A stretch of DNA of 64,000 nucleotides from Candidatus Bathyarchaeota archaeon (GTDB lineage: Archaea > Thermoproteota > Bathyarchaeia > 40CM-2-53-6). A model generated the notes under the pieces. It was given only the letters and a program-made list of their open reading frames with translations. It was not told the origin of the DNA and ran no database searches. The translations under genes and the position numbers were made by a program. Numbering within the stretch: the stretch's first letter is position 1; each line of letters opens with the position of its first letter. Positions 1 through 64,000 of this stretch are shown one piece after another. Where the stretch lies: assembly GCA_005888745.1 (NCBI GenBank), contig VBBS01000027.1:55045-119044 (forward strand), written 5' to 3'.

Positions 1-147
1 ATCGTCCAAGATAATGCACGGATACGGTATCTCCCTTCTGTGCTTTCAGATCCGTCGAGTTCAACTCGAATCTTGAGCCTGAACCGTTAGGCCTCGTAAA
101 TAGCTAACGGTGGTGCCGTAGTCAAGAAGGGCGCATCTTAATACGCG

Positions 148-453
148 ATGGGCATGTCTAGTTACCTCATGATGGCTGAGAGACAGAAGTACAAAGCAAG
201 GTTCACGAGCAAACTTCCCAACGGAGACTTTCTCGGCCTGACGGTATGGCCGGGAAAGAGCGACCCTAACGCTGAGGTGTTGACCATCCAGATTCGACGT
301 CAAGGAAGTGCCGGCTGGGAAACTGTTCATCGAATAGCAATCTATCGGACCTCCGATGGCAGATACTCTCTCCTGCCGGAGCGGACTCCAGCTTCGCAAC
401 CTGCGAAGGCCGAGCCGGTCGGCGCCGACGAATCGAGCGAGTCGTTCGAATAA
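148..453 (+). CDS. hypothetical small protein
   Basis: 101-aa ATG ORF with a beta-strand-like core (EVLTIQIRRQGSAGWETVHRIAIYRTSDGRYSLL) and an acidic/Pro-rich tail. No family recognised. The antisense ORF 61..399 is judged a shadow. Confidence 0.35.
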   Translation: MGMSSYLMMAERQKYKARFTSKLPNGDFLGLTVWPGKSDPNAEVLTIQIRRQGSAGWETVHRIAIYRTSDGRYSLLPERTPASQPAKAEPVGADESSESFE

Positions 454-520
454 AAGGTCCCGAGAACCCTTCAGGGTTATAACGCAGGGTCAGATAACCG
501 TTGGCACGTCGGGAAGCACA

Positions 521-922
521 TTGGCTACAAGCGAGGTTATTCTAGAGGAAACGCCTTACCTCAACCTAACTACTAAGGGTCGACGGACCAGCTTGTCTCG
601 CACCGTCGAACTCTGGTTCGCTTTCGAAGATGGAAAGCTGTACTTCTTAGCTCATGAAAATTCTGATTGGTGGAAAAACGTGAAGAAGACCCCCAGGGTG
701 GAGATTGAAGTTGGGGAGATACTTTTCGAGGGAAGCGGAAGTCTTGCTCAGGAGAAGCTCGACTATGTATTCGACCTCTTTCGACGGAAATATGGTGACG
801 ATCAAGTAAACAGATGGTATGGCGGCCAACGGTCCAACCGTAGAGTTGTCTCAGTGGACCTTGGAAGAGTCCTGGGCAAACGACCATCTGAGAAGATGCG
901 GCCTATTGAACTGGCAGCGTGA
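521..922 (+). CDS. split-barrel PNPOx-like protein of the DUF385 / deazaflavin-dependent nitroreductase type
   Basis: The C-terminal ~130 aa of ORF 356..922 show the family pattern LNLTTKGRRTS..R.V.LWF..EDGKLYFLAH..SDWWKNV...PRVEIEVG. The 5' part of the long ORF overlaps 148..453, so in-frame TTG 521 is the more plausible start. ACG 482 and ACG 506 are also in frame. Confidence 0.55.
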   Translation: MATSEVILEETPYLNLTTKGRRTSLSRTVELWFAFEDGKLYFLAHENSDWWKNVKKTPRVEIEVGEILFEGSGSLAQEKLDYVFDLFRRKYGDDQVNRWYGGQRSNRRVVSVDLGRVLGKRPSEKMRPIELAA

Positions 923-1001
923 AAATCCTAGAGAACGAAGCCTCAACAGCTGACCCGATAGTCATATAGCAGGTTCACTCTAGAGAGCTGCTGGATTTAC
1001 G

Positions 1002-1265
1002 ATGGCTTACGGTTTAGCCGAAGGTTTCAGAAAGACCGCAATAAGGCTCGGTGGCAAAAAGAAGAACCGCGCGGTTATTGTTGCGACTTTTGGAAACCAT
1101 TTCACCTTGAACGATGCCCTAGAAAAGTTTCGCGCGGAAGGTTTGCGCTTCGAGACGGAGAAGGGCCATATTGTCAAGATTTTCCTGGACAAGAACACAG
1201 AAGAGAGAGCTGAGAAAGTGCGCAAGATCATACGCGAAGGTTTCGGCTACGTAGAACCTCTTTAG
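1002..1265 (+). CDS. hypothetical small basic protein
   Basis: 87-aa ATG ORF. No motif recognised. The antisense ORF 1007..1231 looks like a shadow. Confidence 0.4.
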   Translation: MAYGLAEGFRKTAIRLGGKKKNRAVIVATFGNHFTLNDALEKFRAEGLRFETEKGHIVKIFLDKNTEERAEKVRKIIREGFGYVEPL

Positions 1266-1398
1266 CCCACCGCAATCTTCCACATCGTCACATCCATATT
1301 TTTGTTGAAGAAAGGAACCGGCAACAACGTGCTTAGACGTGACCGTCTACAAAACTTCAGCCTGAATATGTCTGGCTTGCCCAAGTTAGGGTTTTATC

Positions 1399-1614
1399 AT
1401 GGCCCGACCAGATGCGTTTCGCACCTCCATGTCTCTTCCCAAGCCCGGTGACAACGTCAAGGTGACATTGATGAGCGGCGAAACAATCGAGGGTATTGTA
1501 GAATGGATCGATGGAGCGGGCGCATGGGTCAAAGGTACCCAGAAGAGCCGATGGGTGCCCCTAGAAGCATTCCAACCGCAAACGCAGCAAGCAGATCCAA
1601 AAGACGATGAGTAA
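1399..1614 (+). CDS. hypothetical small protein (possible SH3/Sm-like beta fold)
   Basis: 71-aa ATG ORF with KPGDNVKVTLMSGETIEGIVEWIDGAGAWVKG, typical of small beta-barrel proteins. This is inference only. Confidence 0.4.
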   Translation: MARPDAFRTSMSLPKPGDNVKVTLMSGETIEGIVEWIDGAGAWVKGTQKSRWVPLEAFQPQTQQADPKDDE

Positions 1615-1650
1615 CTAGTCCTGTGAAACTGTGTCCATGTGAGGACGAGG

Positions 1651-2997
1651 CTATTTTACGAAAACGAGCCCTTTCCCGGAGTCTATCTCGAAAGTCTCCG
1701 TGTCAAGCTTTGACGCGGACCCGTTCAGCTTCCGGACCTTCAATTCTCGCCCGTTCGGATCAGAATCGTCCTTGTCCAGATCGATAACGCACGAAGCCGT
1801 ATCCTCCAACCACTTCAACACATCCTTAGGAGCTTTCGAGAGATCCACCGTCAGGACCAGTGTCACACTCGAATCTCGCAGCTTGTCCAGCATCTCGCTC
1901 AATCGCTTGACAAGATCCTTGGGCGCAACCTTCGCAACAACCGGATCGATGGAGTCGAACAGAATCTTGGTCTTCTCGCCGATAAACATGGAACTATTCT
2001 TGACGAGGGCGTCCTGTATCGAATCGAAGTCAAACGCCTTCTCAACATAGTAAGGCTCAAAACTGAACGAGTCGGACTGCGACGAGAACCCGTCCACCAG
2101 TAAGAACCTGTATTGAGACTCGGCCTCCGAAGGATCCGCGCCCATCTTCTTCATCTGCTCCCTGAGCGCCGCCGGCGCCTTATCGTAAGTAACGAACATG
2201 CAAGGGTTTCCATGCTTCAGAAAACTGCTCGCGAGTCCGGAGCACAAAGTCGTTTTCCCAGAGCCTGGACTGCCATTCACAACCACGAGACCGGAAGATT
2301 CGAGGTTTCCTTGGGTAAGCTCGAAGATGTGGTCGAAACTCTGAGAGACCCTTGGAGCGCTGGGACGTTTCTGAGCCTCTTCTCGAGTCGGTTTCTCCGG
2401 CTTGTCGGCAGAGGGTGGGTAGAATTTCGGTTGGACAGTTTCCTTTGTAGGTTGCTCCACAGATTCGGGAGTTTTCATGGAGCGGACTGGAGTCGCTGGC
2501 TGTGGAGGTGCAACACTTGGCTTGTCTGGCTCAGGACCTTTCTTTCCGCCTGGAATGATCGTCATCGGCCTGCTTGTGGGGGTTGCTCTGGGTGGCACCC
2601 ATTCTGGACTGCTCTGCAGCGCGAACCCTCTCGGCTGCTCCCCGCCAAACGAGTTCGCATCGGGTGGCAAATCTTTGAGCAGAGATTGAAGCAGTCTACT
2701 GAGAGAACTATCCTCGTCTGCCTGGGTAGGAGCGGGGGAGCTTCTCGGAGGCTGATAGAAACTGGTGCTCATGGGTTGAGGGCTGGGAGGAGTAGGTGAG
2801 CTTGATGAAATAGGAGGAGCTTGGACCGGAGTCGACGTGACAGGAGGGGTAGGTGCCGACGTTGATACTGATGTGGACGCATCTTCCGTTCCCTGGCCTT
2901 CTTTCTCGTCTTTCTTCTTGCGTCCGAACATGGTGAGTATTCCTATAACAGTGAAAAGGGTCCAGATGGGATCCAGACTTGCAAGTTGGACTAGCAT
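1651..2997 (-). CDS. membrane-anchored KaiC/RecA-superfamily ATPase with a long Pro/Ser/Thr-rich linker
   Basis: N-terminal hydrophobic helix (DPIWTLFTVIGILTMFG), then about 180 aa of P/S/T/Q low complexity. The C-terminal domain has Walker A VVNGSPGSGKTT and a Walker-B-like FLLVDGFSS, resembling single-domain KaiC/FlaH-like ATPases. Confidence 0.6.
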   Translation of the reverse strand: MLVQLASLDPIWTLFTVIGILTMFGRKKKDEKEGQGTEDASTSVSTSAPTPPVTSTPVQAPPISSSSPTPPSPQPMSTSFYQPPRSSPAPTQADEDSSLSRLLQSLLKDLPPDANSFGGEQPRGFALQSSPEWVPPRATPTSRPMTIIPGGKKGPEPDKPSVAPPQPATPVRSMKTPESVEQPTKETVQPKFYPPSADKPEKPTREEAQKRPSAPRVSQSFDHIFELTQGNLESSGLVVVNGSPGSGKTTLCSGLASSFLKHGNPCMFVTYDKAPAALREQMKKMGADPSEAESQYRFLLVDGFSSQSDSFSFEPYYVEKAFDFDSIQDALVKNSSMFIGEKTKILFDSIDPVVAKVAPKDLVKRLSEMLDKLRDSSVTLVLTVDLSKAPKDVLKWLEDTASCVIDLDKDDSDPNGRELKVRKLNGSASKLDTETFEIDSGKGLVFVK

Positions 2998-3178
2998 TCG
3001 TTCAACCCATACCTAGTGATCATTCACTCTCATCCAAGGATTCTTGTCTCTCAGGAAGTATCTCGAACAGGAGAACACAGCATGAGTTGTTCTTGGATAG
3101 GAGTGATGTTACCTTAGTGAATGGTCATCGGAAACAGCCTAGATACCACACGCACTCCAATATTATTCATCACTAGAA

Positions 3179-3751
3179 CTATCTCTTTGTCTTCAGAATA
3201 TCCGACTTTGTCAGAATGCCGACAAGGTTCTCACCCTTCGAAACGAGGACGCCGTAGTTGCTCTGCAAAAGTCCTAGAACCAGATCGAGTGGAGTATCGC
3301 TGTTGACCACTGGTAATGGCGAATCCATGATCTCGCGAACCTTGAGGCCCAGGACAGATTCTAAGGACTCACCCCGAGCAGCCCGATCAAGAATCGTTTT
3401 CTCCGAAATGCTTCCGACACATCTTCCGCTTTCGAAAACAGGAAGCTGCGAATAGCCCCTACGTCGCATCAAGTCAACAGCATCCCGTACAAGCTGTGTT
3501 CTGGCCACGGAAACGACGGGACGACTAATGAGCTCATCCACCCGACGCGCGGGGCTCTCGACCCCCGCCCTTTCCAAGGCGCCGAACAGTCTCTGAACGA
3601 TAGAATAAGATGGGTCCACGGAACCGGCTTCTATCTTTGCTATAATCGACTGACTTACTCCAGCGGATACAGCGAGTCTCGACTGTGTTAGTCCCAGCTC
3701 TTTCCTCTTCTTCGGAATCTCCCCCAACGACGGTAGCATGCCCCCGAACAT
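3179..3751 (-). CDS. transcriptional regulator, XRE-type HTH fused to a CBS-domain pair
   Basis: N-terminal RKELGLTQSRLAVSAGVSQSIIAKIE (HTH_3-like), followed by two CBS-like repeats (VVSVARTQLVRDAVDLMRRRGYSQLPV.. and VVNSDTPLDLVLGLL..YGVLV..LVGILTKSDIL). Confidence 0.75.
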   Translation of the reverse strand: MFGGMLPSLGEIPKKRKELGLTQSRLAVSAGVSQSIIAKIEAGSVDPSYSIVQRLFGALERAGVESPARRVDELISRPVVSVARTQLVRDAVDLMRRRGYSQLPVFESGRCVGSISEKTILDRAARGESLESVLGLKVREIMDSPLPVVNSDTPLDLVLGLLQSNYGVLVSKGENLVGILTKSDILKTKR

Positions 3752-3766
3752 GTTGGACCGTGCTCT

Positions 3767-3782
3767 TATTCCTATCGGAATA
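3767..3782. promoter_or_regulatory. operator-like perfect palindrome TATTCC-N4-GGAATA (site 1)
   Basis: TATTCCTATCGGAATA, 16 nt upstream of the regulator ATG (3751, minus strand), in the divergent intergenic region. Confidence 0.5.
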
Positions 3783-3791
3783 CATTAGGGC

Positions 3792-3807
3792 TATTCCTAA
3801 CGGAATA
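3792..3807. promoter_or_regulatory. operator-like perfect palindrome TATTCC-N4-GGAATA (site 2)
   Basis: TATTCCTAACGGAATA, 25 bp from site 1 and just upstream of the TATA-like element of the metE-like operon. Confidence 0.5.
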
Positions 3808-3822
3808 TGAGTACGATAGAAC

Positions 3823-3830
3823 TTATATAA
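3823..3830 (+). promoter_or_regulatory. TATA-box-like element for the metE-like operon
   Basis: TTATATAA ends 28 nt upstream of ATG 3858. This spacing fits an archaeal promoter with a very short or absent leader. Confidence 0.4.
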
Positions 3831-3857
3831 TTAGAATAACGAAACGGCAACGAAAAC

Positions 3858-4841
3858 ATGTCTCCGGAAATCCAGCTTGCGGGAATTCACCCGCGGTCAG
3901 AGAGGCTAATTGAACTCACCCGGTCGTATGAGCGGGCAAAAGCTAGCTGGAGCCAAGTAGAAGTCCAACTTGGGCAGGAGACAAGGGAAGTCATCAAGCT
4001 TCAGGAGAGCCTCGGCTTCAAGCACTTTTCCGACGGTTCCTTAGACTGGCAGGACCAACTTAGACCTGTCACGCGATCTCTGAAAGGAGTGGAGTCTGGA
4101 ACCCGATACTCAAGATGGTTTGACACTAATACATTCTACCAAAAACCCATCATCGTAGGCAAGATTTCCGCCGGCGACATCGACCCCAAGAACTTTCTTC
4201 GAGCCGAACTCTTGACAGAGAAAAGGGGTCGAAAAGTCACTCTCCCCGGACCGTACACATTCTCTCAACTGTCAGAAAACAAGCACTACAAGAATTATGC
4301 TGATTTGCTCTTCGACATTGCAATTGCCGAGCTCGAGATTATTCGGAGGCTCAAGAACGAGGGCGTTACCCTCTTCCAACTATCGGAGCCCTGTTTAGTC
4401 TATCAACCCTACAGGGAGAGCTTCAGGGACCATTCAGAAGTTGAGCAAGCCCTTGGAGCAATCCGTTCCCTAGTAAGAGAGAAGCCAGGAGACTTTCTGG
4501 TCCAGACCTATTTCGGCGACGCTGCCCCCTTACTCCCTGACCTTTTAGATCTGCCGGTCTTCGGTGTTGGAATTGACCTGTTCGAAACTGACGTTTCGTC
4601 GCTCAGCGAACAGGAAAAGACTTCGAAGGCACTCGTGTTGGGAGTTGTCGACTCACGTGAATCCTTCGTTGAAAATCCGAATTGGATCGCTGCCACGGCG
4701 AGGAAATTCTCCGAGAAAGTAGATGCCCGCGACCTGGTTTTTGCTTCCAATTCAGACCTGAAATTTGTGCCTCAAGGGATCGCGAACCAAAAGTTGGAGG
4801 CGCTGTCTAAGGCATCGGAACTGTTCGAGGAGAGCCGATAG
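3858..4841 (+). CDS. cobalamin-independent methionine synthase (MetE) N-terminal-barrel-like protein
   Basis: 327 aa with MetE/UROD-type barrel similarity and no obvious Zn ligands. It lies directly upstream of, and abuts (TAG then ATG), the catalytic MetE-like gene. Confidence 0.6.
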   Translation: MSPEIQLAGIHPRSERLIELTRSYERAKASWSQVEVQLGQETREVIKLQESLGFKHFSDGSLDWQDQLRPVTRSLKGVESGTRYSRWFDTNTFYQKPIIVGKISAGDIDPKNFLRAELLTEKRGRKVTLPGPYTFSQLSENKHYKNYADLLFDIAIAELEIIRRLKNEGVTLFQLSEPCLVYQPYRESFRDHSEVEQALGAIRSLVREKPGDFLVQTYFGDAAPLLPDLLDLPVFGVGIDLFETDVSSLSEQEKTSKALVLGVVDSRESFVENPNWIAATARKFSEKVDARDLVFASNSDLKFVPQGIANQKLEALSKASELFEESR

Positions 4842-6047
4842 ATGCCGAAGCTCTTCCCCGTTCAAGAGATAGGGAGTCTCGCAAAGCCCAAGTGGAGAAC
4901 GAAGGGGTTGCGACAACAACTCTCTTCGCAGGACCTCTCCGAGGCTGAAGAATGGGCTACGAAGCTGGGAATTCAGGACTTCCATGACCGAGCAAAGAGC
5001 ATTTTCAAGACCGGTGACGACAAGATGCGGGTCAAAGCGATTCTTGAACTCTCCACCTTGTATGGGCTGCGCCTCTTCGAAATCGCGGGTGTAGACAACG
5101 AAGGTGTCGGGGGAGAACAGCAACGAGTCGAAATGTACGAGCACGTAATCAAGGCCGTACAGGGAATGAACCTCCTCGGCCACGTCCACTCCTTTGACAA
5201 CAAGTACTTCAACAAGGGAGTTGCAGAGTCGAAGATCTCTAGAAAACATCCTATCTACGTGCCTGAATTTCTTGATGTCAAGAAATACGCCCACCGGGAC
5301 GTGAAGGTGCCGATTACCGGACCGTACACACTAGTAGACTGGTCCTTTAGCGGGTACTACATCCAGAAGCAACACGCCTCCTCTCCCAAGACACGGAGGA
5401 TCGAGGCAAAGCGCGAATTCCTCCTCGATATCGTAGAGCAAGTCATACGACCCGAGATCCGAGACCTAGTTGATGCGGGAGCCTCTTGGATACAGATAGA
5501 TGAGCCGGCGGTGACTACTCATCCAGAACCTCAGGAAATGGAGCTTTTCGTTGAGGCGTGGAATGAAACGGTCAAAGGGTTCAACTGCAAATTCAGTGAC
5601 CACACGTGCTACCCATCCGAGATAGGATACAAAGTGCTCTCGGAATACGCGCCGAAGCTAGACAAGTGCGACCAGCTCGCGTTGGAGTTCGCCAACCGAG
5701 ACACTTCGCGTCTTGGAGTCGACAAGGACTCGCGGGAAGGCTACGGCGACCTCAAACATTTCGTCGATGCTGGTTTCAGCGGAGAATTCGGGCTCGGTGT
5801 CGCCCACGTACACGATTTCACAGGAAACGTGTCCTCCGGTGCAGGAAAATCCGTGGGACGAGACTTTATCGAGTCTCCGGAGCTAGTGCGGGACCGTCTT
5901 CTGTTCGCTACCAGGATTGTAGGGGATCCGGCGAAAATCTGGGCGAACCCAGACTGTGGACTTCGGACCAGAACTTGGGATGTGGCCTTCGCGAAGCTCG
6001 CAAACGTCACGCATGGAGCCGAACTGGCAAGGGAGACATACCAGTGA
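4842..6047 (+). CDS. metE: cobalamin-independent methionine synthase catalytic-domain protein (MetE C-terminal type)
   Basis: Zn-ligand pattern of MetE: DHTCY (H-x-C), LALEFAN (Glu) and NPDCGLRTR (Cys). The N-terminus EIGSLAKPKW is typical of short archaeal MetE homologues. Confidence 0.75.
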   Translation: MPKLFPVQEIGSLAKPKWRTKGLRQQLSSQDLSEAEEWATKLGIQDFHDRAKSIFKTGDDKMRVKAILELSTLYGLRLFEIAGVDNEGVGGEQQRVEMYEHVIKAVQGMNLLGHVHSFDNKYFNKGVAESKISRKHPIYVPEFLDVKKYAHRDVKVPITGPYTLVDWSFSGYYIQKQHASSPKTRRIEAKREFLLDIVEQVIRPEIRDLVDAGASWIQIDEPAVTTHPEPQEMELFVEAWNETVKGFNCKFSDHTCYPSEIGYKVLSEYAPKLDKCDQLALEFANRDTSRLGVDKDSREGYGDLKHFVDAGFSGEFGLGVAHVHDFTGNVSSGAGKSVGRDFIESPELVRDRLLFATRIVGDPAKIWANPDCGLRTRTWDVAFAKLANVTHGAELARETYQ

Positions 6048-6949
6048 GACTAGGTGATCGGGCGAGGCGTCATAACCTCGTTACGGTTGAACTTATTCCG
6101 GACAGAGTGGTTACTAGCGATTTGGCTCTCCTTAGGGGAAGAGTTGACGCTATCACCGTTCCGGCCTTGCGGAATGGCCATAATGACCCAAGTTATCCAA
6201 AGTCTTTCGCGATAACGCCCCAACGCCGAAGTCTTGCTTCCGCATCTATCATCAATAAGGCTGGGATAACCGCTGTTCCCTCGCTAACATGTCGTGATTG
6301 CAGCAGGCTGGACTTGTCAACTGTCTCGAACCAAGTGGAACAAGGGCTTGAGAACGTACTGATAGTCTACGGGGACCCTTATCCAGAGCCTCGTCCCGGG
6401 ACCTATGAGTTCACCAAAACGAACGAGCTAATTCGGGAGGTCTCCTCCCTAAACGACGGAAACGACCCATGCATTGGGGCAGTGACAAACCAACACGCTG
6501 ACAACAGGGAAGGCGAAATCTCCCGAACGATATCACGAGTAGACGCGGGCGCGGACTTTATTGTCACAAACGTCGCCTTCGACTCGGAGAGTGTACTTGA
6601 CCACAGGGATTCCCTACTGGAAGCAGGGTTAGACGTGCCACTCTTCATTCAAGTCTCTATTCCGCTCAACCTAGACAATGTGTTGTTTGTGAGCCAGAAA
6701 TTCGACATACCCGTCCCGGCTCAGGTCAGGAGAAAACTTCTGGAGGATCCGACTGGAGGAAGTCTCGCTGTTGCCGCTGATGCCTACGAGGCCCTACGTG
6801 GAGAAGCGAATGGTATTCACTTCTCATACCTGTTCCGACAACGAAATCCGATTCCCACTTATCGCCATCTGCTGGAGATAATTGGGATAGCAGGCCCGAC
6901 ACTGGCTCCGCTAGCCACGTCTCCTGTGAAAACATATCCCGTTGTCTAG
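6044..6949 (+). CDS. methylenetetrahydrofolate reductase (MetF)-like protein
   Basis: VELIP...LTCRDCSRLDL..ENVLIVYGDPY..GAVTNQH..GADFIVTNVAFDSE follows the MTHFR TIM-barrel pattern. In-frame GTG 6044 overlaps the upstream TGA (GTGA). The long track ORF from 5606 is an overprinted extension. Confidence 0.65.
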   Translation: MRLGDRARRHNLVTVELIPDRVVTSDLALLRGRVDAITVPALRNGHNDPSYPKSFAITPQRRSLASASIINKAGITAVPSLTCRDCSRLDLSTVSNQVEQGLENVLIVYGDPYPEPRPGTYEFTKTNELIREVSSLNDGNDPCIGAVTNQHADNREGEISRTISRVDAGADFIVTNVAFDSESVLDHRDSLLEAGLDVPLFIQVSIPLNLDNVLFVSQKFDIPVPAQVRRKLLEDPTGGSLAVAADAYEALRGEANGIHFSYLFRQRNPIPTYRHLLEIIGIAGPTLAPLATSPVKTYPVV

Positions 6950-6983
6950 AGTTCTTCGAACGATCAGTGCAAGAATCAGAGTG

Positions 6984-7580
6984 TTAACTGTCTTGCTTGG
7001 CTGTCTCGACCGGTAGTGGAGCGTCTTCCCCAAGCTGGAGTACTTTCTTCAGTTCTTTTTTCATGAGTGATGGGTCATGGTTGAGATTGAAGTAGTCTGC
7101 GAACGTTGTAGTCGTCCTTAGCATTCTGGTTCTTCCGATCCTCTCGTCATTAATCAGGTCCATGTCCTTCAGCTGTTTCACATGGCCGTAGGCCAGTTTA
7201 CCGCGAACCCGTACCACGTAGGACTGGGTGACAGGCTGCTTCAGAGCTATGAATGATAACGTCCGAAGGGGTCCTGGTGTTAGAAGCGGTCTGTTCGCCA
7301 GTTTTCGAACGTGCTTAGCGAATTCTGCCTTTAGCTGCATGACAAAGCGTCCGTCGGGAAGTTCCACGACTTGAATCGGACTACTGGCGGTTTTGTAACG
7401 TTCAGAAACCGCCGTTGCGATTCCGCGTATCTTGTCCTCTGATCTAGCGCCTACGACAGACCCGATCATCTTCAGGTCTAGTGGTCTTCCGGATACGTAC
7501 AGTGCAGCCTCGCAGAGCTGCTGCTGTAGGTCAGCAGTTTTCTGCTGAGCTGTGTTAGTCGAAACTTGTGTTTCCGTCGT
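6984..7580 (-). CDS. scpB: segregation and condensation protein B (ScpB)
   Basis: Winged-helix ScpB pattern. The family N-terminal motif (EAALYVSGRPLDL) is encoded upstream of the first ATG (7469). The only start-like codons in the open 38-codon extension are ACG 7580 and ACG 7577. The start is uncertain. Confidence 0.75.
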   Translation of the reverse strand, partial: TTETQVSTNTAQQKTADLQQQLCEAALYVSGRPLDLKMIGSVVGARSEDKIRGIATAVSERYKTASSPIQVVELPDGRFVMQLKAEFAKHVRKLANRPLLTPGPLRTLSFIALKQPVTQSYVVRVRGKLAYGHVKQLKDMDLINDERIGRTRMLRTTTTFADYFNLNHDPSLMKKELKKVLQLGEDAPLPVETAKQDS

Positions 7581-8232
7581 CTCTCAGCTCGATTTCGATA
7601 TCACCGAACTCTAAAGGCTGGGCGAGGCCCACTCTTCCTTCTACTGCCAAGAATAGCAGCATGATGAACATTCTGACCGCTTCGAGAGGGTCTCCCTTTC
7701 CAAGGAGGGTTAGGAAGGACAATTTTGTTCGCGCGGATCCAGCTTTTGCTACTAGTCTCTGGAGAAACGCTTTGATATTCTCTTCAATCTTGACGAGGAA
7801 ATCGTCGACTTGTTCAAACACCTCGGGCGTCCTGAGAACCATCTGTGCGTTTGCCGGGAGCATTCTCTCCGCCGTCAACACCTCCAGTAATCCTTTGATG
7901 ACTTCCTCAACAGATGTGGTTGTCGACTCGTAGCGTAAGGGAAAGGATAGGGGAGGGGGAACGAAGTCTGTCGGCCTCTCGAGGGGGGGCTTCGGCGGTT
8001 CCTCCATCTTGAGGATTAGTTCTGATTTCATGCGCAGAAGGATTGCTGAAGAGAGAAGGGCTGTCCCAGAAACGGAGAAGTCGATGAACCCTCGACCCCT
8101 CATCTCATGAAGAAGCTCCTCCAGTATGTTTGCGAGGTTTACGTCCCACGGTTTGACGCGGTGAAGATGGATGAGGTCGAAGAGAACGGCATATGGTGCC
8201 TTCAGCCAGTACGCCTCTTCGTGAAGCGTCAA
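7555..8232 (-). CDS. scpA: segregation and condensation protein A (ScpA, kleisin)
   Basis: LFDLIHLHRVKPWDVNLANILEELL and the C-terminal winged helix are typical of ScpA. The start overlaps the smc stop by 4 nt. Confidence 0.8.
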   Translation of the reverse strand: MTLHEEAYWLKAPYAVLFDLIHLHRVKPWDVNLANILEELLHEMRGRGFIDFSVSGTALLSSAILLRMKSELILKMEEPPKPPLERPTDFVPPPLSFPLRYESTTTSVEEVIKGLLEVLTAERMLPANAQMVLRTPEVFEQVDDFLVKIEENIKAFLQRLVAKAGSARTKLSFLTLLGKGDPLEAVRMFIMLLFLAVEGRVGLAQPLEFGDIEIELRDDGNTSFD

Positions 8233-11200
8233 TTGTTCTCCTCCCTCGAGGGCAGGGACACGATCTGACTGCTGCCCTTGTCGATGAAGACTCCGAACAC
8301 CCTCTCCGCCCTCGATATTGTCGTATCCTTGAGCGAGATTACTATGAACTGGGACATGATACTCCTCGTCCGAAGGAGGGTCGCTAGGCGTTTTGCGTTT
8401 AACACATCCAAGTGTGCGTCAATCTCGTCCATTACGTAGAATGGCATGGGATGGATTTGTTGGAGTGCTAGAAGGTAGCAGACCGTTGAGACAGACTTCT
8501 CTCCTCCACTCGCGCTCCCAATCGTAAGCTCTGTTTTTCCGGGGAACTGAAGCAGGACGTCGAGTCCGCCTTCAAACGGGTTTTCAGGATTGTCCAGGAC
8601 CATTCTTCCGTTTCCCTCACCAGTCATCTCGCGAAAAATGCTCTGGAATGTCTCGTTGACCTTGTGGTATGCGCTCATGAACGTGTCAAGCTTCTTCCTC
8701 TCGAGCTCGTTCATGAAGTCGAGGATAGCCAGCTTCTCTCTTTCGAGTTCTCCGATCCTAACTGAGAGATGTTTGTATCCTTCTTTCTGTGATTCGTATT
8801 GTTGGGCAGCGAGCTGGTTGATAGCACCTATCTCGTCCCGTTCCTGTTCGAGGACGCGTTTCATATCTTCAGCCTCCTTGATGAGATCCGGGTGAGTCTC
8901 GAGCGGCGTCTCGAATCCAAGGCCTCTAAGTTGTCCTTTGAAGATTGTTAGTTGAGCGTCGACTTCCCTTAGGCCCGCCTTTAGATCGGTCACGCTTGCA
9001 TTGAGTGGATCCATCATTTGCAGAAGTTTCCGAGTTGCTTTTTCGACTTCCACAAACTGTTCTTCGTACTTCTTCCTCTCATCCCCAACGCTGTCCAAAT
9101 TTCGGACCAGCCGCTGCTTTTCCTCGTTGAACTTTTTCATCTCTTTCTCCAATGTTTCGAGTCGTTCGTGCGCTTCTTTGGCTCGGGCCTCTTCGCGATG
9201 AATCTCAGAGTCAAGCGAGCGCAGTTGTATTCGGATCTGGTCGATTCCCGGCCTCAGGGTCTCGAGAGTAGACTGTTGGGAGGAGAGACGTGTTTCTAGC
9301 TCGAGCTTCTCTCGGAGAATGAGTTGGTTCTCGGTGGTGGCTTGGTCTCGCTCCGTTTCGAGTTGAGAGAGCGCTGACCTTCTGGAATCAATCCTCAGCC
9401 TCGTTCTTTCCTCTTCTATGACCGCGAGCCGCCTCTTCATCTCCGCTTGTTTCTCCGCGGTCTCCTTCAACAAGACTTGTTCTTTCGCCATGGAGTTCTG
9501 GAGGCTGTCAATTCGCCGGGTCGTCTGTTGCAAGAATGTTCTTGTTCTCTCGAAACTCTTCTTGGCAAGTTCTACGTCCCTTGCCAAGGCCTCTCGGGTC
9601 TTGCTCGCGGATACTCGGTCTTCCAACAGCTCGTTTAGCTCAATCTCGATACGGTCAACGTCGGACCGTGAGCGTTGCACAACGGTCTCCAGCGATTTCA
9701 CTGTTTTCTCGAGGCTTTCAAGTGCAGTGGATCGGGGAACTAGGTTTGAGATCTCGAGCGGGGCTCTATAGTAGCCGCTCTCGAGGCCTCCTCCTGGCTC
9801 GTAAAGGTCTCCGCTGGTTACGACGCATCTTTGTCCCTTGGATGCTGTCAGGAACGCTGCTCTTTGCGTCGTGGCGAGTACAGTATCGCCGAAGACGAAT
9901 TTGACAGCGGGGGCAACTGACTTGTCGGACCGTATTACCTTCGAAAGCGGACCAATTATTCCGGAGACGTTGCCAGCGTCGGGCTCCAGATCCGAGAGTT
10001 CAAGATCTTCTATCGGAACGATCTTGACGCGTCCAAGCTTAGTACGTTTCAGGCTTTCGACGCACCGGATTGCTACCTCGAGGTTTTTCACAACTAGGGC
10101 TTTCATCCAGCCGGCGCTGGCTGCCTGTATTGCCTTACGGTATTCTTCGGGAAACTTGACGAGATCTTCTAGACGGCCGTAGACGCCTTTCAGAGCGCCT
10201 TCATCAGCCATCTCTTCGATCTTCTCGATAGCTTTGTCTTCTGCTCCCATGCTGTCCGCTAGGATCATTTGTGTGTTGAATTCCACCACGGTGACTCTTG
10301 CCTTCTTTGCGACGTCGAGGGCTTCGTCGATCTCTTTTCTGCGCTGGTCCTTGAGTTCACTGTATTCTTTTGTTTTCTGCTCGATTGATTCGAGCCGTTT
10401 TTCCTCTTCCTTCTGAAGTTTCTCCATTTCGCGGATTCTATTCTTCAGCTCTTCTGAGAGCTGGGCGAACTCTTTCTGGCGGGCTTCGAGGGTTTGCAGA
10501 TGGCTGGCGGTTAGGTCGAGTTTTGTCGAACTGCCCTTGCTTTGAGCGGTTAGGTTTGAAAGTTCCTTTCCCAGGCCGTCGATCTCGTCCTGGACTTCAC
10601 GCAGTTTCTTGGCGTCGAGGTTGAGAGACGATCGGGTGTCGGTAAGCTTTTGGCCGATTTTTTCGACCTTGAATGTGGAATCCTCTAGCTTGTCCTCTAG
10701 GATTTTCTTGTGTGAATGGAGACTTTTGATCGAGCTGGCAAGTGGTTTGACTGAGGTTTCCATCTCTTCCGCCTGTTTTGTGAAGGCTTCGCGCTGTCTT
10801 GCGCGGGTTGTGACCAGGTTCTTCGTTGTTTCCGCGGCGGATTTTGCTTCGACGATGCCCTTGCTGGCTTCTGCGATAAGTCTTTCGAGATCGAAGAGTT
10901 CTTGGTTTCCCTGGGTGACTATTTTCTCTTCGAAGCTTCGTCGGTCTTGTTCGATCTTTGCTCGCTGTTGAGTTAGGTCTTCTCTTTCGTGTCTCACCTG
11001 AGAGAGCTTGACCTGTTCCTGCTCGAGGGTCTGTGACATTTCCTGATGCCGGTTTTCGAGTGCAAGGATCTGGGCGGAGAGGATGCGCGCTTGCTGGCTG
11101 TTTATCTCGGTCTTGAGAAGATTGAACCTGAGAAGGTCGTTTCTTTCTCGTTCCAGCTGTTCTATTCTCTGTCTCACCTCATCAACTCTCGCAGCGGCGA

Positions 11201-11765
11201 CTTTGAGGTTCAGATCGGCCTCTTGTAATTGCACTCTTGCCTCGGCCTTCTTTGTCTCGAAGGTTCCGATTCCGATTAGGCTTTCAAGAATCCTTCTTCG
11301 TTCTTCTGTACTGATCTCCGCGAGGCGAGTGATGGCGTGTTGTGAAATAAGGTTGAAGCCGGTGACTTGGATGTCGGCTGAGCTCATTATGTCCTGGACT
11401 TGTTTTCTGGAGAGGCGTCGTCCGTTAAGGCGGTAGATTCCTTCTCCGCCTTTCGAGAACTCTCTGGATATAGTTACGAGGTCAGAATCTACGGGCAGCT
11501 TTCGGTCACTGTTGTCGAACTGCACTGCCACGTAAGCGGATCGTGCTCCTTCGCCCTGTGACTTGTGGACTAGGTCGGATAGGCTTCTGCCTCGGAGTTC
11601 TCTGGGGCTTAGCTCACCGAGCGCGAACTTGAGACTGTCCAGGATATTGGACTTGCCCGATCCGTTGGGTCCGGTTATGACTGTGAATCCTGTTCCGAGG
11701 TTGATGGAGACCTTCTTGTTGAAGGTCTTGAATCCTCGGATGTCGATTCTCTTGATGAACACCAA
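8229..11765 (-). CDS. smc: chromosome segregation ATPase SMC
   Basis: Walker A GPNGSGKSN, two long heptad coiled-coil arms, a hinge, signature SGGEKS and Walker B FYVMDEIDAHLD. TTG 11765 or GTG 11762 could be the start. Confidence 0.95.
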   Translation of the reverse strand: MVFIKRIDIRGFKTFNKKVSINLGTGFTVITGPNGSGKSNILDSLKFALGELSPRELRGRSLSDLVHKSQGEGARSAYVAVQFDNSDRKLPVDSDLVTISREFSKGGEGIYRLNGRRLSRKQVQDIMSSADIQVTGFNLISQHAITRLAEISTEERRRILESLIGIGTFETKKAEARVQLQEADLNLKVAAARVDEVRQRIEQLERERNDLLRFNLLKTEINSQQARILSAQILALENRHQEMSQTLEQEQVKLSQVRHEREDLTQQRAKIEQDRRSFEEKIVTQGNQELFDLERLIAEASKGIVEAKSAAETTKNLVTTRARQREAFTKQAEEMETSVKPLASSIKSLHSHKKILEDKLEDSTFKVEKIGQKLTDTRSSLNLDAKKLREVQDEIDGLGKELSNLTAQSKGSSTKLDLTASHLQTLEARQKEFAQLSEELKNRIREMEKLQKEEEKRLESIEQKTKEYSELKDQRRKEIDEALDVAKKARVTVVEFNTQMILADSMGAEDKAIEKIEEMADEGALKGVYGRLEDLVKFPEEYRKAIQAASAGWMKALVVKNLEVAIRCVESLKRTKLGRVKIVPIEDLELSDLEPDAGNVSGIIGPLSKVIRSDKSVAPAVKFVFGDTVLATTQRAAFLTASKGQRCVVTSGDLYEPGGGLESGYYRAPLEISNLVPRSTALESLEKTVKSLETVVQRSRSDVDRIEIELNELLEDRVSASKTREALARDVELAKKSFERTRTFLQQTTRRIDSLQNSMAKEQVLLKETAEKQAEMKRRLAVIEEERTRLRIDSRRSALSQLETERDQATTENQLILREKLELETRLSSQQSTLETLRPGIDQIRIQLRSLDSEIHREEARAKEAHERLETLEKEMKKFNEEKQRLVRNLDSVGDERKKYEEQFVEVEKATRKLLQMMDPLNASVTDLKAGLREVDAQLTIFKGQLRGLGFETPLETHPDLIKEAEDMKRVLEQERDEIGAINQLAAQQYESQKEGYKHLSVRIGELEREKLAILDFMNELERKKLDTFMSAYHKVNETFQSIFREMTGEGNGRMVLDNPENPFEGGLDVLLQFPGKTELTIGSASGGEKSVSTVCYLLALQQIHPMPFYVMDEIDAHLDVLNAKRLATLLRTRSIMSQFIVISLKDTTISRAERVFGVFIDKGSSQIVSLPSREENN

Positions 11766-11806
11766 GGCTGGGGCCCTGGACTCTCACTCGCAGGTGGGAC
11801 GTGTTC

Positions 11807-12589
11807 TCATCGGCCGTATCTTCTGTAGCGCCTCTGGTAGAGTCTGATGGCCCTTAAGAAATCGATTCTTCGAAACTCGGGCCAATAAACGTCTACGAAG
11901 ACCAGTTCGCTGTATGCGGATTGCCATAGGAGGAAGCCGCTTAGGCGCTCTTCGCCTGACGTCCGTATAACCAGGTCCGGGTTTGGGTTGGGGAGGTGTG
12001 CGGTGTAGAGGTATTTGTGGAATATTCCCTCATCGATGTCTTGGGGTCTCAGGTTTCCTTGGTAGACATCGTCAACGATCTTTTTGGTGGCGTCGACGAT
12101 TTCCGCTCGTCCTGTGTATGCGATTGCGATGTTTAGGAAGTGTCCTGTGTACTCGCTCGTGTCGTCTTCAAGTTTCTTCAGCGCGTCTTGGAGGCTTTCT
12201 GGGAGGAGGTCTGTTCTGCCGAGGGCTTTGACCCTGACCTTTTGTGTGTGGAGACGATTGTCTCTCCCAAGTTTTCGGGCTTCTTCCTCGACGAGTTTGA
12301 GGACGGCGTTTACTTCTTCGGCGGGCCGGTCGAAGTTTTCGGTTGAGAACGTGTAGAGGGTTAGGGTCTTGATTCCGTATTCGAGGCACCAGTCCAGCAC
12401 TTCTTCTCCAACCTTCGCGCCAATAGTGTGTCCGTCGTTGGGCCGGAGAGCTTTTTCCACGGCCCATCTTCTGTTACCGTCTAGTATTATTCCAATATGT
12501 TCAGGTAGCGGTTTTCCCTTGACCTGCTCGGTGAGCCATTTTTCATAGGCGGTGTATACTCCTGCTATTCTGAGTAGGCTGTCTAACAC
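11807..12589 (-). CDS. uppS: cis-prenyltransferase (undecaprenyl-diphosphate synthase family)
   Basis: GIILDGNRRWA, the RTSGEERLSGFLLWQSAYSEL motifs and the C-terminal RRYG. Confidence 0.9.
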   Translation of the reverse strand: MLDSLLRIAGVYTAYEKWLTEQVKGKPLPEHIGIILDGNRRWAVEKALRPNDGHTIGAKVGEEVLDWCLEYGIKTLTLYTFSTENFDRPAEEVNAVLKLVEEEARKLGRDNRLHTQKVRVKALGRTDLLPESLQDALKKLEDDTSEYTGHFLNIAIAYTGRAEIVDATKKIVDDVYQGNLRPQDIDEGIFHKYLYTAHLPNPNPDLVIRTSGEERLSGFLLWQSAYSELVFVDVYWPEFRRIDFLRAIRLYQRRYRRYGR

Positions 12590-13389
12590 GTTTGTTCTTT
12601 GACCTCCGGTTTGTTGAGTTGGGCTTGGGCGAGCGCTCTTGCGCAGGAGCAGCCGTCTCTCGTGTCAGGTATCTTGCCTATAGCTTCTATGAGAATCTTG
12701 TTCAGGATCTGGCTGGTCTCTTTTCCCTTCTCTTCCACCTCTCTTGCTGAGAGTGTTCTCTGGAGGCCGGCTGCCATGTTAGAGACGAAGCTGATTGATG
12801 CATAGCATATCTGGAGCTCTCTGGCGAGGAAGGCTTCTGGGGCGCCTGTCATTCCCACGATCGCGCCGCCGAGTGTCTTGAGCATGCGTATCTCCGCTGG
12901 TGTCTCGTATCTTGGGCCTTCGGTGGCGGCCATTACGATGTCGTTTCGAATGGTTTTCTTGCTGTCAGAGCCGGCGCTGGTTATCGCGTTTCTCAGGGTT
13001 GGGCAGTATGGTTCGGATACGTCGACATGTGTGACCGGGGAGTCGTCGTAGAAGGTTCCTTGTCGAGATTTCGTAAAATCGATCAGGTCTGAGGGTACGA
13101 CTATCTCTCCTGGTGTGAGAGTGGTGTCTATTGCACCGACGGCGTTTGTAGCGATTATTCTTTCAACCCCGAGACTTTTGAGTCCCCATATGTTGGCTCG
13201 ATAATTTACCTTGTGGGGTGGAGCGGTGTGTCCTTCGCCGTGTCGTGGTAGATAGACTGCTTCTCGTCCTTTAACTTGTCCGATGGTCAGGGTTGGGGTT
13301 GGACCGTATGGTGTGCCGAGGATCTTTTCTTCGCCTTTGACGAGGGATTTGACTCCTGAGCCACCGATTATTGCGATGGGCGGTTTCAT
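12583..13389 (-). CDS. mtnP: S-methyl-5'-thioadenosine phosphorylase
   Basis: IAIIGGSG, LPRHGEGH and TNAVGA motifs of the PNP/MTAP family. The Cys-rich C-terminal tail (CSC...C) resembles that of thermostable archaeal MTAPII. Confidence 0.85.
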   Translation of the reverse strand: MKPPIAIIGGSGVKSLVKGEEKILGTPYGPTPTLTIGQVKGREAVYLPRHGEGHTAPPHKVNYRANIWGLKSLGVERIIATNAVGAIDTTLTPGEIVVPSDLIDFTKSRQGTFYDDSPVTHVDVSEPYCPTLRNAITSAGSDSKKTIRNDIVMAATEGPRYETPAEIRMLKTLGGAIVGMTGAPEAFLARELQICYASISFVSNMAAGLQRTLSAREVEEKGKETSQILNKILIEAIGKIPDTRDGCSCARALAQAQLNKPEVKEQTC

Positions 13390-14150
13390 TCCTCTTCCTC
13401 GTAGAGTGCGCTCAGCTCGTGGAGGGAGAGCTTTGCGCCCTGGCTGAGCTTCTTCTTCGCAGCCTCTTTCAAGTTCTGCTTGTGAGTTTCTTCTTTTTGG
13501 CGCTGACTCATTTTCTCAGCTAGATCAATCGATTTTCTGACTACTTGGTATTGCTCGTCTGCGTCCTTGTATTCTCCGCGGAGCTGGTTGAGGGATTTTC
13601 TAACATCTTCCTGTTTTATCTTGAGTGCTTCGAACCGTTCGGATAGTATTACGATCTCCTCGTGATGCTTCTGGCTTTCCTCCGCGAGCTCCTGGACCTT
13701 CGCGTGTAGCTCGTCTGCTTCTTGGTTGGCTTTTGTGACCTCATCTCGTAGTCGGTTGATCTTCTTGGCCGCGTTTACTTGGGTTTCGAGAGCTCGGATC
13801 TTTATCATCAGACGCTTTTCTTCTTCCTTGCCTAGTGGTGCGGTTTGTACTTGCCATTCGAGCTGTTGTAGCTCGTGCTCGGCTGTTACAGACTGGAGGA
13901 GCTTGGGCGCTGTTTTCTGGAGAATCTTCAGTTTTGTGATGTTCTGTTTTGCTTTGTCTCGAAGGTTGTCTCGGGTTTTCTTGAGGGCTCTGACTGTCTC
14001 GTTGAGTTCGTCGCGGGTCTTCCGGCTTGCTTGGAGTTCTGTGCGTGTAGTGTCGAGTTTGCTTCTTACCTCGGATAGTGCTCCTAGGAGTTTGCGTTCG
14101 TCGGTTTTGATCCGCTGCCGCTCGTCGGCGAGCATTTCGAGATTGGTCAT
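13386..14150 (-). CDS. archaeal coiled-coil protein (COG1340-like)
   Basis: 254 aa of almost uninterrupted heptad-like charged sequence. Its stop overlaps the start of mtnP. Confidence 0.55.
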   Translation of the reverse strand: MTNLEMLADERQRIKTDERKLLGALSEVRSKLDTTRTELQASRKTRDELNETVRALKKTRDNLRDKAKQNITKLKILQKTAPKLLQSVTAEHELQQLEWQVQTAPLGKEEEKRLMIKIRALETQVNAAKKINRLRDEVTKANQEADELHAKVQELAEESQKHHEEIVILSERFEALKIKQEDVRKSLNQLRGEYKDADEQYQVVRKSIDLAEKMSQRQKEETHKQNLKEAAKKKLSQGAKLSLHELSALYEEEE

Positions 14151-14248
14151 AGCTGGATCCCCGTTTGTAACTGACGGGTCTGATTGTTGGAATATGGGGA
14201 AGCCGCCTTATAGACGTTCAACTCACTCCCTTCCAGAAGGGAGGTCAG

Positions 14249-14938
14249 TTGGGGCTGGAAAGGGTTGGGAGTCGTCTGTCCCTGATCGGGACGGTGCACG
14301 TGGACCCTGCCAGCGCTACGAACGTTCGAGGCACTATTGTAGCGATGAAACCGGAGGTCGTGGCCTTGGAGCTGGATGAGGCCCGGATGATGGCGCTGGA
14401 GAATCCGAAGGCTCAGAGCGGACGCGGAGCTGGAGTGTCATTTCTGACCTTGGCTTTGTTGGAGAGGTTTGCTGGACAGATGACCGGGTCGCCTCCCGGA
14501 ACAGAGATGTTGGAGGCAGCTAGGACGGCGAAGGCTGTCGGGTCCAGAGTGGAATTCATCGATCTGCCTATCACGAGTACGGGCGCCGCGTTGAGGGGGC
14601 TGCCTCGGAAGGAGAAAGCGAAACTGGTGGTTGACGCGCTCGTCAGCCTTGTCGTCTTGCCGTTCAGCAGGATAAACTGGTCGAAGGTGACGGAGGACTT
14701 GGATTCGCAGATCGGGGCTTTCCGGAAAAGATATCCAGTTTTGAGCAAGATATTGATCGATACGCGCGAGGAGCACATGATCAACCGTTTGAAGATGGTG
14801 ATGGACTCGACGACCGGGCAGGTCTTGGCCGTTGTAGGTTTTGGACACCGGGCTTCGCTGGCGCGGGCGTTGGCTGGGTATATGGAAGGACCGGGGTTCA
14901 GTACTAGTATTTCCTGGAACGTGTCGACCGGCAGCTGA
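14249..14938 (+). CDS. TraB/PrgY/GumN family protein
   Basis: N-terminal LIGTVHVDPAS...PEVVALELDEAR, characteristic of TraB-family proteins. Confidence 0.65.
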   Translation: MGLERVGSRLSLIGTVHVDPASATNVRGTIVAMKPEVVALELDEARMMALENPKAQSGRGAGVSFLTLALLERFAGQMTGSPPGTEMLEAARTAKAVGSRVEFIDLPITSTGAALRGLPRKEKAKLVVDALVSLVVLPFSRINWSKVTEDLDSQIGAFRKRYPVLSKILIDTREEHMINRLKMVMDSTTGQVLAVVGFGHRASLARALAGYMEGPGFSTSISWNVSTGS

Positions 14939-15116
14939 TGGCTGGATTCAGCCATGGAGGAAGGAGGGAGTGGCATGGGTAAGTGAACGTGGGTTCTAAG
15001 CGTTTTCACGAAGAGCGGGGCGCGGGAAAACAGACCACTCCGGGGTCACATAATAGTTAACGGAAAAAATAGTTACAAGAAAAGTTAGGATACTCAGAAC
15101 TCTCGTACCGTGCCCT

Positions 15117-15917
15117 TCACGGATCTTTCTGACGCGAGCGGGCTGACTTCGCGAGTTCGCGTAGGAGGTATGCGATGGCGTTGTCCAGCCTTGCGTGAGA
15201 GTTGGGGTCTACGCTGTAGACATGAAGCTGGATTAGGGTCCGGATTCCACCCTCGCGGCCGCGGGGATGGGACTTGAAGTATAGTCCTGGAAAGGCCTTC
15301 CGCGTGCGGTCTAGGGCCGGCGCGAGTGCTGACTCAATAATTCCAACCAGGCCAATGGACACTTCCTTGGGAGCTTCTGTCTTCGAGGATCTCAGCATCG
15401 GAGTAACGGACCCTTGGAAGATGGCTTTCATCTCTGAGGGAACCCCTGGAAGAGAAACAAGCCTCGTCTTGCCAACTTTGATCGTGACTCCCGGAGCAGT
15501 TCCAACGGGATTGGGAAGAGGCTTAGCGCCCTCAGGCAAGGTGGCCATCTTTCTACGAAATCGGGTTAGACCTGTAGAAGCTTCCAGCATACTGTACCGG
15601 GCCTTGACCATCGCGAAAGCTTCCGAATCCAGCACGAGCCGCTTGTTCAGAGCGAGGGCGACTCCTTTGAGAGTCATGTCATCATGGGTCGGACCAAGAC
15701 CGCCGAGAGTGATCAGAACGTCAGGTCTTCTTCGAAGAGCGCCTCCAACTCCATCCTTTAACGCCGCAAGCGAGTCGCGAAGGACAGTGATCCTCTGAAG
15801 GGTCCAACCGAAACTTGTGAGACGTCTTGCGATCCAGTGAGAATTGGTATCAAGTGTGTGTCCGATCAGTAGTTCATCGCCGACAGAGATTATCTCTGCT
15901 GTCGGAGACTTCCTCAC
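15117..15917 (-). CDS. CinA-like molybdopterin-binding (MoCF_biosynth) domain protein
   Basis: AEIISVGDELLIGHTLDTNSHWIARRL...DVLITLGGLGPTHDDMT. GTG start. Confidence 0.75.
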   Translation of the reverse strand: MRKSPTAEIISVGDELLIGHTLDTNSHWIARRLTSFGWTLQRITVLRDSLAALKDGVGGALRRRPDVLITLGGLGPTHDDMTLKGVALALNKRLVLDSEAFAMVKARYSMLEASTGLTRFRRKMATLPEGAKPLPNPVGTAPGVTIKVGKTRLVSLPGVPSEMKAIFQGSVTPMLRSSKTEAPKEVSIGLVGIIESALAPALDRTRKAFPGLYFKSHPRGREGGIRTLIQLHVYSVDPNSHARLDNAIAYLLRELAKSARSRQKDP

Positions 15918-15943
15918 TCAGCAAGACCCCGAAAAAGCCCTGA

Positions 15944-16570
15944 CTAGTGTCTCTCCAACGAGACGACAGCTGCCAGTGCGCCTGAAAGAGCTCGGTTCGC
16001 GTCTTTCCCAAACCCAATGATCACGAGGTCGTTCTCAGAGGGATGGAAGAGTTCTCGAATCCGAGCATCTTCACGTGGCGACAGTTCGGCAACTTTCTTG
16101 TTATCGGGCGGTATCGAGAGCTTCCCGTTAACGACCGCTATAGTTAGGGTCCCTTCCGCGCCGACCTTGATCGCTTCGTCCCTTTGTAACACCCCTGTGA
16201 TTCCGGGCTTGTACCTCTTGGACAAGTGGACTCCTACCGACACTTTGCCGGGGACCAGTTCCATCTCATCTAGTGTCCTGATCTTGCGCACGGCTATCTG
16301 CTTAAGATACCGTTGCAATGTTTCCCGTCCTTGCCTAGAAAGCTTGGCACCCGTTCCCTCGCCAACTTCAACCAAGCCCTGTTCCGCGAGCCTTTCCAAC
16401 AAGCCCCGGGTAACGCCATCATTGATTTGAAGAGCTTGAGCCAAGGCACGGCGTCCAACCGGGCCCTCAAGGTCAATGAGGACTAGGGCGCTCAGAAGCT
16501 GGACTGGAGTAAGCTGGGGAAGCGGACCCCTGGCTCCGCGACGCCACTTCTCAAGCATTTCCTCAAGCAT
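15944..16570 (-). CDS. winged-helix DNA-binding protein (MarR-like N-terminus, DUF4443-like C-terminus)
   Basis: LIDLEGPVGRRALAQALQINDGVTRGLLERLAEQGLVE is wHTH-like. The C-terminal domain was not identified with confidence. Confidence 0.5.
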   Translation of the reverse strand: MLEEMLEKWRRGARGPLPQLTPVQLLSALVLIDLEGPVGRRALAQALQINDGVTRGLLERLAEQGLVEVGEGTGAKLSRQGRETLQRYLKQIAVRKIRTLDEMELVPGKVSVGVHLSKRYKPGITGVLQRDEAIKVGAEGTLTIAVVNGKLSIPPDNKKVAELSPREDARIRELFHPSENDLVIIGFGKDANRALSGALAAVVSLERH

Positions 16571-16687
16571 CGAATCCGACAGCCAGTGTGATCATGCCAC
16601 TGGAAAGTTAACTCTTCCCAAGAAACGCGCAATTGCTTAGTCCTGCTTTCACCAGACAGAAATTATAGAGGAAGCTGTGAGGAGTCA

Positions 16688-17194
16688 GTGAGGTACAGAC
16701 TTCGTGAACGAGTTTCTAGTCAGGTCAATTCAGGCATCGGATCGCGGTTGGGTGGAGGCTTTCATCAAGTCCCATTGGGTTCAGAGATTGTTGTCGCAAA
16801 GGGCCGGGTCATTCGTCCCGCGGAACTTGGCGGTTTTGCAGCCTTCAGGGGAAAAGACGCCGTCGGTCTGCTGACTTATCAAATAGAGGGACGTGACTGT
16901 GAGATTGTCACACTCGACAGCATCACTGAACGCGAGGGAATTGGGATGTCGCTTGTTGAAGCTGTCAAGGAAAGAGCGAAGGCGAAGGGTTGTAGGAGAA
17001 TTTGGCTCATAACTACCAACGACAACCTGAACGCTTTAGGATTCTATCAAAAGAGATGTTTCCGTCTGATAGCTCTCTACCCTAATGCTTTGGAAGCTTC
17101 TAGGAAGCTGAAGCCTCAGATCTCCATGAAGGCCGCCAATGGCATTCCGATTAGAGATGAACTTGAACTCGAACTTGAGCTGTCAAGCCGGTAG
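16688..17194 (+). CDS. GNAT-family N-acetyltransferase, 5' end apparently frameshifted
   Basis: GNAT core (GIGMSLVEAV...GCRRIWLITTNDNLNALGFYQKRCF). A better N-terminus (MNEFLVRSIQASDRGWVEAFIKSHW) is encoded from GTG 16704 in another frame and joins at the GGG run 16777..16779. Confidence 0.65.
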   Translation: MRYRLRERVSSQVNSGIGSRLGGGFHQVPLGSEIVVAKGRVIRPAELGGFAAFRGKDAVGLLTYQIEGRDCEIVTLDSITEREGIGMSLVEAVKERAKAKGCRRIWLITTNDNLNALGFYQKRCFRLIALYPNALEASRKLKPQISMKAANGIPIRDELELELELSSR

Positions 17195-17246
17195 CCACAC
17201 ATTGTAGGAGAACAACGTCAACGAGATTTTGGGAAAACGTAGCTGA

Positions 17247-17459
17247 CTACTTTTTCTTGTCGCTCAGCCACCATTTCAGATAGTCCTTGTGGCGGCGTTT
17301 CTTCTCTTCGTCTGCCGACTCTTCGGTGCGAAGCATCTTTTCTCGTCCTTCTAGAAGGTTTTGCTGGGTGAAGGTTAGGCCGCAGCTCTTACAGGCATAT
17401 TGCTTGATTGCAGGGTCATAACTTAGGTTTCCACCGCACTCCAAGCAATAATTAGGCAA
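17247..17459 (-). CDS. small zinc-ribbon protein
   Basis: CLECGG...CKSCG four-Cys ribbon followed by a Lys/Glu-rich tail. Confidence 0.55.
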   Translation of the reverse strand: MPNYCLECGGNLSYDPAIKQYACKSCGLTFTQQNLLEGREKMLRTEESADEEKKRRHKDYLKWWLSDKKK

Positions 17460-17576
17460 ACTTCTCCTCGAGAAGAAATTTGGCTCGCGAACCAGATAAA
17501 GATTCGGTTACTCAAAAGGGCCAAAGGATGAAAAATTCGGCCGTAGGCGACGAAATTGGGTGTTGGCGGAGAACGG

Positions 17577-17584
17577 TTAATATG
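17577..17584 (+). promoter_or_regulatory. TATA-box-like element upstream of rps8e
   Basis: TTAATATG ends 30 nt upstream of TTG 17614. Confidence 0.35.
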
Positions 17585-17613
17585 CCGACTCTGTCAGTCG
17601 GAATTCGATTCGA

Positions 17614-18012
17614 TTGCCTCGATATCATGGCAACCAGCACAAGAAGAAACCCACTGGTGGGGTCAAGCGTAACTGGCGGGGAAAACGCGCCTTCGAGGCC
17701 GGCGGAGAACCGGTCGAGACGACCCTTGGCAAGGTTAAGCAGAGAAGAGTTGGAATCCGAGGCGGGGCTACGAAAATAAAACTGGCGTCGGCTGACTGGG
17801 CTGTTGTCACCGACAAGTCGACGGGTAAGTCGTCGAAATCGAAGCTTCTGCGAGTTGTTAAGAATCCGGCGAACGTTGACTATCAGAGGCGGGGAGTAAT
17901 CACGAAGGGTGCGATCGTCGATACGGAACTCGGTCAGGCGCGAGTGACCTCTCGTCCCGGACAAGACGGGGTCATCAACGCAGTCCTCGTATCCCAAGCC
18001 AGCAAGTCCTAA
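17614..18012 (+). CDS. rps8e: 30S ribosomal protein S8e
   Basis: Basic N-terminus with KKKPTGG..R and the C-terminal VTSRPGQDGVINAVL pattern of S8e. TTG start. Confidence 0.9.
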   Translation: MPRYHGNQHKKKPTGGVKRNWRGKRAFEAGGEPVETTLGKVKQRRVGIRGGATKIKLASADWAVVTDKSTGKSSKSKLLRVVKNPANVDYQRRGVITKGAIVDTELGQARVTSRPGQDGVINAVLVSQASKS

Positions 18013-18032
18013 GATAGAACGGTGAAACCAGG

Positions 18033-18356
18033 GTGAAAAACCCGGGTCACGTCATCATCTGGCCATTCCACATAGACAGTACGAAGACCAGGGGCCAGGG
18101 AAGAAAACTTCCGATAGCGCGAGCGATAAAACAGCCAAACCTCAGAGAAATTGTGCAGGCGGCGACAATCCTAGGTTATGTTCCGGAACCGAAGGAAAAA
18201 TCGGCGATGCCCAGCCTTCACTGGGAGAAGGCAGGAAATGTTACGGTGAAGAAGACGGCTCCCAAGGTTACAATGCTGAAATCGATTGCCGGGGAGATCG
18301 TGAAGATACGGCAAAAAGAGGCCCAGGCTGTCGAGCCGAAGAAAGACCGACGATAG
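18033..18356 (+). CDS. srp19: signal recognition particle protein SRP19
   Basis: IIWPFHIDSTKTRGQGRKLP...L...A..LGY pattern of SRP19. GTG start. Confidence 0.85.
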   Translation: MKNPGHVIIWPFHIDSTKTRGQGRKLPIARAIKQPNLREIVQAATILGYVPEPKEKSAMPSLHWEKAGNVTVKKTAPKVTMLKSIAGEIVKIRQKEAQAVEPKKDRR

Positions 18357-18363
18357 ACCCGAC

Positions 18364-19419
18364 CTATCCGTGTTTCTTGTTCGGATACATTATGATCTTT
18401 CCCGAACGTCCAGACTTCATCAATGCAAATGCCTTGGAGAACTCTTCGAGATCGAATCGGTGAGTTATGAGCTTCGACAGGTCGACTTGGCCCGCTTTCA
18501 ATACCTCAGCTGTCTTGTACCATGTTCCGAAGAGCCGACGGCCAAAGACACCTCGAACGTGGGCGTCTTTGAAGACAATCCAGTTGGCTACGTCTAGCTC
18601 GACCTTTTTCGAAGGCAGACCGAAGAGGATGACGGTCCCTCCTGGGCGAAGAGCTTTGAATCCTTCTTCGAAAGAGGGTTGCGCTCCTGACATCTCAAAA
18701 AACACATCAACTCCGCGCCCGTCTGTCAAGCGCATGATCTCCTTCACAGGGTCCTGTTGAGACCCATCGATCAGGACGTCTCCACCCATATCCTTCGCCA
18801 GCTTCAACCGGTAGTCGACAATATCGATGCCGAAAATCTTAGTCGCGCCAAACGACTTGCAGAGCCCGATCAAGCAAGCACCGATTGGACCGCACCCAAA
18901 AACGGCGACACTATTCCCCGAGATCTCTGCAGCGGAGGCTGCATGAACAGCGTTACCCAACGGCTCTTGAGCTGACGCAACCTCTATCGGAATCTTCCGA
19001 TCGTTCAACCATGCATGCTGCTCGTTTAGAACATGATATTCCGCGAAACAACCGTCCGTGTCTACGCCTCTGAGAAGCATTCGCTCGCAGATGTGAGCGT
19101 TACCAGTCCGACACTGGAAGCACTTGCCGCAGAAGATGTGAGTCTCGCCGGAGACAATATCGCCCTCGCGGAGGTCCGAGACCTCCTTGCCAACTTCCAT
19201 GATTTTTCCGGCGAACTCGTGTCCCATGACCATTGGAGGCTTGACTTTGTCTCTGATGGATTCGTGCCAGTCGTAGATGTGCATGTCTGTTCCACAGATC
19301 GAAGTGGCCTCGATCCGGACGAGAATGTCTCGCAGACCGAGTTTGGGTGTCGGCCATGGTTCGAAGACTGCGCCGGGACCCGGCGACGCCTTCACAACAG
19401 CGTGCATCTTTTCTTTCAA
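18364..19419 (-). CDS. tdh: L-threonine 3-dehydrogenase (zinc-dependent medium-chain dehydrogenase/reductase, MDR)
   Basis: CGTDMH, GHEFAG, the structural-Zn cluster CGKCFQCRTGNAHIC and GCGPIG Rossmann motif. It is divergent from kbl. Confidence 0.85.
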   Translation of the reverse strand: MKEKMHAVVKASPGPGAVFEPWPTPKLGLRDILVRIEATSICGTDMHIYDWHESIRDKVKPPMVMGHEFAGKIMEVGKEVSDLREGDIVSGETHIFCGKCFQCRTGNAHICERMLLRGVDTDGCFAEYHVLNEQHAWLNDRKIPIEVASAQEPLGNAVHAASAAEISGNSVAVFGCGPIGACLIGLCKSFGATKIFGIDIVDYRLKLAKDMGGDVLIDGSQQDPVKEIMRLTDGRGVDVFFEMSGAQPSFEEGFKALRPGGTVILFGLPSKKVELDVANWIVFKDAHVRGVFGRRLFGTWYKTAEVLKAGQVDLSKLITHRFDLEEFSKAFALMKSGRSGKIIMYPNKKHG

Positions 19420-19504
19420 CAGATTTCCTCGAAACTGGATGTTAGCCGCACAAAGAGCGCTGTAAAACGTTTTAGATTAGGAACAAATTATCGATCTTGA
19501 GAGT

Positions 19505-20707
19505 ATGAGCCAAGAGTCCGGTTTGCAGAGAGCACCGCTTCTAGATGCATTGAGGGAAGAGCTTAGAGGACTGGATCAGCAGGATTTACTGTGGCGCATC
19601 AAGACCCTTCAAAGTCCATCTGCGCCGCACGCCAAAGTGGATGGCAAGAACGTCATTGTTCTCTGTTCGAACAACTATCTTGGACTGGCAAACCATCCCA
19701 AGCTCAAGAAAGCAGCTATCGCTGCAACTAGAAAGTACGGAGCGGGGAGCGGGTCGGTTCGAGTTATCGCCGGGACTATGGACTTACACGCTAAGCTGGA
19801 AAAGGAACTAGCGGCTTACAGAGGAACCGAGTCCTCGATTACCTTCCAATCTGGTTACGCAACGAATCTTGGGACGATCATGTCCTTGGTCGATGAACGT
19901 GATCTGATCATCAGCGATGAACTGAACCACGGCAGCATTATCGATGGCTGTCGCTTGACGAGAGCGGAGAGACGAGTCTACAAGCACAAAGACATGGGCG
20001 ATCTCGAGAAACAGCTCCAGGGAACAGAACGGTTTCGGAGGATTCTAGTCATAACTGACGGAGTCTTCAGCATGGACGGAGACATAGCACCACTGAAAGA
20101 CATTGTAAAGCTGGCGCAAGAACATAATGCGATGACCTATGTTGATGATGCTCACGGAGACGGTGTTCTCGGTAAGAACGGCCGTGGAATAACGAATCAC
20201 TTCCATCTTGAAGGGAAGGTGGACGTTGACATGGGAACCTTCTCGAAGGCCTTCGGATGCGTCGGAGGATACGTGGTCGGCTCGAAAGACCTCTGCGTAT
20301 ATCTCCAGAACAAGGTCCGAAGCTACCTACTCTCCGGGTCCCATCCACCAGCTGTCGCAGGCGCATGCATTGCAGCGCTTCAGCTCGTCCAGAAACAACC
20401 GTCCTTGGTCAAGAAGCTCTGGGACAACACCCACTACTTCAAGAAAGGCCTGAAAGACATAGGCTTCGATACCGGGAATAGCGAGACCCCTATTACTCCA
20501 GTAATAGTCGGAGAGGCCGGGAAGGCTCGCGAACTAGCAGACAATCTCTTCAAACTAGGAATATTCGTCCTTCCGATCGTCTTTCCGATGGTCGCTCGGG
20601 ACAAAGCTAGGGTCAGGACCATAGTGACAAGTGCTCACACGAGAAAAGATCTCTACACAGCATTGAGAGCCTTTGAGAAGGTTGGCAAACAACTAGCACT
20701 AATCTAA
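19505..20707 (+). CDS. kbl: 2-amino-3-ketobutyrate CoA ligase (glycine C-acetyltransferase)
   Basis: Alpha-oxoamine synthase pattern: NNYLGL, VDDAHG, and TFSKAF with the PLP lysine. It is paired with tdh. Confidence 0.85.
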   Translation: MSQESGLQRAPLLDALREELRGLDQQDLLWRIKTLQSPSAPHAKVDGKNVIVLCSNNYLGLANHPKLKKAAIAATRKYGAGSGSVRVIAGTMDLHAKLEKELAAYRGTESSITFQSGYATNLGTIMSLVDERDLIISDELNHGSIIDGCRLTRAERRVYKHKDMGDLEKQLQGTERFRRILVITDGVFSMDGDIAPLKDIVKLAQEHNAMTYVDDAHGDGVLGKNGRGITNHFHLEGKVDVDMGTFSKAFGCVGGYVVGSKDLCVYLQNKVRSYLLSGSHPPAVAGACIAALQLVQKQPSLVKKLWDNTHYFKKGLKDIGFDTGNSETPITPVIVGEAGKARELADNLFKLGIFVLPIVFPMVARDKARVRTIVTSAHTRKDLYTALRAFEKVGKQLALI

Positions 20708-20735
20708 CTACGACAATCCTTGCTCGGGATCAGAG

Positions 20736-21257
20736 TTGGCAACCCAGAAAAAGAAACGAGCGAAGAAGCCCCGAAGGCCGGCGTTCACTGTCCGTAAGGC
20801 CACCTTGAAGGATCTTCCGATCCTGGTTCACCAGCGCAGGGCGATGTGGCGTGATCTCGGGGCGAGAGAACAGAGAGAGTTGGATAGAGCCGACAAGATC
20901 TACGCGCGATGGGCAAGGTCGAGAATGAAGAGTGGGAGTCTGATGGGCTGGGTGGCGGAGAACGGAGGTAAGGTTCTCGGTGGAGGATGCGTGTGGCTGC
21001 AGCCTGTCCAACCGAGGCCAGGATACAATCTCATGATCCAGCCATACTTGCTGTCAATGTACACGGAGCCTCGCTCCAGAGGACTTGGCGTCGCCTCAGG
21101 TATTGTAGAGAAAGCGTTAGAGTGGTGCAGAAAGAACCAGTTTCTCCAGCTTCGCCTGCATGCTAGCGAGATGGGACGCAAGGTCTACCTCAAACACGGG
21201 TTCGAGCGGACATGGGAAATGAGGCGCAGAATCAAGAAGCTCAGAGAAGACAGCTAA
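20736..21257 (+). CDS. GNAT-family N-acetyltransferase
   Basis: Acetyl-CoA-binding region RSRGLGVASGIVEKALEWCRKN...LHASEMGRKVYLKHGF. Confidence 0.7.
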   Translation: MATQKKKRAKKPRRPAFTVRKATLKDLPILVHQRRAMWRDLGAREQRELDRADKIYARWARSRMKSGSLMGWVAENGGKVLGGGCVWLQPVQPRPGYNLMIQPYLLSMYTEPRSRGLGVASGIVEKALEWCRKNQFLQLRLHASEMGRKVYLKHGFERTWEMRRRIKKLREDS

Positions 21258-21309
21258 CAGGTCAGCTTAGAAAGAAGCTTAGTTATCCAGATTTACCGCG
21301 ATTCGAATC

Positions 21310-21477
21310 TTGTCACGCCTGGTTCCGAGATGCTCCTGCGGTGGAGAGCTAGTAATCATAGGTGAGAATAGGAGTGCGGAAGGCTGGCGGACAGGCTTCA
21401 AGCTTCAATGCAAGAAATGCAACAAGCGATGGATCTACACTGGCGGAACCTACCACGCGGACCCAACCTCGGGCTGA
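21310..21477 (+). CDS. small zinc-ribbon protein (55 aa, below the ORF-track cutoff)
   Basis: Read by hand: TTG 21310 ... CSCGG ... CKKCNKRWIYTGG ... TGA 21475-21477. It ends 9 nt before the SIS-domain gene. Confidence 0.4.
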   Translation: MSRLVPRCSCGGELVIIGENRSAEGWRTGFKLQCKKCNKRWIYTGGTYHADPTSG

Positions 21478-21486
21478 GAACGAAAT

Positions 21487-22425
21487 ATGTCCGTCCTCGC
21501 AATGGCAGAAGAGATCTCGAACCAGACGCAGGACCTTCCAAGGTTCGCTTCTCAACTTCGAAAAAAGCACCTGCCAAAGATCCAACCTTCCAGATTGATC
21601 TTCGCAGGGTCAGGCGATTCATACGCAGCAGCCGTCTTTGCCCAAGAACTCTCCCAGGGAGAGTCTACAGCCTCGGACCCTTACGAGCTGCTGACGAACA
21701 TTAGGCGAATCCGAGGAAAGAATCTCGTAATTATCTCGGTCAGCGGCCGAACGAAAACCAACATCGAGCTAGCCAGAAAGGCAAAAAGAATCTCAACAAA
21801 CACGTTAGCAATCACTGCCAACCTGGAGAGCCCACTAGCTGGAGAATGTGACGAGACCCTTCAACTACAATATCGAACTACCGGAACACCCACCTCTGGG
21901 ACAATCAGTTTTACGACTAGCTTGTTGGCTTGTGCGTTCCTTCTTAGGAATCTGCCAAGGACTGTCCAAGTGAAGACCGCTCCCATCGACACTGCCGGGT
22001 TGGCAACGAAATTGAACCAAGCTGGGAAAGGAGCATTTGTCTTTGCAGGATCGGGAGCAGACTACGCCCTCTCCCTCTACGGCGCAGCAAAAATCAACGA
22101 GGTATTGGGTGCAAAGGCAGAGGTCGTATACCCTGAACAGCTTGGGCACGCGAAACTGTTCACAATAGACAAGAAACGGGACTTTGTTGTGTGCATTTCA
22201 TCAGGACGAGACAAGGCCAGGGAGACGTATCAATTGCTCATCAAGGAAGGCTTCCAGGGCTCAATCATTGCCTTTCCAGATAGTCACGTGGTCAATCGAA
22301 GCTTGAAGATTGCAATCTACCTTCAACGACTCGCACTCTCTCTTGCCCGGATAAGGGGAATCGAAGAGTGCGCGTTCCTCTATGACAAGAGTAGGTTGAG
22401 TCTCAGCAACCGTATGATCTATTGA
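21487..22425 (+). CDS. SIS-domain sugar-phosphate isomerase/aminotransferase-like protein
   Basis: Two SIS-like halves (LIFAGSGDSYAAAVFA...VIISVSGRTKTNIELARKA and FVFAGSGADYALSLYGAAK). Confidence 0.65.
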   Translation: MSVLAMAEEISNQTQDLPRFASQLRKKHLPKIQPSRLIFAGSGDSYAAAVFAQELSQGESTASDPYELLTNIRRIRGKNLVIISVSGRTKTNIELARKAKRISTNTLAITANLESPLAGECDETLQLQYRTTGTPTSGTISFTTSLLACAFLLRNLPRTVQVKTAPIDTAGLATKLNQAGKGAFVFAGSGADYALSLYGAAKINEVLGAKAEVVYPEQLGHAKLFTIDKKRDFVVCISSGRDKARETYQLLIKEGFQGSIIAFPDSHVVNRSLKIAIYLQRLALSLARIRGIEECAFLYDKSRLSLSNRMIY

Positions 22426-22440
22426 ACGACCGGCGACTTC

Positions 22441-23088
22441 CTAGGGAACAGTTTGAAGATACTTGTATACGTCAAGAAGATCATCAGTATCCATGCTGTG
22501 GGACGCAGCGGCTTTCACTTTGGGGACCTTCGCGTTCAAAGCCACAGAATAACGCACAATCCTGAAGACAGGGACATCGTTCACCCAATCTCCCACGTGA
22601 GCACATCTTGATGGGGGTATGCCTGTCCATGCACAATATTTTCGCAAACCAAGTCGCTTGTCCGGCAGAGTTTCTATCTCGTCCGTGACGATTCCATCCT
22701 TGATGCCAACTTTAGATCCAACGTAGCCTTCGAACCCGAACCTTTCAATCAAGTACGCACAGAGAAAATCTGGATTATCAGTCAGGAGAACAACCCGAAT
22801 TCCATGACCTTGCAACTTCTCAACTGTTTCCCGGACATTCCTGATAACCTCGACCTTTGAGACCTCTCGAAGAACGTCTGCCAGCTTCATTCCCTGGAGG
22901 AGCTTGTATTCAGAAGCAAGGCATTCTCTAAGGGTGATTCTCTGATGATGATACCTTTGGTCGAGAGCGTCCCATTTCTCTCCAATTCCTAGAGATCGGG
23001 CCACTTGGGTGAGAGCTGCCTTTCGGAAGATGGTCCCGTCAACATCGAAGGAAACCATCGAGAGGGAAGAGAGCGGCAGGATCTTCAC
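22441..23088 (-). CDS. HAD-superfamily hydrolase, phosphoserine-phosphatase-like (subfamily IB)
   Basis: The FDVDGT nucleophile motif, LLTDNP and the GDWVNDVP (DD) motif. It lies next to glyA. Confidence 0.65.
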   Translation of the reverse strand: MKILPLSSLSMVSFDVDGTIFRKAALTQVARSLGIGEKWDALDQRYHHQRITLRECLASEYKLLQGMKLADVLREVSKVEVIRNVRETVEKLQGHGIRVVLLTDNPDFLCAYLIERFGFEGYVGSKVGIKDGIVTDEIETLPDKRLGLRKYCAWTGIPPSRCAHVGDWVNDVPVFRIVRYSVALNAKVPKVKAAASHSMDTDDLLDVYKYLQTVP

Positions 23089-23100
23089 TCCTCTTTGAAG

Positions 23101-24288
23101 TCAAGTGTATTCGATTGTCTTGAACTCTTTCCGCAGTCTTGTCGCCGATCTGCGTACGCTGCTCGGTTCTTCGCCCTTGTAGATTCTAATGATCAGTTCT
23201 GCAATTCTCTCCATATCTCTCGCTTTCATTCCGCGTCGAGTAGACTCGTTTGTTCCGAGCCGGATTCCATGATCCACTATCATGTTTGCTTCTTCCAGCT
23301 TCTCGGAAAACCGGTTCACATTCTCTTCGCCGTTGATGTCGAGGAAAACCTGGTGCGACTCAGTAAATCCATAGTCTGGGCATCTGACAGGTAGACCTCC
23401 TTCGTGAAGCGCCTCGGCCAAGGCTTTCGCGTTCGCAATTACTTGAGGCGCATATTTCGTTCCTCTTCTCCGAACCTCGTCCAGCGCCCATGTTAGAGCT
23501 GCGATCCTGTTCCAGTGGGCGTTATCGACTAAGCCTGGGAACTGTTGGTCCTTGACCCGCGTTTTCAGTCGGGCCGTTCCGAGGATTATTCCTCCTTGAG
23601 GCCCGAAGAAGCTCTTGTGAGTAGAGCCTAGCATGAGGTCCGCTCCCTCCTTCAGGGGACGCTGGAACTCGCCGCCTCCGATCAGGCCCAAGACATGGGA
23701 AGCGTCGAAGGCAACTTGAGACTCAGCTGCTCGGCAGGTCTCGGACAATTCCTTGACGGGGTGAGGGAAGAGGAAATAGGACTGGCCAAAGACTACGAGA
23801 GATGGTTTTTCGTCCTCAATTAGCGTCTTGGCCTTTTCTACGTCAATATTCATTCGTTCAGAATCGTATGGGAAAAAGAGATTTTTCACATTGACGAACG
23901 GGGGATAGCCACGGTTCCCAAGTCCATCATACCCACCGTTCGAAGGATTGACGGTGAGGATCGAGCCTCCGGGCTTCGTCAGGGTGGATACCATTATCGT
24001 GTCGGCAATGTGCCCGGAGAGTGGTCGGAGGCTTGCCCAGTCAGATCCGAAGACCTCGCACGCTAGCTTCTCTCCCAGGCTCTCAAGCTCGTCGATGAAA
24101 CGTGTCCCCTTGTAGAACCCATCCCAAGCAGTATAACGATGGCCCATATCGCCAGAGAGAAGTTGGCGAACAGTGTGACTGGTTACGTTCTCAGATGGGA
24201 TGAGGTTGAGGCATTCTTCTGCACGCCAGCGTTGATGCTTGTCAACGATCTTTCTGATCTCGGACGCGTAGGACGTTGTGGTCGACAT
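23101..24288 (-). CDS. glyA: serine hydroxymethyltransferase
   Basis: LNLIPSENVTS and GSTHKSFFGPQGG (PLP Lys). ATG 24288 is preferred over the longer ORF to 24342, which would overlap rps11. Confidence 0.9.
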   Translation of the reverse strand: MSTTTSYASEIRKIVDKHQRWRAEECLNLIPSENVTSHTVRQLLSGDMGHRYTAWDGFYKGTRFIDELESLGEKLACEVFGSDWASLRPLSGHIADTIMVSTLTKPGGSILTVNPSNGGYDGLGNRGYPPFVNVKNLFFPYDSERMNIDVEKAKTLIEDEKPSLVVFGQSYFLFPHPVKELSETCRAAESQVAFDASHVLGLIGGGEFQRPLKEGADLMLGSTHKSFFGPQGGIILGTARLKTRVKDQQFPGLVDNAHWNRIAALTWALDEVRRRGTKYAPQVIANAKALAEALHEGGLPVRCPDYGFTESHQVFLDINGEENVNRFSEKLEEANMIVDHGIRLGTNESTRRGMKARDMERIAELIIRIYKGEEPSSVRRSATRLRKEFKTIEYT

Positions 24289-24298
24289 TAGTTGAGAA

Positions 24299-24706
24299 CT
24301 AGACTCTTCGACCGCGTCGACCGCCGGGTCTTCGGGTCCCATCGTGAGGGACTGGTGTCACGTCTTCTATTCGGCCGATTCTGAAACCGTGACGGGCAAG
24401 CATTCTGATGGCTGCTTGCGCCCCCGGACCAGGAGTCCTGGCACCGTGTCCACCCGGAGCTCGTACTCGAATGTGAAGGGAGGTAATTCCCTTGTCCTTT
24501 GCGGTCTTGGCGGCGGCCGCAGCGGCCTGCATCGCGGCGTATGGTGTCCCCTGGAGTCTGTCGGCTTTGACGTGTTGCCCGCCGGCGCTTCGAGATATTG
24601 TCTCGGCGCCTGTGAGGTCTGTTATGTGGACCATGGTGTTGTTGAAGGATGAGTAGATGTGGGCTATTCCCCATCTGTCCGCCGGTGCTTTCGTCTTCTC
24701 CGCCAT
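24299..24706 (-). CDS. rps11: 30S ribosomal protein S11
   Basis: [19 protein letters not shown]...[10 protein letters not shown]...[31 protein letters not shown]. Confidence 0.9.
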
Positions 24707-24746
24707 GCAGAATTACCTGATAGATTGCGGCTTGACCCTCACGCGA

Positions 24747-24754
24747 ATTTAAAC
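24747..24754 (+). promoter_or_regulatory. TATA-box-like element upstream of polB
   Basis: ATTTAAAC ends 26 nt upstream of TTG 24780. Confidence 0.35.
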
Positions 24755-24779
24755 TCTCCTTGGAGGATATCGTCCCAAG

Positions 24780-27119
24780 TTGAAACTAGACTTCTGGCTC
24801 CTAGACCTCAACCACGATGCCCATGAGGGCAAGTCTGCGATCTGGCTGTGGGGAGTCACACGTGACAACAAACGAGTCCTAGTTATCGACGCCAACTTTC
24901 AGACGTCCTTCTATCTCCTGCCTAAGAAAGGGCAGGACATCGACCAATTGAAAGAGAGGATAGAGAGAGAAAAACCACATCCCTCAGTTGAAAGAGCCGA
25001 TATCGAACAGAAGAAACGCCTCGGGGAAGATAGACAAGTTCTCAAGGTGTCTTGCAAAGATCCTGACAATTTGGAGAAGTGTGCGAGAGACTGCGTAAAG
25101 CAGCTCGGTGTGGAGGCGAGCTTTGAGGACAAGCTTCGTTATTCGATAAAATACCAGATCGAGTTCGAGATCAGACCCTGCCAATGGTACAAAGTCGAGG
25201 GAACAGAATCCTCTATTGATCCTCGAAAGTATCATGTTGACAGGGTCTTTGAGACCAGTGGGCATCCAACTTCCATCCCAAGGGAAAATGCTCCCAAACT
25301 TCGACTGCTCTCCTTTTCTATCCTATCTGTCAGTCCCACAGGTTCTCCGAGCCCAATCCGCGACCCCGTATGTCTTGTCGCATGGAAAAAAAAGGATGGC
25401 CAGGCAAATACCATCCAGTCAGAAAAAACCTCTGACAATGAACTAATCGAAGAATTCTCGCAGGCTCACCAGAAATTTGACCCCGATGTTGTCTTCTCGT
25501 TTGGCGGCAACACATTCGACTGGCCCTACCTGATCAAGCGAGCCGATAGGACCAAGGCAAAGCTTTCCGTTGGAAGGGACGATGGTCCAGCCCGCCAGAG
25601 CCTCTATGGCCACTTCTCCCTCACCGGACGAGCAAACGTGGATCTGCAGGACTTCTCAGGAGACCTCTATGATGTAAAGATCAAGACCGTGGAGAATGTC
25701 GCTAGGTTTCTCGGAGTCGAAGCATCTACTCCAACAATCGACGAGACAGAATACTACGATCACTGGATCGGCAAGGATCGCCCGGCATTAGTAGAACAGA
25801 TGAAAGCGCGCGCGATTTCAATATTCAATGTCGGAGACGACGCACTTGATTACACCCTACAACTCTCGAATCTCTCAGCGCTCCCACCCGACCAAGTTCT
25901 TGCAGCTGCGGTCGGGTTCAGGGTCGATAGTTACTTGTTGATGGAGGCGCGCAAGCTCGGCGAGCTGATCCCTGCCAGATCAGAACTGAACATCATCCCC
26001 TACAAGGGTGCAATTGTCCTAGAACCCAGTGTAGGACTTCACGACAATGTTGCAGTGCTCGACTTCTCCGCGATGTATCCTAGTCTCATGGTGAAGTACA
26101 ACATTTCCCCTGACACTCTCGTCGATGAGGGAGGCGATGATGCCCTTGAGGTTCCCGAGGTCGGGCATCATTTCCGGAAGAACCCTCCAGGATTCTACAA
26201 GATCGTTCTAAGTCAGCTCATCGCAAGTCGACAGGCGGCGAAGAAAGAGGCCGCTAAGACACCGCGCGGAACTCCCGAACACAAGATCCTGAAAGCACGT
26301 GAAAAGGCGACCAAGGTCATTACCAATGCCACCTACGGGTATGCGGGTTGGGCCGGGTCCAGATGGTACTCTCGTGAGGTCGCAGAATCAGCCGCCGCAC
26401 TCGGAAGAGACACAATCAACAAATCCATTGATATCGCCAAGAATCTCGGACTCCATGTTCTCTACGGAGACACAGACAGCCTCTTCGTCGAATACGAGGA
26501 AAAACTCGTCAACCAATTCATCAAAGAGATCGACAAGAATCTAGGTCTTGAAATCAACCTGGGACAATTGTACAAGCGAATCCTGTTCACCGAGGCCAAG
26601 AAGAAGTACGCTGGACTACTGGAAGATGGCGAGCTCGATATTGTCGGAATGGAAGCAATCAGAGGAGACTGGTCTAACCTCGCGAGAAGTATCCAGAACG
26701 AAGTTCTCAAACTTGTCCTTCAAGGTGGCAATCCAACTGAAGCAAAGTCATACGTGCAGAGCCTAGTCAAGGACCTGGAATCCTTCAAGGTTCCGAAGTC
26801 TTCGCTGGTGATATGGAAGACCCTTACCAAACGTCCTGATGAGTACGAGGTAAATGCTCCACATGTGGAGGTTGCTCGGAAGATGGCAAAGGAAGGCTGG
26901 CCCGTGACTGTGGGAGACAAGGTTGGTTTCATAGTCACAAAGAAACCCGGCAAGCTCTACCAAAAGGCAGAGCCGCACTTCAAGGTCTCCCTTGGGCAGG
27001 TGGATTACGACTATTATGTTCACAATCAGATTGTCCCGGCTGCGGCTAGAGTTCTAGAGGTCTTTGGGATACATGAGGAAGATCTTCTTGAACCGAGTCG
27101 CGGTCAAGTCAATTTGTAA
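24780..27119 (+). CDS. polB: DNA polymerase, family B
   Basis: Exonuclease motifs (FDWPYL), polymerase motif A LDFSAMYPSLM, motif C YGDTDSLFV and KKKYAG. Confidence 0.9.
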   Translation: MKLDFWLLDLNHDAHEGKSAIWLWGVTRDNKRVLVIDANFQTSFYLLPKKGQDIDQLKERIEREKPHPSVERADIEQKKRLGEDRQVLKVSCKDPDNLEKCARDCVKQLGVEASFEDKLRYSIKYQIEFEIRPCQWYKVEGTESSIDPRKYHVDRVFETSGHPTSIPRENAPKLRLLSFSILSVSPTGSPSPIRDPVCLVAWKKKDGQANTIQSEKTSDNELIEEFSQAHQKFDPDVVFSFGGNTFDWPYLIKRADRTKAKLSVGRDDGPARQSLYGHFSLTGRANVDLQDFSGDLYDVKIKTVENVARFLGVEASTPTIDETEYYDHWIGKDRPALVEQMKARAISIFNVGDDALDYTLQLSNLSALPPDQVLAAAVGFRVDSYLLMEARKLGELIPARSELNIIPYKGAIVLEPSVGLHDNVAVLDFSAMYPSLMVKYNISPDTLVDEGGDDALEVPEVGHHFRKNPPGFYKIVLSQLIASRQAAKKEAAKTPRGTPEHKILKAREKATKVITNATYGYAGWAGSRWYSREVAESAAALGRDTINKSIDIAKNLGLHVLYGDTDSLFVEYEEKLVNQFIKEIDKNLGLEINLGQLYKRILFTEAKKKYAGLLEDGELDIVGMEAIRGDWSNLARSIQNEVLKLVLQGGNPTEAKSYVQSLVKDLESFKVPKSSLVIWKTLTKRPDEYEVNAPHVEVARKMAKEGWPVTVGDKVGFIVTKKPGKLYQKAEPHFKVSLGQVDYDYYVHNQIVPAAARVLEVFGIHEEDLLEPSRGQVNL

Positions 27120-28386
27120 TCGTAGGGCCCGGACTGAACGAAGAGAGATCGCTCAGAGTCATCACGTTCACGTTGGGTGGCTTCTTGGCGCCGTCGGATA
27201 TCCTGTCGCCAATGACGAATCGGATGTTCTTTCCGGCGGCAATGTCCAACAATCTCTGAGTGACAACTCCATCGAAGAGGATCAAATGCGCGTTCTCTAC
27301 GCTTGGAATCTTCTCCGCAAGCTCGCTGACAGGCATTCGGGATAGCTCCTTTCCTGCTTCGTCGAATATCACTGCCTCCAGAGTTCCGCGCAGGTCTTTT
27401 GCTGCGTCGAACACCGTTGGCGAGAGACTGGGTCTTGGGATGGGCGGTGCTTCTACGCGAGGTTCAGATGGGCCGTATCCTCTTTCGTAGGGTCGCTCGT
27501 ATCGTTCCTGTCTCTCAGGTCTTTCCTGGCGGGCGAACTGAACTCTTTCTGGTCTCTCGATAGGTCGAGCTAGATTGATTGGGACCTTTTCTCTGAGGGC
27601 TTTCATTAGCTCCTTAGGAGTGAGCTCCTCTACCTCTTTGCCGAAGGGTGCACGTGCAACGTAGTCTATGTCTGCGACCTGTTGTAGTTCTTTGAGGATC
27701 AGGTCTCCTGCCCTGTCACCGTCCAGGAAGGCTGTGACTTCCTTGTCCTTGGTGAGTTTGATGATGGTATCAGGTACCTTGGTGCCGTTGAGCGCGATGA
27801 CGTTCTTTATCCCCACCTTCATGAGGAGAATGACGTCGGCTCTGCCTTCAACGACAATTAGTGAGCCGCTCTCGACCTCCGGACCCGCAGGGAGCTTCTC
27901 GGGACCGTACTCGATAAGATCGACACCCCTTAGGGAGGAAGCGACTTCTTTGACGACCTCTTCAGTGCTGGGAGATGATTCGACTACCCATTTGCGGAGA
28001 ATGTCCTTCGCCTTGGTTAGGATGGCGTTTCTTTTTTCTTCGCGGACATCCTCTACCTTCTCCAGTGTAATCTTGGCTTCGCAGGGGCCGATTCTGTCGA
28101 CGCTCTCGATCGCGGCGGCAATAATGGCTGTAGAGACCTTGTCTAGGCTTGAGGGTATTACGATTGATCCTGTTGTCTTGTCGCGTTTGGAGTCGAGGTT
28201 GATCTCGATTCGTCCTATTCTTCCTGATTTTTGTAGTTCTCTAAGGTCTAGATCGGGTCCGAAGAGTCCTTCTGTTTGTCCGAAGACCGCACCCACAACA
28301 TCAGGTTTCTCGACGACGCCTTGAACGTCGAAGTGTGCTTTTACTATGTATTTTGTAGTCGTAGCGTACTGAGACTGTTCAACCAT
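27109..28386 (-). CDS. dnaG: archaeal DnaG-type primase (TOPRIM)
   Basis: N-terminal KYIVKAHFDVQGVVEKPDVVGAVFGQTEGL. TOPRIM motifs LIVVEGRADV and FLDGDRAGD. Its 3' end overlaps the polB 3' end convergently by 11 nt. Confidence 0.9.
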   Translation of the reverse strand: MVEQSQYATTTKYIVKAHFDVQGVVEKPDVVGAVFGQTEGLFGPDLDLRELQKSGRIGRIEINLDSKRDKTTGSIVIPSSLDKVSTAIIAAAIESVDRIGPCEAKITLEKVEDVREEKRNAILTKAKDILRKWVVESSPSTEEVVKEVASSLRGVDLIEYGPEKLPAGPEVESGSLIVVEGRADVILLMKVGIKNVIALNGTKVPDTIIKLTKDKEVTAFLDGDRAGDLILKELQQVADIDYVARAPFGKEVEELTPKELMKALREKVPINLARPIERPERVQFARQERPERQERYERPYERGYGPSEPRVEAPPIPRPSLSPTVFDAAKDLRGTLEAVIFDEAGKELSRMPVSELAEKIPSVENAHLILFDGVVTQRLLDIAAGKNIRFVIGDRISDGAKKPPNVNVMTLSDLSSFSPGPTITN

Positions 28387-28553
28387 GAAAGTTTAACCTC
28401 CATAATTCAATACCTTCTTTCTGATACCTTCTCTTTTCGATTTGTAAGCGGTAAAGCTTGAGAGCGTAAAGGGTCCAGCCCTAGTATTAAAGCCCGTCTC
28501 CAATCCTCACGATTATCGGTATTGCTGGCTATTTCGAAAGCAATCATCACAAT

Positions 28554-28931
28554 TTACGCTTTACAATCAGCCTGAGGAACCACGGGAGGGCGTCGATCCA
28601 TCTTACTCGTTTGGGGCGCATGATCCGCAACCGTGTTTGTTTCCATCGCTGGTTCCATGCGTCTGGCAAGGATAATCAATAGGATTCCTAGAACAATGAA
28701 GGTTATGCTCGAGAAGAACGCTGCATTACGGACAACATCGTACCAAAAAAACACTCCTGGAACGCAGCCGGTTGCTGGGCAGGATTCTGGTCCGCCGGTG
28801 AGAAGGCTGATGAAGAACAAGACTAGACCGATCAGTGTAAGGCCGAATCCGAGAGTCTGAATGGCATACTTGTCAAATCGTGGCAAACGAACCCACCCTG
28901 CAAAAGAAACGTAGGCATCTCTAAAAAGCAA
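28554..28931 (-). CDS. hypothetical membrane protein
   Basis: 125 aa with about three hydrophobic helices. No family recognised. Confidence 0.4.
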   Translation of the reverse strand: MLFRDAYVSFAGWVRLPRFDKYAIQTLGFGLTLIGLVLFFISLLTGGPESCPATGCVPGVFFWYDVVRNAAFFSSITFIVLGILLIILARRMEPAMETNTVADHAPQTSKMDRRPPVVPQADCKA

Positions 28932-29110
28932 GATGGTCTTTCCGTAAGCACTTCCTAGTCCATGTCATACCTCTTCCTGTTCTTCTTCCGCGGTCGCTCA
29001 CCAGATCAACGCTCGATGCTCAACATGAAAATCTCTAGCCAAAAAAAGACCCTGACAAGGACGGTTATGTCTATTAGAAACCATCAGGCCCATAACCCTG
29101 ATGTGTTTGT

Positions 29111-30148
29111 ATGCCTAAGCCGGCGGCCAAGGTTGGAGTAAACGGTTTTGGAGTCATCGGCAAGCGTGTTGCCGAGGCTGTGTCGAAGCAGAAGGACATG
29201 AAACTCATCGGCGTCTCCGACGTCGTCGCAGATTATCGCGTGAAGATGGGGCAGAAGAAGAATTTCGCGATATACAGTTCCATTCCCGAGAAACTTCCCG
29301 ATATGAAAAAGGCGGGAATAGAGGTGTCAGGGGTTCTAGAGGACCTAATCAAAAAGGTCGACGTCATGATCGACTGCACTCCAGCAGGCCTCGGCGCAAA
29401 GAACAAGGAACAATACGACAAGCTCGGCATCAAATCCGTCTTTCAGGGCGGCGAGAAACACGATCTCACGGGATCGTCATTCGTTGCCCAGTGCAACTAT
29501 GAAGAGAATCTGAACAAGAACGCCACGCGGGTCGTGAGCTGCAACACAACCGGAATCTGCAGAACCATCGGGGCGCTACAGAGCGGGTTAGGAGTGAGAA
29601 AAGCGAGAGTAGTCGTGTTTCGAAGAGGAACAGATCCGTGGGAGAGTCACAAGAATGGGCTCATCAATACTGTGGTCCCGGAAGCGCATATTCCATCTCA
29701 TCAGGGACCCGACGCACAGACCGTCTTGCCCAAGCTAGACATTACAACAATGGCCGCGAAGGGACCTTTCAACATCGGCCACCTCCACTTCGCCATGGTA
29801 CAATTGAAGAACAAACCGGAGAGAAAGGACGTTCTGAAAGTATTGAAGAACGCGCCCAGGCTGGCCCCTGTCAGGACGACTGATGGAGTTGACAGCATGA
29901 ACGCTGTAGCCGAGATGATGCGAGACATGCACAGAGCCAGGGCCGACATGTGGGAGGTCGCGTACTGGGAAGACATACTCAACGTCACTGACGGCGAGGC
30001 GAACCTCGTCTACCAGGTCCATAACGAGAGCGTAGTGGTTCCAGAGAACGTTGACGCCATAAGGGCACTCACGGGCTTGGAAAGTGAAGGACGGAGGTCT
30101 ATTGCGAAGACTGACGAGGCTCTCGGAATCACAAACAAGTTCCTCTAA
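29111..30148 (+). CDS. gap: glyceraldehyde-3-phosphate dehydrogenase, archaeal type II
   Basis: VNGFGVIGKRV Rossmann motif, catalytic SCNTTG, HQGPD. Confidence 0.9.
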   Translation: MPKPAAKVGVNGFGVIGKRVAEAVSKQKDMKLIGVSDVVADYRVKMGQKKNFAIYSSIPEKLPDMKKAGIEVSGVLEDLIKKVDVMIDCTPAGLGAKNKEQYDKLGIKSVFQGGEKHDLTGSSFVAQCNYEENLNKNATRVVSCNTTGICRTIGALQSGLGVRKARVVVFRRGTDPWESHKNGLINTVVPEAHIPSHQGPDAQTVLPKLDITTMAAKGPFNIGHLHFAMVQLKNKPERKDVLKVLKNAPRLAPVRTTDGVDSMNAVAEMMRDMHRARADMWEVAYWEDILNVTDGEANLVYQVHNESVVVPENVDAIRALTGLESEGRRSIAKTDEALGITNKFL

Positions 30149-30174
30149 GATAGACTGCACGAAAAAACTCTAGG

Positions 30175-30182
30175 TTTTTCTT
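30175..30182 (+). terminator. oligo-T tract downstream of gap
   Basis: TTTTTCTT lies 27 nt after the gap stop. Archaeal terminators are oligo-T tracts, but this call is weak. Confidence 0.3.
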
Positions 30183-31042
30183 CAGGTGACAACAAGGTCG
30201 ATGTTTGCGCTACTGTCAGGGACGCGCCCCCCGTATCCGTAAACAGAGTATCGGATCGTTGCGGGACTAATACTGGGATCGGTCGCGAAAGTAACCACCG
30301 TGTAATTCGATCCACCGGGCTTCAGAAATACGCTCGCGGGACTAATCGTTACTGTCGGAGTGAGTCCGCAGTGATTGCATGAGCTTTGCCATGTGAAATT
30401 GATCATCCCGCCGAATGTTCCAAGACTAGTGACTGTGATCGTTGAGGTGGCTGATTGCCCCTTGGGAATGGAGAGCTGGGTGGGGGAAGCTGAGAGTTTG
30501 AATGCGGGTGGGGTAGGTCGTGGTGGAGCGTACTGCCCATTTCGCCACGACACAGTGAAACCAATAGGACGGGTCGAAGAGTTGAGGACCGCAATGTAAT
30601 CATAACCCCCCCAGGAACTCAAGTAAACTGTATTTCCACTCTTTAGCGGAATGGTTTGACCAGCCAGACAGTTGACCGGACAGGTGAGCGAGAGAGTTAG
30701 GTACCCACGGGGAAGGGTAAAGATGGGAACGAGGGGGAAGTATTGAGGGTCACGACACATGAAACAAGTTAACGTGTCGAGCGGAAAAATCTTCAGAGCA
30801 TAATTTCCGGAGCAGCTGAACTCGACAGTGTGATTGCCTCCTCCCGTTGCGATTGTCGTCACGCTTAGAGTTGGACACTGGGGTTCCGCGTAACGAATTA
30901 TAGAGACCGCAGGGAAATTCTGGTTCCCTAAATAGGACTCAACCAGGATGATGATCAGCAAGGATGACTCCAGGATTAGAGCCAAGATTAGGAGAGCCAG
31001 GAACCACTTCTTCTGAAGAAGACCCTTGATGCCTGCCCGCAT
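30182..31042 (-). CDS. hypothetical exported/membrane-anchored protein
   Basis: N-terminal hydrophobic anchor, then a Thr/Ser/Cys-rich beta-like sequence. No family recognised. Confidence 0.4.
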   Translation of the reverse strand: MRAGIKGLLQKKWFLALLILALILESSLLIIILVESYLGNQNFPAVSIIRYAEPQCPTLSVTTIATGGGNHTVEFSCSGNYALKIFPLDTLTCFMCRDPQYFPLVPIFTLPRGYLTLSLTCPVNCLAGQTIPLKSGNTVYLSSWGGYDYIAVLNSSTRPIGFTVSWRNGQYAPPRPTPPAFKLSASPTQLSIPKGQSATSTITVTSLGTFGGMINFTWQSSCNHCGLTPTVTISPASVFLKPGGSNYTVVTFATDPSISPATIRYSVYGYGGRVPDSSANIDLVVT

Positions 31043-31226
31043 TTAGTACGACAACGACCTGAACCGAGCCAAGTAGAAAGGAATTGTGTCGAGACTATCT
31101 GACCAACTCGACCAACCCCCGCCACCACGAGAGCTGATCGAATATGGCCGAGTGGTTTAGAATCTCCAAACCAAATATAGCGGTTGGAAGGCTGACCTGA
31201 GTTTCTATACTCGGAGAGAATTACAA

Positions 31227-32735
31227 GTGGAGTTGCGTGAGAATGATGTTAAAGTCCTGAGAACTCTCCGGGACGCGGGCGGAATCGCTTCAGCTGAAGA
31301 TATAATCCGGAAAGCCGGCATAGTCGACGCGGCTGTTGCCCGCGCGTCACTCACACTGTCAGAACTAGGCCTAGTCAAGGAACAGACAACAAGGACCACC
31401 GAAATATTTTGTACCGAGGAAGGACATGATTATCTGGCTAATGGACTACCCGAGCGAAGGGTCGCCACGGTAGTTCACGATGCCGGGGGAAAACTCTCGG
31501 TCAGCGAAGCGGTCCAGCAAGCGGGTCTGCCACAAGACTTTGTCTCAATAGTCACAGGCTGGATTGCCCGCAAACGCTGGGGAAAGATCGAGAAAACAAG
31601 TTCAGGCAATATTCTACTGATCTCGAAAAACCCGCCCAAAGACGAAGATGAAGAGGTTCTCGAGAGAATTGGCCATGTCAGCATTCCAATAGAAGAATTG
31701 CCGAGCAACCTGAGACAAGCAGCCGATAGACTCCTCAAGAGAAACATCCTGGCCTCGAAGGAACGAGTACAGCGGAAACTACAGATCACCCCTCAAGGGT
31801 TGGACGCGATTCCGGCCCAAGCATCTGTCGATGAGATTAGCAGTCTAACAAGCGAGATGATTCTCTCTGGAGACTGGAAGAGAGTCCACCTTCGATCGTA
31901 CAATGTTTCTTCACCTGTCCCTTCGCTCAGTCCTGGAAAGTATCATCCTTACTTGCGATTCTTGCGGAGGGTCAAACGGAAGCTTGTTGCGCTCGGGTTC
32001 AGAGAGGCTGTCGGACCCCTGGTCGAAACCGCCTTCATCAACGACGACTGCCTCTACATGCCGCAAGATCATCCAGCGAGAGAAATCCACGATCTCTACT
32101 ACCTGAAACACCCGTCCAAAGCGAGCCTGGAATCATGGAAGGAAATCGTGGAGAAGGTAGCGCAGACCCACGAGAACGGCTGGAAGACAGGGTCCACCGG
32201 ATGGGGCTACAAGTACTCGAGAGAAGAAGCCTCCAAACTAGTCCTTCGGAGCCACGGCACCGCTCTAAGTGTCCGGTCAATGATTTCCAAGGACCTTCAG
32301 ATTCCAGGCAAATACTTTGCTATCGCGAGGTGCTTCCGGCCCGAACTCCTCGACAGAACTCACTTGACAGAATTCAACCAGGCGGAAGGGATCGTTCTCG
32401 ATCCCAGCCTCAACCTACGCAATCTCCTCGGGGTCTTGGAGATGTTCGCTCGCGAGGTCGCGGGGGCCGACAGGGTCCGTTTCAAACCCGACTACTTTCC
32501 ATTTACAGAACCCAGTGTCGAGTTGCAAGCCTACAAGGAAGGATACGGATGGATGGAGTTCGGCGGCAGCGGAATATTTAGACCCGAAGTCACAGAACCC
32601 CTCGGCATCAAAGTACCCGTGATCGCGTGGGGGCTCGGAATAGACAGGCTGTTCATGATGAACCAGCAGATCCAGGATATCAGACAGCTCTTCACAACTG
32701 ACCTCGAATGGATAAGGCAACAGAAGGTCGGCTAG
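31227..32735 (+). CDS. pheS: phenylalanine--tRNA ligase alpha subunit
   Basis: Class II motifs (FRPE..D.THLTEFNQAEG, GSGIFRPEV) and the long N-terminal winged-helix extension typical of archaeal/eukaryal PheRS alpha. Confidence 0.9.
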   Translation: MELRENDVKVLRTLRDAGGIASAEDIIRKAGIVDAAVARASLTLSELGLVKEQTTRTTEIFCTEEGHDYLANGLPERRVATVVHDAGGKLSVSEAVQQAGLPQDFVSIVTGWIARKRWGKIEKTSSGNILLISKNPPKDEDEEVLERIGHVSIPIEELPSNLRQAADRLLKRNILASKERVQRKLQITPQGLDAIPAQASVDEISSLTSEMILSGDWKRVHLRSYNVSSPVPSLSPGKYHPYLRFLRRVKRKLVALGFREAVGPLVETAFINDDCLYMPQDHPAREIHDLYYLKHPSKASLESWKEIVEKVAQTHENGWKTGSTGWGYKYSREEASKLVLRSHGTALSVRSMISKDLQIPGKYFAIARCFRPELLDRTHLTEFNQAEGIVLDPSLNLRNLLGVLEMFAREVAGADRVRFKPDYFPFTEPSVELQAYKEGYGWMEFGGSGIFRPEVTEPLGIKVPVIAWGLGIDRLFMMNQQIQDIRQLFTTDLEWIRQQKVG

Positions 32736-32736
32736 A

Positions 32737-34422
32737 ACGCCCTCAGTCCAATTCTCTCTGGCGGATCTGGAAGATCTCCTTGGACAGAAGGTTCCCCGAG
32801 ACGAAGACGGGCTCAACCAGCTCCTCGCCTACGTCAAGGGCGACGTGGAATCCCTCGACGAACAGAATGACAGCGTCAGCATCGAGGTCAAAGACAGCAA
32901 CCATCCCGACATCTGGTCGGTAGAGGGAATCGCACGCGCTCTCCGCACTCATCTCGGTCTTACCAAGCCCAAGGCTCCAATCCTTACCGGAAAATCCGGT
33001 CTGAGAGTCACAATAGATCGTAGACTAGGTGCAGTCCGGCCTTTCATCGCAACCTCCATCGTGAGAAACGTCAAGCCAAGCGAGGACGCCCTGAAGAGCT
33101 GGATAAGCCTACAAGAAAAAATGGACCTCACGTACGGTAGAAAGAGAAAACGTGCCTCAATCGGGTTCTACCAAGCCGACCTGATCAAGTCACCTCTTCG
33201 CTACACTGTTGGCAATCCTGAAGACACAGGGTTCGTCCCCCTAGGCTCAACAGAGAAGATGTCTCTCCGAGAGATTGTAGAGAAGCATCCTAAGGGAATT
33301 GAGTATGGAGGAACAATCTCATCTTTCAAAGACTGGCCGCTCCTGGAGAACGGCGACGGCAAGATTCTCTCTCTTCCACCAATCATCAACTCCAACGATC
33401 TGGGCAAGATCGCCTCAGATACGAAGAACATCCTGGTAGAGGTCACAGGGACGAATATCGAAACCGTAGGCAATACGCTGAAGATAGTCGTAGCCGCTCT
33501 CGCCGAAAGAGGAGGCAAGATCTACAGCTGTACTCAAACCTACACGGACAAGTACTCCAAGCCGATAACTACGCCAGACCTGAAATCCAGCATCAAGGAA
33601 TTATCAGTCAACTATGCTAACAGACTTCTTGGATCCACGTTCAAACCAGCAGAGATGATACGATCCTTAGTGAGAGCCGGCCATCCTGCTCGACAGGTGA
33701 GTAAGGACATCTTGCGCGTGGAGAGCCTCTGCTACCGTATCGACATCATGCATCAAGTTGACCTCGTCGAGGATCTCGCGATCGCACTTGACATTAACAG
33801 GCTAGATCCTGAATGGCCGAGAATCTGGACTCTCGGGGGACTAGCGCCTGAAACAGATAGACACGAGACTCTTGCCGAAATCATGATCGGGCTAGGATAC
33901 CAGGAGCTTCTGACCTACAGTCTGACATCCCCTGAAGTCTTCGTTGACAAGATGGGCATAAAACGCGAAAAATACGCGGAGCTGATGAATCCTAAGATGT
34001 CAACCCATACCGCATTGAGAACCTGGCTTCTACCCAGCATTCTCAATTTGCTCAAGGACAATACTCATGTCGATTATCCTCAGAGAGTCTTCGAGATCGG
34101 ACCTTGCGTAGTTGTCAAAGAAAATGGCGAAGGTCAGACGGAAACTCGATACAAGATCGCTGCGGCGACAGTTCACACAGCAGCCGGCTTCACTGAGATT
34201 CGATCTTGCCTCGACACACTCCTCGCAAGCATCGGGGTCAAGTTCGAGGTCGTGCCCACGGTTCAACCGAGCTTTCTCGAGGGACGCACTGGGGAGGTGA
34301 TGTCAGGGCAAGAGCGACTAGGAGTAGTTGGAGAGTTGCACCCGAAGATAATCCGTGCTTGGAGTCTCAGCCTCCCCGTCGCAGCTTTCGAACTAGAGAT
34401 TCCACCAATGGAGGCTGGTTAG
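32737..34422 (+). CDS. pheT: phenylalanine--tRNA ligase beta subunit
   Basis: Archaeal PheT architecture. The conserved N-terminus PSVQFSLADLEDLLG is encoded upstream of the first canonical start (GTG 32845). The only start-like codon after the in-frame stop (32713-15) is ACG 32737. Confidence 0.85.
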   Translation, partial: TPSVQFSLADLEDLLGQKVPRDEDGLNQLLAYVKGDVESLDEQNDSVSIEVKDSNHPDIWSVEGIARALRTHLGLTKPKAPILTGKSGLRVTIDRRLGAVRPFIATSIVRNVKPSEDALKSWISLQEKMDLTYGRKRKRASIGFYQADLIKSPLRYTVGNPEDTGFVPLGSTEKMSLREIVEKHPKGIEYGGTISSFKDWPLLENGDGKILSLPPIINSNDLGKIASDTKNILVEVTGTNIETVGNTLKIVVAALAERGGKIYSCTQTYTDKYSKPITTPDLKSSIKELSVNYANRLLGSTFKPAEMIRSLVRAGHPARQVSKDILRVESLCYRIDIMHQVDLVEDLAIALDINRLDPEWPRIWTLGGLAPETDRHETLAEIMIGLGYQELLTYSLTSPEVFVDKMGIKREKYAELMNPKMSTHTALRTWLLPSILNLLKDNTHVDYPQRVFEIGPCVVVKENGEGQTETRYKIAAATVHTAAGFTEIRSCLDTLLASIGVKFEVVPTVQPSFLEGRTGEVMSGQERLGVVGELHPKIIRAWSLSLPVAAFELEIPPMEAG

Positions 34423-34423
34423 G

Positions 34424-35578
34424 ATGGTCGAGGAGAAGTTCGTCGTAACCCCTTGGGAGGTCAAGGGGGCGGTCGATTATGACCGACTGATCCGGGACTT
34501 CGGAACCCAACCGATAGCCGGCCTGCTGACCAAGAGGATGGAGGAGATTATGGGTGATGCTGGCTACCTCATCCGCCGGCACATCTTCTTCTCACACCGA
34601 GACCTCAACCTTGTTCTCGACGACTACTCGAAGGGCAAGGGATTATTCCTGTATACTGGTCGTGGACCTAGCGGTCCGATGCACATTGGCCACATACTCA
34701 GCTTCTACTTCACAAAGTGGCTGCAAGACAAATTTCATTCAAACGTCTACATTCAGATAACGGATGACGAAAAATTCCTTGAGGAGAAGCGGAACCTAAC
34801 CTACGAAGATACTCAACGATGGGCTGTAGATAATATTCGTGAAATTGCCGCGGTTGGCTTCGACCCTGATCGGACTTTCATTCTCCAAGACACGGAGTTC
34901 ATCGGACACGCGTATCCTCTAATTCTGAAAATAGCCCGGCGAGTCAATTTCAGCCTCGCCAAGTCAGTTTTCGGGTTTACTGGCGAGACAAACATCGGTT
35001 TCGCTTTCTACCCATCGATCCAGATTCTTCCAACCCTTCTCGAAAAAAGGCGCTGCCTCATCCCGTCGGCCATAGACCAGGACCCATACTGGAGGATACA
35101 ACGCGACATTGCCGAATCCATGGGATACTACAAGGCTGCTGCCGTTCACAGCAAGTTCCTGCCCCCGCTAACAGGGATGAAAGACAAGATGAGCTCATCA
35201 AAACCCGAGACTGCAATCTACCTCAGCGATGATGACAAGACGGTTCGGAACAAGGTATACCGGTACGCTTTTTCTGGTGGACAAGCGACCAAGGAGGAAC
35301 ATCGGAAGAAGGGTGGAGACCCCGATGTTGATGTTCCCTTCCAGTGGCTCTACATGTTCTTTGAGCCCGATGACAAGAGAATAGAGCAGATACGCGTCGA
35401 GTACAAAAGCGGCCGAATGCTTACAGGGGACCTCAAAGACATACTCATTGAAAAGGTGACAACATTTCTCAACCAGCACCGACAACGTAGAGAGAAAGCT
35501 GGCGACCTCATACATTTCTACAAGAAAGACGGGACGCTTGCACAGGAAATGTGGACTCGTGACTTCAGTAAATCGTAG
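34424..35578 (+). CDS. trpS: tryptophan--tRNA ligase (archaeal/eukaryal type)
   Basis: VTPWEVKG.VDYDRLIRDFG, the HIGH-type PMHIGH and the KMSKS-type KMSSS. Confidence 0.85.
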   Translation: MVEEKFVVTPWEVKGAVDYDRLIRDFGTQPIAGLLTKRMEEIMGDAGYLIRRHIFFSHRDLNLVLDDYSKGKGLFLYTGRGPSGPMHIGHILSFYFTKWLQDKFHSNVYIQITDDEKFLEEKRNLTYEDTQRWAVDNIREIAAVGFDPDRTFILQDTEFIGHAYPLILKIARRVNFSLAKSVFGFTGETNIGFAFYPSIQILPTLLEKRRCLIPSAIDQDPYWRIQRDIAESMGYYKAAAVHSKFLPPLTGMKDKMSSSKPETAIYLSDDDKTVRNKVYRYAFSGGQATKEEHRKKGGDPDVDVPFQWLYMFFEPDDKRIEQIRVEYKSGRMLTGDLKDILIEKVTTFLNQHRQRREKAGDLIHFYKKDGTLAQEMWTRDFSKS

Positions 35579-35583
35579 TTCAT

Positions 35584-36543
35584 ATGTCAGAGGAGTATCC
35601 TTTCAAGCATAGCAAACTTAGGAGTATGGTGGATTCAGTGTACGATTCGGAAGCCCTGAACTCTTTCCGGAAATCAGGCCAGATCATCGCAAAGCTCCGG
35701 AAGGAAATAGCCTCCATCGTCAAGCCGGGAAAACCCGCGCTGAAGATATGCGTGGAAATCGAAAGCCGGATTCGGGAGCTCGGAGGCAAGCCGGCCTTCC
35801 CCGTCAATATCGGGATCAATGAGATTGCCGCACACTACACGTCGCCGCCCGGCGACACTCTAACCATTCCCTCCGGGTCAATGGTGAAAGTTGACTTCGG
35901 GGTCCACGTGAACGGTTACGTGACGGACACGGCTGTGACCGTTTTCTATGATCCGAAATTCGAACCGATGGTGAAGGCTGCTGACGATGCATTGCAGAAC
36001 GCAATCAAAACATTCAGAGGAGGAGTCAAACTATCAGATATCGGACGAGTCATCCAGACAACGATAGGAAAGTATGGGTTCCGACCCATTAGCAATCTCA
36101 CAGGTCACAGCATCGAAAGGTACAGCATTCACGCAGGTAAATCCGTGCCAAACGTTCCAGTGCTTGCCGCAGGGAAGGCAAACGAAGGCGAAGTGTTCGC
36201 CATCGAACCTTTCGTAACCCTGCCCGACGCCGCAGGCTCCGTCACAAACATGCTGCCGGCCCAGATCTACCGCTACATAAAATCCAAAGGCGTTAAAAAC
36301 GACGAGTCCAAGAAAGTCCTCGACGACATATACGCAAGATTCTCAACCCTGCCCTTCGCACCCCGCTGGCTGGAAGACAAGTTCCCTAGAGAGACCGCTA
36401 AGCGCGCGATGCTAGACCTGACACACAACAAGTGTGTAGGCGGATATCCTGTCTTAGTGGAGGAGACTCGGAGACCCGTTGCCCAGTCAGAACATACGGT
36501 TCTGGTCGGACGGGATGACTGTACCGTACTTACAACAGACTGA
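35584..36543 (+). CDS. map: methionine aminopeptidase, type 2
   Basis: Pita-bread metal ligands (VDFGVHVNGYVTDTA, LTGHSIE, FAIEPF, SEHTV). Confidence 0.85.
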   Translation: MSEEYPFKHSKLRSMVDSVYDSEALNSFRKSGQIIAKLRKEIASIVKPGKPALKICVEIESRIRELGGKPAFPVNIGINEIAAHYTSPPGDTLTIPSGSMVKVDFGVHVNGYVTDTAVTVFYDPKFEPMVKAADDALQNAIKTFRGGVKLSDIGRVIQTTIGKYGFRPISNLTGHSIERYSIHAGKSVPNVPVLAAGKANEGEVFAIEPFVTLPDAAGSVTNMLPAQIYRYIKSKGVKNDESKKVLDDIYARFSTLPFAPRWLEDKFPRETAKRAMLDLTHNKCVGGYPVLVEETRRPVAQSEHTVLVGRDDCTVLTTD

Positions 36544-36548
36544 CAGGG

Positions 36549-36935
36549 CTACTTTTTCGGCGACCCTTCGGTGTAGATCCCGTTGATACTGAGGTCTCCA
36601 GTAGTACACTGGGTGCACTTGCCGAGCGTCTTGAAAACAAAATCTCCCAAAGCGAAGTTCTTGATCTGTTTGAAGCTGCACTGGCCGCACTTGACTACGG
36701 AAAGCACTTTTGGCGGTGTGAATGCGCCTATCCGGACTCCTCTCCTCATCCTCGTGAAAGACAGGACAACGAACGTGAAGGCGAGAACCGCGATTGTGAA
36801 ATAGAGAATCTGAATTGTCGGATCCAGATTACCGTTCAGAGCGAGACCGATAGTGTAGAGGCCGACTACCGCCATGACGGCGGCTACTATGGTTATGACT
36901 ATTGATGAGCCGCTACGTGGCTTAGGCTGCGACAC
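36549..36935 (-). CDS. hypothetical membrane protein with C-terminal zinc-ribbon
   Basis: Two hydrophobic helices, then CGQC...CTQC. Confidence 0.4.
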   Translation of the reverse strand: MSQPKPRSGSSIVITIVAAVMAVVGLYTIGLALNGNLDPTIQILYFTIAVLAFTFVVLSFTRMRRGVRIGAFTPPKVLSVVKCGQCSFKQIKNFALGDFVFKTLGKCTQCTTGDLSINGIYTEGSPKK

Positions 36936-36948
36936 CCCCGATATCCTT

Positions 36949-38061
36949 CTATTGACCGATACCGATGGTGTTGCCGATACCGGCGACTATTATAGTATCG
37001 CCCGGCTTGCTCCGTTCCAGAATGAGGCTCTTGATCCTCTCGATAACTTTCTCTCCAGCCTCCATTATCTCCTTCTTCATCGGCGTAATCGCTTCCTGAA
37101 TACTCTCCTTTACGATAACAGCGTAGACCGGAATCTTGTGGACTGTTGCTTCCTGTTCGATCTTGAACCGTTCCGTGCCGACGCCGCCGATAGCCGCCCC
37201 AATTCCTTCGCTGATCTCGCCTGAAGTCTCGCCCTCGAACTTCACCGCCGCATCCACCATGACCACCATCGAAACCTTACCAACATTTTCTTCGATGATC
37301 GTCTTGATGGCGTCCCCCGGTTTCCCAACGTTTCCGCCAGGACCCTCCGCCTTCAAAGCGATCACTCTACGGTCCTCCATCATCGTCTCCGCAACAACAA
37401 CGTCCTTCTCGACCTTCCGCTTCTCCTTGTCCTTCATCAGCCTCGAAGCAACAAGTGGTCCGATTCCATCCCCGATAGGCTGGCCCTCAGCGAACGCCTT
37501 CGCGGCGCCCAAGTAGGCCTCAGCCTCTTGGATAATCAGTGGAAGCAACGCTTGAAGCTGGATAATGATGAAGATACTGTTAGTCTTCTTCCCCATCAAG
37601 TAGAAGTGTCGGATAATCCTGTAGATCGTGTTAAGAGCCCAAGAGGCCTCCACCAAGTTCTCCAGGTTCATAACCTGAGAAGAGTCCGCGCCGGGCGCGA
37701 TCCTTCGAACATCCTCCTTGAACTTCGCATCTCGAACATCCAGCAAATGATCGATCTTGCCGACGATTCCAGCTGGGTCCATATCGACCGGCGAGATTAG
37801 GAATTGCTCCATCAACACATTGATTTGTGGACCGGGATCAGTTGAAGGTTTTCCGATTTCCTTGACGGTCTTGAGCGTTAGATCCTTCGCTGAGTTTCGG
37901 AACATGTCCAGTCTCCGCAATCCCTTGTCGATCTCCCAAAGGAACTGGCGCATCTGCAGCTTCTGACCAAACCCGAAGAACAGTGCGATGAAGAGAACAG
38001 TAAAGAGTAATTGACTGATGGTGCCCAGATTTCCCAGGATCGCATCGAAAGGTGTAGCCAA
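36949..38061 (-). CDS. archaeal membrane-associated protein, DUF1512-like
   Basis: N-terminal TM helix, then a conserved-looking soluble domain. The assignment is from overall resemblance only. Confidence 0.45.
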   Translation of the reverse strand: MATPFDAILGNLGTISQLLFTVLFIALFFGFGQKLQMRQFLWEIDKGLRRLDMFRNSAKDLTLKTVKEIGKPSTDPGPQINVLMEQFLISPVDMDPAGIVGKIDHLLDVRDAKFKEDVRRIAPGADSSQVMNLENLVEASWALNTIYRIIRHFYLMGKKTNSIFIIIQLQALLPLIIQEAEAYLGAAKAFAEGQPIGDGIGPLVASRLMKDKEKRKVEKDVVVAETMMEDRRVIALKAEGPGGNVGKPGDAIKTIIEENVGKVSMVVMVDAAVKFEGETSGEISEGIGAAIGGVGTERFKIEQEATVHKIPVYAVIVKESIQEAITPMKKEIMEAGEKVIERIKSLILERSKPGDTIIVAGIGNTIGIGQ

Positions 38062-38236
38062 TTAGCCAGGGCTCCGAAATCTAACCGATTATTCCCGTCT
38101 GAATGTTATAAACGTTGATCCCTAAGACTAGCCCAAAGTAATCCGAAAGATATCCGACAGGAAAACCGTTACTTCTTGTTGAAACAGAAAATGAGGTTGG
38201 CAGCGGTCTAAGCTTCGCGTGGGCTTTCGCACCACA

Positions 38237-38503
38237 CTACCACATAGATCGCCTGGGAGATTCACTTCCGTGCTTCCGGTACGAGTCAAGCATCGCCCTA
38301 AGTGTTCCTGCCTTGCCAACATCACTGAATCCGATCCTATCACAGAATCGGAGCAAGTTGTCCCTGCCAAGGATGGCTAACTTCCAACTTGTAATCGTGC
38401 TCCTTCGAACGCCAGCCTTGGTGTCCAAGTACAACTTGGAGTCGATGCCCATTTCGGTGAGCATCCCGCCGATGTTTTCTAGGAGCATACTATTTGTGTC
38501 CAT
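38237..38503 (-). CDS. small ORF resembling the C-terminal half of a LAGLIDADG homing endonuclease (possible remnant)
   Basis: L..MGIDSKLY......R.STITSWKLAILGRDNLLRFCDRIGF...K resembles the second-half scaffold of these enzymes. No intact LAGLIDADG motif is present. Confidence 0.25.
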   Translation of the reverse strand: MDTNSMLLENIGGMLTEMGIDSKLYLDTKAGVRRSTITSWKLAILGRDNLLRFCDRIGFSDVGKAGTLRAMLDSYRKHGSESPRRSMW

Positions 38504-38539
38504 GATGCTTTTCTCGTTCTTTCGGAATGGGTACGGGTC

Positions 38540-40552
38540 CTAGCTCCCAGCTATGGCCGCCAACCCCGTGAGCAATGCCCCCCGGAGTCGGCTAGATAAG
38601 CCTTGTCCGAAATCAGGCCTAGAAGCATACGCGGGCGGTGCTTCAACCGGATGGTAATATTGCGACGCTGGCTCGCGCCTTCGCCTTGATACTAGAGCTA
38701 TCAGAACTACGAGGAACAAGAGGGCTAACCCCGCAATGAGGTAGATGAAGGGAATCCCCACGACCTTCAGATTAGTCAGGTTTGGAATCCCATTTATCGT
38801 AACGGTCAAAGTGTTTTGCCCTGAGGCGAACCCGGGCTTCGAGGCCTGAACGGTGACAGTTGGGTTCGAGGCCTGGAGAGGCGTAGTGTAGACGGCCGTG
38901 TAGTTACCGTTACCGCCATCAGTTGGGCTTGAGAAGCTTCCACCAGCCGAGGATGAGAGAAAGATCGTGGCCCCTGTTACGGGGCTGGTTCCGTTTGTGA
39001 CTCGAATCATCAGGACAATCTCACCTCCCGGAGTGATCGAAGCAACGCTAGGAACGGCAGCTACGGTCAAAGGCGGAAACGGATTCAGAGTGATCGTCGT
39101 CAGAGCAGATCCACTTATGAAACCATTTTCACTCGCAATTACCTGAATTATCGAGCTGACAAGAGAGTTCACAAGCGGTGCTGTGAAATTGGACGAATAT
39201 ACACCGATGCTGCCCATGATAGGTTGAGTGAACCCGCCGCCAGCCGATGAGCTAAGAGCAAGAGTCACACCGGCCTGAGGAGTCGACCCATTCGTAACCG
39301 TGATGGTCAGAATCGAAACCTGTCCAGGCTTCAAGCTCGTCACGCTTGGAAATATCGTCGCCTGCAACCTAGGTGCGATTACGCCCAACGCGTAGACCTT
39401 CGTATCCCATGACCCGAAGAAGGCCCTAGAATCCGCGATGGCAGGGGACGAAGATATGCCGGCACCAGTCGTGTACTTCCAGAGCAAAGCCCCCCCAGTC
39501 GCGTTCAGCGCGTAAATGCTGTGGTCACTCGAGCCGAACAGTAGAGTATTCGAGCCGAGCGCCAGGGCTGGAGAAGATGAAATTCCCCCGATCGTACCTG
39601 CTTTGGGATACGTCCAGAGCTGGGCACCGGTCGTGGCGTTGAGCGCGTATAGAATGCCTCTGCCTGTTCCAAAATAAACTGCTCCATTGCTGACCGCTGC
39701 AGAAGTAGCGTTGAATGCTCCGATGTTGAACGTCCAGATAATGGCACCAGAAGTCTGGTTCATCGCGAGAAACCTATTGCTGTCAGCTCCAACGTACACC
39801 CTACCGTAAGCAAGAGCTGGAGCCGTGCTTATCGACGCCGCCACTCCAATAGGAACCTTCCATAGCTGAACACCCGTGGTCTCGTTAACCGCAACAACAT
39901 AGCCATTGTTTTGTCCGAAGACAACTCGACCATTATTGACCGAGGGAGATGACTTGATCGTGTCATCTCCAACATACTGCCAGGCGACCGTGTTGTTTGT
40001 ATAGACTGCCAAGAGAACTGAGTTGAACCTGACAAACCAGGTTCCGTAGAAGATCTTCCCACCAGCATAGACTGGCGAGGATGTGATCGGACTGATGTTC
40101 GCCCTCTGCCAGATCACCGATCCTGTCTGCTCATTGAGAGCATAGACCATCGAGTTTCTTGAGGCGAGATAGACTACGCCGTTCGCGACTGCAGGTGTCG
40201 CGTAGATCGGAGCTGAAGTGCTGAAGACCCACCTCTGAGCCCCGTTGTACTCGTCGAGCGCGTAGAGGTTTCCATCCCAAGATGGGATCAAAACCAGCCC
40301 GTCAACAACGACGGGGGAGGGATACACGTAGGATCCAGTTGTGAAAGTCCACATGAGGTTTGGCCCACTGGGCGAGGATGCTGGAGTAGTTCCGGTTCTC
40401 AGAGCGTCGTGATGGAACATCGTCCAGGGATAATCTGTAGGACCCGGAGAAGCGGCGGGAAAATGTTGCGGAGTCGCTGGTGTTTTGCTAGCGGGTATTC
40501 CTATGCTGAGAAGGAAGAGGGAAAGGATCAGAATAACAACTGCCCATCTCAA
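38540..40552 (-). CDS. exported PQQ-like beta-propeller repeat protein with Ig-like domains and a C-terminal membrane anchor
   Basis: Signal/anchor MRWAVVILILSLFLL, many repeats of the type G.VY.GS.D..VYALNA.TG..LW, two T/S-rich Ig-like modules and a C-terminal TM helix. Confidence 0.7.
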   Translation of the reverse strand: MRWAVVILILSLFLLSIGIPASKTPATPQHFPAASPGPTDYPWTMFHHDALRTGTTPASSPSGPNLMWTFTTGSYVYPSPVVVDGLVLIPSWDGNLYALDEYNGAQRWVFSTSAPIYATPAVANGVVYLASRNSMVYALNEQTGSVIWQRANISPITSSPVYAGGKIFYGTWFVRFNSVLLAVYTNNTVAWQYVGDDTIKSSPSVNNGRVVFGQNNGYVVAVNETTGVQLWKVPIGVAASISTAPALAYGRVYVGADSNRFLAMNQTSGAIIWTFNIGAFNATSAAVSNGAVYFGTGRGILYALNATTGAQLWTYPKAGTIGGISSSPALALGSNTLLFGSSDHSIYALNATGGALLWKYTTGAGISSSPAIADSRAFFGSWDTKVYALGVIAPRLQATIFPSVTSLKPGQVSILTITVTNGSTPQAGVTLALSSSAGGGFTQPIMGSIGVYSSNFTAPLVNSLVSSIIQVIASENGFISGSALTTITLNPFPPLTVAAVPSVASITPGGEIVLMIRVTNGTSPVTGATIFLSSSAGGSFSSPTDGGNGNYTAVYTTPLQASNPTVTVQASKPGFASGQNTLTVTINGIPNLTNLKVVGIPFIYLIAGLALLFLVVLIALVSRRRREPASQYYHPVEAPPAYASRPDFGQGLSSRLRGALLTGLAAIAGS

Positions 40553-40699
40553 TGGAATCCCCTAGCTGAACCCGAACACCTTGCTCCAAGAGAGATTTGG
40601 AGAATCCACAACTAAAGAGACATGTAACTCACGCTTCCACAATCGCGGATGCGACAATCGGAGCAAAGCCGAAAACTAGATTAATCTAGACACGGCACA

Positions 40700-41002
40700 A
40701 CGCCCGAACAAGGTGCAACCTGTCTGATATTCGCCTTCTTAATCTTCTACCGGGTTAGACCGCTGTCTGAGGCAGATAAGAAGAAAGCCACAGCCGACTG
40801 GGCACGGTTCAAGAAAACACTGTCCAAAGAACTCGCGATAGTAGCGGAGTACGCGCACATCTGGGGAACAACCTACAACGGCATGATCCTCGTCGAGTCA
40901 CGTGACCTCTCCACATTCCACGACTTCTGGCACCGTTTCCGCGAAACTACAAGATGGTACGTGCCAGAGACAAGAACATACATCGCCCAGAAAGAAGAAT
41001 AG
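40700..41002 (+). CDS. small ferredoxin-fold (DUF3303/EthD-like) protein; start codon unresolved
   Basis: Found by hand. The frame is open 40685..41002 and reads ..CLIFAFLIFYRVRPLSEADKKKATADWARFKK...ILVESRDLSTFHDFWHRF... There is no ATG/GTG/TTG before codon ~65. ACG 40700, CTG 40724 and ATA 40727 are candidate starts. Confidence 0.4.
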   Translation, partial: TPEQGATCLIFAFLIFYRVRPLSEADKKKATADWARFKKTLSKELAIVAEYAHIWGTTYNGMILVESRDLSTFHDFWHRFRETTRWYVPETRTYIAQKEE

Positions 41003-41263
41003 GCCAGAACTATCCCGAGTATTTCGACTAGGCTCTATACCAAGAATTTCCGACACCCGCATCTCAGTGGGGCACTCAACTCTCCGTCGGATTAGGAGAG
41101 ATTGTGCCACTGTTCCGGAAGGATTCTTAGCTTCGGCACCTTTCTCTCTGTCTTTTGACTGGAAACGCGCTCACTTGCCAGGGGTCTGGCCAGTGAAAAC
41201 GGTCAATAGGAAAATTCGCCCCCTAAGCGACCTTCTAAGCCCGTAGCCCTAGGATGTTACGAA

Positions 41264-41956
41264 TTGCTCACCGAGTCGCAGTCAGAGATGCTTGGGATAC
41301 TGTTCGGAGATGGGTCGATGTCTGAGAATCACAACTCCGTTCAGATCGTCATAACCGGTCACAAATTCGATGACGTAGAGTACCTAATTGGCCGCGTAGG
41401 TCCGATGTTCGCGGAACTCTTTGAAATGCCCCTCAAGGTACATCTAGTGAAAGATGAAAATACGATGATCCTCTACGCTTACTCCAAACGAATTGCCCTG
41501 ACCCTTCACGAATGGGGAATGCCTTTTGGCCGAAAAAAACTGGCCTGGCTCACACCGCACGTCGCATTGGATGAAGTATCTTTCGTCAGAGGCTTATTCG
41601 ACACAGATGGCTGTGTCTATCGCAAGTATGGCCCTTATTTGCAAATCCAGTTTAAGTTCGCTTCCCTTTCGCTCCTTGAGTACGCGAGGGAGTGTCTGGT
41701 AAGACTCGGCCTGAATCCCACATCGATCAGGTGCGACGATACGAAGTTCAGGTTCTATCTCAGCAGACAAGCCGAGGTAGACCATTTCTTTAGGGTCGTA
41801 GAACCCAAGAACCCAAAGCATCTTAATCGTTTCCAAAATGCTTCTCGGAATCGGTCCTACCGCCCATACACACATCGTCCTGAAGCACTCAGAAGAATTG
41901 GAAACCAACCAAGCCTTATAGGACCAATTCTGTGGAAAACACACTCGGTGGGGTAA
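41264..41956 (+). CDS. free-standing LAGLIDADG homing endonuclease (double-motif)
   Basis: Two motifs: MLGILFGDGS and VRGLFDTDGC. It ends 27 nt upstream of the tRNA-Trp gene. Confidence 0.8.
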   Translation: MLTESQSEMLGILFGDGSMSENHNSVQIVITGHKFDDVEYLIGRVGPMFAELFEMPLKVHLVKDENTMILYAYSKRIALTLHEWGMPFGRKKLAWLTPHVALDEVSFVRGLFDTDGCVYRKYGPYLQIQFKFASLSLLEYARECLVRLGLNPTSIRCDDTKFRFYLSRQAEVDHFFRVVEPKNPKHLNRFQNASRNRSYRPYTHRPEALRRIGNQPSLIGPILWKTHSVG

Positions 41957-41983
41957 CTAAGGAAACCTTTCGACATAGGGCTT

Positions 41984-42164
41984 GGGGCCGTAGTCTAGCC
42001 AGACCCACTCCGGGTCCTAGTAAGGGACGACGACGGGCTCCAGAATCTATGAAACATGCACACCGACCAATATCGAGGGATGAGGAAATTCGGGAGCGCG
42101 TGAAGATACCCGTAGACGAGGGACTCGGCGGATGTCGTGGGTTCAAATCCCACCGGCCCCACCA
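41984..42164 (+). tRNA. tRNA-Trp (anticodon CCA) interrupted by three putative introns; CCA end encoded
   Basis: Acceptor GGGGCCG (41984-90) pairs with CGGCCCC (42154-60). The T arm is GTGGG-TTCAAAT-CCCAC. The anticodon arm is ACGGG (42033-37), loop CTCCAGA, and CCCGT (42109-13). A cloverleaf results only if about 22 nt (D-loop, ~42001-42022), 64 nt (37/38, 42044-42107) and 18 nt (45/46, 42116-42133) are removed. Confidence 0.75.
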
Positions 42165-42619
42165 GTGTAGGGCAAATCGTCAGGGACTGGAAAGATCAGG
42201 ATCTCCTCAGCACAGACTTTGGGTCTAACCATGGCTCTTCAATCCGCCTTCGAGTCTGTTGAGGAATGAATCAATGTACTGCCGTGCGATCCCCCAATCA
42301 AAACGGCTGAGAGAGTCCGATCCGGCCCCGTGAGGACGCGTGTCGCATTGTCATCGATTCTAAGCTAGGTTCACGTAGAATGTCTCGGTCCACGTAAGCG
42401 AGTCCATGATGATTTTCAACTCAATACTGCCCGTTGTCTTGTCTGCTTTTGTGGCGTTCCATCTAGCATTCTGAACCACGAGCAGGAGTGCGTCCCAAAC
42501 CTTCTCAAAGGCGTGGGCAAATCTACCTTCTTTTCTAAAGGCAACTTCTCACATTGGGCCTGCAACCTGGCAATAAACTCACACCCCATCGTCTCCTCAA
42601 TGCTCGGGGCAAATTGAAC

Positions 42620-43081
42620 CTACTTCTCTGTTCGATGGAGATGTTTCGCGTCTAACGCCTTGGCGCGCTGTATTAGTTTGGCGTCAATTCCAGTAGTTAC
42701 TGCACTGCTCGAAAACCAGGAGTCGAGTATCTCTTTTGCGATGGCGGTCGAGGTGCTTCTGAGGCTCATAGCCAATACGTTGGCGTCGTCCCACATTCGA
42801 GCACCTTTCGCGGTTTCCGCGTCCCAGCACAAGGCGGCTCGGACCTCTCGGACCTTGTTGGCGGCAATCGTAACCCCGGTTCCAGTCCAACAGAACAGAA
42901 CACCCTGGTCCGCTCTCCCGCTGCTCACGTCTAGTCCTACTTTCTCTCCAACATCAGGCCAGCCCATCGCCTCTCCTTTCAAGGGACCAAAGAGGGTGAC
43001 AGTGTGACCCCTCTTCTTCAACTCCTCGACGACATAGTCTGTCAGAACAGTTTTCTCGTCGCTTCCAACAGCGATCTTCAA
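42620..43081 (-). CDS. rpiB: ribose-5-phosphate isomerase B (RpiB/LacAB family)
   Basis: MKIAVGSDEKT..., GVLFCWTGTGVTIAANK with the catalytic Cys region. Confidence 0.8.
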   Translation of the reverse strand: MKIAVGSDEKTVLTDYVVEELKKRGHTVTLFGPLKGEAMGWPDVGEKVGLDVSSGRADQGVLFCWTGTGVTIAANKVREVRAALCWDAETAKGARMWDDANVLAMSLRSTSTAIAKEILDSWFSSSAVTTGIDAKLIQRAKALDAKHLHRTEK

Positions 43082-43170
43082 GTCTCGATCGAGAACCCCG
43101 TATACCTCAACATAGGTTTTGTGCCGGGAAAGCTAAAGTCTCTCTAGATCACGCTGTGAACTGACACATC

Positions 43171-43665
43171 TTGAGTAGGCCTTCAAAGCAGGTAAGCACT
43201 TCCAAGACCACTCTCTCCAGTCAGATGATGCCTGTGGACGCCAATCCGATGGGAAACGTGCACGGGGGCACAATTCTCAAACTTGTCGATGTCGCCGCCG
43301 GAGTCACGGCCCTGCGACATGCGAGAACTATTGTGGTCACCGCAAGCATCGACCGTATGGACTTTTACCATCCAGTCTATGTCGGCAACCTTCTCAACTT
43401 CAAGGCCTCAGTCAACTACGCTGGAACAACCTCGATGGAAGTCGGAGTAAGGATAGAAGCTGAGGACCTGAAGACTGGTAGAATAACACACACCGGCTCA
43501 TCCTACCTCACCTATGTTGCTATAGATGAGAACGGACAACCAGTCGAGATTCCCGACGTCATCCCGGAGACACTTGACGAAAAACGACGCTGGAGAGAAG
43601 GAAAAAAGCGAAGGGCCGAACGCCTCAAGATCCTACAAGATCGAAGGAGCAAGGGCAAGGCCTAG
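43171..43665 (+). CDS. acyl-CoA thioesterase (hotdog fold, YciA/ACOT-like)
   Basis: ANPMGNVHGGTILKLVD...TASIDRMDF..PV.VG....A.V.Y.G.TSMEVGV. Confidence 0.8.
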   Translation: MSRPSKQVSTSKTTLSSQMMPVDANPMGNVHGGTILKLVDVAAGVTALRHARTIVVTASIDRMDFYHPVYVGNLLNFKASVNYAGTTSMEVGVRIEAEDLKTGRITHTGSSYLTYVAIDENGQPVEIPDVIPETLDEKRRWREGKKRRAERLKILQDRRSKGKA

Positions 43666-43677
43666 GGTCGACAAAGA

Positions 43678-44562
43678 ACGAAAGTCGCAATTGTAGGGTT
43701 CGGCATGATGGGCCGGCAGATAGCCCAAGTATTCGCCCAAAATGGCCACGAGGTCGAGGCCACGGATGAGGATCAGCAAGCACTGAAGGCGGGGCTCAAC
43801 GAAATAGCAGACGGGCCCTACGGATTGCACGCGGCTGTTTCAAAAGGAAAACTGGCTGCAGAGCAAGCTCACAGGACTCTAGCAGCCATCAAGACAAGAC
43901 CCGAGCTAGCGGATGTTTGCAAGAACTCGACTCTTGTGATCGAGGCAGCCTTCGAGGAGCTGCAACTCAAACAGAATCTGTTTCACAGAATTGAATCTGC
44001 TGCGCCACCAACTGCGATCATAGCATCAAACACTTCAACCTTGAGCCTGGACAAGATCACCCAAAGAATCTCAAGGAAGGACAGAACGATTGGAATGCAC
44101 TTCTTTAATCCAGCCCAGCTCACAAAACTCGTCGAGATCGTCCGAGGAACGTCGACATCACCTGAAACACTAGAGAAAGCGTCCCAAATCGTCCGGGAGA
44201 TCGGTAAGACCCCTATCCTCGCCCAAGATGAGCCTGGTTTCATCGCCAACCGTCTCGGACTCACCCTCTACATGGAGGCTTCAAGACTGCTAGAGGATCG
44301 TGTCGCAAGTCTCTCTGACATCGACACGTGCATGAGACTCGGATACAACCATCCAATGGGACCCTTCGAACTAGCCGACTTCGTCGGACTTGACACCAGA
44401 CTTCGGAATCTAGAATCACTCTACAAGTCAACGAATGAAAGTAAATGGATACCACCTCAGATTCTAAGAGAGATGGTCCAACAAGGATACCTCGGCGACC
44501 CTGCTAGAAAGAAGACGAGCAAGGGCGGATACTACGAGTATCTCCGGATAAAGCGAGGATAA
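43678..44562 (+). CDS. 3-hydroxyacyl-CoA (3-hydroxybutyryl-CoA) dehydrogenase
   Basis: The HADH family core is present (NTSTLSL, HFFNPA). The Rossmann beta1-GxGxxG element KVAIVGFGMMG starts upstream of the first ATG (43705). ACG 43678 directly precedes KVAIVG. Confidence 0.85.
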   Translation, partial: TKVAIVGFGMMGRQIAQVFAQNGHEVEATDEDQQALKAGLNEIADGPYGLHAAVSKGKLAAEQAHRTLAAIKTRPELADVCKNSTLVIEAAFEELQLKQNLFHRIESAAPPTAIIASNTSTLSLDKITQRISRKDRTIGMHFFNPAQLTKLVEIVRGTSTSPETLEKASQIVREIGKTPILAQDEPGFIANRLGLTLYMEASRLLEDRVASLSDIDTCMRLGYNHPMGPFELADFVGLDTRLRNLESLYKSTNESKWIPPQILREMVQQGYLGDPARKKTSKGGYYEYLRIKRG

Positions 44563-44611
44563 GAAAATCCCAACCCTTTATACAGAACATAAGCCGTGTC
44601 AACTCCACTGG

Positions 44612-45016
44612 TTGTTATTTGGTGTGTTAACTTCGTTCGTCTCCAGCCGTTACCTTCGAAGTATGACTCTTCACATGTTAGGCGGTCGTCGCATGAACCT
44701 GTCACGTTGGGATGAGGGGGATGACTCCGATCAGGTGACGGGTCAGAAATGGGATAGCCGGTTGGCTGGCCACCGTAAAATCCTTGCTTGGCAATCGGCC
44801 AAGTTACCACGCTATGGGCGTGAGGGGGCGGTTGAGGTTCGACCGTTCCCTGCCAAAAAGAGACTACATGTCTCTGAGGCGCAAGGGCTCGCAGGTGAAG
44901 CAGTGAAGAGGAACCCGCCGACGACGGTAATCCTCCGAGCAGATGAGAGCAAGTCTAGTCCCCCAGCAACGGAAGACTCGACAGAACCCAGAACACAACC
45001 CACAAACCATCGATGA
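44612..45016 (+). other. unassigned segment: either a 134-codon ORF of no recognisable family or a structured RNA
   Basis: The ORF is open across the whole HADH-ECH gap and stops 3 nt before the ECH start. The same segment has complementary GT-rich 5' (44610-28) and AC-rich 3' (44992-45008) ends plus several local hairpins. Confidence 0.25.
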
Positions 45017-45019
45017 TGA

Positions 45020-45793
45020 TTGCTGTACACACACATTCTAGTTGAGACTGAGCCGCCTATCGGAATCATCCGACTGAACCGTCCGAAAGCTCTCAACGCC
45101 CTCAACTTCGAACTTATCCAAGAAACAGTGGAGGCACTCGAAGGCTTCGACAAAGACGACAGGATCAAAGCGACGATCTTGACAGGGGGAGACGACGCCT
45201 TCTCTGCTGGAGCAGACATCAAGGAACTAGCGGAAGCGACTCCTGTCACCTTGATCGAGGAGAACAAGTTCGCCCTCTGGGATCGCTTGAAGAAGATCGC
45301 AAAGCCGATCATAGGAGCGGTCAGCGGCTACATCTACGGAGGAGGATGCGAACTGGCAATGAATTGCGATATCATCATTGCATCCGAGACCGCACGATTC
45401 GCACAGCCTGAAATCAACATCGGAATAATGCCCGGAGCTGGCGGGACACAGCGTCTCACAAGAACCATCGGAAAGTATAGGACAATGGAGATGGTTCTAA
45501 CCGGACAACCCATGACCGCGCGAGAGATGGAGAAACACGGTCTCGTCAACAGAATCGTCCCCGTCGAGGCCTACTTCGATGAGGCACGCAAACTCGCCAT
45601 GCAAATCGCCCAGAAAGCCCCCATAGCCACACGGCTAGCGAAAGAGGCGGTGCTGAAAGCTCTCGACACACCGCTCGAGGAAGGGCTACAATTCGAGAGG
45701 AAGAATTTCTACCTCCTCTTCTCAACAGAGGACATGAAAGAGGGAATGAAAGCCTTCACGGAAAAACGGCCCCCCAGATTCAAAGGACGATAG
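45020..45793 (+). CDS. enoyl-CoA hydratase (crotonase family)
   Basis: ITLNRP-type start (IIRLNRPKALNAL), FSAGADI, GGGCELAM and the active-site Glu regions. Confidence 0.85.
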   Translation: MLYTHILVETEPPIGIIRLNRPKALNALNFELIQETVEALEGFDKDDRIKATILTGGDDAFSAGADIKELAEATPVTLIEENKFALWDRLKKIAKPIIGAVSGYIYGGGCELAMNCDIIIASETARFAQPEINIGIMPGAGGTQRLTRTIGKYRTMEMVLTGQPMTAREMEKHGLVNRIVPVEAYFDEARKLAMQIAQKAPIATRLAKEAVLKALDTPLEEGLQFERKNFYLLFSTEDMKEGMKAFTEKRPPRFKGR

Positions 45794-45796
45794 TTC

Positions 45797-46591
45797 TTGG
45801 CACCTGAAACACTCATCGTCGAAGAACACGACCACATCACAAAGATCACACTGAACAGGCCGAGCGCCCTAAATGCGATAAACGACAAGATGGGCGAAGA
45901 ACTACTCGCGACTCTCAAAGAGACAGAGAAGAGCGACACTACCAGATGTCTTGTCATAACAGGGGCAGGAAGAGCTTTCTCAGCAGGAGAAGACATATCA
46001 GCTCTGAAAGACCGCTCTGGGACAGGAGACCATCCCTCACTCGGGGATCATCTCCGGAAGAAGTATCATCCAATCATAACCCGGATCCGAAACATCGAGA
46101 AACCAGTAATCGCCCGTCTGAACGGCATAGCAGCCGGAAGCGGGGCAAGCTTGGCCCTCGCCTGCGACATCCGAGTAGCCTCAGAGGAGGCGGGCCTCAA
46201 ACAGGCCTTCATCGGGGTAGGCTTGATACCGGATTCTGGAAGCAGCTACTTCCTAACACGAATGATCGGTCCCGGAAGGGCCCTCGAACTCATCATGACA
46301 GGAAAAACAATACCAGCGAAAGAAGCTGAACAACTTGGCCTCATCAACAAAGTCGTCCCCGCCGCCGAGCTTGACAAGCATACAGACGAGCTTGCCCATC
46401 AGCTCGCAACCGGCCCGACCAAAGCACTAGGACTCTCCAAGCGAATCGTGAACAAAGTCATAAGCCTCGAACTTCCAGAAGCCCTGGAGTATGAAGCCTA
46501 CAACCAGGACATCGCTGGACGAACCAGCGACCATCTAGAAGCCGTCAAAGCCTTTCTAGAAAAACGACAGCCGAAGTTCTTAGGGAAATGA
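45797..46591 (+). CDS. enoyl-CoA hydratase/isomerase family protein (second paralogue)
   Basis: ITLNRPSALNA, FSAGEDI, AAGSGASLALACD. Confidence 0.8.
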   Translation: MAPETLIVEEHDHITKITLNRPSALNAINDKMGEELLATLKETEKSDTTRCLVITGAGRAFSAGEDISALKDRSGTGDHPSLGDHLRKKYHPIITRIRNIEKPVIARLNGIAAGSGASLALACDIRVASEEAGLKQAFIGVGLIPDSGSSYFLTRMIGPGRALELIMTGKTIPAKEAEQLGLINKVVPAAELDKHTDELAHQLATGPTKALGLSKRIVNKVISLELPEALEYEAYNQDIAGRTSDHLEAVKAFLEKRQPKFLGK

Positions 46592-46658
46592 GACACGGTG
46601 TGTTTTCCAGGTTTCACGTTTAAGTAACAAGCTCCTCAATCGCGAGAGTTGAATAACC

Positions 46659-47660
46659 GTGCCGGGAAGGAACAAGAAACGGCCGAAATTGGACCTCAAC
46701 ATCTTCCCCGGAAACTGGACTGTCACGAATGACCGGATGTTCAAGGCCTTCGACCTGTCCTTCGCCCAGAACTGGAACCCTGCTACTTTTCCTTGGGATG
46801 AACTTGACCAGAAGAATTTCGACTCGAAGGAGAGAATAGCGCAAGCCTACTGGATGTCCAAACTGGCTCTCTTCGAGAAATCTGGAATTGGAGCCTTCGG
46901 CTTTGGGGCCGTAAGAGCCGCAGAACTGAACATGGAAGACCCCACGAAGAAGATGCTTGCCTCCATCACATACGATGAATGCCGGCATGACGAAGTCTGC
47001 CGAAGAGCCTGCGACAAGCTCTGTCCCAACTGGCCATACGGATACAAGCCACAATCAGATTTCGAATCAAGGGCCCTCCGAAACATCAAGGCACTCTACG
47101 ATGACGGCAGACGCTACTGGGAAGGATTCCTAAAGGCGTGGGAATATTTGCCGCCTGAGATTCTGTTCGCTGGCTTCTTTTTTGCGGAAATAGGCGCAGA
47201 AACGATCTTCAACGCGATGCGCCAGACCAGCAAACTCGGAATCTACCAACAAACCTTCCGAAATATTACACGAGACGAGACTCGCCATCTCGTTGCGACA
47301 ATGGCCCTGCTCCGGGCCATGGCCGAGAAGTTCTCGGAGGAACAGAAGATGACTATTACCCGGCAGATGAAGCAGGGCTTCATCTTTCTCTCACCCCTCC
47401 TCTACCAGCACAAGCCCGAGTTCTGGCATCTCCCCGCAGACTTTGACAAGGTCGACCAGGAGATGGAGGAAGCGGCCAGGGACGCGGGACTGGGAGTGCT
47501 CACCCTTGAAGAGAAGGTGAAGTTCTGGAAGGAAGCGATTGAGAAGAAACGGTCCGAGATAGAAGAGATGGGAATCAAGGTACCCGCCATCCCAGAGCTG
47601 GGAGTTGAGGGCGAAGAGGTTCAGGTTAAGAAGAACGAGACTATAGCCACGAGCTTCTAG
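46659..47660 (+). CDS. ferritin-like diiron-carboxylate protein (R2/PaaA-like oxygenase scaffold)
   Basis: Two E...ExxH pairs: LFEKSG ... YDECRHD and FAEIGAE ... RDETRHL. Confidence 0.55.
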   Translation: MPGRNKKRPKLDLNIFPGNWTVTNDRMFKAFDLSFAQNWNPATFPWDELDQKNFDSKERIAQAYWMSKLALFEKSGIGAFGFGAVRAAELNMEDPTKKMLASITYDECRHDEVCRRACDKLCPNWPYGYKPQSDFESRALRNIKALYDDGRRYWEGFLKAWEYLPPEILFAGFFFAEIGAETIFNAMRQTSKLGIYQQTFRNITRDETRHLVATMALLRAMAEKFSEEQKMTITRQMKQGFIFLSPLLYQHKPEFWHLPADFDKVDQEMEEAARDAGLGVLTLEEKVKFWKEAIEKKRSEIEEMGIKVPAIPELGVEGEEVQVKKNETIATSF

Positions 47661-47667
47661 GAAGTGG

Positions 47668-47985
47668 TTGAAGATCACGAAGATCATAGTCCTGTTCGGA
47701 CAACCGAAAGACCCCGAACTATTCGATGAGCAATACTGGAAAGACCATGTTCCAATAGCGAAGGCGATGCCAGGTTTGAAGAAATACACAGTTCACAAGA
47801 TCGTTGGGGCACCACGAGGAGAACCGGCATACTACCAGGTTGTCGAACTGGAATTCGAGAATATGGACAGCCTGAAGAAAGCATTGGAAAGCCCGGCCGG
47901 ACGCGAATCAGGCCGGCACGGCGTAAAGATTGCTACTGGTGGCATAACTTTCCTTTACGCGGAATCAAGAGAAGCGATGCCGTAG
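47668..47985 (+). CDS. EthD-domain protein (TIGR02118-like)
   Basis: 105 aa: KIIVLFGQPKDPELFDEQYW..HVPIAKAMPGLKKYTV. Confidence 0.6.
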   Translation: MKITKIIVLFGQPKDPELFDEQYWKDHVPIAKAMPGLKKYTVHKIVGAPRGEPAYYQVVELEFENMDSLKKALESPAGRESGRHGVKIATGGITFLYAESREAMP

Positions 47986-48077
47986 AACAACAACAGTCTA
48001 GCCCGGTTCCATCTGACATATTCCTCGGAAAACGTTCTTCTAATCAGACCCGTCAGTTCTAGGACAGGAGCGGGGAA

Positions 48078-49235
48078 GTCTTAGGCCGCATCGGAATCGT
48101 TGGAGTTGGACATTCAAAGTTCGGAAAAAGGAGCGACGCCTCCCTCCGAGAGCTAGCATTCGAAGCGTACAGTTCCGCCCTAGATGACGCCGACATCGAC
48201 TCTTCAAAAATAGACGGTTCAATAGTTTGCTCCGCCACTCACTACGACAAGCAACGATCGCCTGCAGGTGTTGTTGCGGAATATCTCGGACTCAATCCCC
48301 AACCAACATTCAACGTTGAGGCAGCCTGCGCCTCCAGCGCTGTTGGCCTTCGGACCGCGTGGGCGCTTGTCTCATCAAAACTTCATGATGTGGTGGCCGT
48401 TGTGGGGGTGCAGAAGATGACCGAACTCTCCTCGGAGGAGATCCAGGAGCTCATGGGCAGAGCAGGGGACGTCATGTGGGAGTCTCCCTTCGGAACAACA
48501 ATGCCCGCATACTACGCCTCCTATGCTAACGCCCACATGGCCAAGTACGGAACTACAGAGGAACAAATGGCGCTCGTGTCGGTGAAGAACCGAAAATACG
48601 GATCCAAGAATCCTAACGCCATGTTTCAAAAACCCATCCAATTGGAAGAGGTCCTAAAATCGCGAATGGTATCTTATCCTCTAAAACTATACGATTGCTG
48701 CGCCAATGCTGACGGGGCGGCATGTCTGCTCATTACTAGTGCCGAAAAAGCAAAGAAAATTTCTGATAGACCCGTATGGATCTCCGGGCTTGGCCTGGCT
48801 TCGAGTCCCATGTCGCTTGCTGGAAGAAAAGGTCCATTGACGAGTTTCGATGCCACAAGAAATGCGGCGAGAACGGCATACGAAATGGCCAATATCAAAC
48901 CACACGACGTACATGTGGCGGAGGTTCATGACTCTTTCTCGGTAACAGAAATCATCAATTATGAAGACCTCGGATTCGCACGACCTGGAAGGGGTGCTAA
49001 GCTTCTGGAAAACCAAGGCACGGAGCTCGGCGGGAGAATCCCCGTCAACATCGACGGAGGCTTGATTTCCAAAGGCCATCCAGTCGGAGCCACAGGCGCG
49101 TCCCAGATCTTCGCATTGGTCAAACAACTACGGGGGGAAGCGGGTAGCGTTCAGGTCGACGGCGCTAAGATTGGTCTCGCACAGAACATAGGGGGAATAG
49201 GAATGTACTGCTCCGTTACGATCTTGCGCTCATGA
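48078..49235 (+). CDS. thiolase (SCP-x / archaeal acetyl-CoA C-acetyltransferase type); start codon unresolved
   Basis: The frame is open from 48063. The N-terminus RIGIVGVGHSKFGKR and the catalytic-Cys region NVEAACASS lie upstream of the first canonical start (GTG 48390). The C-terminal GHPVGATGA is also present. The start given is approximate (GTC 48078, TTA 48081 or ATC 48090). Confidence 0.85.
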   Translation, partial: VLGRIGIVGVGHSKFGKRSDASLRELAFEAYSSALDDADIDSSKIDGSIVCSATHYDKQRSPAGVVAEYLGLNPQPTFNVEAACASSAVGLRTAWALVSSKLHDVVAVVGVQKMTELSSEEIQELMGRAGDVMWESPFGTTMPAYYASYANAHMAKYGTTEEQMALVSVKNRKYGSKNPNAMFQKPIQLEEVLKSRMVSYPLKLYDCCANADGAACLLITSAEKAKKISDRPVWISGLGLASSPMSLAGRKGPLTSFDATRNAARTAYEMANIKPHDVHVAEVHDSFSVTEIINYEDLGFARPGRGAKLLENQGTELGGRIPVNIDGGLISKGHPVGATGASQIFALVKQLRGEAGSVQVDGAKIGLAQNIGGIGMYCSVTILRS

Positions 49236-49281
49236 GTACATTCTCCAAGCTCTATGACGAAAAGCGAGGGCGAATCTAGGA

Positions 49282-50208
49282 TTGCAGGTGGACATTCAAG
49301 AGTTGACCCCCATTCAAAGCTTCGGCAGAAGAATTCGAGCCTATGATAAAGCCACACGCCTCGCAAAGGAAGGTCGCCCTGTCACTGAAATCTCGAAAGA
49401 GACGGGAACGCCTGACGCTACCATCAGGGGATGGCTCGTAAACGGTCGAAAACCTTGGACCCGCTGCGAACTCTTCAAACCAACGTACTCTGATCAATTA
49501 ACATATGTTATCGGTGTTTACATGGGAGACGGCTCGATTTCCCGATGGAGAAATCGTTTTTTACTGCGATTAGATGTCAAAGACAAAGAATTCGCCGATA
49601 AGTTTTCTTCAACATGCGCACATGTTCTGGGTAGGAAACCATATTCTGTGAGGCATGTCAGGGATAGGGACACATACGAGACTATCATTTCAAACGCGTC
49701 TTTCTGCAAGTTCCTCAACCGAGGCCTCACCCACCTGGATCGGTATGTACGGGAGCATCCCTCTGGCTTTGTTAGAGGTTTAGCTGATAGCGATGAGTGC
49801 CCCACTGTGACAACAACAAAAAAGCGGGGCAAACCCTGGTTCTTCGTCCAAGTTGTAGTAGCAACATCCAAGAGCATACGCTTACTGAGCTATACTCGGA
49901 CGATCCTGAGGGAATGCCTCGGACTCAAAGCGACGCTAGTGTACAAAGGCAAGCCAAGACCCAGTGTGTTCAAGAACAAGTTGCTCCGTTCAAGAAAGAG
50001 GGTCTTTGACCTTAGGATATCGCGCTTTGGTGACGTGAAACGATTCTCCCGGGTTGTTGGTTTCGAATTGGCTCGGAAACAAGAGAAGCTTGCCGCTGCT
50101 ATCTTCGTCCGTGAAGGATTTGGTTCTGGTCAGGATGCGGTGAAAGAGTGGACCCGTCGCTGGGAGCATGGCACCACTGAGTGGATTCTCAAGAAAGGAG
50201 TGGACTAG
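49282..50208 (+). CDS. LAGLIDADG homing-endonuclease-like protein with N-terminal HTH
   Basis: Motifs YVIGVYMGDGS and FVRGLADSDEC. The N-terminal EGRPVTEISKETGTPDATIRGWL is HTH-like. It sits between the thiolase and DUF35 genes. Confidence 0.7.
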   Translation: MQVDIQELTPIQSFGRRIRAYDKATRLAKEGRPVTEISKETGTPDATIRGWLVNGRKPWTRCELFKPTYSDQLTYVIGVYMGDGSISRWRNRFLLRLDVKDKEFADKFSSTCAHVLGRKPYSVRHVRDRDTYETIISNASFCKFLNRGLTHLDRYVREHPSGFVRGLADSDECPTVTTTKKRGKPWFFVQVVVATSKSIRLLSYTRTILRECLGLKATLVYKGKPRPSVFKNKLLRSRKRVFDLRISRFGDVKRFSRVVGFELARKQEKLAAAIFVREGFGSGQDAVKEWTRRWEHGTTEWILKKGVD

Positions 50209-50212
50209 GCAA

Positions 50213-50620
50213 TTGGGTTTTGAAAAGTTCGGGAGATTTGGTTATGTCTCCCAGACCAAGATCAACCCCTTGTTATCCTATCTGGAAAAGGGGCAGATTG
50301 CCGCGACCAAGTGCAAGAAGTGCGGGAGAACGTACTTTCCACCAAGAGCCGAGTGCCTGGACTGCCGCCACAGTACGATAGAATGGGTTGTAGTGGACGG
50401 GAGGAGCAAACTGATCACATTCACCCAGGTTTTCTTCGCACCACCCGCCTTTCAGCACGAAACCCCGTACATGCTAGGACTTGCGGAACTCACGAATGGG
50501 CTTCGCGTATTCGCGCCTGTCAGTCCTGCAGTGGAAAAGGAGCAACTCAAACCGGGCGTCGAGCTGACCTTGAAGGTTGCAAAAGGCTCACGTGACAACT
50601 TGTACTACTGGCTCGAATGA
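50213..50620 (+). CDS. DUF35 OB-fold/zinc-ribbon protein (thiolase partner)
   Basis: CKKCGRTYFPPRAECLDC zinc ribbon followed by an OB fold. TTG 50213 lies 5 nt after the endonuclease stop. The track ATG 50168 would overlap that gene. Confidence 0.8.
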   Translation: MGFEKFGRFGYVSQTKINPLLSYLEKGQIAATKCKKCGRTYFPPRAECLDCRHSTIEWVVVDGRSKLITFTQVFFAPPAFQHETPYMLGLAELTNGLRVFAPVSPAVEKEQLKPGVELTLKVAKGSRDNLYYWLE

Positions 50621-50645
50621 AGAACATGTGAATCGTCTTTCGGAG

Positions 50646-51509
50646 CTATTCGAGCCGCGGTAATCGGAGATCATCGCCCGCTGTTCGATAGCCGAGCTTG
50701 AGGGCCAATGGTGGGCGTCTCTTGTGCTCTGACTTCAACCAGCGTTCTCGAACTCTCCTGACTAGTGCCAGCTTCAAGCTCGTTTCATCCACTATCTCTT
50801 CTGGTGTCATCCATCTTTCAAGGCCCCAAAGAATCCTGTCCAGCTTCTCATAGCTGAGGCCTAATTCTTTCTCCGCTGTCTGACCTGGCCATAGCTCAGG
50901 GCTAGAAGCTTTCACGCGAATCCTCTCCGGTATGTTCAAGTGTCTGGCCAGGTTCCGGACTGATGTCTTGTAGAGATCTGCGAGGGGGAGTATGTCGCAG
51001 GCTCCATCGCCAAACTTTGTGAAGTAGCCTAGCATAATCTCACTCTTATCGCCAGTTCCCACGACGAGACCGTGCTCCGTGTTAGCATAATAGTAGAGGA
51101 CTATTGCGCGAAGCCGCGCCTTGACGTTTCCCCAAGGAATTCCCTTCGCGCTCTTTGCGTCTAGAGCGTTTCGAGAGGTTTTGACAATGGGCGTAATGTC
51201 AATTAGCTTGAAGCCTATTCTATGCTTCAACGCCACAAGTCTCGCATCTTCCACGGCCTGATCATTCCTCGTCTCATTCTCCGGCAGAGTTATCCCAAGA
51301 ACCCGCCTGCCCCCGACCGCGCGGGCGCATAGCGCCGCGGCAACACTAGAATCTAGACCACCAGACATGCCAAGGACGAGGCAGCGTGCACCGGCTTCTT
51401 CCAGGTGAGTCGTAAGAAATCGTTCAAGCCGACTTACTGTTTCCTCTGGGTCCCGAATGGCGAAAGGATCCTCGCCGTATCTAGAGGACATGGTGTCCTC
51501 GACTTTCAA
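50646..51509 (-). CDS. nadE: NAD+ synthetase (ammonia-dependent type)
   Basis: PP-loop SGGLDSS, and the GTGDKSE and Y.TKFGDG motifs. Confidence 0.85.
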   Translation of the reverse strand: MKVEDTMSSRYGEDPFAIRDPEETVSRLERFLTTHLEEAGARCLVLGMSGGLDSSVAAALCARAVGGRRVLGITLPENETRNDQAVEDARLVALKHRIGFKLIDITPIVKTSRNALDAKSAKGIPWGNVKARLRAIVLYYYANTEHGLVVGTGDKSEIMLGYFTKFGDGACDILPLADLYKTSVRNLARHLNIPERIRVKASSPELWPGQTAEKELGLSYEKLDRILWGLERWMTPEEIVDETSLKLALVRRVRERWLKSEHKRRPPLALKLGYRTAGDDLRLPRLE

Positions 51510-51537
51510 GCCAGTGTAATAAGCCGAGAGTCCTTGT

Positions 51538-52797
51538 CTAGCTGATGATGCGTGAGCCGCGATCTTCTGAGGCGAGGTTCTTGAACAATGGCAGCATCCT
51601 GTCCATCGTCACCCAGCGCTCACTCGCGAACGAAGCCTCGCTCGCCGCTTCCTGAACAATATTCTTCAAGTCCCGAGGCGTCACAACGTACTGCTCGCGA
51701 ACTGTAACCCCTCGTTCAGGGATCGATGCTTCGTACAATTGTTTCCTAGACCTAATCGTCCTCCAGATATCCGCGAAGGCCTCGTCAGTCAATCCTCCAC
51801 GATAGTTCGAGACTGACGGATCCAGCTCTACCTTGGAGCAGTAAAAGTCCAATAATCTCTTGACTTCATCCATCGACCTTGGAGGCGGAACATAGATGAT
51901 CCGCTTGATCCGATCCAGAAGCGCTTGATCTATGACACTGGGATAGTTGGTGGCGAATATCACGGACACGTTTCTGTTAACGTGGAAGCCTTCTCCGAGC
52001 TCTGTAAGAATCTGGTTAAGCATTCCCTGAACATCCCTTCCCGCGTCAGTCGTCGCTTCCATCCTCGCGCGTCCAATAGCATCAGCCTCATCTATGAAGA
52101 GAACTGTAGGAGCAGATTCTCGCGCGAGCTTGAAGACCTCCTTGACGTTCTTCGCAGACTCGCCCAGCCATTTTGACACTATCTCGTAGCTCTCTATTTT
52201 GAGGAAGCTTGTCTCCTGACCCCTCTGCCCGATCGTCCCCGCAACAGCCTTCGCCATGTACGTCTTCCCAGTCCCGGGTGGACCGAAGAGAAGTATCGAC
52301 CCGGCTTCTTCAAGCATCCGTGGGTCTCGGATGATCTGCTCGCGTCGAGCTCGGACCTGAGGATCAAGTATCCACTCGACCGCCTGCCGCAGGCTGTGCA
52401 GCTCTTTTTCGAGGCCAACGACGTCTTCATAGAAGACCTTGGGCGACTTTTCCACCTGATATTCTAAGAGTGAACGCTCGCGTAAACGGTCAATCACGTC
52501 GACAATGACTCCCTTCGTCGGAGAGAGAACCGCGTCCACGTCGGTGGACACTTTTTCCCTTATCTCGGGAGGGATGCTAACCTGAAACGCTTGGCCGCCT
52601 GATAGCCGAACCAGCGCCATATCCCCCTTGACATCTTCTATGGTCCCGATGGGACGCATACCTTGCTTGAGCTCTTCCATCAGGTTGTGGTATCTGCGGA
52701 GCTCGGTCTGGAGATACTCTATCTGTCTCTCCTTTCTTGTCAGTTCTCTTTCGAGGTCAAGTGCAGGAGGATATTCTGGCGAGTTCTGCTCGGCCAT
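51538..52797 (-). CDS. PAN-like AAA+ ATPase (coiled coil + OB + AAA), divergent
   Basis: N-terminal coiled coil, OB-like IGTIEDVKGDMALVRLSGGQAFQV, Walker A GPPGTGKT, Walker B LFIDEADA and pore loop KWLG. It lacks a C-terminal HbYX (ends RIIS) and has an atypical second region of homology (ALLDRIKRI). Confidence 0.75.
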   Translation of the reverse strand: MAEQNSPEYPPALDLERELTRKERQIEYLQTELRRYHNLMEELKQGMRPIGTIEDVKGDMALVRLSGGQAFQVSIPPEIREKVSTDVDAVLSPTKGVIVDVIDRLRERSLLEYQVEKSPKVFYEDVVGLEKELHSLRQAVEWILDPQVRARREQIIRDPRMLEEAGSILLFGPPGTGKTYMAKAVAGTIGQRGQETSFLKIESYEIVSKWLGESAKNVKEVFKLARESAPTVLFIDEADAIGRARMEATTDAGRDVQGMLNQILTELGEGFHVNRNVSVIFATNYPSVIDQALLDRIKRIIYVPPPRSMDEVKRLLDFYCSKVELDPSVSNYRGGLTDEAFADIWRTIRSRKQLYEASIPERGVTVREQYVVTPRDLKNIVQEAASEASFASERWVTMDRMLPLFKNLASEDRGSRIIS

Positions 52798-52990
52798 GCA
52801 GCTTCTGAACTATGATACCCGTTCGGGGAATAAATAGATATGGGCTTGCCCGAGCTGCCAACTTTGTGGTCTTTCACGTAGAGACCGAGTTCGAGACTCA
52901 ACAAAGTCCCGTTTTCAAGAACTCGAGAATGGCGAACAGTTCGAGAAAAAAGTGATTGATCTATTGCAATGAATCGAGAACGCGGTCCGG

Positions 52991-53758
52991 CTAGGTGCCA
53001 ACCATCGTGCCCATGCTCGGTCTCTTTCGCAAGAACCCGAACCGCGGAAGCTGAAGCTGAATCCCTATCCCGTTTATGATATCGAACCGTACGAGCCGCG
53101 GTATAATCTGGCGACGATCCATTTTCCTGACGAGCAAGTATCGACGTAGCACCTGGTGCTCTTCTACCATTCGCAGTTCTACCACGCCGTCCACGAGACT
53201 CTCGACCTTGTGAAACAGTTCCGGCTGGACACTGCCCGTTGAGAGGGTGGCTATCATTTTTCCTCCCACCTTCTTGACTTTCGCGGCAATACTCTGGATG
53301 AAACTGACGGCATGTTTCGGCTCAGCTTCGCTAAAGATCGGCATCAACGAGTCAAGTATGATGGTCACCTGGTGATTGCCCATCTTTTCCATTACGGAGG
53401 TCAAATGAATGCTGACATTGGTCAGGTCGAATGGTTGAGGAACCACTCCCTCGGTAACTCCAGCGGTTGCAGAGTAACAATCAATGATGCCAAGTTTGTT
53501 GAGCAACTGGTACTTCCTCGGGTCCCAGCCAAACTGGCTCATTCTCTCGAGAATGTTCGAAGGAAACGTGTCGTATGTGACTATGATACAGGGTCTCGAT
53601 CTCTGAAGCTCCTCGTAGAGGATCTGTTGTGCAAGAGTCGTCTTTCCACTACCTGGGTCGCCTGTGATCAGCACAGACGAGGAATCGGGCAGACTGCCCC
53701 CTATGAGCGCGTAAAATCCCTTGAAGGGCGCGGACCTAGTCTCCAGTTGTGAGTTCAC
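52991..53758 (-). CDS. single-domain KaiC/RecA-superfamily ATPase
   Basis: LITGDPGSGKTTLAQQ Walker A, and Walker B IILDS. Confidence 0.7.
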   Translation of the reverse strand: MNSQLETRSAPFKGFYALIGGSLPDSSSVLITGDPGSGKTTLAQQILYEELQRSRPCIIVTYDTFPSNILERMSQFGWDPRKYQLLNKLGIIDCYSATAGVTEGVVPQPFDLTNVSIHLTSVMEKMGNHQVTIILDSLMPIFSEAEPKHAVSFIQSIAAKVKKVGGKMIATLSTGSVQPELFHKVESLVDGVVELRMVEEHQVLRRYLLVRKMDRRQIIPRLVRFDIINGIGIQLQLPRFGFLRKRPSMGTMVGT

Positions 53759-54336
53759 CTAAGGCAAGCTAAACGTCGAAAGCTACTATTTTCCAACAGG
53801 ACCGTTCAGGCGTATGAATGGGAATTGTAACCTATCCATCCATCAAGGAGTGACCGAGCTCGTGAGGCAGCGAGAAAGCGCCCCCGCAGAACGTCGAATA
53901 AGTCAATAATGCTGAAGTGTGTCGCAAGAGGGCACTGCGAAAGGCTCGGACTGGGAACTTCGACTAGTCTAGCTGGCCTTCAAAATGGCTCGTTTCGACC
54001 CTTAGACGGAAATGAAGCTCCAGCAGATTCATCAACGTCGCAATCTCGTCGAGGTCTTCGGCATTGTCCATCCGCCTGAGGGGTTTCCCCTTTCAAGCCA
54101 CCGACGCATACGATTTCCAATCAGCTGCCGCTAGCACAGGGATTATGGTTCTGCTTAGTTTTGGTTGGATAGTTGTTGTTGGCTTGTTGACTTAGCTTGC
54201 CTCCATCGTCATCAGGGAGAGTGACCTAACCCCTCTCAATCCGACGAAGAGTTAACAGTGCCTCATTTTCTCATGCATTGTTCTCTACCAACACGAAATT
54301 ACGTGAACGGAAGACAGAAAAAAGGAGATGATCGAA

Positions 54337-55353
54337 CTAAATCTTTGGAGGCGGTAGCGGCCTTCGCACCTTGATCGCCAAAAGAATTAGGAAAAGCGCC
54401 ACACCGAAGATCGTCAATAATACGATTGCTGAGACGACAGGAGCAGAAGAAGTACCACCCGCATTCAGTGTTACGGTGCTGACCGGAGCGACTGAAGCAT
54501 CTTCCGACCATGTTCCCTGGTCTTGACCCTGGTAGAGAACGTGCGCTGAATAGGGTCCGATTGGAATATCGCCGAGTTGAACTGTTCCCTGACTGTCGGT
54601 CGTGAAAGTTCTGCTTGTTGCGTTGGCGAAGGTGATTGTTACCGATGCGCCCTGAATCGGACTGTTCAGCTTGTCGACAACTTTGACGGACGCCGGGTAC
54701 GCGCTCACCCCGACAATGGCAGAGGCTGAACCCAAGGCGAGGTCAAGGGGTACTGGGGCAGGCAGAGCTCCTTGGTAGCCTTCCCAGGTCGCCGAAGTAA
54801 CCGTCCAAGAAGTCGCGGCCAGCCACTGGCCAGAATAGGACGAGGTTGTAACACTCGAACCTGCACTCGACAATACGACAGACGTTGGACTCGGAACGAG
54901 TGATTGCCCTGCAGCATCTTTGAAGGTCAACGTATACTGGAACTGCTTATCGAACTTGGCGGTGAAGGGTCCTCCATCCAATGATCCTGTGTAATTGTAG
55001 AGCATGATCGGAGTCTGCATCATCAGAGTGGGGGTCCACTGCAAACTGGAACGGACCCATTCGTTCCATACATAACGTGCTCCTGAGGACGCTGACAAGG
55101 TTGTGTTCAGAACGGTAAGAGTATGTCGACTATTGTTTGCGAATGAGAACGTGTGTGGTAGAGGATAAACTAAGCCAGTATTGTTGTCGAGCTCAACGTA
55201 CACTGTTCCATCCGCACCAGGCACGGTTGTGTCTGCTTTGAGAAGACAGCTTGTGATGCACCCGCTGGTCGCATGAACATCTGCCAGGAAGAGCGGGACA
55301 ACCATGATTGAAAGTGCCAGAATCAGCAATGAGGCACGAGCCGTCTTCCTCAA
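54337..55353 (-). CDS. exported protein with an Ig/CarboxypepD_reg-like module and C-terminal membrane anchor
   Basis: Signal-like N-terminus, VKVVDKLNSPIQGASVTITF....TFTTDSQGTVQLGDIPIGPY, and a C-terminal TM helix followed by a basic tail. Confidence 0.45.
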   Translation of the reverse strand: MRKTARASLLILALSIMVVPLFLADVHATSGCITSCLLKADTTVPGADGTVYVELDNNTGLVYPLPHTFSFANNSRHTLTVLNTTLSASSGARYVWNEWVRSSLQWTPTLMMQTPIMLYNYTGSLDGGPFTAKFDKQFQYTLTFKDAAGQSLVPSPTSVVLSSAGSSVTTSSYSGQWLAATSWTVTSATWEGYQGALPAPVPLDLALGSASAIVGVSAYPASVKVVDKLNSPIQGASVTITFANATSRTFTTDSQGTVQLGDIPIGPYSAHVLYQGQDQGTWSEDASVAPVSTVTLNAGGTSSAPVVSAIVLLTIFGVALFLILLAIKVRRPLPPPKI

Positions 55354-55643
55354 CAGAGATGCTCACTAACGGTTGAGGAAATTGGAACTCTATGCCTTAG
55401 GACATCTTTAACCACAGTCAATCGGTGTAGGGAACAACCAGGCTTTTGAATTGAACTCATTGGGAAGCCGGTCTAAACGGTGCTCGCACGAGAAATGCAT
55501 AGTGCAATCCACATAGTGGAGCCGTTCTTGAGCCTCAACTCTTACATTGAGCATCCTTCTCCCGGATTCCCGGTCCTACGGATAGTGATGTTTCTCCGGA
55601 CATTCGAAGACTTCTAGCTCCGACCGGAATAGAAAGTTACATA

Positions 55644-56051
55644 TTGTGGCAGGCGTATGACAAGTCAGCTTTGGAACTTGGAGATCTCGAGGCAGCTGTC
55701 CTCGGGACAGTTGTTCGGCTTGGCAACGCTTCTGCCCGCCAAGTCGCTCAGGACCTGCATGCTACCCGTGGACTCGCATACACTACAATCAGTACAACGC
55801 TGGATCGTCTTTACAGGAAGGGGATCTTGGCCCGTGATGAGGCTGTTGGCAGAGGAGGGTCCAGATACGTGTATCGCCTTCACTCCGAGGACAAGGTCAA
55901 GGGTCGAGTCGTGAAAGGATTCGTTGACAGGTTGCTCACAGCCTTTGGACCCAGCATTATCTCGACGTTGCATGACTACATGGATGAGATTCCAAAGGAG
56001 GACCTGAAGAAGCTGGAAGAAAGAGTTCGTAGGGAGTCCGGGCAACGATAA
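55644..56051 (+). CDS. BlaI/MecI/CopY-family transcriptional repressor
   Basis: LEAAVLGTVVRLGNASARQVAQDL......YTTISTTLDRLYRKGIL.R winged-helix pattern. Confidence 0.75.
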   Translation: MWQAYDKSALELGDLEAAVLGTVVRLGNASARQVAQDLHATRGLAYTTISTTLDRLYRKGILARDEAVGRGGSRYVYRLHSEDKVKGRVVKGFVDRLLTAFGPSIISTLHDYMDEIPKEDLKKLEERVRRESGQR

Positions 56052-56956
56052 GCCTGGAACTGTACTCGCTCTACTTCCTTTCGACAGCTACCCTGGGAAT
56101 TGTAGCAACAGTTCTGATAGTCCAAATTGCTTCCTATATCGCCTACCGATCAAGTGTGGGAAATCCCTCTCGCAGATCCAGCCTCCTATATCCGATACTA
56201 TCCTCTTCTGTTTTCTTCTGGTCGTTTCTTGGAACTAGCCTTGTAGTGTGCACGCTCTTCCTCAATATGTACGAGTGGCAATCACAACGAGTGATAAGAC
56301 TCGTGTTTGGAAGTTCGCTGGTAGCATCTATCGGAATCTCCTCTCTCATGTCCCTTATTGCTCGAAGATACGCGTTCCCTAGAATGCTTGGGGGAATGAT
56401 CGCAGGAACATTCTCGAGCTCTAGACTGAGCGAAACATGTGCGGAGCTATGCAACAAGATGGGTATCAAAGGAGTCGACCTTAGAGAAGCTAGGGTGGGA
56501 AACGCGTTTTCTTTGGACAATGGGAGTTGGAAGGTCGTTGCCGTATCTCCCGAGCTGGTGAGTTCCATGTCACCGGCGGAAGTCGAGGCGGTCATTGCTC
56601 ACGAGATCTCTCACTTGAAGAACAAGGATTCTCGAGAGAAGGGACTTGCAAGGCTGGCTAAACTGGCCTTCGTTTTTGACCCCGTGCTGCATCTTGTTGA
56701 GGCTGCGGTCCACAGAGAACGTGAACTCCTCGCCGACCAGTTGTCAGTGGAATACACTCAGAAGCCGTTGGCACTCGCATCAGCTTTGCTGAAGGTTCAT
56801 TCAGCCTTCCACGCCCCATTGCCTGGGCCTGGAGCCGGATTGTTTGTAGGTCGAAAGACAAGAGGTCTCTTGAGCAGGTATCCCGACCTTGATCGAAGAG
56901 TCCAGCTGCTAATTGACATGGACCGAGAGATGAAGACTCAGACGATCCCCGCCTGA
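56045..56956 (+). CDS. BlaR1-type (M56/M48) membrane zinc metalloprotease, no sensor domain
   Basis: HEISHL (HExxH) plus downstream E(RE)LLAD, and several TM helices. The first canonical start is GTG 56156, but a further hydrophobic helix is encoded in frame upstream. ACG 56045 overlaps the BlaI stop. Confidence 0.6.
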   Translation, partial: TISLELYSLYFLSTATLGIVATVLIVQIASYIAYRSSVGNPSRRSSLLYPILSSSVFFWSFLGTSLVVCTLFLNMYEWQSQRVIRLVFGSSLVASIGISSLMSLIARRYAFPRMLGGMIAGTFSSSRLSETCAELCNKMGIKGVDLREARVGNAFSLDNGSWKVVAVSPELVSSMSPAEVEAVIAHEISHLKNKDSREKGLARLAKLAFVFDPVLHLVEAAVHRERELLADQLSVEYTQKPLALASALLKVHSAFHAPLPGPGAGLFVGRKTRGLLSRYPDLDRRVQLLIDMDREMKTQTIPA

Positions 56957-57025
56957 AGGAACGCTCTTTTATAGCCTCACCAGGTTTGGATTGCGGACTT
57001 GACAGTTCAAATTCAGAAATACAAA

Positions 57026-58431
57026 ATGCTGATCGGGGGAGAGTGGAAGGACAGCGCAAATGGCGCTGTTTCATCAGTTCTTGATCCTTCAAACAACGTA
57101 CAAGACAGGACGCGAAAGCTGCAGTCGTGAGTGCGAAGATCGCGCTGGAGTCGGCCGGCTGGGTCGACATTGATCCCAGCAAGAGAGGGCGTCTCCTAAC
57201 TAAGCTCACAACTCTGGTCAGGGAGAATTCAGAGCAGCTGGCAAAGCTTGAAACCATGAGTGAGGGGAAGACTCTCCGAGAGTCTAAGGGTGATGTTGCC
57301 TGGGCGGCCAGGGCGTTCGAGTACTGGGCAGGACTGGCGGACAAGGTTGAAGGAGAAACCATACCTGTTCCGCCGAGACGTCTGAACTACACTCTTCGTG
57401 AGCCGCTAGGCGTAACGGTCCATATTGTTCCTTGGAATTATCCGATCGCGCTTGCTGCTAGAAGTTTGGCACCGGCAATTGCAGCAGGGAATACTGTTGT
57501 CGTGAAACCGTCTGAGATTACTCCTCTTACAGCGATTATGCTGGGAGATCTAGCGCTTAAGGCCGGCATCCCCAAAGGTGTTATCAACGTTGTAACTGGA
57601 TCAGGTGCTGAAGTAGGCGAAGCACTTGTGTCGGACCCGCGAGTGGACGGGATAGTTTTCACAGGGTCCGCTGAGACAGGAACGCAGGTGATGGAGTCAG
57701 CCGCGAAAAATGTTACAAGGGTACTTCTGGAGTTAGGCGGTAAGAACCCGCATATTGTCTTCCCTGACGCCGACTTGGCGAAGGCCGCTAAGAGCGTGAA
57801 GGAAGGCATTTTCACCAATGCTGGACAAATGTGCTGGGCCGGATCTAGGGCATTCATTCACGAGAGCATATACGATGATTTCGTAAAGGACCTCGTCGCC
57901 AAGACCCGAGCGATAAAGGTCGGGCCTGGAAGAGATGATACCAGCGAGATGGGACCCTTAGCCTCAAAGGCTCGGCAAGACGTGGTTCTCGGGTTTGTCA
58001 AGGACGGCCTCGAAGAAGGGGCAAGTCTTCTCTGCGGGGGGAAGAAACCATCTGACCCAGGACTGCAGAAGGGAAATTTCGTCGAGCCCACCATTTTCGA
58101 GAACGTCAACGGGAAGATGAAAATCGGGTGCGACGAGATTTTCGGACCTGTTCTGGGCCTTACCCAGTTCAAGACTCTCGACGAGGTTGTTGCTATGGCC
58201 AATGAGACAGATTATGGACTATACGGGGGAGTCTGGACGAGCAATTTGAAAGTCGCTCATGAACTCGCTGTTCGTCTCCAGGTCGGTGGACTAGCCGTGA
58301 ACGAGTATTTGGTGACCTTTCCGCAGACCCCGTTCGGCGGCTACAAGGACAGCGGAATAGGACATGAAAACGGCATACGCTCGTTAGAATTCTACACACG
58401 AACCAAGAATGTCTCGATAAACCTTTCCTAG
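57026..58431 (+). CDS. NAD(P)-dependent aldehyde dehydrogenase, N-terminus frameshifted
   Basis: The ELGGKNP and GQMCWAGSR catalytic motifs lie in the main ORF (57127..58431). The family N-terminus MLIGGEWKDS...LDPS is in another frame starting at ATG 57026. Confidence 0.8.
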
Positions 58432-58767
58432 ACACTATCGCCAGCTCCCTACAATTATCCTCTGAAGAGGCATGCGGAGAGCATTGCCACGAAAAATAGC
58501 CCATTTTCAGACCCCTGATATCGAGTCTGGGGCCCTTCTCTACACTGACTAGGAAAATCGTTCTTGACACCGCATTTAGAACCGCAGGAACCATCATGTC
58601 GTTTAGGCCAAATGCCAAGCTCTGAATCGCGAGACTCGCCCGGAATCAGTGCCAGACACGGAGCGACCTCTCAGGAGCGTGTCTTACACAGAGCATCTCG
58701 TGACGCCAGAGTGTTTGAGAGCGCGAAATCCACTGCCGAGCTTGGGAACAGTGGAGGTTCTTTCGAA

Positions 58768-59694
58768 CTAGGTAAGCTCGTCCAGCAACGGCGTAATATC
58801 ACGGTTGTAAATATCCTGCTCGACAAAGGGCTTTTCTTTCAGGGCGGGCATTCGAAGAGCCAGCTGGTCCTCGAAGGTAGGAACCTCCATCTTGAAGAAA
58901 ACCCCGATCGGTATCTTGTCGCCCCACTCGAAAGACTTCACCAGGGCATTTCCCTTCTTTGTGTTAACCTCGTCCGTCGTGGGATCGGCAACCGTACCAT
59001 TGTACCCTGAATCCTCCAGCTTGTAGAGCCTCGGTGCCTTGACCGGAAGATCTTCGCCACCATACCATTCTTTCGTGTTGATGTCGTTATAGGTCGGGCA
59101 TGTTTGCAGAACATCTACGAACGCGCTTCCCCGATGTTCTATTGCCGCTCGAAGGGTTTGCTTCAAGTGGCGAACGTCAAGAGCATAACTCCGCGCAACG
59201 AACGTATAGCCCGAAGCGACTGCCATAGCGATCGGATTCACACGCTCAATGATCGCGGGGGCAGGCATCGATTTCGTTTTCACACCCTTCGGCAGGGTCG
59301 GAGATGCCTGACCTTTTGTCAAGCCGTAGACTCCATTATCGTAGAGCACGTATGTGAAATCCAGGTTCCTTCGACCAGTATTGACGAAGTGGCCTGCTCC
59401 TATTCCCAGTCCGTCTCCGTCGCCACCAACAGCGACAACGGTCAGTCCTGGGTTAGAAAGACGGGCACCAGTAGCGATTGGAAGGACACGGCCATGGAGA
59501 GTATGGAACCCGTACGCGTTAACAAAATGAGGTGTCTTGCCTGAGCATCCGATTCCCGAGAAGATCGCGACCCTGTGGGGTTCAAGCTGCATTTCTAGAA
59601 GGGTCATCTGAATCGCGTTGACGATTCCGAAGTCTCCGCAACCAGGGCACCAGTCGTTGTGAACCTGTGTCCGGTAGGTCTTTAGCTCAAGCAT
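58768..59694 (-). CDS. 2-oxoacid:ferredoxin oxidoreductase beta subunit (TPP-binding)
   Basis: WCPGCGDFG and GGDGDGLGIG motifs. Confidence 0.9.
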   Translation of the reverse strand: MLELKTYRTQVHNDWCPGCGDFGIVNAIQMTLLEMQLEPHRVAIFSGIGCSGKTPHFVNAYGFHTLHGRVLPIATGARLSNPGLTVVAVGGDGDGLGIGAGHFVNTGRRNLDFTYVLYDNGVYGLTKGQASPTLPKGVKTKSMPAPAIIERVNPIAMAVASGYTFVARSYALDVRHLKQTLRAAIEHRGSAFVDVLQTCPTYNDINTKEWYGGEDLPVKAPRLYKLEDSGYNGTVADPTTDEVNTKKGNALVKSFEWGDKIPIGVFFKMEVPTFEDQLALRMPALKEKPFVEQDIYNRDITPLLDELT

Positions 59695-60121
59695 GAGATA
59701 CGGTTACCTCTTTGATTCCGTTCTTTATTATGTCTTTGACACCCTCGTAGATTTCGTTCTGGGAAAACGGTCTTCCGTCGAACTTTACAATAGTATTGTC
59801 CATTGCAATACCGGTTTTCTCACGGATCAACCCTGCCATCTGTGCGGAGTAATTGTTTTCGATCGCGATCTTCCGCCGGGCCGAACCAAGTGCCTGCTGA
59901 ACGAAGCTTGTTGGGAACGGGCTAACGTATCGCACCTGTAGAAAGTTTGTTTCTATCCCGTCGCTCTTGAGGTCTTCCATGCCGTCGAGTATCGCTCCCT
60001 TCGATGACCCCCAGCCAACGAGTGTAATCAGAGCCGATGTTGGTCCGTGCAAGGTTGCCTTCTTTGAGTCCGGTATTACTTGTCCAGCAAGCTCGATCTT
60101 TCTCATTCTCTTCCTCATCAT
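59687..60121 (-). CDS. 2-oxoacid:ferredoxin oxidoreductase alpha subunit, C-terminal part (separated by a frame break)
   Basis: In its frame this ORF continues upstream as ...GGIFWTTGDEHDEYGHITEAPDIRIKMMRKRM, the conserved alpha-subunit segment. Confidence 0.8.
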   Translation of the reverse strand: MMRKRMRKIELAGQVIPDSKKATLHGPTSALITLVGWGSSKGAILDGMEDLKSDGIETNFLQVRYVSPFPTSFVQQALGSARRKIAIENNYSAQMAGLIREKTGIAMDNTIVKFDGRPFSQNEIYEGVKDIIKNGIKEVTVSHA

Positions 60122-61536
60122 CTTGATCCGGATATCCGGCGCCTCCGTGATATGACCATACTCGTCATGCTCATCTCCAGTTGTCCAGAAGATCCCCCCT
60201 TTCTGACCAGGAATTGCTCGGGGGGAAATTCCCAGTTCTGTCCAACGGTAGCGTCGATGCTTATGGCGAGATCTGATTCTCGAACCAAGTCTCCCCGATC
60301 GACCTTCAGGTTGTCGCCGTTGAAAGGAGGAATATCTTGGTAGGTGCTCGCCAGGAACTTGTCGGTCAGAAGTATGACGGGCACTTGGTAGCGTTCCGCG
60401 TAGTTGAACGCGTCGAACGTGTCGTAGTAAGTTTCGACCACATCTCCGGGTGCAATAATTATCCGAGGAAATTCTCCATGGGCAGCGTGAAGAGCAAATC
60501 TTAGGTCTGCTTGCTCCGTCCGAGTCGGCAGCCCAGTTGCAGGACCTGCCCGCTGATATAGCACGACAACTGGTCCAGGGGCTTCAGTTATCCCGGCCCA
60601 CCCCAAGCCTTCGGCCATAAGAGAAAAGCCCGGTCCAGATGTAGAGGTAGAAGATCTGAGACCAGCGTGAGCCGCACCGGTGGCCATGTTGATCGCGGAA
60701 ATCTCGTCCTCTGCTTGTACGACTATCATATTGTAGTCCTTCTGGTGGGACTCCAAGTACTCGCTCTCGTCCGTTGCTGGTGTAATGGGATAGTAGGTTT
60801 GGAATCCACATCCGGCCTTGAGTTTCGCGATAGCCACGGCTTGTACACCTCTGATCATCATTCGCTTTCCAGACAGCGGTTGCTTTCGCAGCTTTATCGG
60901 AAACGCATCTTCGCCGAAACCCGCCTTTGCATAATCGTATCCGCGTTTCGCGGCGCTGACGTTTAGGTCGCCGAGAGCTGCCTTGCGTCCGGTGAACCCT
61001 TCTCTAATGGCCTCGGTTGCGAGGTCAAAGTCGTAATCGGCGAGGCCAAGGGAAGCCCCTAGAGCAATCGTGTTGACCATAACCTGGTACTTGCTCAGTT
61101 CCTTGTCCTTTCCAAACTCCTTCAGCGCCTCGACAAGGAGATCCATGTAGGGGATCGGAAAGAGTTTGATATCATCACGCCCGAAAGAGTCAGGTGACAG
61201 GTTCAAGCTGCGATCGTAGATTATTCCACCTCCAGGGCTGACCTCGTGTCTATGCCCTCGATGGGTAGGACGAAGCTTGTTCATGTCGCCGAAGATTGTT
61301 TCCCGGTCGAGGGCTACGAGTAAGTCTACCCAGTCCACGTGGGATCTGGGCGCCTTTGACTCTACTCTGAGCCTGTAGTAGCTATGTTCGCCCTTGATGT
61401 TGGAGTGATACTCGATGTTGGCAAATATGTGAAGTCCTCCACGAATGCATGCTTTTGCAAAGTTCTCTGCAACCGAGTTGATCCCGCTGCCTTGAGGACC
61501 GCCTATCATCCAGGTGAAACTGTTGGTTACTGTCAA
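60118..61536 (-). CDS. 2-oxoacid:ferredoxin oxidoreductase alpha subunit (gamma-alpha fusion type), N-terminal part
   Basis: N-terminal IGGPQGSGINS (gamma-like domain) followed by YPITPATDE (alpha). The last ~20 codons look out of frame. Confidence 0.85.
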   Translation of the reverse strand: MTVTNSFTWMIGGPQGSGINSVAENFAKACIRGGLHIFANIEYHSNIKGEHSYYRLRVESKAPRSHVDWVDLLVALDRETIFGDMNKLRPTHRGHRHEVSPGGGIIYDRSLNLSPDSFGRDDIKLFPIPYMDLLVEALKEFGKDKELSKYQVMVNTIALGASLGLADYDFDLATEAIREGFTGRKAALGDLNVSAAKRGYDYAKAGFGEDAFPIKLRKQPLSGKRMMIRGVQAVAIAKLKAGCGFQTYYPITPATDESEYLESHQKDYNMIVVQAEDEISAINMATGAAHAGLRSSTSTSGPGFSLMAEGLGWAGITEAPGPVVVLYQRAGPATGLPTRTEQADLRFALHAAHGEFPRIIIAPGDVVETYYDTFDAFNYAERYQVPVILLTDKFLASTYQDIPPFNGDNLKVDRGDLVRESDLAISIDATVGQNWEFPPEQFLVRKGGSSGQLEMSMTSMVISRRRRISGSR

Positions 61537-61699
61537 ATTCCCGCACCATTAGGGGATCTGCTAGCATAGAAAATTCTTTGCCCCGTCGAGGTCTTGGGTC
61601 CTAAGGCGGGGAACTTGCCTTGGTCTGAAGTTGGGTGTCAAGCAGGGCGCCTCAAAACAAGCGCTATATACGTATAGTCCAGCGAGAATTCGTTTCGCC

Positions 61700-62407
61700 A
61701 TGAATCAGATGGGACGAGTGGCACTGGCTGAGGCTTATGGGACCTTTCTTCTCACTATGATCGGCCCGGGGACAATCATGGCGGTCACGTTGCTCGATTT
61801 CGGGGGTACGGGTGCCGGACTCGGCTTTATCGGTCTCGCCCATGGGGTAGCCCTCCTGTTGGCGGTGTACACCATAGGCCGCGTGACGGGCGCCCACATC
61901 AATCCCGCGGTCACAATTGCTCATTGGGCTACGCGGAGGGTAGAGACAAAAAAAGTAGCACCGTACATTCTTGGACAGCTTGCAGGCGCATCCGTCGCGG
62001 GCTTCATCCAGCTCGCATTGTGGACGTCAAGCAACAGCCCAATACTTGTGCAGGCCGCTCGCTCGACCTTCTTTGGAGATACCATTCCAAACCTTGAATT
62101 CGGCATCGGTGCCGTACTTCTAGCTGAGGTGACTGGTACTGCCATCCTCGTCTTCACCGTGTTCGGGGCTACGGACAAGGCTGCTGACCCAAGCCGGGCA
62201 GGAGTCACGATAGGATTCGCTCTGGCAGCCATGGTCTGGATGTTCGGCCCGATTTCTGGGGCATCTCTTAACCCAGCTAGAACATGGGGGCCGACACTGG
62301 CTTCATCAATTTTCAGCCTGACCCCTCTGGGAAACTTATGGATCTATGTCGTTGGACCGGTCTTAGGAGGTTTGCTTGGAGCTTTCCTGTACGACGCGTT
62401 TAGGTAG
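61700..62407 (+). CDS. aquaporin / MIP-family channel
   Basis: Two NPA boxes (HINPAVT, SLNPART) and six hydrophobic helices. ATG 61700 is preferred over TTG 61631. Confidence 0.85.
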   Translation: MNQMGRVALAEAYGTFLLTMIGPGTIMAVTLLDFGGTGAGLGFIGLAHGVALLLAVYTIGRVTGAHINPAVTIAHWATRRVETKKVAPYILGQLAGASVAGFIQLALWTSSNSPILVQAARSTFFGDTIPNLEFGIGAVLLAEVTGTAILVFTVFGATDKAADPSRAGVTIGFALAAMVWMFGPISGASLNPARTWGPTLASSIFSLTPLGNLWIYVVGPVLGGLLGAFLYDAFR

Positions 62408-62488
62408 GGCCTAGACGAGGAAATGAGTCAAAGATTCTTCAGGAATATTTCTGATTGAACACAGTCTGATGTTGAGGCGGTGGGTGGC

Positions 62489-62827
62489 TCAAGCCTTCGT
62501 CTGAGCTGGCGTCGCCGGCTGGACCGCCGGAGGAGTGTAGCCGGGGTTGACTCTCTGGTTGATCTCGTTGGCGAGAGCATGTCCGTGGAGAATAACCGTG
62601 ACCTTCTTTACACCTTCGAGCTTGGACGTAAGTGTCTTTATGCTCATTCCAATGTCTTCCGCGAAGATCGGGGGACAGAACGGTGCAGTAAGATGATATT
62701 TGATGAAAATCTCTCCATTCTCTTGGATGTTTATCTCGTCAACTAGGTGCATCTCTGTGATCGGAAGTCCGATCTCAGGATCCACAACCTTCTCAAGCTC
62801 CTTTTCGACTAGGTCTACGGTGATCAT
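62489..62827 (-). CDS. DUF59 / MIP18-family Fe-S assembly protein
   Basis: VVDPEIGLPITEMHLV...LTAPFCPP pattern. Confidence 0.7.
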   Translation of the reverse strand: MITVDLVEKELEKVVDPEIGLPITEMHLVDEINIQENGEIFIKYHLTAPFCPPIFAEDIGMSIKTLTSKLEGVKKVTVILHGHALANEINQRVNPGYTPPAVQPATPAQTKA

Positions 62828-62966
62828 GCTCTTCGAGTAGATGAGTGTGACCGTTTTGATTTATAGGTTCCTTGGAGGTGTAAAAACGGATGTTCGTGTG
62901 GGGTAAGCTGATAATGGGCGACTTCGCATCGAAGCGAAGACTCTTCGGATTATGACATAAGTTATG

Positions 62967-62974
62967 TTTAAATA
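62967..62974 (+). promoter_or_regulatory. TATA-box-like element
   Basis: TTTAAATA ends 33 nt upstream of TTG 63007. Confidence 0.35.
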
Positions 62975-63006
62975 GATTTTGCGAACTATTAGTCAACGTC
63001 GTCTTA

Positions 63007-63456
63007 TTGATCATTCCTTGTGAAGTTGCAGCGAAATCCGTCATCCCCGCACTACGGGCAATGATAGCTCGAGAGCTGATAGAAGACTATGGAATGAAAC
63101 AGGAGCTCGTCGCAGAACGACTGGGAATTACACAAGCAGCAGTGAGCAAATACAGACACCAGGTTCGCGGAGAAGCAATAGATTTGGGAGCATCATCAGA
63201 GGTCCGTCAGATGAGTAGAGATATAGCCTCCACTCTTGCAAGCAACCCGAGCCCGCTGGAAGTGTCAAGAAAGCTGTGTCAAGCCTGCACAGATATCCGG
63301 GCTTTAGGCCTCATGTGCGAGACCTGCAGGAAGGTCGACCCTGGGTGGGATGTCGAGCATTGCACGATTTGCTTTGGACATCACAGCTGCGCAGAGATTG
63401 TGAGTATCGAAACCAGCAGCATTGCAAAGTACAGAAAGATACCGATTCGACAATAA
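63007..63456 (+). CDS. archaeal HTH transcriptional regulator (COG2522-like) with C-terminal Cys cluster
   Basis: IPCEVAAKSVIPALRAMIAREL..YG..Q..VAERLGITQAAVSKY, then CQAC..C..C..C..C. Confidence 0.6.
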   Translation: MIIPCEVAAKSVIPALRAMIARELIEDYGMKQELVAERLGITQAAVSKYRHQVRGEAIDLGASSEVRQMSRDIASTLASNPSPLEVSRKLCQACTDIRALGLMCETCRKVDPGWDVEHCTICFGHHSCAEIVSIETSSIAKYRKIPIRQ

Positions 63457-63811
63457 CTCAGTTCCTACAAGTTTGACCCTAAGTCGCGGCCTAGTAATTC
63501 TCCTGGTTTTTCCAACCGAGTCGACGCATTACCGACCTGAGTTATGACTAGAGCTCTTGAATTCTCAACGATCGGTTCCAAGTTCTAGTACTTGATGATT
63601 CTTCCACTGGAGGACTTCCGATAAGGACCTCTCTTTCGACGCCGAGCCTTATCCTTGGACTCTCTTCTTCGAATTATCTTGTCTTCAACATTCAGAGACG
63701 TTTCCCTCCTACAGTCCTATCCTCGCAGGCTGCGCAAGTCAATTCTTAAATGCCTAATAAGAAAAGCTTACGTGCATCCCAGGGGACACGCGCAACACTT
63801 TGAGACTAGGC

Positions 63812-64000
63812 GTGGGCAAGTCAAAGCAAAAGGATCCGCCTCCGGGAGCAAACGTTCAGCCTTCAGCAACCAGCCGGCTGAGAGAGCTGTGCGGTGGGGA
63901 CGAGGAACTCTACATCGCCATGTCGCACCTGATGTTCCTGGATCCGAAGAAAATCACAATGCCTTTCGAAGGGGTGCTTAAAGAGGCTCAAGACTACGAG
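63812..64000 (+). CDS. hypothetical protein, 3'-truncated by the window end
   Basis: Hand-read frame gives ...LRELCGGDEELYIAMSHLMFLDPKKITMPFEGVLKEAQDYE and runs off the window. Candidate starts are GTG 63812, TTG 63800, and ACG 63770 or 63788. The track ORF 63655..63981 in another frame looks non-coding. Confidence 0.3.
   Translation, partial: MGKSKQKDPPPGANVQPSATSRLRELCGGDEELYIAMSHLMFLDPKKITMPFEGVLKEAQDYE

Follow-up and report, generated by a model that had tools for sequence, protein, structure and literature searches.

A tRNA-Trp(CCA) gene of soil Bathyarchaeia with three predicted bulge-helix-bulge introns and a LAGLIDADG cassette in its leader

We identified a tRNA-Trp(CCA) gene in a 64-kb window (the whole stretch of Candidatus Bathyarchaeota DNA analysed here, 64,000 nucleotides) in which four exons are separated by three introns of bulge-helix-bulge (BHB) geometry. 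In the description below, H is the central helix of a BHB motif and h and h' are its outer helices. The gene is organized as follows:

41984..42164, + strand: tRNA-Trp(CCA) gene, 181 nt including the encoded 3' CCA (42162-42164); from ARAGORN after splicing, Rfam and orthologues
41984..42000, + strand: exon 1, with the acceptor 5' strand, U8 A9, the D-stem 5' strand and D-loop A14-C17; from ARAGORN on the spliced product
42001..42022, + strand: intron 1, 22 nt, D loop (17/17a), H of 4 and h' of 5 pairs at exactly these cuts
42023..42043, + strand: exon 2, with the remainder of the D loop, the D-stem 3' strand, G26, the anticodon-stem 5' strand and C32-G37; the anticodon CCA is 42040-42042
42044..42107, + strand: intron 2, 64 nt, canonical position 37/38; from ARAGORN -i, present in 90/90 orthologues
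42108..42115, + strand: exon 3, with A38, the anticodon-stem 3' strand and A44 G45
42116..42133, + strand: intron 3, 18 nt, variable loop (45/46), H of 4 and h' of 4 pairs
42134..42161, + strand: exon 4, with G46-C48, the T arm, the acceptor 3' strand and discriminator A73

Removal in silico of 42001-42022, 42044-42107 and 42116-42133 resulted in a 77-nt product, which was recognized by ARAGORN as tRNA-Trp(cca) with a perfect 7-bp acceptor stem, a 5-bp anticodon stem, a 5-bp T stem and a D stem of three pairs plus a U13.C22 mismatch. The minimum free energy (MFE) structure of the spliced 77-mer is the cloverleaf. The original prediction had proposed a tRNA-Trp(CCA) that needs three excisions (D loop, 37/38 and 45/46) and had written out a 74-nt cloverleaf followed by CCA; splicing out the three segments reproduced this string exactly, and the ARAGORN call and the orthologues described below agree with the three excisions. 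Identity elements for TrpRS of the archaeal/eukaryotic type are the G1-C72 pair and discriminator A73, and this set is present, with G41984 (G1) pairing to C42160 (C72) and A42161 as A73. The 19-mer at the 5' end of the tRNA occurs once in the 64-kb window against 0.01 occurrences expected. When the window was scanned for other hidden tRNAs (a T arm with a 7-bp acceptor partner at most 600 nt away), a CCA with discriminator was found at the tRNA-Trp locus only, and three further T-arm/acceptor matches look like chance.

Default ARAGORN found no tRNA in the whole 64-kb window, Rfam gave no match at the gathering threshold over the same window, and the unspliced locus did not match an Rfam tRNA model. 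These default searches are uninformative here because the gene is split. The Rfam tmRNA model, a member of the tRNA clan, aligned end to end exactly on 41984-42164 (36.8 bits; E=1.3e-12 in a 2.2-kb search) because the tRNA-like ends stand 181 nt apart, and on this ground the element could be read as a tmRNA-like or other tRNA-like structured RNA that is not a tRNA. This score does not reach the gathering threshold of 47, however; the alignment is confined to the acceptor and T-arm parts and skips 260 model positions, the anticodon arm with CCA is complete, and the spliced product is a normal tRNA. Moreover, tmRNA is bacterial and the host is an archaeon. We rejected the match as an artefact of end similarity and consider the chance that the locus is such an RNA to be vanishingly small.

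A simpler predictor model had been named beforehand as a challenge to the three-intron reading, and one does exist: on the raw sequence, ARAGORN -i reported a tRNA-Trp starting at 42011 with a long variable region and one anticodon-loop intron, which is the same 64-nt 37/38 intron. The same kind of model was returned for 13 of the 39 orthologues that share the intron layout of the window and for none with other layouts. As a tRNA it does not stand: the acceptor stem contains two C.C mismatches, the D arm is stunted (3-bp stem, 4-nt loop without G18G19), the variable region, in a class I tRNA, would be 18 nt long and unpaired, and the perfect 7-bp acceptor partner at 41984-41990 is left out. 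Of the 39 orthologues with the layout of the window, 26 do not give this model, nor does any gene of another layout, for which ARAGORN begins at GGGGCCG. What the model uses as 5' acceptor strand belongs, as 3' arm, to the covarying hairpin of intron 1. Comparative data already contradict the 42011 model, and we give it hardly any chance of being true.

The comparative data consist of 90 distinct tRNA-Trp orthologues (labelled L plus a number) parsed from soil Bathyarchaeota MAGs and metagenomes. The three-intron layout of the window is found in 39 of the 90. Five orthologues have the 37/38 and 45/46 introns only, with a contiguous D loop AGCCAGGGA, and seven have the 37/38 intron only, with AGGTC as variable loop. 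Alleles free of intron 1 read AGCC/AGGGA and those free of intron 3 read AG/GTC (slash at the junction), so that natural alleles lacking either intron show the predicted junctions; L148 and L137 differ by the precise presence or absence of a 22-nt intron. In the alignment of the 39 genes, 2 of 21 columns are variable in exon 2, 0 of 8 in exon 3 and 1 of 28 in exon 4, compared to 21 of 30 in intron 1, 35 of 41 in the 5' half of intron 2 and 13 of 26 in intron 3. Exon 1 is invariant because the 19-mer used as search pattern imposes it, which is no evidence, and the last 8 nt of the tRNA were likewise constrained, by the parsing pattern. The same or nearly the same gene was present in independent assemblies (L002, L003, L160 and L244), so the tRNA-Trp gene is no assembly artefact. 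It was also found in Candidatus Bathyarchaeota BA_2, BA_7 and BA_21 and in 'Crenarchaeota 13_1_40CM_3_52_17', which bears out the earlier suggestion that the locus is a taxonomic clue. With a pattern for the 3' half, the named MAGs show one tRNA-Trp locus only, plus a tRNA-Pro locus in BA_2 and 13_1_40CM_3_52_17. As a separate observation, tRNA-Pro in the same MAGs has four BHB introns (four-intron tRNA-Pro genes include that of L029), and tRNA-Trp of related contigs has four or five, the genes with five being those of L144, L178, L186, L200, L220 and L228.

In the original prediction, the intron boundaries had been left ambiguous by 1-2 nt and clean BHB motifs could not be drawn by eye for all three introns. 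Motifs of relaxed form were now located for all three, and their geometry selects precisely the boundaries that had been listed. In intron 1, H is formed by 41995-41998:42017-42020 (CTAG:CTAG), the bulges are 41999-42001 (CCA) and 42021-42023 (TAA), and h' is 42002-42006:42012-42016 (GACCC:GGGTC). This BHB is the local MFE structure (-10.0 kcal/mol) and was recovered independently by RNAalifold. Its H helix is constant as CTAG:CTAG in 45/45 orthologous introns, all cells of the core are paired (100%), and compensatory double changes occur in 4 of the 5 h' pairs; the covariation score was reached by 0 of 500 shuffles, and slid controls were 18-57% paired. In intron 3, H is 42110-42113:42128-42131 (CCGU:GCGG, one U.G pair included), flanked by bulges 42114-42116 (AGA) and 42132-42134 (AUG) and by h' at 42117-42120:42124-42127 (CGAG:CUCG). 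Here, too, the local MFE structure is the BHB (-7.5 kcal/mol), which also shows up in the global MFE structure after removal of intron 1. H is retained in 77/77 orthologous introns and returned independently by RNAalifold, and the core is 95.7% paired with double changes in 2 of 3 h' pairs.

The BHB of intron 2 uses the anticodon stem as outer helix h (42033-42037:42109-42113, 5 bp). Its H (42038-42041:42102-42105, CUCC:GAAG) has three of four pairs, with a C34.A mismatch, its bulges are 42042-42044 and 42106-42108, and h' consists only of A-U and U.G. An H of three pairs is found in 86 of the 90 orthologues. This BHB is weak, lying about 10 kcal/mol above the unconstrained fold, and an H of at least three pairs arose by chance 33% of the time in fixed-site shuffles. 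Intron 2 is the usual archaeal tRNA-Trp intron of about 65 nt, a class with a median length of 65 (PMC4090602).

With the cuts fixed by the cloverleaf (±1 nt), a BHB as good as the observed one arose in 10 of 20000 shuffles for intron 1 (p≈5e-4), in 15 of 20000 for intron 3 (7.5e-4) and jointly for introns 1 and 3 in 0 of 20000. When the locus was scanned blindly for BHBs, the 7 motifs observed were no enrichment over dinucleotide shuffles (8.0 expected); the motif alone therefore proves nothing, and it is position together with the comparative data that does. Measured against two 3-nt bulges and a 4-bp helix with symmetric cuts, introns 1 and 3 have four H pairs and intron 2 three of four. 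In the strict hBHBh' form the outer helices h and h' each have at least two Watson-Crick pairs (PMC7714728). This form is absent from introns 1 and 3, in which h has one and zero pairs, respectively; they are of the relaxed HBh' type (h' of 5 and 4 bp). All three introns fit relaxed forms only, on which (alpha-beta)2 or epsilon2 enzymes can act. TACK archaea, among them Bathyarchaeota, as a rule have splicing endonucleases of the broad-specificity (alpha-beta)2 type (PMC7714728), and from its lineage the host would be expected to have such an enzyme. The global MFE structure of the 181-nt precursor contains the acceptor and T stems only, with a probability of at most 0.06 for all BHB pairs; the BHBs are visible in local folds and in splicing intermediates, not in the global precursor fold.

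It could be argued that only the 37/38 intron is removed and that the 22-nt and 18-nt insertions are retained, enlarging the D loop and adding a variable arm, respectively. Both insertions fold as small hairpins, ARAGORN can take the 18-nt segment as a variable region, and for 13 of the 39 unspliced orthologues its call begins at the true 5' end. A structural expansion, however, has no need of the exact BHB geometry that is conserved in 45/45 and 77/77 introns, and close relatives lack either insertion precisely at the BHB cut sites. In tRNA, G18G19 of the D loop contacts the T loop, and a D loop of 31 nt would displace this contact. Retention of the two insertions in the mature tRNA is highly improbable.

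Rearranged or truncated tRNA-Trp copies were also encountered: 5' fragments in L133, L139, L142, L149, L153 and others, deletion variants in L234 and L242, and an internal duplication in L154. The existence of such copies in related contigs, the mobile LAGLIDADG cassette in the leader (see below) and a genome represented by an 87-kb scaffold only would suit a decaying or silent pseudogene, with mere insertions as 'introns' and a working tRNA-Trp elsewhere. We regard this as very unlikely. Among 39 alleles with diverged introns, exons 2-4 show almost no variation, and compensatory changes preserve the BHB helices, which requires selection on splicing. The cassette supplies a promoter block right ahead of the tRNA. 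Archaea usually carry one tRNA-Trp gene, and one locus is what the 3'-half pattern showed in the named MAGs. We conclude, with a probability of roughly 0.9, that 41984-42164 is a functional tRNA-Trp(CCA) gene of soil Bathyarchaeia with three BHB introns, for which we infer transcription and splicing.

In the three-intron gene, transcription from a TATA-type promoter about 65 nt upstream would give a precursor of roughly 210-220 nt. A tRNA-splicing endonuclease, expected to be of the broad-specificity (alpha-beta)2 type, would cut the 3-nt bulges of the three BHBs and, as structure and conservation suggest, release introns of 22, 64 and 18 nt, after which an RNA ligase would join the four exons into the 77-nt cloverleaf with its encoded CCA. 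The central helices of introns 1 and 3 borrow C12 and U13 of the D stem and C40-U43 of the anticodon stem, respectively, so that local refolding would be required before each cut. Folding energies suggest that the small introns 1 and 3 may be removed ahead of intron 2.

Conservation in the 3' half of intron 2, where 7 of 31 columns vary, comes close to that of the exons. The following elements were recognized in intron 2:

42063-42066, + strand: D'-like CCGA, assigned by eye
42077..42083, + strand: C'-box-like GGGAUGA, assigned by eye
42088..42097, + strand: guide-like segment AUUCGGGAGC; from duplex covariation and RNAalifold
42100-42103, + strand: D-like GUGA, assigned by eye

The segment AUUCGGGAGC pairs with 42037-42046 (G31-G37 and the first three intron bases) over 10 positions with 9 pairs, the sole mismatch being opposite A36. 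The duplex is present in all genes parsed, covaries at i2 and i3 across the 90 genes (T:A 71, G:C 9, A:T 7) and is also predicted by RNAalifold. This arrangement is reminiscent of the box C/D guide for Cm34 of archaeal tRNA-Trp, and the 3' half of intron 2 would pair with the anticodon loop over these 10 positions in a similar way. As a canonical box C/D sRNA, intron 2 was rejected, because boxes and register fail. Rfam C/D families did not match the locus at E<=10. The window has AUGAAAC and GUGA in place of a terminal C box (RUGAUGA) and D box (CUGA), and in the orthologue alignment the GA of the C position is missing from most close relatives. With GUGA as box D, U33 has the fifth base upstream (A42095) as its partner and C34 has the sixth, so that the N+5 rule is off by one base; the register is correct in L088, L124, L156 and L185, which represent some other lineages. 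A second guide (D', position 39) is degenerate in the window, where CAUGCACA directly followed by CCGA has no usable complementarity to A38-U43; the position-39 guide ACGGGU is kept in relatives such as L104. The D-like GUGA overlaps the h' and H strands of the intron-2 BHB, and guide pairing and BHB are mutually exclusive because both use C32-C35. The conserved 3' half probably pairs with the anticodon loop before or after excision, possibly as a methylation guide.

Upstream of the tRNA, the following features were found:

41030..41076, + strand: resident (displaced) promoter-block copy AGGCTCTATA ... CAGTGGGGCACT, which aligns with the promoter/leader of ORF-less loci
41077..41983, + strand: 907-nt insertion in the tRNA leader (LAGLIDADG cassette); from alignment to syntenic loci
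41264-41956, + strand: LAGLIDADG endonuclease ORF; Pfam LAGLIDADG_3, E=6.2e-9, residues 105-157
41914..41922, + strand: TATA-like box CCTTATAGG within the 3' end of the LAGLIDADG ORF, some 65 nt ahead of the tRNA
41945..41953, + strand: leader/start-region motif TCGGTGGGG, conserved in nearly all tRNA-Trp loci

A box of the (A/C)CTTTATA type lies at the same distance upstream of nearly all orthologues, with or without a LAGLIDADG gene, and CCTTATAGG is a probable tRNA promoter, a function suggested by sequence and position. The GGTGGGG of the leader motif is complementary to the tRNA 3' end CCCCACC. No motif of the TCGGTGGGG type is present upstream of tRNA-Pro genes that have an identical 3' end, and this absence rules out leader-to-3'-end complementarity as a general feature of pre-tRNAs.

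The syntenic loci L218, L183 and L203 align to the window at 89-90% up to 41076, which is 22-24 nt ahead of their own tRNA, and homology is back at 41984. Compared to these loci, the 907-nt cassette is a presence/absence indel at a fixed site, which is a signature of mobility. It brings its own copy of the promoter block directly ahead of the tRNA, and the displaced resident block now lies upstream of the LAGLIDADG ORF. Two motifs were recognized by eye in the protein: LGILFGDGS lies close to the N terminus, and the second half has GLFDTDGC; a PDB sequence search with it gave no match at E<=0.01.

In the related contigs we also observed that the D-arm intron varies among close relatives, being at 17/17a, at 25/26 or absent. 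The 17/17a and 25/26 introns never occur together in one gene. A LAGLIDADG ORF is present in 27 of the 72 assessable loci of the two layouts with a D-arm intron, versus 0 of 21 loci of other layouts, and all 10 cassette-bearing loci of the window type have the short 22-nt intron 1. Loci of the 25/26 type with a cassette often carry a truncated 5' fragment of the 17/17a type upstream, ending near position 21-25. In the window, no 5' tRNA-Trp remnant of this kind was found ahead of the LAGLIDADG ORF at up to 3 mismatches, only a gappy and unconvincing alignment. An identity profile of L160 (with cassette) against L218 (without), drawn to look for a co-conversion tract, dips in the first ~100 nt of the tRNA, a dip that the fast-evolving intron parts of this region could equally produce. 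L104 and L134 are 100% identical from the anticodon arm on and 13-18% divergent upstream, where they have different D-arm introns; a systematic search for near-isogenic pairs with different intron layouts gave one independent case, L104/L202 versus L134.

One reading is that the cassette and the adjacent 5' part of the tRNA, including the D-arm intron, travel together and replace alleles by break-induced recombination. The association of cassette and D-arm introns, the non-co-occurrence of the two D-arm introns, the 5' fragments, the L104/L134 pair and the 22-nt form fit such homing but do not prove it, and we consider it doubtful, with odds well below even. If true, it would be an archaeal analogue of 'collaborative homing', in which a free-standing LAGLIDADG endonuclease drives intron turnover at tRNA-Trp, and it would offer a mechanism for the spread of BHB introns, for swaps of position (17/17a versus 25/26) and for the accumulation of up to five introns per gene.

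The present tRNA-Trp gene is invisible to default finders, so that genomes of an abundant soil lineage will look as if they had no tRNA-Trp. Other tRNAs of this lineage are probably missed as well, which would distort completeness estimates. The orthologues form a large natural allele series of one gene, with no D-arm intron or one at 17/17a or 25/26, with or without the 45/46 intron, and with up to five introns. Since introns are present or absent at single-nucleotide precision among close relatives, gain, loss and movement of archaeal tRNA introns become testable. The guide-like half of intron 2 offers a test of whether a methylation-guide role persists outside Euryarchaeota when canonical C/D boxes are missing.

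Homing endonuclease genes can be free-standing next to the genes they target, and BHB introns of archaeal rRNA can contain LAGLIDADG genes (I-DmoI type). Stable ORF-containing rRNA introns have been mentioned (PMC3326292). The locus described here shares with these systems a presence/absence cassette and a LAGLIDADG ORF with two motifs beside an intron-bearing RNA gene. In contrast to the I-DmoI type, the predicted endonuclease ORF of the window is in the leader and not within any of the three introns.

A resemblance in mechanism only is found in a eukaryote, the red alga Cyanidioschyzon merolae, whose nuclear tRNA genes have up to three BHB-type introns (D-loop, 37/38 and T-loop) that are removed in an ordered fashion, the outer introns ahead of the 37/38 intron (PMC3728597). 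This order matches the one suggested by the folding energies here.

The closest counterparts of intron 2 are the tRNA-Trp introns of Haloferax and Sulfolobus. The 37/38 intron of Haloferax volcanii tRNA-Trp(CCA) nests a box C/D guide (Clouet d'Orval 2001 and Singh 2004, as summarized in PMC4090602), and the tRNA-Trp intron of Sulfolobus solfataricus is 65 nt long (PMC3326292). Intron 2 is in the same tRNA at the same position, has a nearly equal length (64 nt versus a median of 65), and shows complementarity of its 3' part to the anticodon loop around C34, a pairing that is exclusive with the BHB in both cases. Like the Sulfolobus intron, intron 2 has retained this complementarity although it shows no evident consensus C/D boxes. 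The differences are that most relatives have no terminal C box, that the GUGA of the window is one base off the N+5 register, and that its position-39 guide is degenerate. The Archaeoglobi loci that were retrieved, by contrast, have textbook GUGAUGA...CUGA...UGAUGA...CUGA boxes.

Non-canonical tRNA introns of Thaumarchaeota/Nitrososphaerota have a separate BHB covariance model in tRNAscan-SE 2.0 (PMC8450103). These archaea resemble the present host in belonging to TACK, in living in moderate-temperature habitats and in having many non-canonical BHB introns that are hard to detect, and differ in belonging to another class.

Up to three introns per archaeal tRNA gene is the stated maximum (PMC8450103), and our literature search, which had incomplete coverage, found nothing relevant on four or more introns in an archaeal tRNA or on tRNA introns of Bathyarchaeota. 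Multi-intron tRNA genes are already known from Thermoproteales, e.g., Pyrobaculum calidifontis and Thermofilum pendens (Sugahara et al. 2008, as cited in PMC8450103 and PMC4090602), and are newly seen in this Bathyarchaeia lineage. The likeness is close: several short introns per gene, canonical as well as non-canonical, each flanked by an often relaxed BHB, excised in Thermoproteales by the tRNA-splicing endonuclease, and missed by standard finders. In contrast to the hyperthermophilic Thermoproteales, the present host belongs to mesophilic soil Bathyarchaeia, whose relatives have four or five introns in tRNA-Trp and four in tRNA-Pro and whose D-arm intron (17/17a, 25/26 or none) differs among close relatives. 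The gene thereby extends heavily intron-split tRNAs from hyperthermophilic Thermoproteales to mesophilic Bathyarchaeia of the soil.

Excision of positions 42001-42022, 42044-42107 and 42116-42133 from the plus-strand sequence 41984-42164, which had been transcribed correctly, reproduced letter for letter the 74-nt string plus CCA of the original prediction, a tRNA-Trp(CCA) gene with three introns. After this in silico splicing, ARAGORN called the product as a 77-nt tRNA-Trp(cca). Its acceptor stem is perfect over 7 bp, the anticodon and T stems have 5 bp each, and the D stem has three pairs and a U13.C22 mismatch. Overall, the analysis confirms the observation and supports its interpretation. 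No RNA gene was found in the whole 64-kb window with default ARAGORN or with Rfam at the gathering threshold. In a permissive Rfam search the tmRNA model, a member of the tRNA clan, aligned end to end with 41984-42164 (36.8 bits, threshold 47). tmRNA identity was rejected for this sub-threshold match, in which only the acceptor, T-arm and CCA columns are used; as an independent signal, the match places the ends of a tRNA-like molecule at a distance of 181 nt from each other.

A simpler gene model, named in the original prediction as a possible counter-argument, does exist, but it was rejected on its structure and on the orthologues. ARAGORN with introns allowed, run on the raw DNA, returned a gene at 42011-42164 with the 64-nt intron only. 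Its acceptor stem has two C.C mismatches, its D arm is stunted (3-bp stem, 4-nt loop), and 18 nt stay unpaired as a 'variable loop'. The 5' acceptor strand of this model is the 3' arm of the intron-1 hairpin. Under ARAGORN the one-intron model recurs in only 13 of 39 orthologues with the layout of the window, and in none of the other layouts with an ARAGORN gene, which starts at GGGGCCG.

The three-intron gene was analyzed for bulge-helix-bulge (BHB) motifs, defined as a 4-bp central helix (H, strands H_A and H_B) between two 3-nt bulges, with an inner helix (h') and an outer helix (h), and with the cut between the second and third base of each bulge. This geometry fits at exactly the three pairs of boundaries predicted:

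BHB motifs of the three introns (plus strand; a slash marks the cut)
42001-42022: intron 1, D loop (17/17a); H CTAG (41995-41998):CTAG (42017-42020); bulges CC/A and TA/A; h' GACCC:GGGTC; h effectively none
42044-42107: intron 2, 37/38; H CTCC:GAAG, 3 of 4 pairs, C34.A mismatch; bulges AG/A and AT/A; h' of 2 pairs only; h is the 5-bp anticodon stem
42116-42133: intron 3, 45/46; H CCGT (42110-42113):GCGG (42128-42131); bulges AG/A and AT/G; h' CGAG:CTCG; h none

Lacking an outer helix, introns 1 and 3 count as relaxed HBh' motifs, and intron 2 has an hBH-like form; the strict hBHBh' form does not occur among the three. When every cut-site pair of the locus was scanned blindly, BHB motifs were not enriched (7 observed, 8.0 expected from dinucleotide shuffles). 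With the scan confined to cut sites that the cloverleaf dictates (±1 nt), equally good geometry arose in 0.05% of shuffles for intron 1, in 0.075% for intron 3 and in 0 of 20000 for both jointly. The intron-2 criterion was reached in 33% of shuffles and is uninformative.

The global minimum free energy (MFE) structure of the 181-nt precursor contains the acceptor and T stems only, with BHB pair probabilities of at most 0.06. Locally, the BHB itself is the MFE structure of the 31-nt intron-1 segment (-10.0 kcal/mol) and the 27-nt intron-3 segment (-7.5 kcal/mol); the intron-3 BHB enters the global MFE structure when intron 1 is removed, and the mature 77-mer folds into the cloverleaf. For intron 2, the BHB is less stable than the unconstrained local fold by about 10 kcal/mol. 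Because the H strands of introns 1 and 3 take C12-U13 from the D stem and C40-U43 from the anticodon stem, each cut requires the precursor to refold. We infer cleavage and ligation at these junctions, and the folding energies suggest an order in which introns 1 and 3 would be removed ahead of intron 2.

A metagenome scan with the 5' 19-mer, together with genome matches, gave 90 distinct complete tRNA-Trp(CCA) genes. These were parsed by spliced alignment to the mature sequence, and boundaries were refined by BHB score among product-preserving shifts.

Intron layouts of the 90 tRNA-Trp(CCA) genes
17/17a + 37/38 + 45/46 (as in the window): 39 genes
25/26 + 37/38 + 45/46: 25 genes
37/38 only: 7 genes
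17/17a + 28/29 + 37/38 + 45/46 + 59/60 (five introns): 6 genes
37/38 + 45/46: 5 genes
28/29 + 37/38: 3 genes
28/29 + 37/38 + 45/46 + 59/60 (four introns): 2 genes
other layouts: 3 genes

Genes that lack intron 1 have an uninterrupted D loop, AGCCAGGGA, and those that lack intron 3 have an uninterrupted variable loop, AGGTC; thus the predicted junctions occur naturally. L148 and L137, related loci (L numbers denote loci or contigs fetched from MAGs and metagenomes) with otherwise almost identical genes, differ by the exact presence or absence of the 22-nt intron 1. In the alignment of the 39 genes sharing the layout of the window, 2, 0 and 1 columns are variable in exons 2, 3 and 4, 21 of 30 in intron 1, 35 of 41 in the 5' half of intron 2 and 13 of 26 in intron 3. 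The invariance of exon 1, intron-1 H_A and bulge 1 is imposed by the 19-mer used for fetching and that of the last 8 nt by the parsing pattern; H_B and everything between were free to vary.

CTAG:CTAG and both bulges are kept in 45 of 45 distinct genes with a 17/17a intron (H_A and bulge 1 being forced by the search), and CCGT:GCGG in 77 of 77 genes with a 45/46 intron. The intron-1 hairpin swaps wholesale and is always paired (GACCC/GGGTC, GGAGGACT/AGTCCTCC, GAACGACGAGA/TCTCGTCGTTC, GATCCATT/GATGGATC); hairpins of 45/46 introns include CGAG/CTCG, CAC/GTG, CTT/AAG and CGAA/TTCG. In anchor-registered cores, 100% of intron-1 cells are paired, with changes on both sides in four of five hairpin pairs; the covariation score was reached by 0 of 500 shuffles, and slid controls were 18-57% paired. 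The intron-3 core is 95.7% paired, with double changes in two of three pairs. RNAalifold, run on the 39-gene alignment without any input structures, recovered the acceptor stem, the T stem, the complete intron-1 BHB and helix H of the intron-3 BHB; in intron 2 it gave a guide duplex with the anticodon loop.

Archaeal tRNA-Trp introns have a median length of 65 nt, and the Haloferax one nests a box C/D guide for C34 and U39; intron 2 (64 nt) matches this class in position, host tRNA and length (PMC4090602). The 65-nt tRNA-Trp intron of Sulfolobus solfataricus has no consensus boxes and keeps complementarity to positions 34 and 39 (PMC3326292). Archaeoglobi tRNA-Trp loci that we fetched have textbook C/D boxes. 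In the clade of the window, the 3' half of intron 2 (GGGAUGAgGAaAUUCnGGAGCGCGUGAaGAU) is nearly as conserved as the exons. Positions 42088-42097 form a 10-position duplex with G31-G37 and the three bases that open the intron, mismatched only opposite A36, and across the 90 genes this guide-like duplex covaries at intron positions 2 and 3. Several hallmarks of a canonical guide are lacking: most relatives have no C box, the D-like GUGA shares bases with the BHB strands and misses the N+5 register for C34 by one base, and intron 2 has no match to an Rfam C/D family. The second guide (position 39) is degenerate in the window, whereas relatives keep ACGGGU. In kind, intron 2 is a homologue of the tRNA-Trp guide intron, and its pairing with the anticodon loop has very likely been retained; that it acts as a methylation guide is possible but somewhat doubtful. 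The guide duplex and the intron-2 BHB both need C32-C35 and are mutually exclusive, as is reportedly also the case in Haloferax.

Nearly all tRNA-Trp loci share an (A/C)CTTTATA-type box ~65 nt upstream and a TCGGTGGGG motif ~31-38 nt upstream of the tRNA, a block from which the gene would be transcribed. GGTGGGG(C) of this motif and the tRNA 3' end, (G)CCCCACC, are reverse complements of each other; tRNA-Pro genes that share this 3' end have no GGTGGGG upstream. In the window, both elements lie within a LAGLIDADG endonuclease cassette:

Features of the tRNA-Trp leader in the window
41030-41076: displaced resident promoter
41077-41983: LAGLIDADG cassette, 907 nt
41264-41956, plus strand: LAGLIDADG ORF (Pfam LAGLIDADG_3, E=6e-9)
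41914-41922: TATA-like box, inside the 3' end of the ORF
41945-41953: TCGGTGGGG motif, inside the 3' end of the ORF

Three ORF-less syntenic loci (L218, L183 and L203) matched the window at 89-90% as far as 41076, a point 22-24 nt ahead of their tRNA, and the alignment picks up again at 41984, so 41077-41983 is a leader insertion. A promoter block (TATA-like box and GGTGGGG motif) came in with the cassette, so that the endonuclease ORF is now preceded by the resident promoter that was displaced. Immediately upstream of the tRNA and in the same orientation, the cassette occurs in 10 of 44 assessable loci of the window type and 17 of 28 loci of the 25/26 type (27 of 72 D-arm-intron loci versus 0 of 21 loci of other layouts). 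The genome has several free-standing LAGLIDADG genes. Two further LAGLIDADG_3 ORFs in the window are an 88-aa fragment (38237-38503, minus strand) and a 301-aa ORF (49303-50208, plus strand) between a 272-aa thiolase C-terminal-domain gene and a ChsH2-type zinc-ribbon/OB gene. Downstream of the tRNA lies a fatty-acid/butyrate-type metabolism cluster (43705-46591 and 48417-50620, plus strand) encoding 3-hydroxyacyl-CoA dehydrogenase, two enoyl-CoA hydratases, thiolase, a ChsH2-like protein and a 4HBT thioesterase, in an order conserved in the related contigs L001-L003.

The 17/17a and 25/26 introns never occur together in one of the 90 parsed genes. Truncated 5' tRNA-Trp fragments, in which exon 1 and the 17/17a intron are followed by sequence up to about position 21-25, were found upstream of the cassette in 25/26-type loci (L133, L139, L142, L149, L153, L190, L201 and L233), ~830 nt upstream of the complete tRNA-Trp with the LAGLIDADG ORF between; none was found upstream of the cassette in the window. 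L133 has an additional second tRNA-Trp copy, truncated inside intron 2. These truncated copies look like scars of allele replacement. L104/L202 (17/17a) and L134 (25/26), the only independent near-identical pair with different D-arm introns found, share 100% identity between about tRNA position 61 and a point 800 nt downstream, but upstream of it identity falls to 82-87%; this places a recombination breakpoint within the gene, where the D arm meets the anticodon arm. The mutual exclusion of the D-arm introns, the fragments and the breakpoint fit, without proving, allele replacement by recombination, possibly driven by the endonuclease. Aberrant tRNA-Trp copies were also seen, with an internal duplication of the exon 3-to-T arm segment (L154) or deletions taking out the anticodon arm (L234, L242); these may be pseudogenes or assembly artefacts.

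The host belongs to soil Bathyarchaeia, a TACK lineage. Both the tRNA-Trp gene and the adjacent LAGLIDADG ORF are present in identical form on the 87-kb ENA scaffold CRIT18-1_SAMN08902853_METAG-scaffold_26, and a protein of the window is encoded there and on closely related contigs from other samples. Scanning species-representative genomes with the 3' 23-mer of the tRNA found the same tRNA-Trp in four MAGs: Candidatus Bathyarchaeota BA_7 (VBBB01), BA_2 (VBAW01) and BA_21 (VBBP01), and 'Crenarchaeota archaeon 13_1_40CM_3_52_17' (MNGN01). The broad-BHB-spectrum (alpha-beta)2 splicing endonuclease occurs mainly in TACK (PMC7714728), and the enzyme acting here would presumably be of this type.

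Eight related tRNA-Trp genes of 190-232 nt, on metagenome contigs, have four or five BHB-bounded insertions. In silico splicing reduces each to 74 nt, identified by ARAGORN as tRNA-Trp; their 59/60 intron is a strict hBHBh'. Genes for tRNA-Pro(GGG) interrupted by three or four BHB-type insertions were found in MAGs mostly labelled Bathyarchaeota/Bathyarchaeia, with a few labelled otherwise; the sites affected are 7/8 or the D loop, the anticodon stem and the variable loop. All splice in silico to an ARAGORN-recognised tRNA-Pro, with a few insertions whose automatic boundaries score poorly for BHB and need refinement by hand.

Related loci with three or more tRNA insertions
tRNA-Trp, five introns (17/17a, 28/29, 37/38, 45/46, 59/60): L144, L178, L186, L200, L220, L228
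tRNA-Trp, four introns (28/29, 37/38, 45/46, 59/60): L156, L185
tRNA-Pro(GGG), four insertions: L024, L029, L036, L042, L048, L056, L063, L068
tRNA-Pro(GGG), three insertions: L011, L012, L052, L058, L059, L106, L116, L125, L126

Heavy tRNA splitting seems general in Bathyarchaeia. In other TACK MAGs, tRNAs with the same 3' half carry one or two short insertions in or close to the anticodon loop and variable region (Caldarchaeales/Nitrososphaerota loci L013-L014, L018, L020, L064, L092, L093 and others).

Archaeal tRNA genes are described as having up to three introns (tRNAscan-SE 2.0, PMC8450103). Within an incomplete coverage of the literature, we found no report of four or more introns in an archaeal tRNA or of tRNA introns in Bathyarchaeota. 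The window gene is a multi-intron archaeal tRNA gene of a known kind, with the usual tRNA-Trp intron at 37/38, and is ordinary within its own lineage. Its value lies in that lineage, mesophilic soil Bathyarchaeia, in an allele series in which intron gain and loss become observable, and in relatives that exceed the published intron maximum.

Follow-up and report, generated by a model that had tools for sequence, protein, structure and literature searches.

The intron of archaeal pre-tRNA-Trp is the textbook case of a functional tRNA intron, one that guides the methylation of its own host, and it was defined in Euryarchaeota. To my knowledge, the literature on Crenarchaeota has noted only that the consensus boxes are missing there and that some complementarity remains. 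In Haloferax volcanii and Pyrococcus the intron guides Cm34 and Um39 (PMC4090602; PMC7994747; PMC6313347), and the introns concerned are the 105-nt intron of H. volcanii and Pyrococcus sR50 (Clouet-d'Orval 2001; Singh 2004; reviewed in PMC4090602 and PMC7994747). The 65-nt tRNA-Trp intron of Sulfolobus solfataricus has no consensus C/D boxes and forms a very stable circle (Danan et al., 2012; PMC3326292), and it carries two stretches of 7-bp complementarity, one to position 34 and the other to position 39 (PMC3326292). This form without terminal boxes has been noted already, and its internal boxes are not described in the accessible literature. Finally, tRNA genes with several introns and with non-canonical bulge-helix-bulge introns are recorded in Thermoproteales and other Thermoproteota (Sugahara 2008; Marck and Grosjean 2003, both as cited in PMC4090602).

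The locus described here is a tRNA-Trp gene in a stretch of archaeal DNA of 64,000 nucleotides, which was analysed whole and is called the window; positions are counted from its first letter. On comparative grounds the long intron of this gene is best regarded as descended, in reduced form, from the box C/D guide intron of archaeal pre-tRNA-Trp. Comparison with its relatives shows that the internal C'/D' motif and the antisense element have been retained, whereas the terminal box C has disappeared and so has the D' guide to position 39. The parts of the gene and of this intron, all on the plus strand, are the following.

41984-42164, plus strand: tRNA-Trp(CCA) gene with three introns and an encoded CCA (ARAGORN with introns allowed, and in-silico splicing)
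41984-42000, 42023-42043, 42108-42115 and 42134-42164, plus strand: tRNA-Trp exons (the spliced exons fold)
42001-42022, plus strand: D-loop intron, 22 nt (read from the sequence; its excision is required for the cloverleaf)
42044-42107, plus strand: canonical 37/38 intron, 64 nt, putative degenerate box C/D guide (ARAGORN; homology to tRNA-Trp introns)
42116-42133, plus strand: variable-loop intron, 18 nt (read from the sequence; its excision is required for the cloverleaf)
42033-42046, plus strand: antisense target, made up of the anticodon stem's 5' strand, the loop to G37 and the first three intron nucleotides
42045-42060, plus strand: former D' guide region, hairpin UAUG-AAA-CAUG, with no box C and no complementarity to the 3' splice junction (the most variable part of the clade alignment)
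42061-42064, plus strand: box D' (CCGA), followed by CC (conserved GA at the aligned position)
42077-42086, plus strand: box C' region GGGAUGAGGA, with two overlapping registers (comparison with relatives)
42088-42097, plus strand: core antisense AUUCGGGAGC, homologue of the D guide, pairing with G31 to intron nucleotide 3
42099-42103, plus strand: D-like CGUGA (by-eye alignment to GGAGCG followed by CUGA in complete introns)
42100-42107, plus strand: bulge-helix-bulge of the canonical intron, 3' strand (pairs counted over 76 sequences)

The three-intron tRNA-Trp gene of the window escapes default tRNA and Rfam scans, which is a matter for annotation: default ARAGORN and Rfam at gathering thresholds report no tRNA and no RNA family anywhere in the window, and ARAGORN detects the anticodon arm with the 64-nt 37/38 intron (42044-42107) only if introns are permitted. 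Once the three introns are removed in silico and the four exons joined, the cloverleaf is clean. The bulge-helix-bulge of the D-loop intron has CUAG (41995-98) paired with CUAG (42017-20) as helix H, at four of four positions, and GACCC (42002-06) paired with GGGUC (42012-16) as h'; that of the variable-loop intron has CCGU (42110-13) with GCGG (42128-31), again four of four, and CGAG (42117-20) with CUCG (42124-27). Relatives without the D-loop intron read AGCCAGGGA in the D loop, and in one of them (L135), whose 5' half has no intron, the mature D arm is identical to that of the window. The variable-loop insert, of 18-25 nt, is found in all 123 of the 123 clade members. In the minimum-free-energy fold of the whole precursor, CCGGGUCCU of the D-loop intron pairs with GGGACUCGG of the variable-loop intron; because many relatives carry GAGAGACUCGG or have no D-loop intron, this pairing is taken as coincidence.

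The nearest relatives in the genome collection are the MAGs 'Crenarchaeota archaeon 13_1_40CM_3_52_10/17' and 'Candidatus Bathyarchaeota archaeon BA_21'. Its tRNA-Trp gene shares with the multi-intron genes of Thermoproteota the presence of three introns, each bulge-helix-bulge-like, with 22 nt in the D loop and 18 nt in the variable loop, but this likeness concerns the host gene and not the guide, and the host here belongs to a mesophilic lineage from soil, akin to these MAGs.

The comparison set holds about 170 distinct tRNA-Trp introns. A pattern scan of the genome collection for tRNA-Trp genes with introns of 45-75 nt gave 97 distinct introns from many archaeal phyla (L007-L126), and a metagenome scan gave 119 loci of the soil clade to which the window belongs; counted with three MAGs and the window itself, the loci of this clade yield 76 distinct introns. 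The complete introns, from Archaeoglobi, Thermococci and Thermoplasmata, run in the order box C, a 12-nt D' guide (…ACGGGUCUG), box D' (CUGA), a short loop, box C' ([AG]UGAUGA), a 12-nt D guide (…UGGAGCG), box D (CUGA or AUGA) and a tail of about 8 nt that ends in GAAGAG and forms the bulge-helix-bulge. In these introns the fifth nucleotide upstream of D faces C34 and the fifth upstream of D' faces C39, which is the system already published (PMC4090602; PMC7994747; PMC6313347). A second group, from Thermoprotei, other Bathyarchaeia and Hadarchaeota, is without the terminal C and D and keeps NNGA-CC … (GG)GAUGA with both antisense elements, in agreement with the description of the S. solfataricus intron by Danan et al. 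(PMC3326292). The window aligns to the C'-guide part of the complete introns with identical spacing. Taken together, the alignments show a graded series, from complete C/D introns through an internal motif with two guides to an internal motif with one guide.

The likeness to the euryarchaeal intron extends to the host gene, the 37/38 position, the position of C', the presence of D', the antisense duplex from G31 to intron nucleotide 3 (i3) and the facing of C34 by the eighth nucleotide after C'. The window differs from it in having no terminal box C, in the CGUGA at D that is fused to the bulge-helix-bulge strand, in its tail after GGAG (11 nt versus 14-18 in complete introns), in the loss of the D' guide to position 39 and in the mismatched A36, and it is missed by the profile of complete introns. 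With the Sulfolobus-type introns (relatives L008-L124), which give its best profile match, it has in common the absence of terminal boxes, the internal NNGA-CC ... GGGAUGA and an anticodon-loop antisense at a fixed distance from GAUGA. However, these introns keep the position-39 antisense and an A36-U pair, and the window has neither, whereas the window has a second GA (the AUGAGGA register) and the D-like CGUGA, which most Thermoprotei are without.

The antisense element is real and not a product of chance. An earlier note, made from the sequence, had described a 10/13 Watson-Crick pairing of 42087-42099 (AATTCGGGAGCGC) antiparallel to 42035-42047 (GGGCTCCAGAATC), and this can be read directly from the sequence, with mismatches at G30 (42036), A36 (42042) and intron nucleotide 4 (42047). 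When the intron was shuffled 20,000 times with its dinucleotides preserved, 10/13 was reached in 0.24% of trials against the target named in that note and in 1.6% against any 13-nt stretch covering C34. A longer duplex is possible between 42033-42046 and 42088-42101 (12/14 pairs), and within the core, from G31 to i3, nine of ten positions are paired, the single internal mismatch being at A36. The anticodon CCA occupies 42040-42, so that C34 is position 42040; it pairs with G42094, and the G at 42092 faces A36 (42042). The same note had placed C34 at the fifth or sixth position upstream of a D-like box, which holds and depends on where the box starts: G42094 is the sixth nucleotide upstream of GUGA, or the fifth if the box begins at C42099.

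The limits of the window's duplex coincide exactly with those of the family (G31 to i3). Across the 96 introns from outside the soil clade the comparison gives a clear case, at the level of sequence, for compensatory evolution of this ten-position duplex: G37 is paired with the guide in 93/96, i1 in 92/96, i2 in 91/96 and i3 in 88/96, the last three with 3-6 pair types each, and A36 is paired in 91/96; intron nucleotide 4 is paired in just 18/96. Among the 76 distinct introns of the soil clade the element hardly varies, save for the base that faces A36, which is G in 48, A in 23, C in 5 and U in none, and is therefore paired in 0/76. Because the antisense element scarcely varies, covariation within the clade is nearly nil and not significant alone (44 of 500 shuffles reach the observed value), and the only informative pair is that of i1, with A-U in 71, G.U in 4 and G-C in 1. 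The distance from C' is fixed: the partner of C34 is the eighth nucleotide past C' in every one of the complete C/D introns (49/49) and in 74/76 of the clade, and in the window it is the eighth past AUGAGGA. The earlier note had suggested a divergent form of the archaeal tRNA-Trp box C/D guide, and the shared antisense boundaries, box spacing and C34 register support this.

From the 5' splice site onwards the intron consists of a variable 17-nt segment (42044-60), CCGA-CC, a variable spacer of 8 nt, GGGAUGAGGA, the antisense element (from 42087/88 to 42097/98), CGUGA and AGAU, which abuts the 3' splice site. Across the 76 clade introns only 8 of the 31 columns that run from GGGAUGA to the 3' end are variable, and six of these have a single base common to at least 90% of the sequences. 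Upstream of this block, D' excepted, variation is wide, with free change in the 5' half and between D' and C'; the contrast is taken as a sign of selection on the block. The varying positions of the block are, at C', the two Gs upstream of GAUGA (A in a few) and the middle base of AUGANGA (G, C, A or U); past C', the first base (A, or G in rare cases) and the second (A, G or U); in the antisense element, a U/C that pairs with intron nucleotide 1 and the base that faces A36; and, at the 3' end, the first base of [G/A]UGA and the base that faces U33 in the bulge-helix-bulge.

The box C' region contains two overlapping registers, GGGAUGA (42077-83) and AUGAGGA (42080-86, a 6/7 match to RUGAUGA). 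GAUGA is invariant in 27 terminal-box-less introns, and GGGAUGA is the sole register kept in Thermoprotei; the soil clade reads A-U-G-A-N-G-A, with N alone variable. Both registers are conserved, and each is able to form G.A pairs with CCGA (G-GA-U-GA-G-GA, tandem G.A). With AUGAGGA as the box, a pairing of GG (42077-78) with the CC that follows D' is possible, and GAU would then supply the 3-nt bulge that a proper k-turn has. AUGAGGA at 42080-86 and GUGA at 42100-03, preceded by C42099, are present where the earlier note had placed them. Its reading of AUGAGGA as box C has to be revised, in that the word occupies the internal C' place and overlaps the more widely conserved GGGAUGA; comparison with relatives argues that AUGAGGA is an internal box C' and not a terminal box C. 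Nor does its dismissal of a second box pair in the 5' half stand, for a D' exists (CCGA, 42061-64): the aligned position holds CCGA in 62 of the 76 clade introns, CAGA in 12 and CUGA in one, which is xxGA in 75/76, and other terminal-box-less lineages have NNGA-CC there.

The terminal boxes and the second guide have fared differently. A search of the intron's 5' portion, subclade by subclade and at 12 nt upstream of D', found no terminal box C in the window or in any of the 76 clade introns, and in the window AAUCUAU occupies the expected position. Because a box C is nowhere in the intron, a terminal k-turn is impossible. The D-like CGUGA, which is CUGA with one extra G, lies at the box D position of complete introns and has no box C partner. 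A candidate across the junction of a circularised intron (42107-42044), GUGAAGA, matches the C box at 6/7 and lies 21 nt upstream of CCGA; it was rejected, the spacing being wrong and a D box still missing. Where relatives have kept the D' guide intact, C39 is paired with the fifth nucleotide upstream of D'. In the C39 register there is one contiguous pair in the window versus 6-9 in about 34 of the 76 clade introns; the subclade of the window has thus lost its guide to position 39. From this decay it follows that parts of the guide system are dispensable, and from the placing of C39 at the fifth nucleotide in the sister introns that the C'/D' unit is a guide platform in the clade.

The archaeal bulge-helix-bulge (hBHBh') has two 3-nt bulges with a 4-bp helix between them, cleavage after the second nucleotide of each bulge, and flanking helices. 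The canonical intron has a relaxed version of it, with the 5-bp anticodon stem as h, three of four pairs in H and two base pairs in h'. In 42100-07, GU pairs with intron nucleotides 2-3 (h'), GAAG and C32-C35 make up H, whose C34.A mismatch is found in many other archaea as well, and AU together with A38 makes the 3' bulge. Over the 76 sequences 90.8% of the bulge-helix-bulge cells are paired, versus 27-47% with the partners slid. The motif accounts for the last 8 nt of the conserved block and no more. In the related intron L115 the same GUGAAGAU terminus lies 9 nt apart from the antisense element. Since GUGA forms the bulge-helix-bulge strand and L115 has it apart, the D-like word is explained by splicing, and on this comparison GUGA need not be a box D. 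The near match to box D seen in the earlier note lies at the D position, and it overlaps the bulge-helix-bulge strand. As to folding, the guide conformer (-18.6 kcal/mol) lies near the minimum free energy (-19.3 kcal/mol); the strict bulge-helix-bulge conformer (-9.7 kcal/mol) lies about 9 kcal/mol above the minimum and excludes the guide conformer.

Profile searches separate the two kinds of intron. A sequence profile built from 27 terminal-box-less introns, none from the soil clade (R1), has as its top match in the 64-kb window, on both strands and with filters off, the gapless segment 42075-98 (9.2 bits, E 0.089, on a rough calibration). A profile of 30 complete C/D introns (R2) leaves the intron undetected at E <= 10. 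The C/D families of Rfam all stay below threshold, sR33 coming highest with 12.4 bits versus a gathering score of 37, and a Rfam scan of 41900-42260 at E <= 10 yields, besides sR33, only spurious or partial matches. As R1 detects the intron and R2 and Rfam do not, it is of the reduced and not of the complete type. Rejection by such models had been named as evidence against a guide, and here it comes from Rfam and the complete-C/D profile, while the terminal-box-less profile matches, weakly. A strict regular-expression scan found no canonical C/D sRNA in the window, and a six-frame motif scan found no fibrillarin, L7Ae or Nop5 encoded in it.

What, then, might the retained parts do? That the intron still guides Cm34 methylation of its own tRNA is the leading proposal, which I regard as evenly balanced. 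It is favoured by the homology and spacing, the conserved block, the D' guides of sister introns, the R1 match and a guide conformer close to the minimum free energy; against it stand the missing terminal box C, the extra nucleotide in the D-like word, the unpaired A36, the decayed D' guide, the silence of Rfam and R2 and the near absence of covariation within the clade. The C'/D' motif would fold into a k-turn or k-loop, either in the unspliced precursor or in the excised intron, which is probably circular and could act in trans. L7Ae would bind the motif and Nop5-fibrillarin would join next; the antisense element would open the anticodon stem-loop and present C34 for 2'-O-methylation (Cm34). 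The RNA would then switch to the less stable bulge-helix-bulge conformer, from which the splicing endonuclease would excise the intron. The conserved A36 mismatch and the missing terminal k-turn imply that such a guide would be weaker than the euryarchaeal one, or differently measured. The mismatch lies two positions from the target ribose, which counts against a guide. Some support comes from L7Ae RIP-seq of S. acidocaldarius, in which a single tRNA was enriched, Saci_0066. Its gene is 132 nt long and is annotated with 'many reads of intron' (PMC5539422, Table S1); to judge from that length it would be tRNA-Trp.

Several other explanations have to be weighed against a working Cm34 guide. The one that comes closest, though it seems to me distinctly the less probable, is that the intron descends from a C/D guide and no longer guides methylation, its C'/D' motif and antisense element being kept for another reason; possible roles are the folding or protection of the anticodon arm, the timing of splicing by competition with the bulge-helix-bulge, or stabilisation of the excised circle by L7Ae. 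A relic would suit the loss of the terminal box C and of the D' guide, an A36 mismatch that has become fixed in the clade, and the fact that the guide conformer excludes the splicing one, with some 9 kcal/mol between them. In H. volcanii, moreover, the intron and its methylations can be deleted without lethality (PMC4090602), and therefore guide function can decay. Archaeal single-site C/D complexes are active in vitro with loss of site specificity (PMC1635284), a result that tells against the guide as much as it favours a relic. A mere folding helix, however, would need neither the canonical distance from C' to the partner of C34, exact in 74/76, nor the GA dinucleotides of both boxes, which are kept, and the sister lineages keep a D' guide in the right fifth-nucleotide register.

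Two less probable readings do not invoke a C'/D' unit. The model of the earlier note, in which AUGAGGA is box C, (C)GUGA is box D and a single k-turn holds a guide of 12-13 nt that methylates C34, is supported by its spacing: there are 12 nt (42087-98) between AUGAGGA and C42099, C34 faces the fifth nucleotide of this spacer from its 3' end, and RUGANGA and [G/A]UGA are both kept in the clade. I nevertheless think it improbable, for in every complete relative the box upstream of the guide is C', which pairs with D' and not with D, and a D' (CCGA) is present and conserved here; GUGA, besides, is explained by the bulge-helix-bulge and stands 9 nt from the guide in L115. The k-turn would also need a stem with complementary flanks, and there are none: the only candidate, AUC (42072-74) with GAU (42105-07), was rejected as its pairing is not kept in relatives. 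The last explanation is that nothing here is special, that the intron pairs with the anticodon as any archaeal 37/38 intron must to make its bulge-helix-bulge, and that the box-like words arose by chance. It is true that 37/38 introns always pair with the anticodon loop, that UGA and GA are frequent words and that Rfam offers no match. But the bulge-helix-bulge uses another segment, the 3'-terminal 42100-07, and the ten-position antisense is a second pairing, compensatory across archaeal phyla and confined to tRNA-Trp introns. Given also a shuffle P of 0.002-0.016, the ranking of the site as first in the window by R1, and boxes that are kept in 76 relatives while neighbouring positions change, this explanation is very improbable; that the conservation is an artefact of near-identical genomes is argued against by the variable 5' halves.

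The guide reading also has a bolder form, which I offer as doubtful speculation: that tRNA-Trp introns with C'/D' only are a distinct, single-k-turn architecture of 2'-O-methylation, in which the ribose is measured from C', the helices of the pre-tRNA replace the terminal k-turn and, in the window's lineage, there is one guide with an obligatory A36 mismatch. Measurement from C' is proposed because the distance to the partner of C34 is fixed even in introns that have no D box. Perhaps the A36 mismatch is what lets the precursor of a mesophile switch to the splicing conformer. Such an architecture would span Thermoprotei, Bathyarchaeia, Hadarchaeota and the soil clade.

To what has been described before, the window adds a variant that is reduced further, from a mesophilic soil lineage: a single guide is left, A36 is always mismatched, the D-like word has merged with the bulge-helix-bulge strand, and the host gene has three introns. 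It raises the question of whether a single C'/D' k-turn and a correctly spaced antisense element are enough for site-specific methylation, and, set beside its roughly 170 relatives in the graded series, it shows which parts of the guide are dispensable.

The order of the two antisense elements is reversed in the tRNA-Trp introns of five loci from DPANN-type MAGs (Woesearchaeota, Micrarchaeota and Undinarchaeota; L020, L036, L125, L013 and L054): the internal xxGA box is preceded by the C34 antisense (CUGGAGCG), which comes first, and the GAUGA box is followed by the GGGUC element. A further multi-intron tRNA-Trp gene, at locus L115, has a 70-nt intron that ends in GUGAAGAU, identical to the terminus in the window, and carries CUGA as its internal D' box and GAAAUGA as its internal C' box, with a 9-nt insert separating the antisense element from the terminus. 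A profile of 27 tRNA-Trp introns without terminal boxes, all from outside the soil clade of the window (R1), also gave two sub-threshold matches in the window, at 63034-63053 (-) and 35055-35088 (-) (7.3 and 7.0 bits; E 0.35-0.42). Both are words containing GGGGAUGA and are probably due to chance.

The scaffold holds an ORF of the LAGLIDADG_3 family, 27 nt downstream of whose end the tRNA-Trp gene begins, and at least two further LAGLIDADG-like genes:

41264-41956, + strand, LAGLIDADG_3 ORF of 230 aa (Pfam E 6e-9)
same scaffold, LAGLIDADG-like gene of 301 aa, flanked by a thiolase gene and a zf-ChsH2 gene
same scaffold, LAGLIDADG-like fragment of 88 aa, adjoining a PQQ-repeat protein gene

The tRNA-Trp gene of the window (41984-42164) contains three introns, in the D loop, at 37/38 and in the variable loop. 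When the complete precursor is folded to its minimum free energy, the D-loop intron (CCGGGUCCU, 42010-42018) forms 9 bp with the variable-loop intron (GGGACUCGG, 42120-42128). I regard this pairing as probably coincidental, because in many relatives one partner is missing or the sequence GAGAGACUCGG occurs.

Intron content was compared across the window and loci L047, L062, L063 and L127-L245. The variable-loop intron (18-25 nt) is present in all 123 clade members, and it is in the 5' half of the gene that close relatives diverge. Some have a D-loop intron of 22-30 nt, like the window, others have an intron of 26-46 nt located after about position 26, and some, L135 among them, have no intron in this half. 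These differences among close relatives point to tRNA-Trp introns having been recently gained, lost or slid within a single clade.

Follow-up and report, generated by a model that had tools for sequence, protein, structure and literature searches.

A conserved ACG as the inferred start codon of a 3-hydroxyacyl-CoA dehydrogenase gene and of other operon-internal genes in Bathyarchaeia

The reading frame of a 3-hydroxyacyl/3-hydroxybutyryl-CoA dehydrogenase in a contig of a soil Bathyarchaeota genome reaches its first ATG only inside the NAD-binding motif of the enzyme, and the locus raises the question of where translation of this protein begins. The gene was studied within a window of 64,000 nt, by which we mean the whole stretch of DNA that was analysed.

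The 5' end of the dehydrogenase gene

Upstream of the dehydrogenase is a gene encoding an acyl-CoA thioesterase of the 4HBT family (43171..43665, + strand; Pfam 4HBT match, E=1.3e-19). It has a TTG start, in the column of which its orthologues have ATG or TTG, and it ends in a TAG at 43663-43665 that is in frame with the dehydrogenase. The codons following the TAG are GGT CGA CAA AGA ACG AAA GTC GCA ATT GTA GGG TTC GGC, and the translation after the TAG runs G R Q R T K V A I V G F G M M G. No ATG, GTG or TTG occurs among the 13 codons between the TAG and the first ATG (43705..43707, + strand), and a second ATG is found at 43708.

The start used in public annotations is ATG 43705, which gives a product of 285 amino acids. 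Translation and alignment with solved enzymes identified G F G M M G (43696..43713, + strand) as the NAD(H)-binding GxGxxG motif, and ATG 43705 encodes its fourth residue. The codons preceding this ATG (43681..43704, + strand) encode K V A I V G F G, comprising strand beta1 and the first two glycines of the motif. Position 1 of the Pfam 3HCDH_N profile fell on the Lys immediately after ACG 43678, and comparison with the PDB aligned solved 3-hydroxybutyryl-CoA dehydrogenases from residues 2-5 onward at the same Lys. Since both alignments begin at this Lys, a start at ATG 43705 would delete beta1 and two of the three GxGxxG glycines, and the complete KVAIVGFGMMG motif requires translation to start at or before 43681. 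The comparison places the beginning of the dehydrogenase coding region at the ACG (43678..43680, + strand), which lies in the start column of the orthologues and yields an inferred CDS of 294 codons plus stop (43678..44562, + strand). An earlier note on this DNA had claimed that the interval lacks a canonical codon, that ATG 43705 cuts the motif with loss of beta1 and two glycines, and that the ACG supplies the family N-terminus; sequence and ORF list agreed with the first of these, to which the presence of ATT 43690, a permitted rare start in translation table 11, is a small addition, and the Pfam and PDB alignments upheld the other two.

The dehydrogenase matched PF02737 (3HCDH_N; 202 bits with a cut-off of 22, E=8e-60) and PF00725 (3HCDH; 89 bits with a cut-off of 22.1, E=2.5e-25), and its best PDB matches were 3-hydroxybutyryl-CoA dehydrogenases (E=1e-64 to 1e-58). 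Motifs with catalytic roles in the 3HCDH family are S-N-T-S, G-x-H-F-F-N-P, containing the catalytic His, a downstream L-V-E with its Glu, and G-F-x-x-N-R. The ASNTST, GMHFFNPA, KLVEIV and GFIANR of the window's protein aligned with the same motifs in 3mog and 9fbd. The gene is neighboured by those for the thioesterase, two enoyl-CoA hydratases, an EthD protein and a thiolase, a beta-oxidation-like cluster.

The ACG could in principle be an ATG that was misread in sequencing or misassembled, with no support beyond the prior that metagenome-assembled genomes contain errors. A protein 100% identical to the 285-residue ATG-started product, annotated in NCBI as that of a Candidatus Bathyarchaeota archaeon, is found on contigs of three independent assemblies; besides the window, the same ACG is present in two independent assemblies of this organism, L001 (ENA) and L002 (JGI). 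With the C seen in three independent assemblies and in at least 20 divergent relatives from different projects, we consider an error to be ruled out.

Conservation of the ACG among orthologues

The dehydrogenase locus was collected from species-representative genomes and metagenome contigs, and the start regions were put in register. At the start column the 98 Bathyarchaeota loci had ATG (64), ACG (27), TTG (4) or GTG (3), such that 71 orthologues carry a canonical start in the column of the window's ACG. In a neighbour-joining tree the ACG sequences formed one clade with ATG outgroups, within which a single nested subclade has gone back to ATG. The 27 ACG loci were reduced to 22 distinct sequences for counts of variation. 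The ACG was invariant in all 22, only 1 of 53 fourfold sites was likewise invariant, and 79% of the synonymous sites with majority C had T in at least one sequence. As judged from these alignments and the tree, the ACG is inherited and conserved within a clade of soil Bathyarchaeia.

Mean pairwise dS among the ACG sequences was 0.83 with a dN/dS of 0.09, similar to the 0.11 of the ATG subclade, from which we infer that the dehydrogenase is functional throughout the ACG clade. The eight codons after the ACG remain K-[VIL]-[AT]-[IV]-[IV]-G-F-G in the ACG-bearing sequences despite synonymous changes. On the evidence of the alignments, the codons 3' of the ACG are under purifying selection and the spacer 5' of it changes in both length and frame.

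These data bear on the possibility that ATG 43705 is the real start after all, or that the gene is decaying and the similarity upstream of this ATG is a relic. Public gene calls do choose ATG 43705, and the window contains at least one damaged gene, an aldehyde dehydrogenase with a 25-nt deletion. The low dN/dS across the ACG clade opposes both versions, as does the retention of amino acids by the eight codons upstream of the ATG while 52 of 53 neutral sites vary. Moreover, without beta1 and two of its three glycines the protein would be unable to build the NAD site, an argument that draws on general knowledge of the Rossmann fold alongside the Pfam and PDB alignments. We regard a genuine ATG 43705 start, or decay, as very unlikely.

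The in-frame TAG of the window could also be read through, by pyrrolysine insertion or leaky termination, to give a thioesterase-dehydrogenase fusion needing no start codon of its own. The spacer between the thioesterase stop and the ACG is 12 nt in the window and 11-12 nt in its relatives; since it measures 11 nt in 14 of the 22 sequences (12 nt in the other 8), the stop is usually out of the dehydrogenase frame. The thioesterase stop is TAA in L113, and L099 has an extra in-frame TAA one codon 5' of the ACG. Readthrough is extremely unlikely, and as a general mechanism the fusion is refuted by the frame data.

Between the in-frame stop and the ACG no canonical codon is present in 21 of 22 relatives. 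Translation might instead start at another weak codon nearby, either the AAG at +1 or the ATT at +4 (43690). The latter is in table 11 and occurs in 19 of the 22 sequences of the ACG clade, and AAG is at +1 in 20 of 22. Against this, the +1 codon is AAA in the window and L099, the +4 codon is GTT in L005 and L086 and ATC in L113, and a start at the ATT would cost half of strand beta1. Among the candidates, only the ACG is always present and in register with the canonical starts of relatives, ATG included, and we judge initiation at a neighbouring codon to be decidedly improbable. Translation of the dehydrogenase very probably starts at the position of the ACG and not at ATG 43705, a reading that rests on comparative data alone, all of the genomes being metagenome-assembled.

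Other non-canonical starts and their operon context

All long ORFs of the window were screened for a conserved N-terminus preceding the first canonical codon. One such gene was pheT, encoding the beta subunit of PheRS, with a putative ACG start at 32737..32739 (+ strand), 1 nt after the pheS stop TAG at 32733-32735; the first canonical codon lies 36 codons past the ACG. An ACG also stands in this column in L163-L166, at 77-92% identity, and, at 58% identity, in L167 and L168, making seven genomes in all, in each of which it is 1-2 nt past the pheS stop. In L163-L166 only GCT AGA ACG separates an in-frame stop from PSVQF, and distant PheT relatives start with MPSVQF. The pheS stop is out of frame with pheT, which counts against readthrough here as well. 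Because some of the genomes with the pheT ACG carry ATG at the dehydrogenase, the ACG trait is not tied to a single gene or clade. The PheT N-terminal peptide predicted from the ACG start is (M)PSVQFSLADLEDLLGQK.

A second gene was scpB, with a putative ACG start at 7575..7577 (- strand) and 23 nt shared with the 3' end of scpA. The Pfam ScpB match begins 5' of the first ATG. The relatives start MEAQVS or METQVS, in register with which the window reads ACG GAA ACA CAA GTT TCG. Register with relatives, as for the dehydrogenase, marks the ACG as the start of both pheT and scpB. The earlier note had called the ACG phenomenon recurrent, which is borne out by pheT (the window and six other genomes) and scpB; its description of the dehydrogenase as the cleanest case does not hold so well, as pheT is arguably even cleaner.

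A BlaR1-like M48/M56 peptidase has a non-canonical start region at 56045..56056 (+ strand), where either ACG 56045 or CTG 56054 may serve. The ACG overlaps the stop of a BlaI-like repressor by 7 nt and the CTG is 2 nt past that stop; the first canonical codon is 37 codons on, past a conserved N-terminal hydrophobic stretch. Both codons are kept in L087 and L147, the CTG of L147 being in a CTGA overlap. As the CTG three codons on is equally conserved, this gene was downgraded from an ACG case to ambiguous. The ACG of 'Cluster 15' belonged to an antisense shadow ORF and was discarded. ORFs 4842..6047 and 5606..6949 seemed to overlap by 440 nt, but this was merely an open upstream frame; the start of the MTHFR-like gene at this place is GTG 6044, in a GTGA overlap.

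Other departures from ATG were seen. Among the relatives, CTG is found in the start column of DUF1512, EthD, thiolase and pheS orthologues. The window's thiolase has TTA 48081 in a column where relatives have ATG, TTG or CTG. TTG starts are very common and are kept per gene: all 68 orthologues of the enoyl-CoA hydratase ECH1 have one, as do 24 of 25 for rpiB. In a provisional list of 63 window genes the starts were ATG (26), TTG (22), GTG (10), ACG (4) and TTA (1).

We defined as tightly coupled those genes whose start falls between a 30-nt overlap with, and 15 nt past, a co-directional upstream stop. All four ACG candidates were among the 18 such genes of the 63 (hypergeometric P=0.005), a value that rests on the provisional gene list and on counting the peptidase, which may use CTG. 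The ACG genes are operon-internal, their starts ranging from a 23-nt overlap to 12 nt past the upstream stop. That archaea couple cistrons by termination-reinitiation is well documented (PMC6728339, PMC10666635), and pairs of subunits of heteromeric complexes, such as pheS/pheT and scpA/scpB encode, are a class enriched for it (PMC10666635, PMC6728339). In Haloferax coupling is strongest at overlaps and is abolished by about 20 nt (PMC10666635). The starts of pheT, of scpB and, with either codon, of the peptidase overlap the upstream stop or lie within a few nt of it, as coupling would require. The spacer of 11-12 nt at the dehydrogenase exceeds the overlaps at which coupling is strongest and is a distance with already reduced coupling in Haloferax, and this counts against a coupled model for that gene.

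A purine-rich, Shine-Dalgarno-like element, AGGGTCGAC (43664..43672, + strand), lies 6-14 nt upstream of the dehydrogenase ACG and is AGGTCGATC in most relatives. Its calculated duplex with the archaeal 16S 3' end averaged -8.9 kcal/mol for the ACG orthologues and was -5.9 kcal/mol for the window. We considered a stronger element as compensation for the ACG (mean -8.9 vs -4.9 kcal/mol) and rejected it, the difference being confounded by phylogeny: the ATG-bearing subclade nested among the ACG sequences shares this element, which would make it a feature of the clade and is suggestive only. That sharing, together with the weaker value of the window, counts against the model of ACG initiation proposed below. 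Single-sequence folding gave no signal of a ribosome-pausing hairpin 3' of the ACG (MFE z-scores +0.4 to +0.7).

How the ACG may be read

ACG differs from AUG in its middle base only. The best explanation for the data is in our view near-cognate initiation at ACG on coupled cistrons as a trait of the lineage, to which we assign a probability of roughly 0.6, with the mechanism itself inferred. The ordinary initiator Met-tRNA, whose CAU anticodon mismatches the ACG at its central position, would decode it as a near-cognate start within the archaeal aIF2/aIF1 initiation complex. A Shine-Dalgarno-like element, coupling to the upstream cistron, or both would place the ribosome at the ACG. The N-terminal residue of the dehydrogenase is then inferred to be Met, and the weak codon might set a low or stoichiometrically tuned output. 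The start set of the lineage would comprise ATG, TTG and GTG together with ACG and probably CTG, matching the hierarchy of near-cognate codons in eukaryotes. We further lean towards the view that in soil Bathyarchaeia ACG and CTG are regular, selectively maintained starts on coupled cistrons, including that of the essential pheT.

Initiation at ACG typically has an efficiency of only a few percent of AUG in eukaryotes and a negligible one in bacteria, which counts against the near-cognate model. Dependence of the essential pheT on such a codon is likewise surprising, and also counts against it. Eukaryotic initiation of the e/aIF2 type uses ACG with Met-tRNAi, the ranking being CUG>GUG>ACG, and ACG and CUG are preferred near-cognate codons of eIF2-dependent initiation (PMC5666671). 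Reviews of archaeal initiation give AUG, GUG and UUG only (PMC7531240), and a full-text literature search turned up no description of ACG as an archaeal start codon.

Reassignment of the ACG codon was rejected, since Thr is what relatives have opposite the window's internal ACG codons in 69 of 88 columns. The sole column with a Met majority among the window's ACG codons was the dehydrogenase start. The same comparison bears on a second route to an AUG, in which C-to-U editing of the mRNA converts the ACG, as in the chloroplasts and mitochondria of plants. There, editing creates AUG from ACG starts in genes such as chloroplast ndhD and psbL, and the genomic signature in Bathyarchaeia matches that of plant organelles in having ACG in the DNA opposite the ATG of homologues in several genes per genome. 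The A-G-A directly before the ACG in both the dehydrogenase and pheT could be a recognition element, but the upstream context differs in scpB and the M48 peptidase. Unlike in plant organelles, internal codons bear no editing signature, and there is no sign of general editing of ACG, within a check that was limited to ACG codons. The co-occurring CTG at other start columns is not explained by a C-to-U change and fits near-cognate decoding, and C-to-U editing of mRNA is not known from archaea, nor did a literature search find any. Editing is the more radical and rarer alternative; we consider it unlikely but not excluded.

Alternatively, the lineage might possess a second initiator tRNA (anticodon CGU) dedicated to ACG, or some other factor of its own, that reads the codon as cognate. 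Persistence of the ACG over a dS of about 0.8, and in an essential gene, suggests efficient rather than leaky use. No initiator tRNA with anticodon CGU is known, and none was found in the window or in the 41 related loci scanned, which represent a small part of each genome. The mixture of ATG, TTG, GTG, CTG and ACG at orthologous columns looks like graded use of one tRNA. A dedicated factor is in our estimation very improbable; as with editing, a special CGU initiator tRNA cannot be excluded as the basis of the ACG starts. The acceptor end of a tRNA-like gene at 41984-42164 is G1-C72, which identifies the gene as an elongator and not an unusual initiator.

Near-cognate initiation of the kind we favour has counterparts in eukaryotes and viruses, where ACG starts are found in yeast ALA1 (a tandem ACG ACG), AAV VP2, Sendai virus C' and the upstream ACG of FMR1 (PMC5666671). 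As in those systems, the Bathyarchaeia starts are single-mismatch codons, presumably decoded by Met-tRNAi via an e/aIF2-type factor, with CUG and ACG preferred among the non-canonical codons, and scpB even has two consecutive ACG codons, like ALA1. In contrast to the eukaryotic and viral cases, housekeeping genes on a prokaryotic chromosome have no other start here than the ACG. Their messages are polycistronic, with cistrons that would depend on Shine-Dalgarno-like elements or coupling without scanning or a Kozak context, and the ACG is kept over deep divergence, unlike the codons of minor isoforms. The ACG starts are a variant of non-AUG initiation and not a separate kind of system.

In bacteria and archaea, table 11 lists GTG and TTG as alternative starts and, more rarely, CTG, ATT, ATC and ATA, as in the AUU of infC. 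The ACG resembles these in that a weaker codon replaces ATG and its identity is kept per gene in Bathyarchaeia, but it is absent from the table and is not searched for by standard gene callers. The ACG genes further resemble translationally coupled genes of archaea and bacteria in following a co-directional gene, with the subunit pairs pheS/pheT and scpA/scpB among them. Published coupling, however, uses ATG, GTG or TTG in overlaps of the ATGA or TGATG type, restart at a near-cognate codon is undescribed, and the dehydrogenase spacer is at the long end of the range that supports coupling. One implication is that coupled operons may use weak restart codons to adjust the ratios of their subunits.

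Near-cognate initiation, if true, would extend the archaeal set of start codons by ACG in housekeeping genes such as those for a tRNA synthetase and chromosome-segregation subunits. It would also mean that the archaeal aIF2/aIF1 machinery can work with a eukaryote-like permissiveness for near-cognate codons, and would offer a natural system for how the eukaryote-like initiation factors of the TACK archaea set the stringency of start-codon choice.

Gene callers restricted to ATG, GTG and TTG systematically shorten proteins with ACG starts, with loss of cofactor-binding motifs and N-terminal domains. For this widespread soil group, the shortened calls distort both structure predictions and reconstructions of metabolism. 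In a public protein collection, 89 of the 120 best homologue clusters of the dehydrogenase were called from the internal Met at 43705, and 100 of the 120 closest PheT clusters were N-terminally shortened, such that truncated calls make up about 75-85% of the closest database homologues (best 120 clusters for each protein).

ACG as the inferred start of pheT and scpB, and possibly of a peptidase gene

The gene for the beta subunit of PheRS, pheT, has ACG 32737 as its inferred start, lying on the forward strand 1 nt past the TAG stop codon of pheS (both codons within 32733-32739). This ACG was kept in six further Bathyarchaeia genomes, at identities as low as 58%, and pheT, an essential gene, is arguably the cleanest of the ACG cases. 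On the reverse strand, two ACG codons stand in tandem at the start of scpB (7575-7580), which overlaps scpA by 23 nt, and the second of these is in register with the ATG at which nearly all relatives begin (MEAQVS/METQVS).

A non-canonical start is also inferred at 56045-56056 on the forward strand, in the gene for a BlaR1-like M48/M56 peptidase downstream of that for a BlaI-like repressor. The encoded protein has a conserved N-terminal hydrophobic stretch with no canonical start ahead of it, and both an ACG and a CTG three codons further on are conserved among the window and the related loci L147 and L087, the CTG forming a CTGA overlap in L147.

Two loci from related genomes carry ACG at starts where the window has ATG. 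One is the M24 peptidase gene of L163 (near 12740), in which an indel may be involved; the other is the L094 orthologue of a 107-aa ORF at 44693, which belongs to no known family.

Other non-ATG codons at start columns

The start column of thiolase on the forward strand (48081-48083) reads TTA, two mismatches from ATG, where relatives have ATG (15), TTG (2) or CTG (2). This TTA could reflect a mutation that weakens the start, or else a variant or an error. In L010 and L083 the thiolase start column holds CTG, as do those of DUF1512 in L141, L150, L152, L154 and L156, of EthD in L137, L152 and L157, and of pheS in L166, the orthologues having ATG, GTG or TTG. Gene callers consequently shorten such genes, as with L166 pheS, called at 296 rather than ~502 aa.

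Approximately one-third of genes across the window start with TTG, including those at 45020, 45797, 42620-43081 (reverse strand) and 38540-40552 (reverse strand). The TTG is kept gene by gene among relatives (68/68, 24/25 and 18/18), a pattern of sequence conservation suggesting selection on start-codon strength in this lineage.

A split aldehyde dehydrogenase and a tRNA-like gene

An aldehyde dehydrogenase gene is divided over two frames (57026-58431, forward strand). Compared with L140, 25 nt are missing, with loss of QIIAEVPRG and a shift of frame, and the split reflects either decay into a pseudogene or an artefact of assembly.

At 41984-42164 on the forward strand is a tRNA-like gene in which the acceptor stem and T arm are normal and CCA is encoded; it was not detected by ARAGORN or the Rfam tRNA model. 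Approximately 90 nt of additional internal sequence are present, presumably one or more introns. The gene is adjoined by a LAGLIDADG_3 ORF on the same strand (41264-41956), and a second LAGLIDADG_3 ORF is found at 49282-50208.
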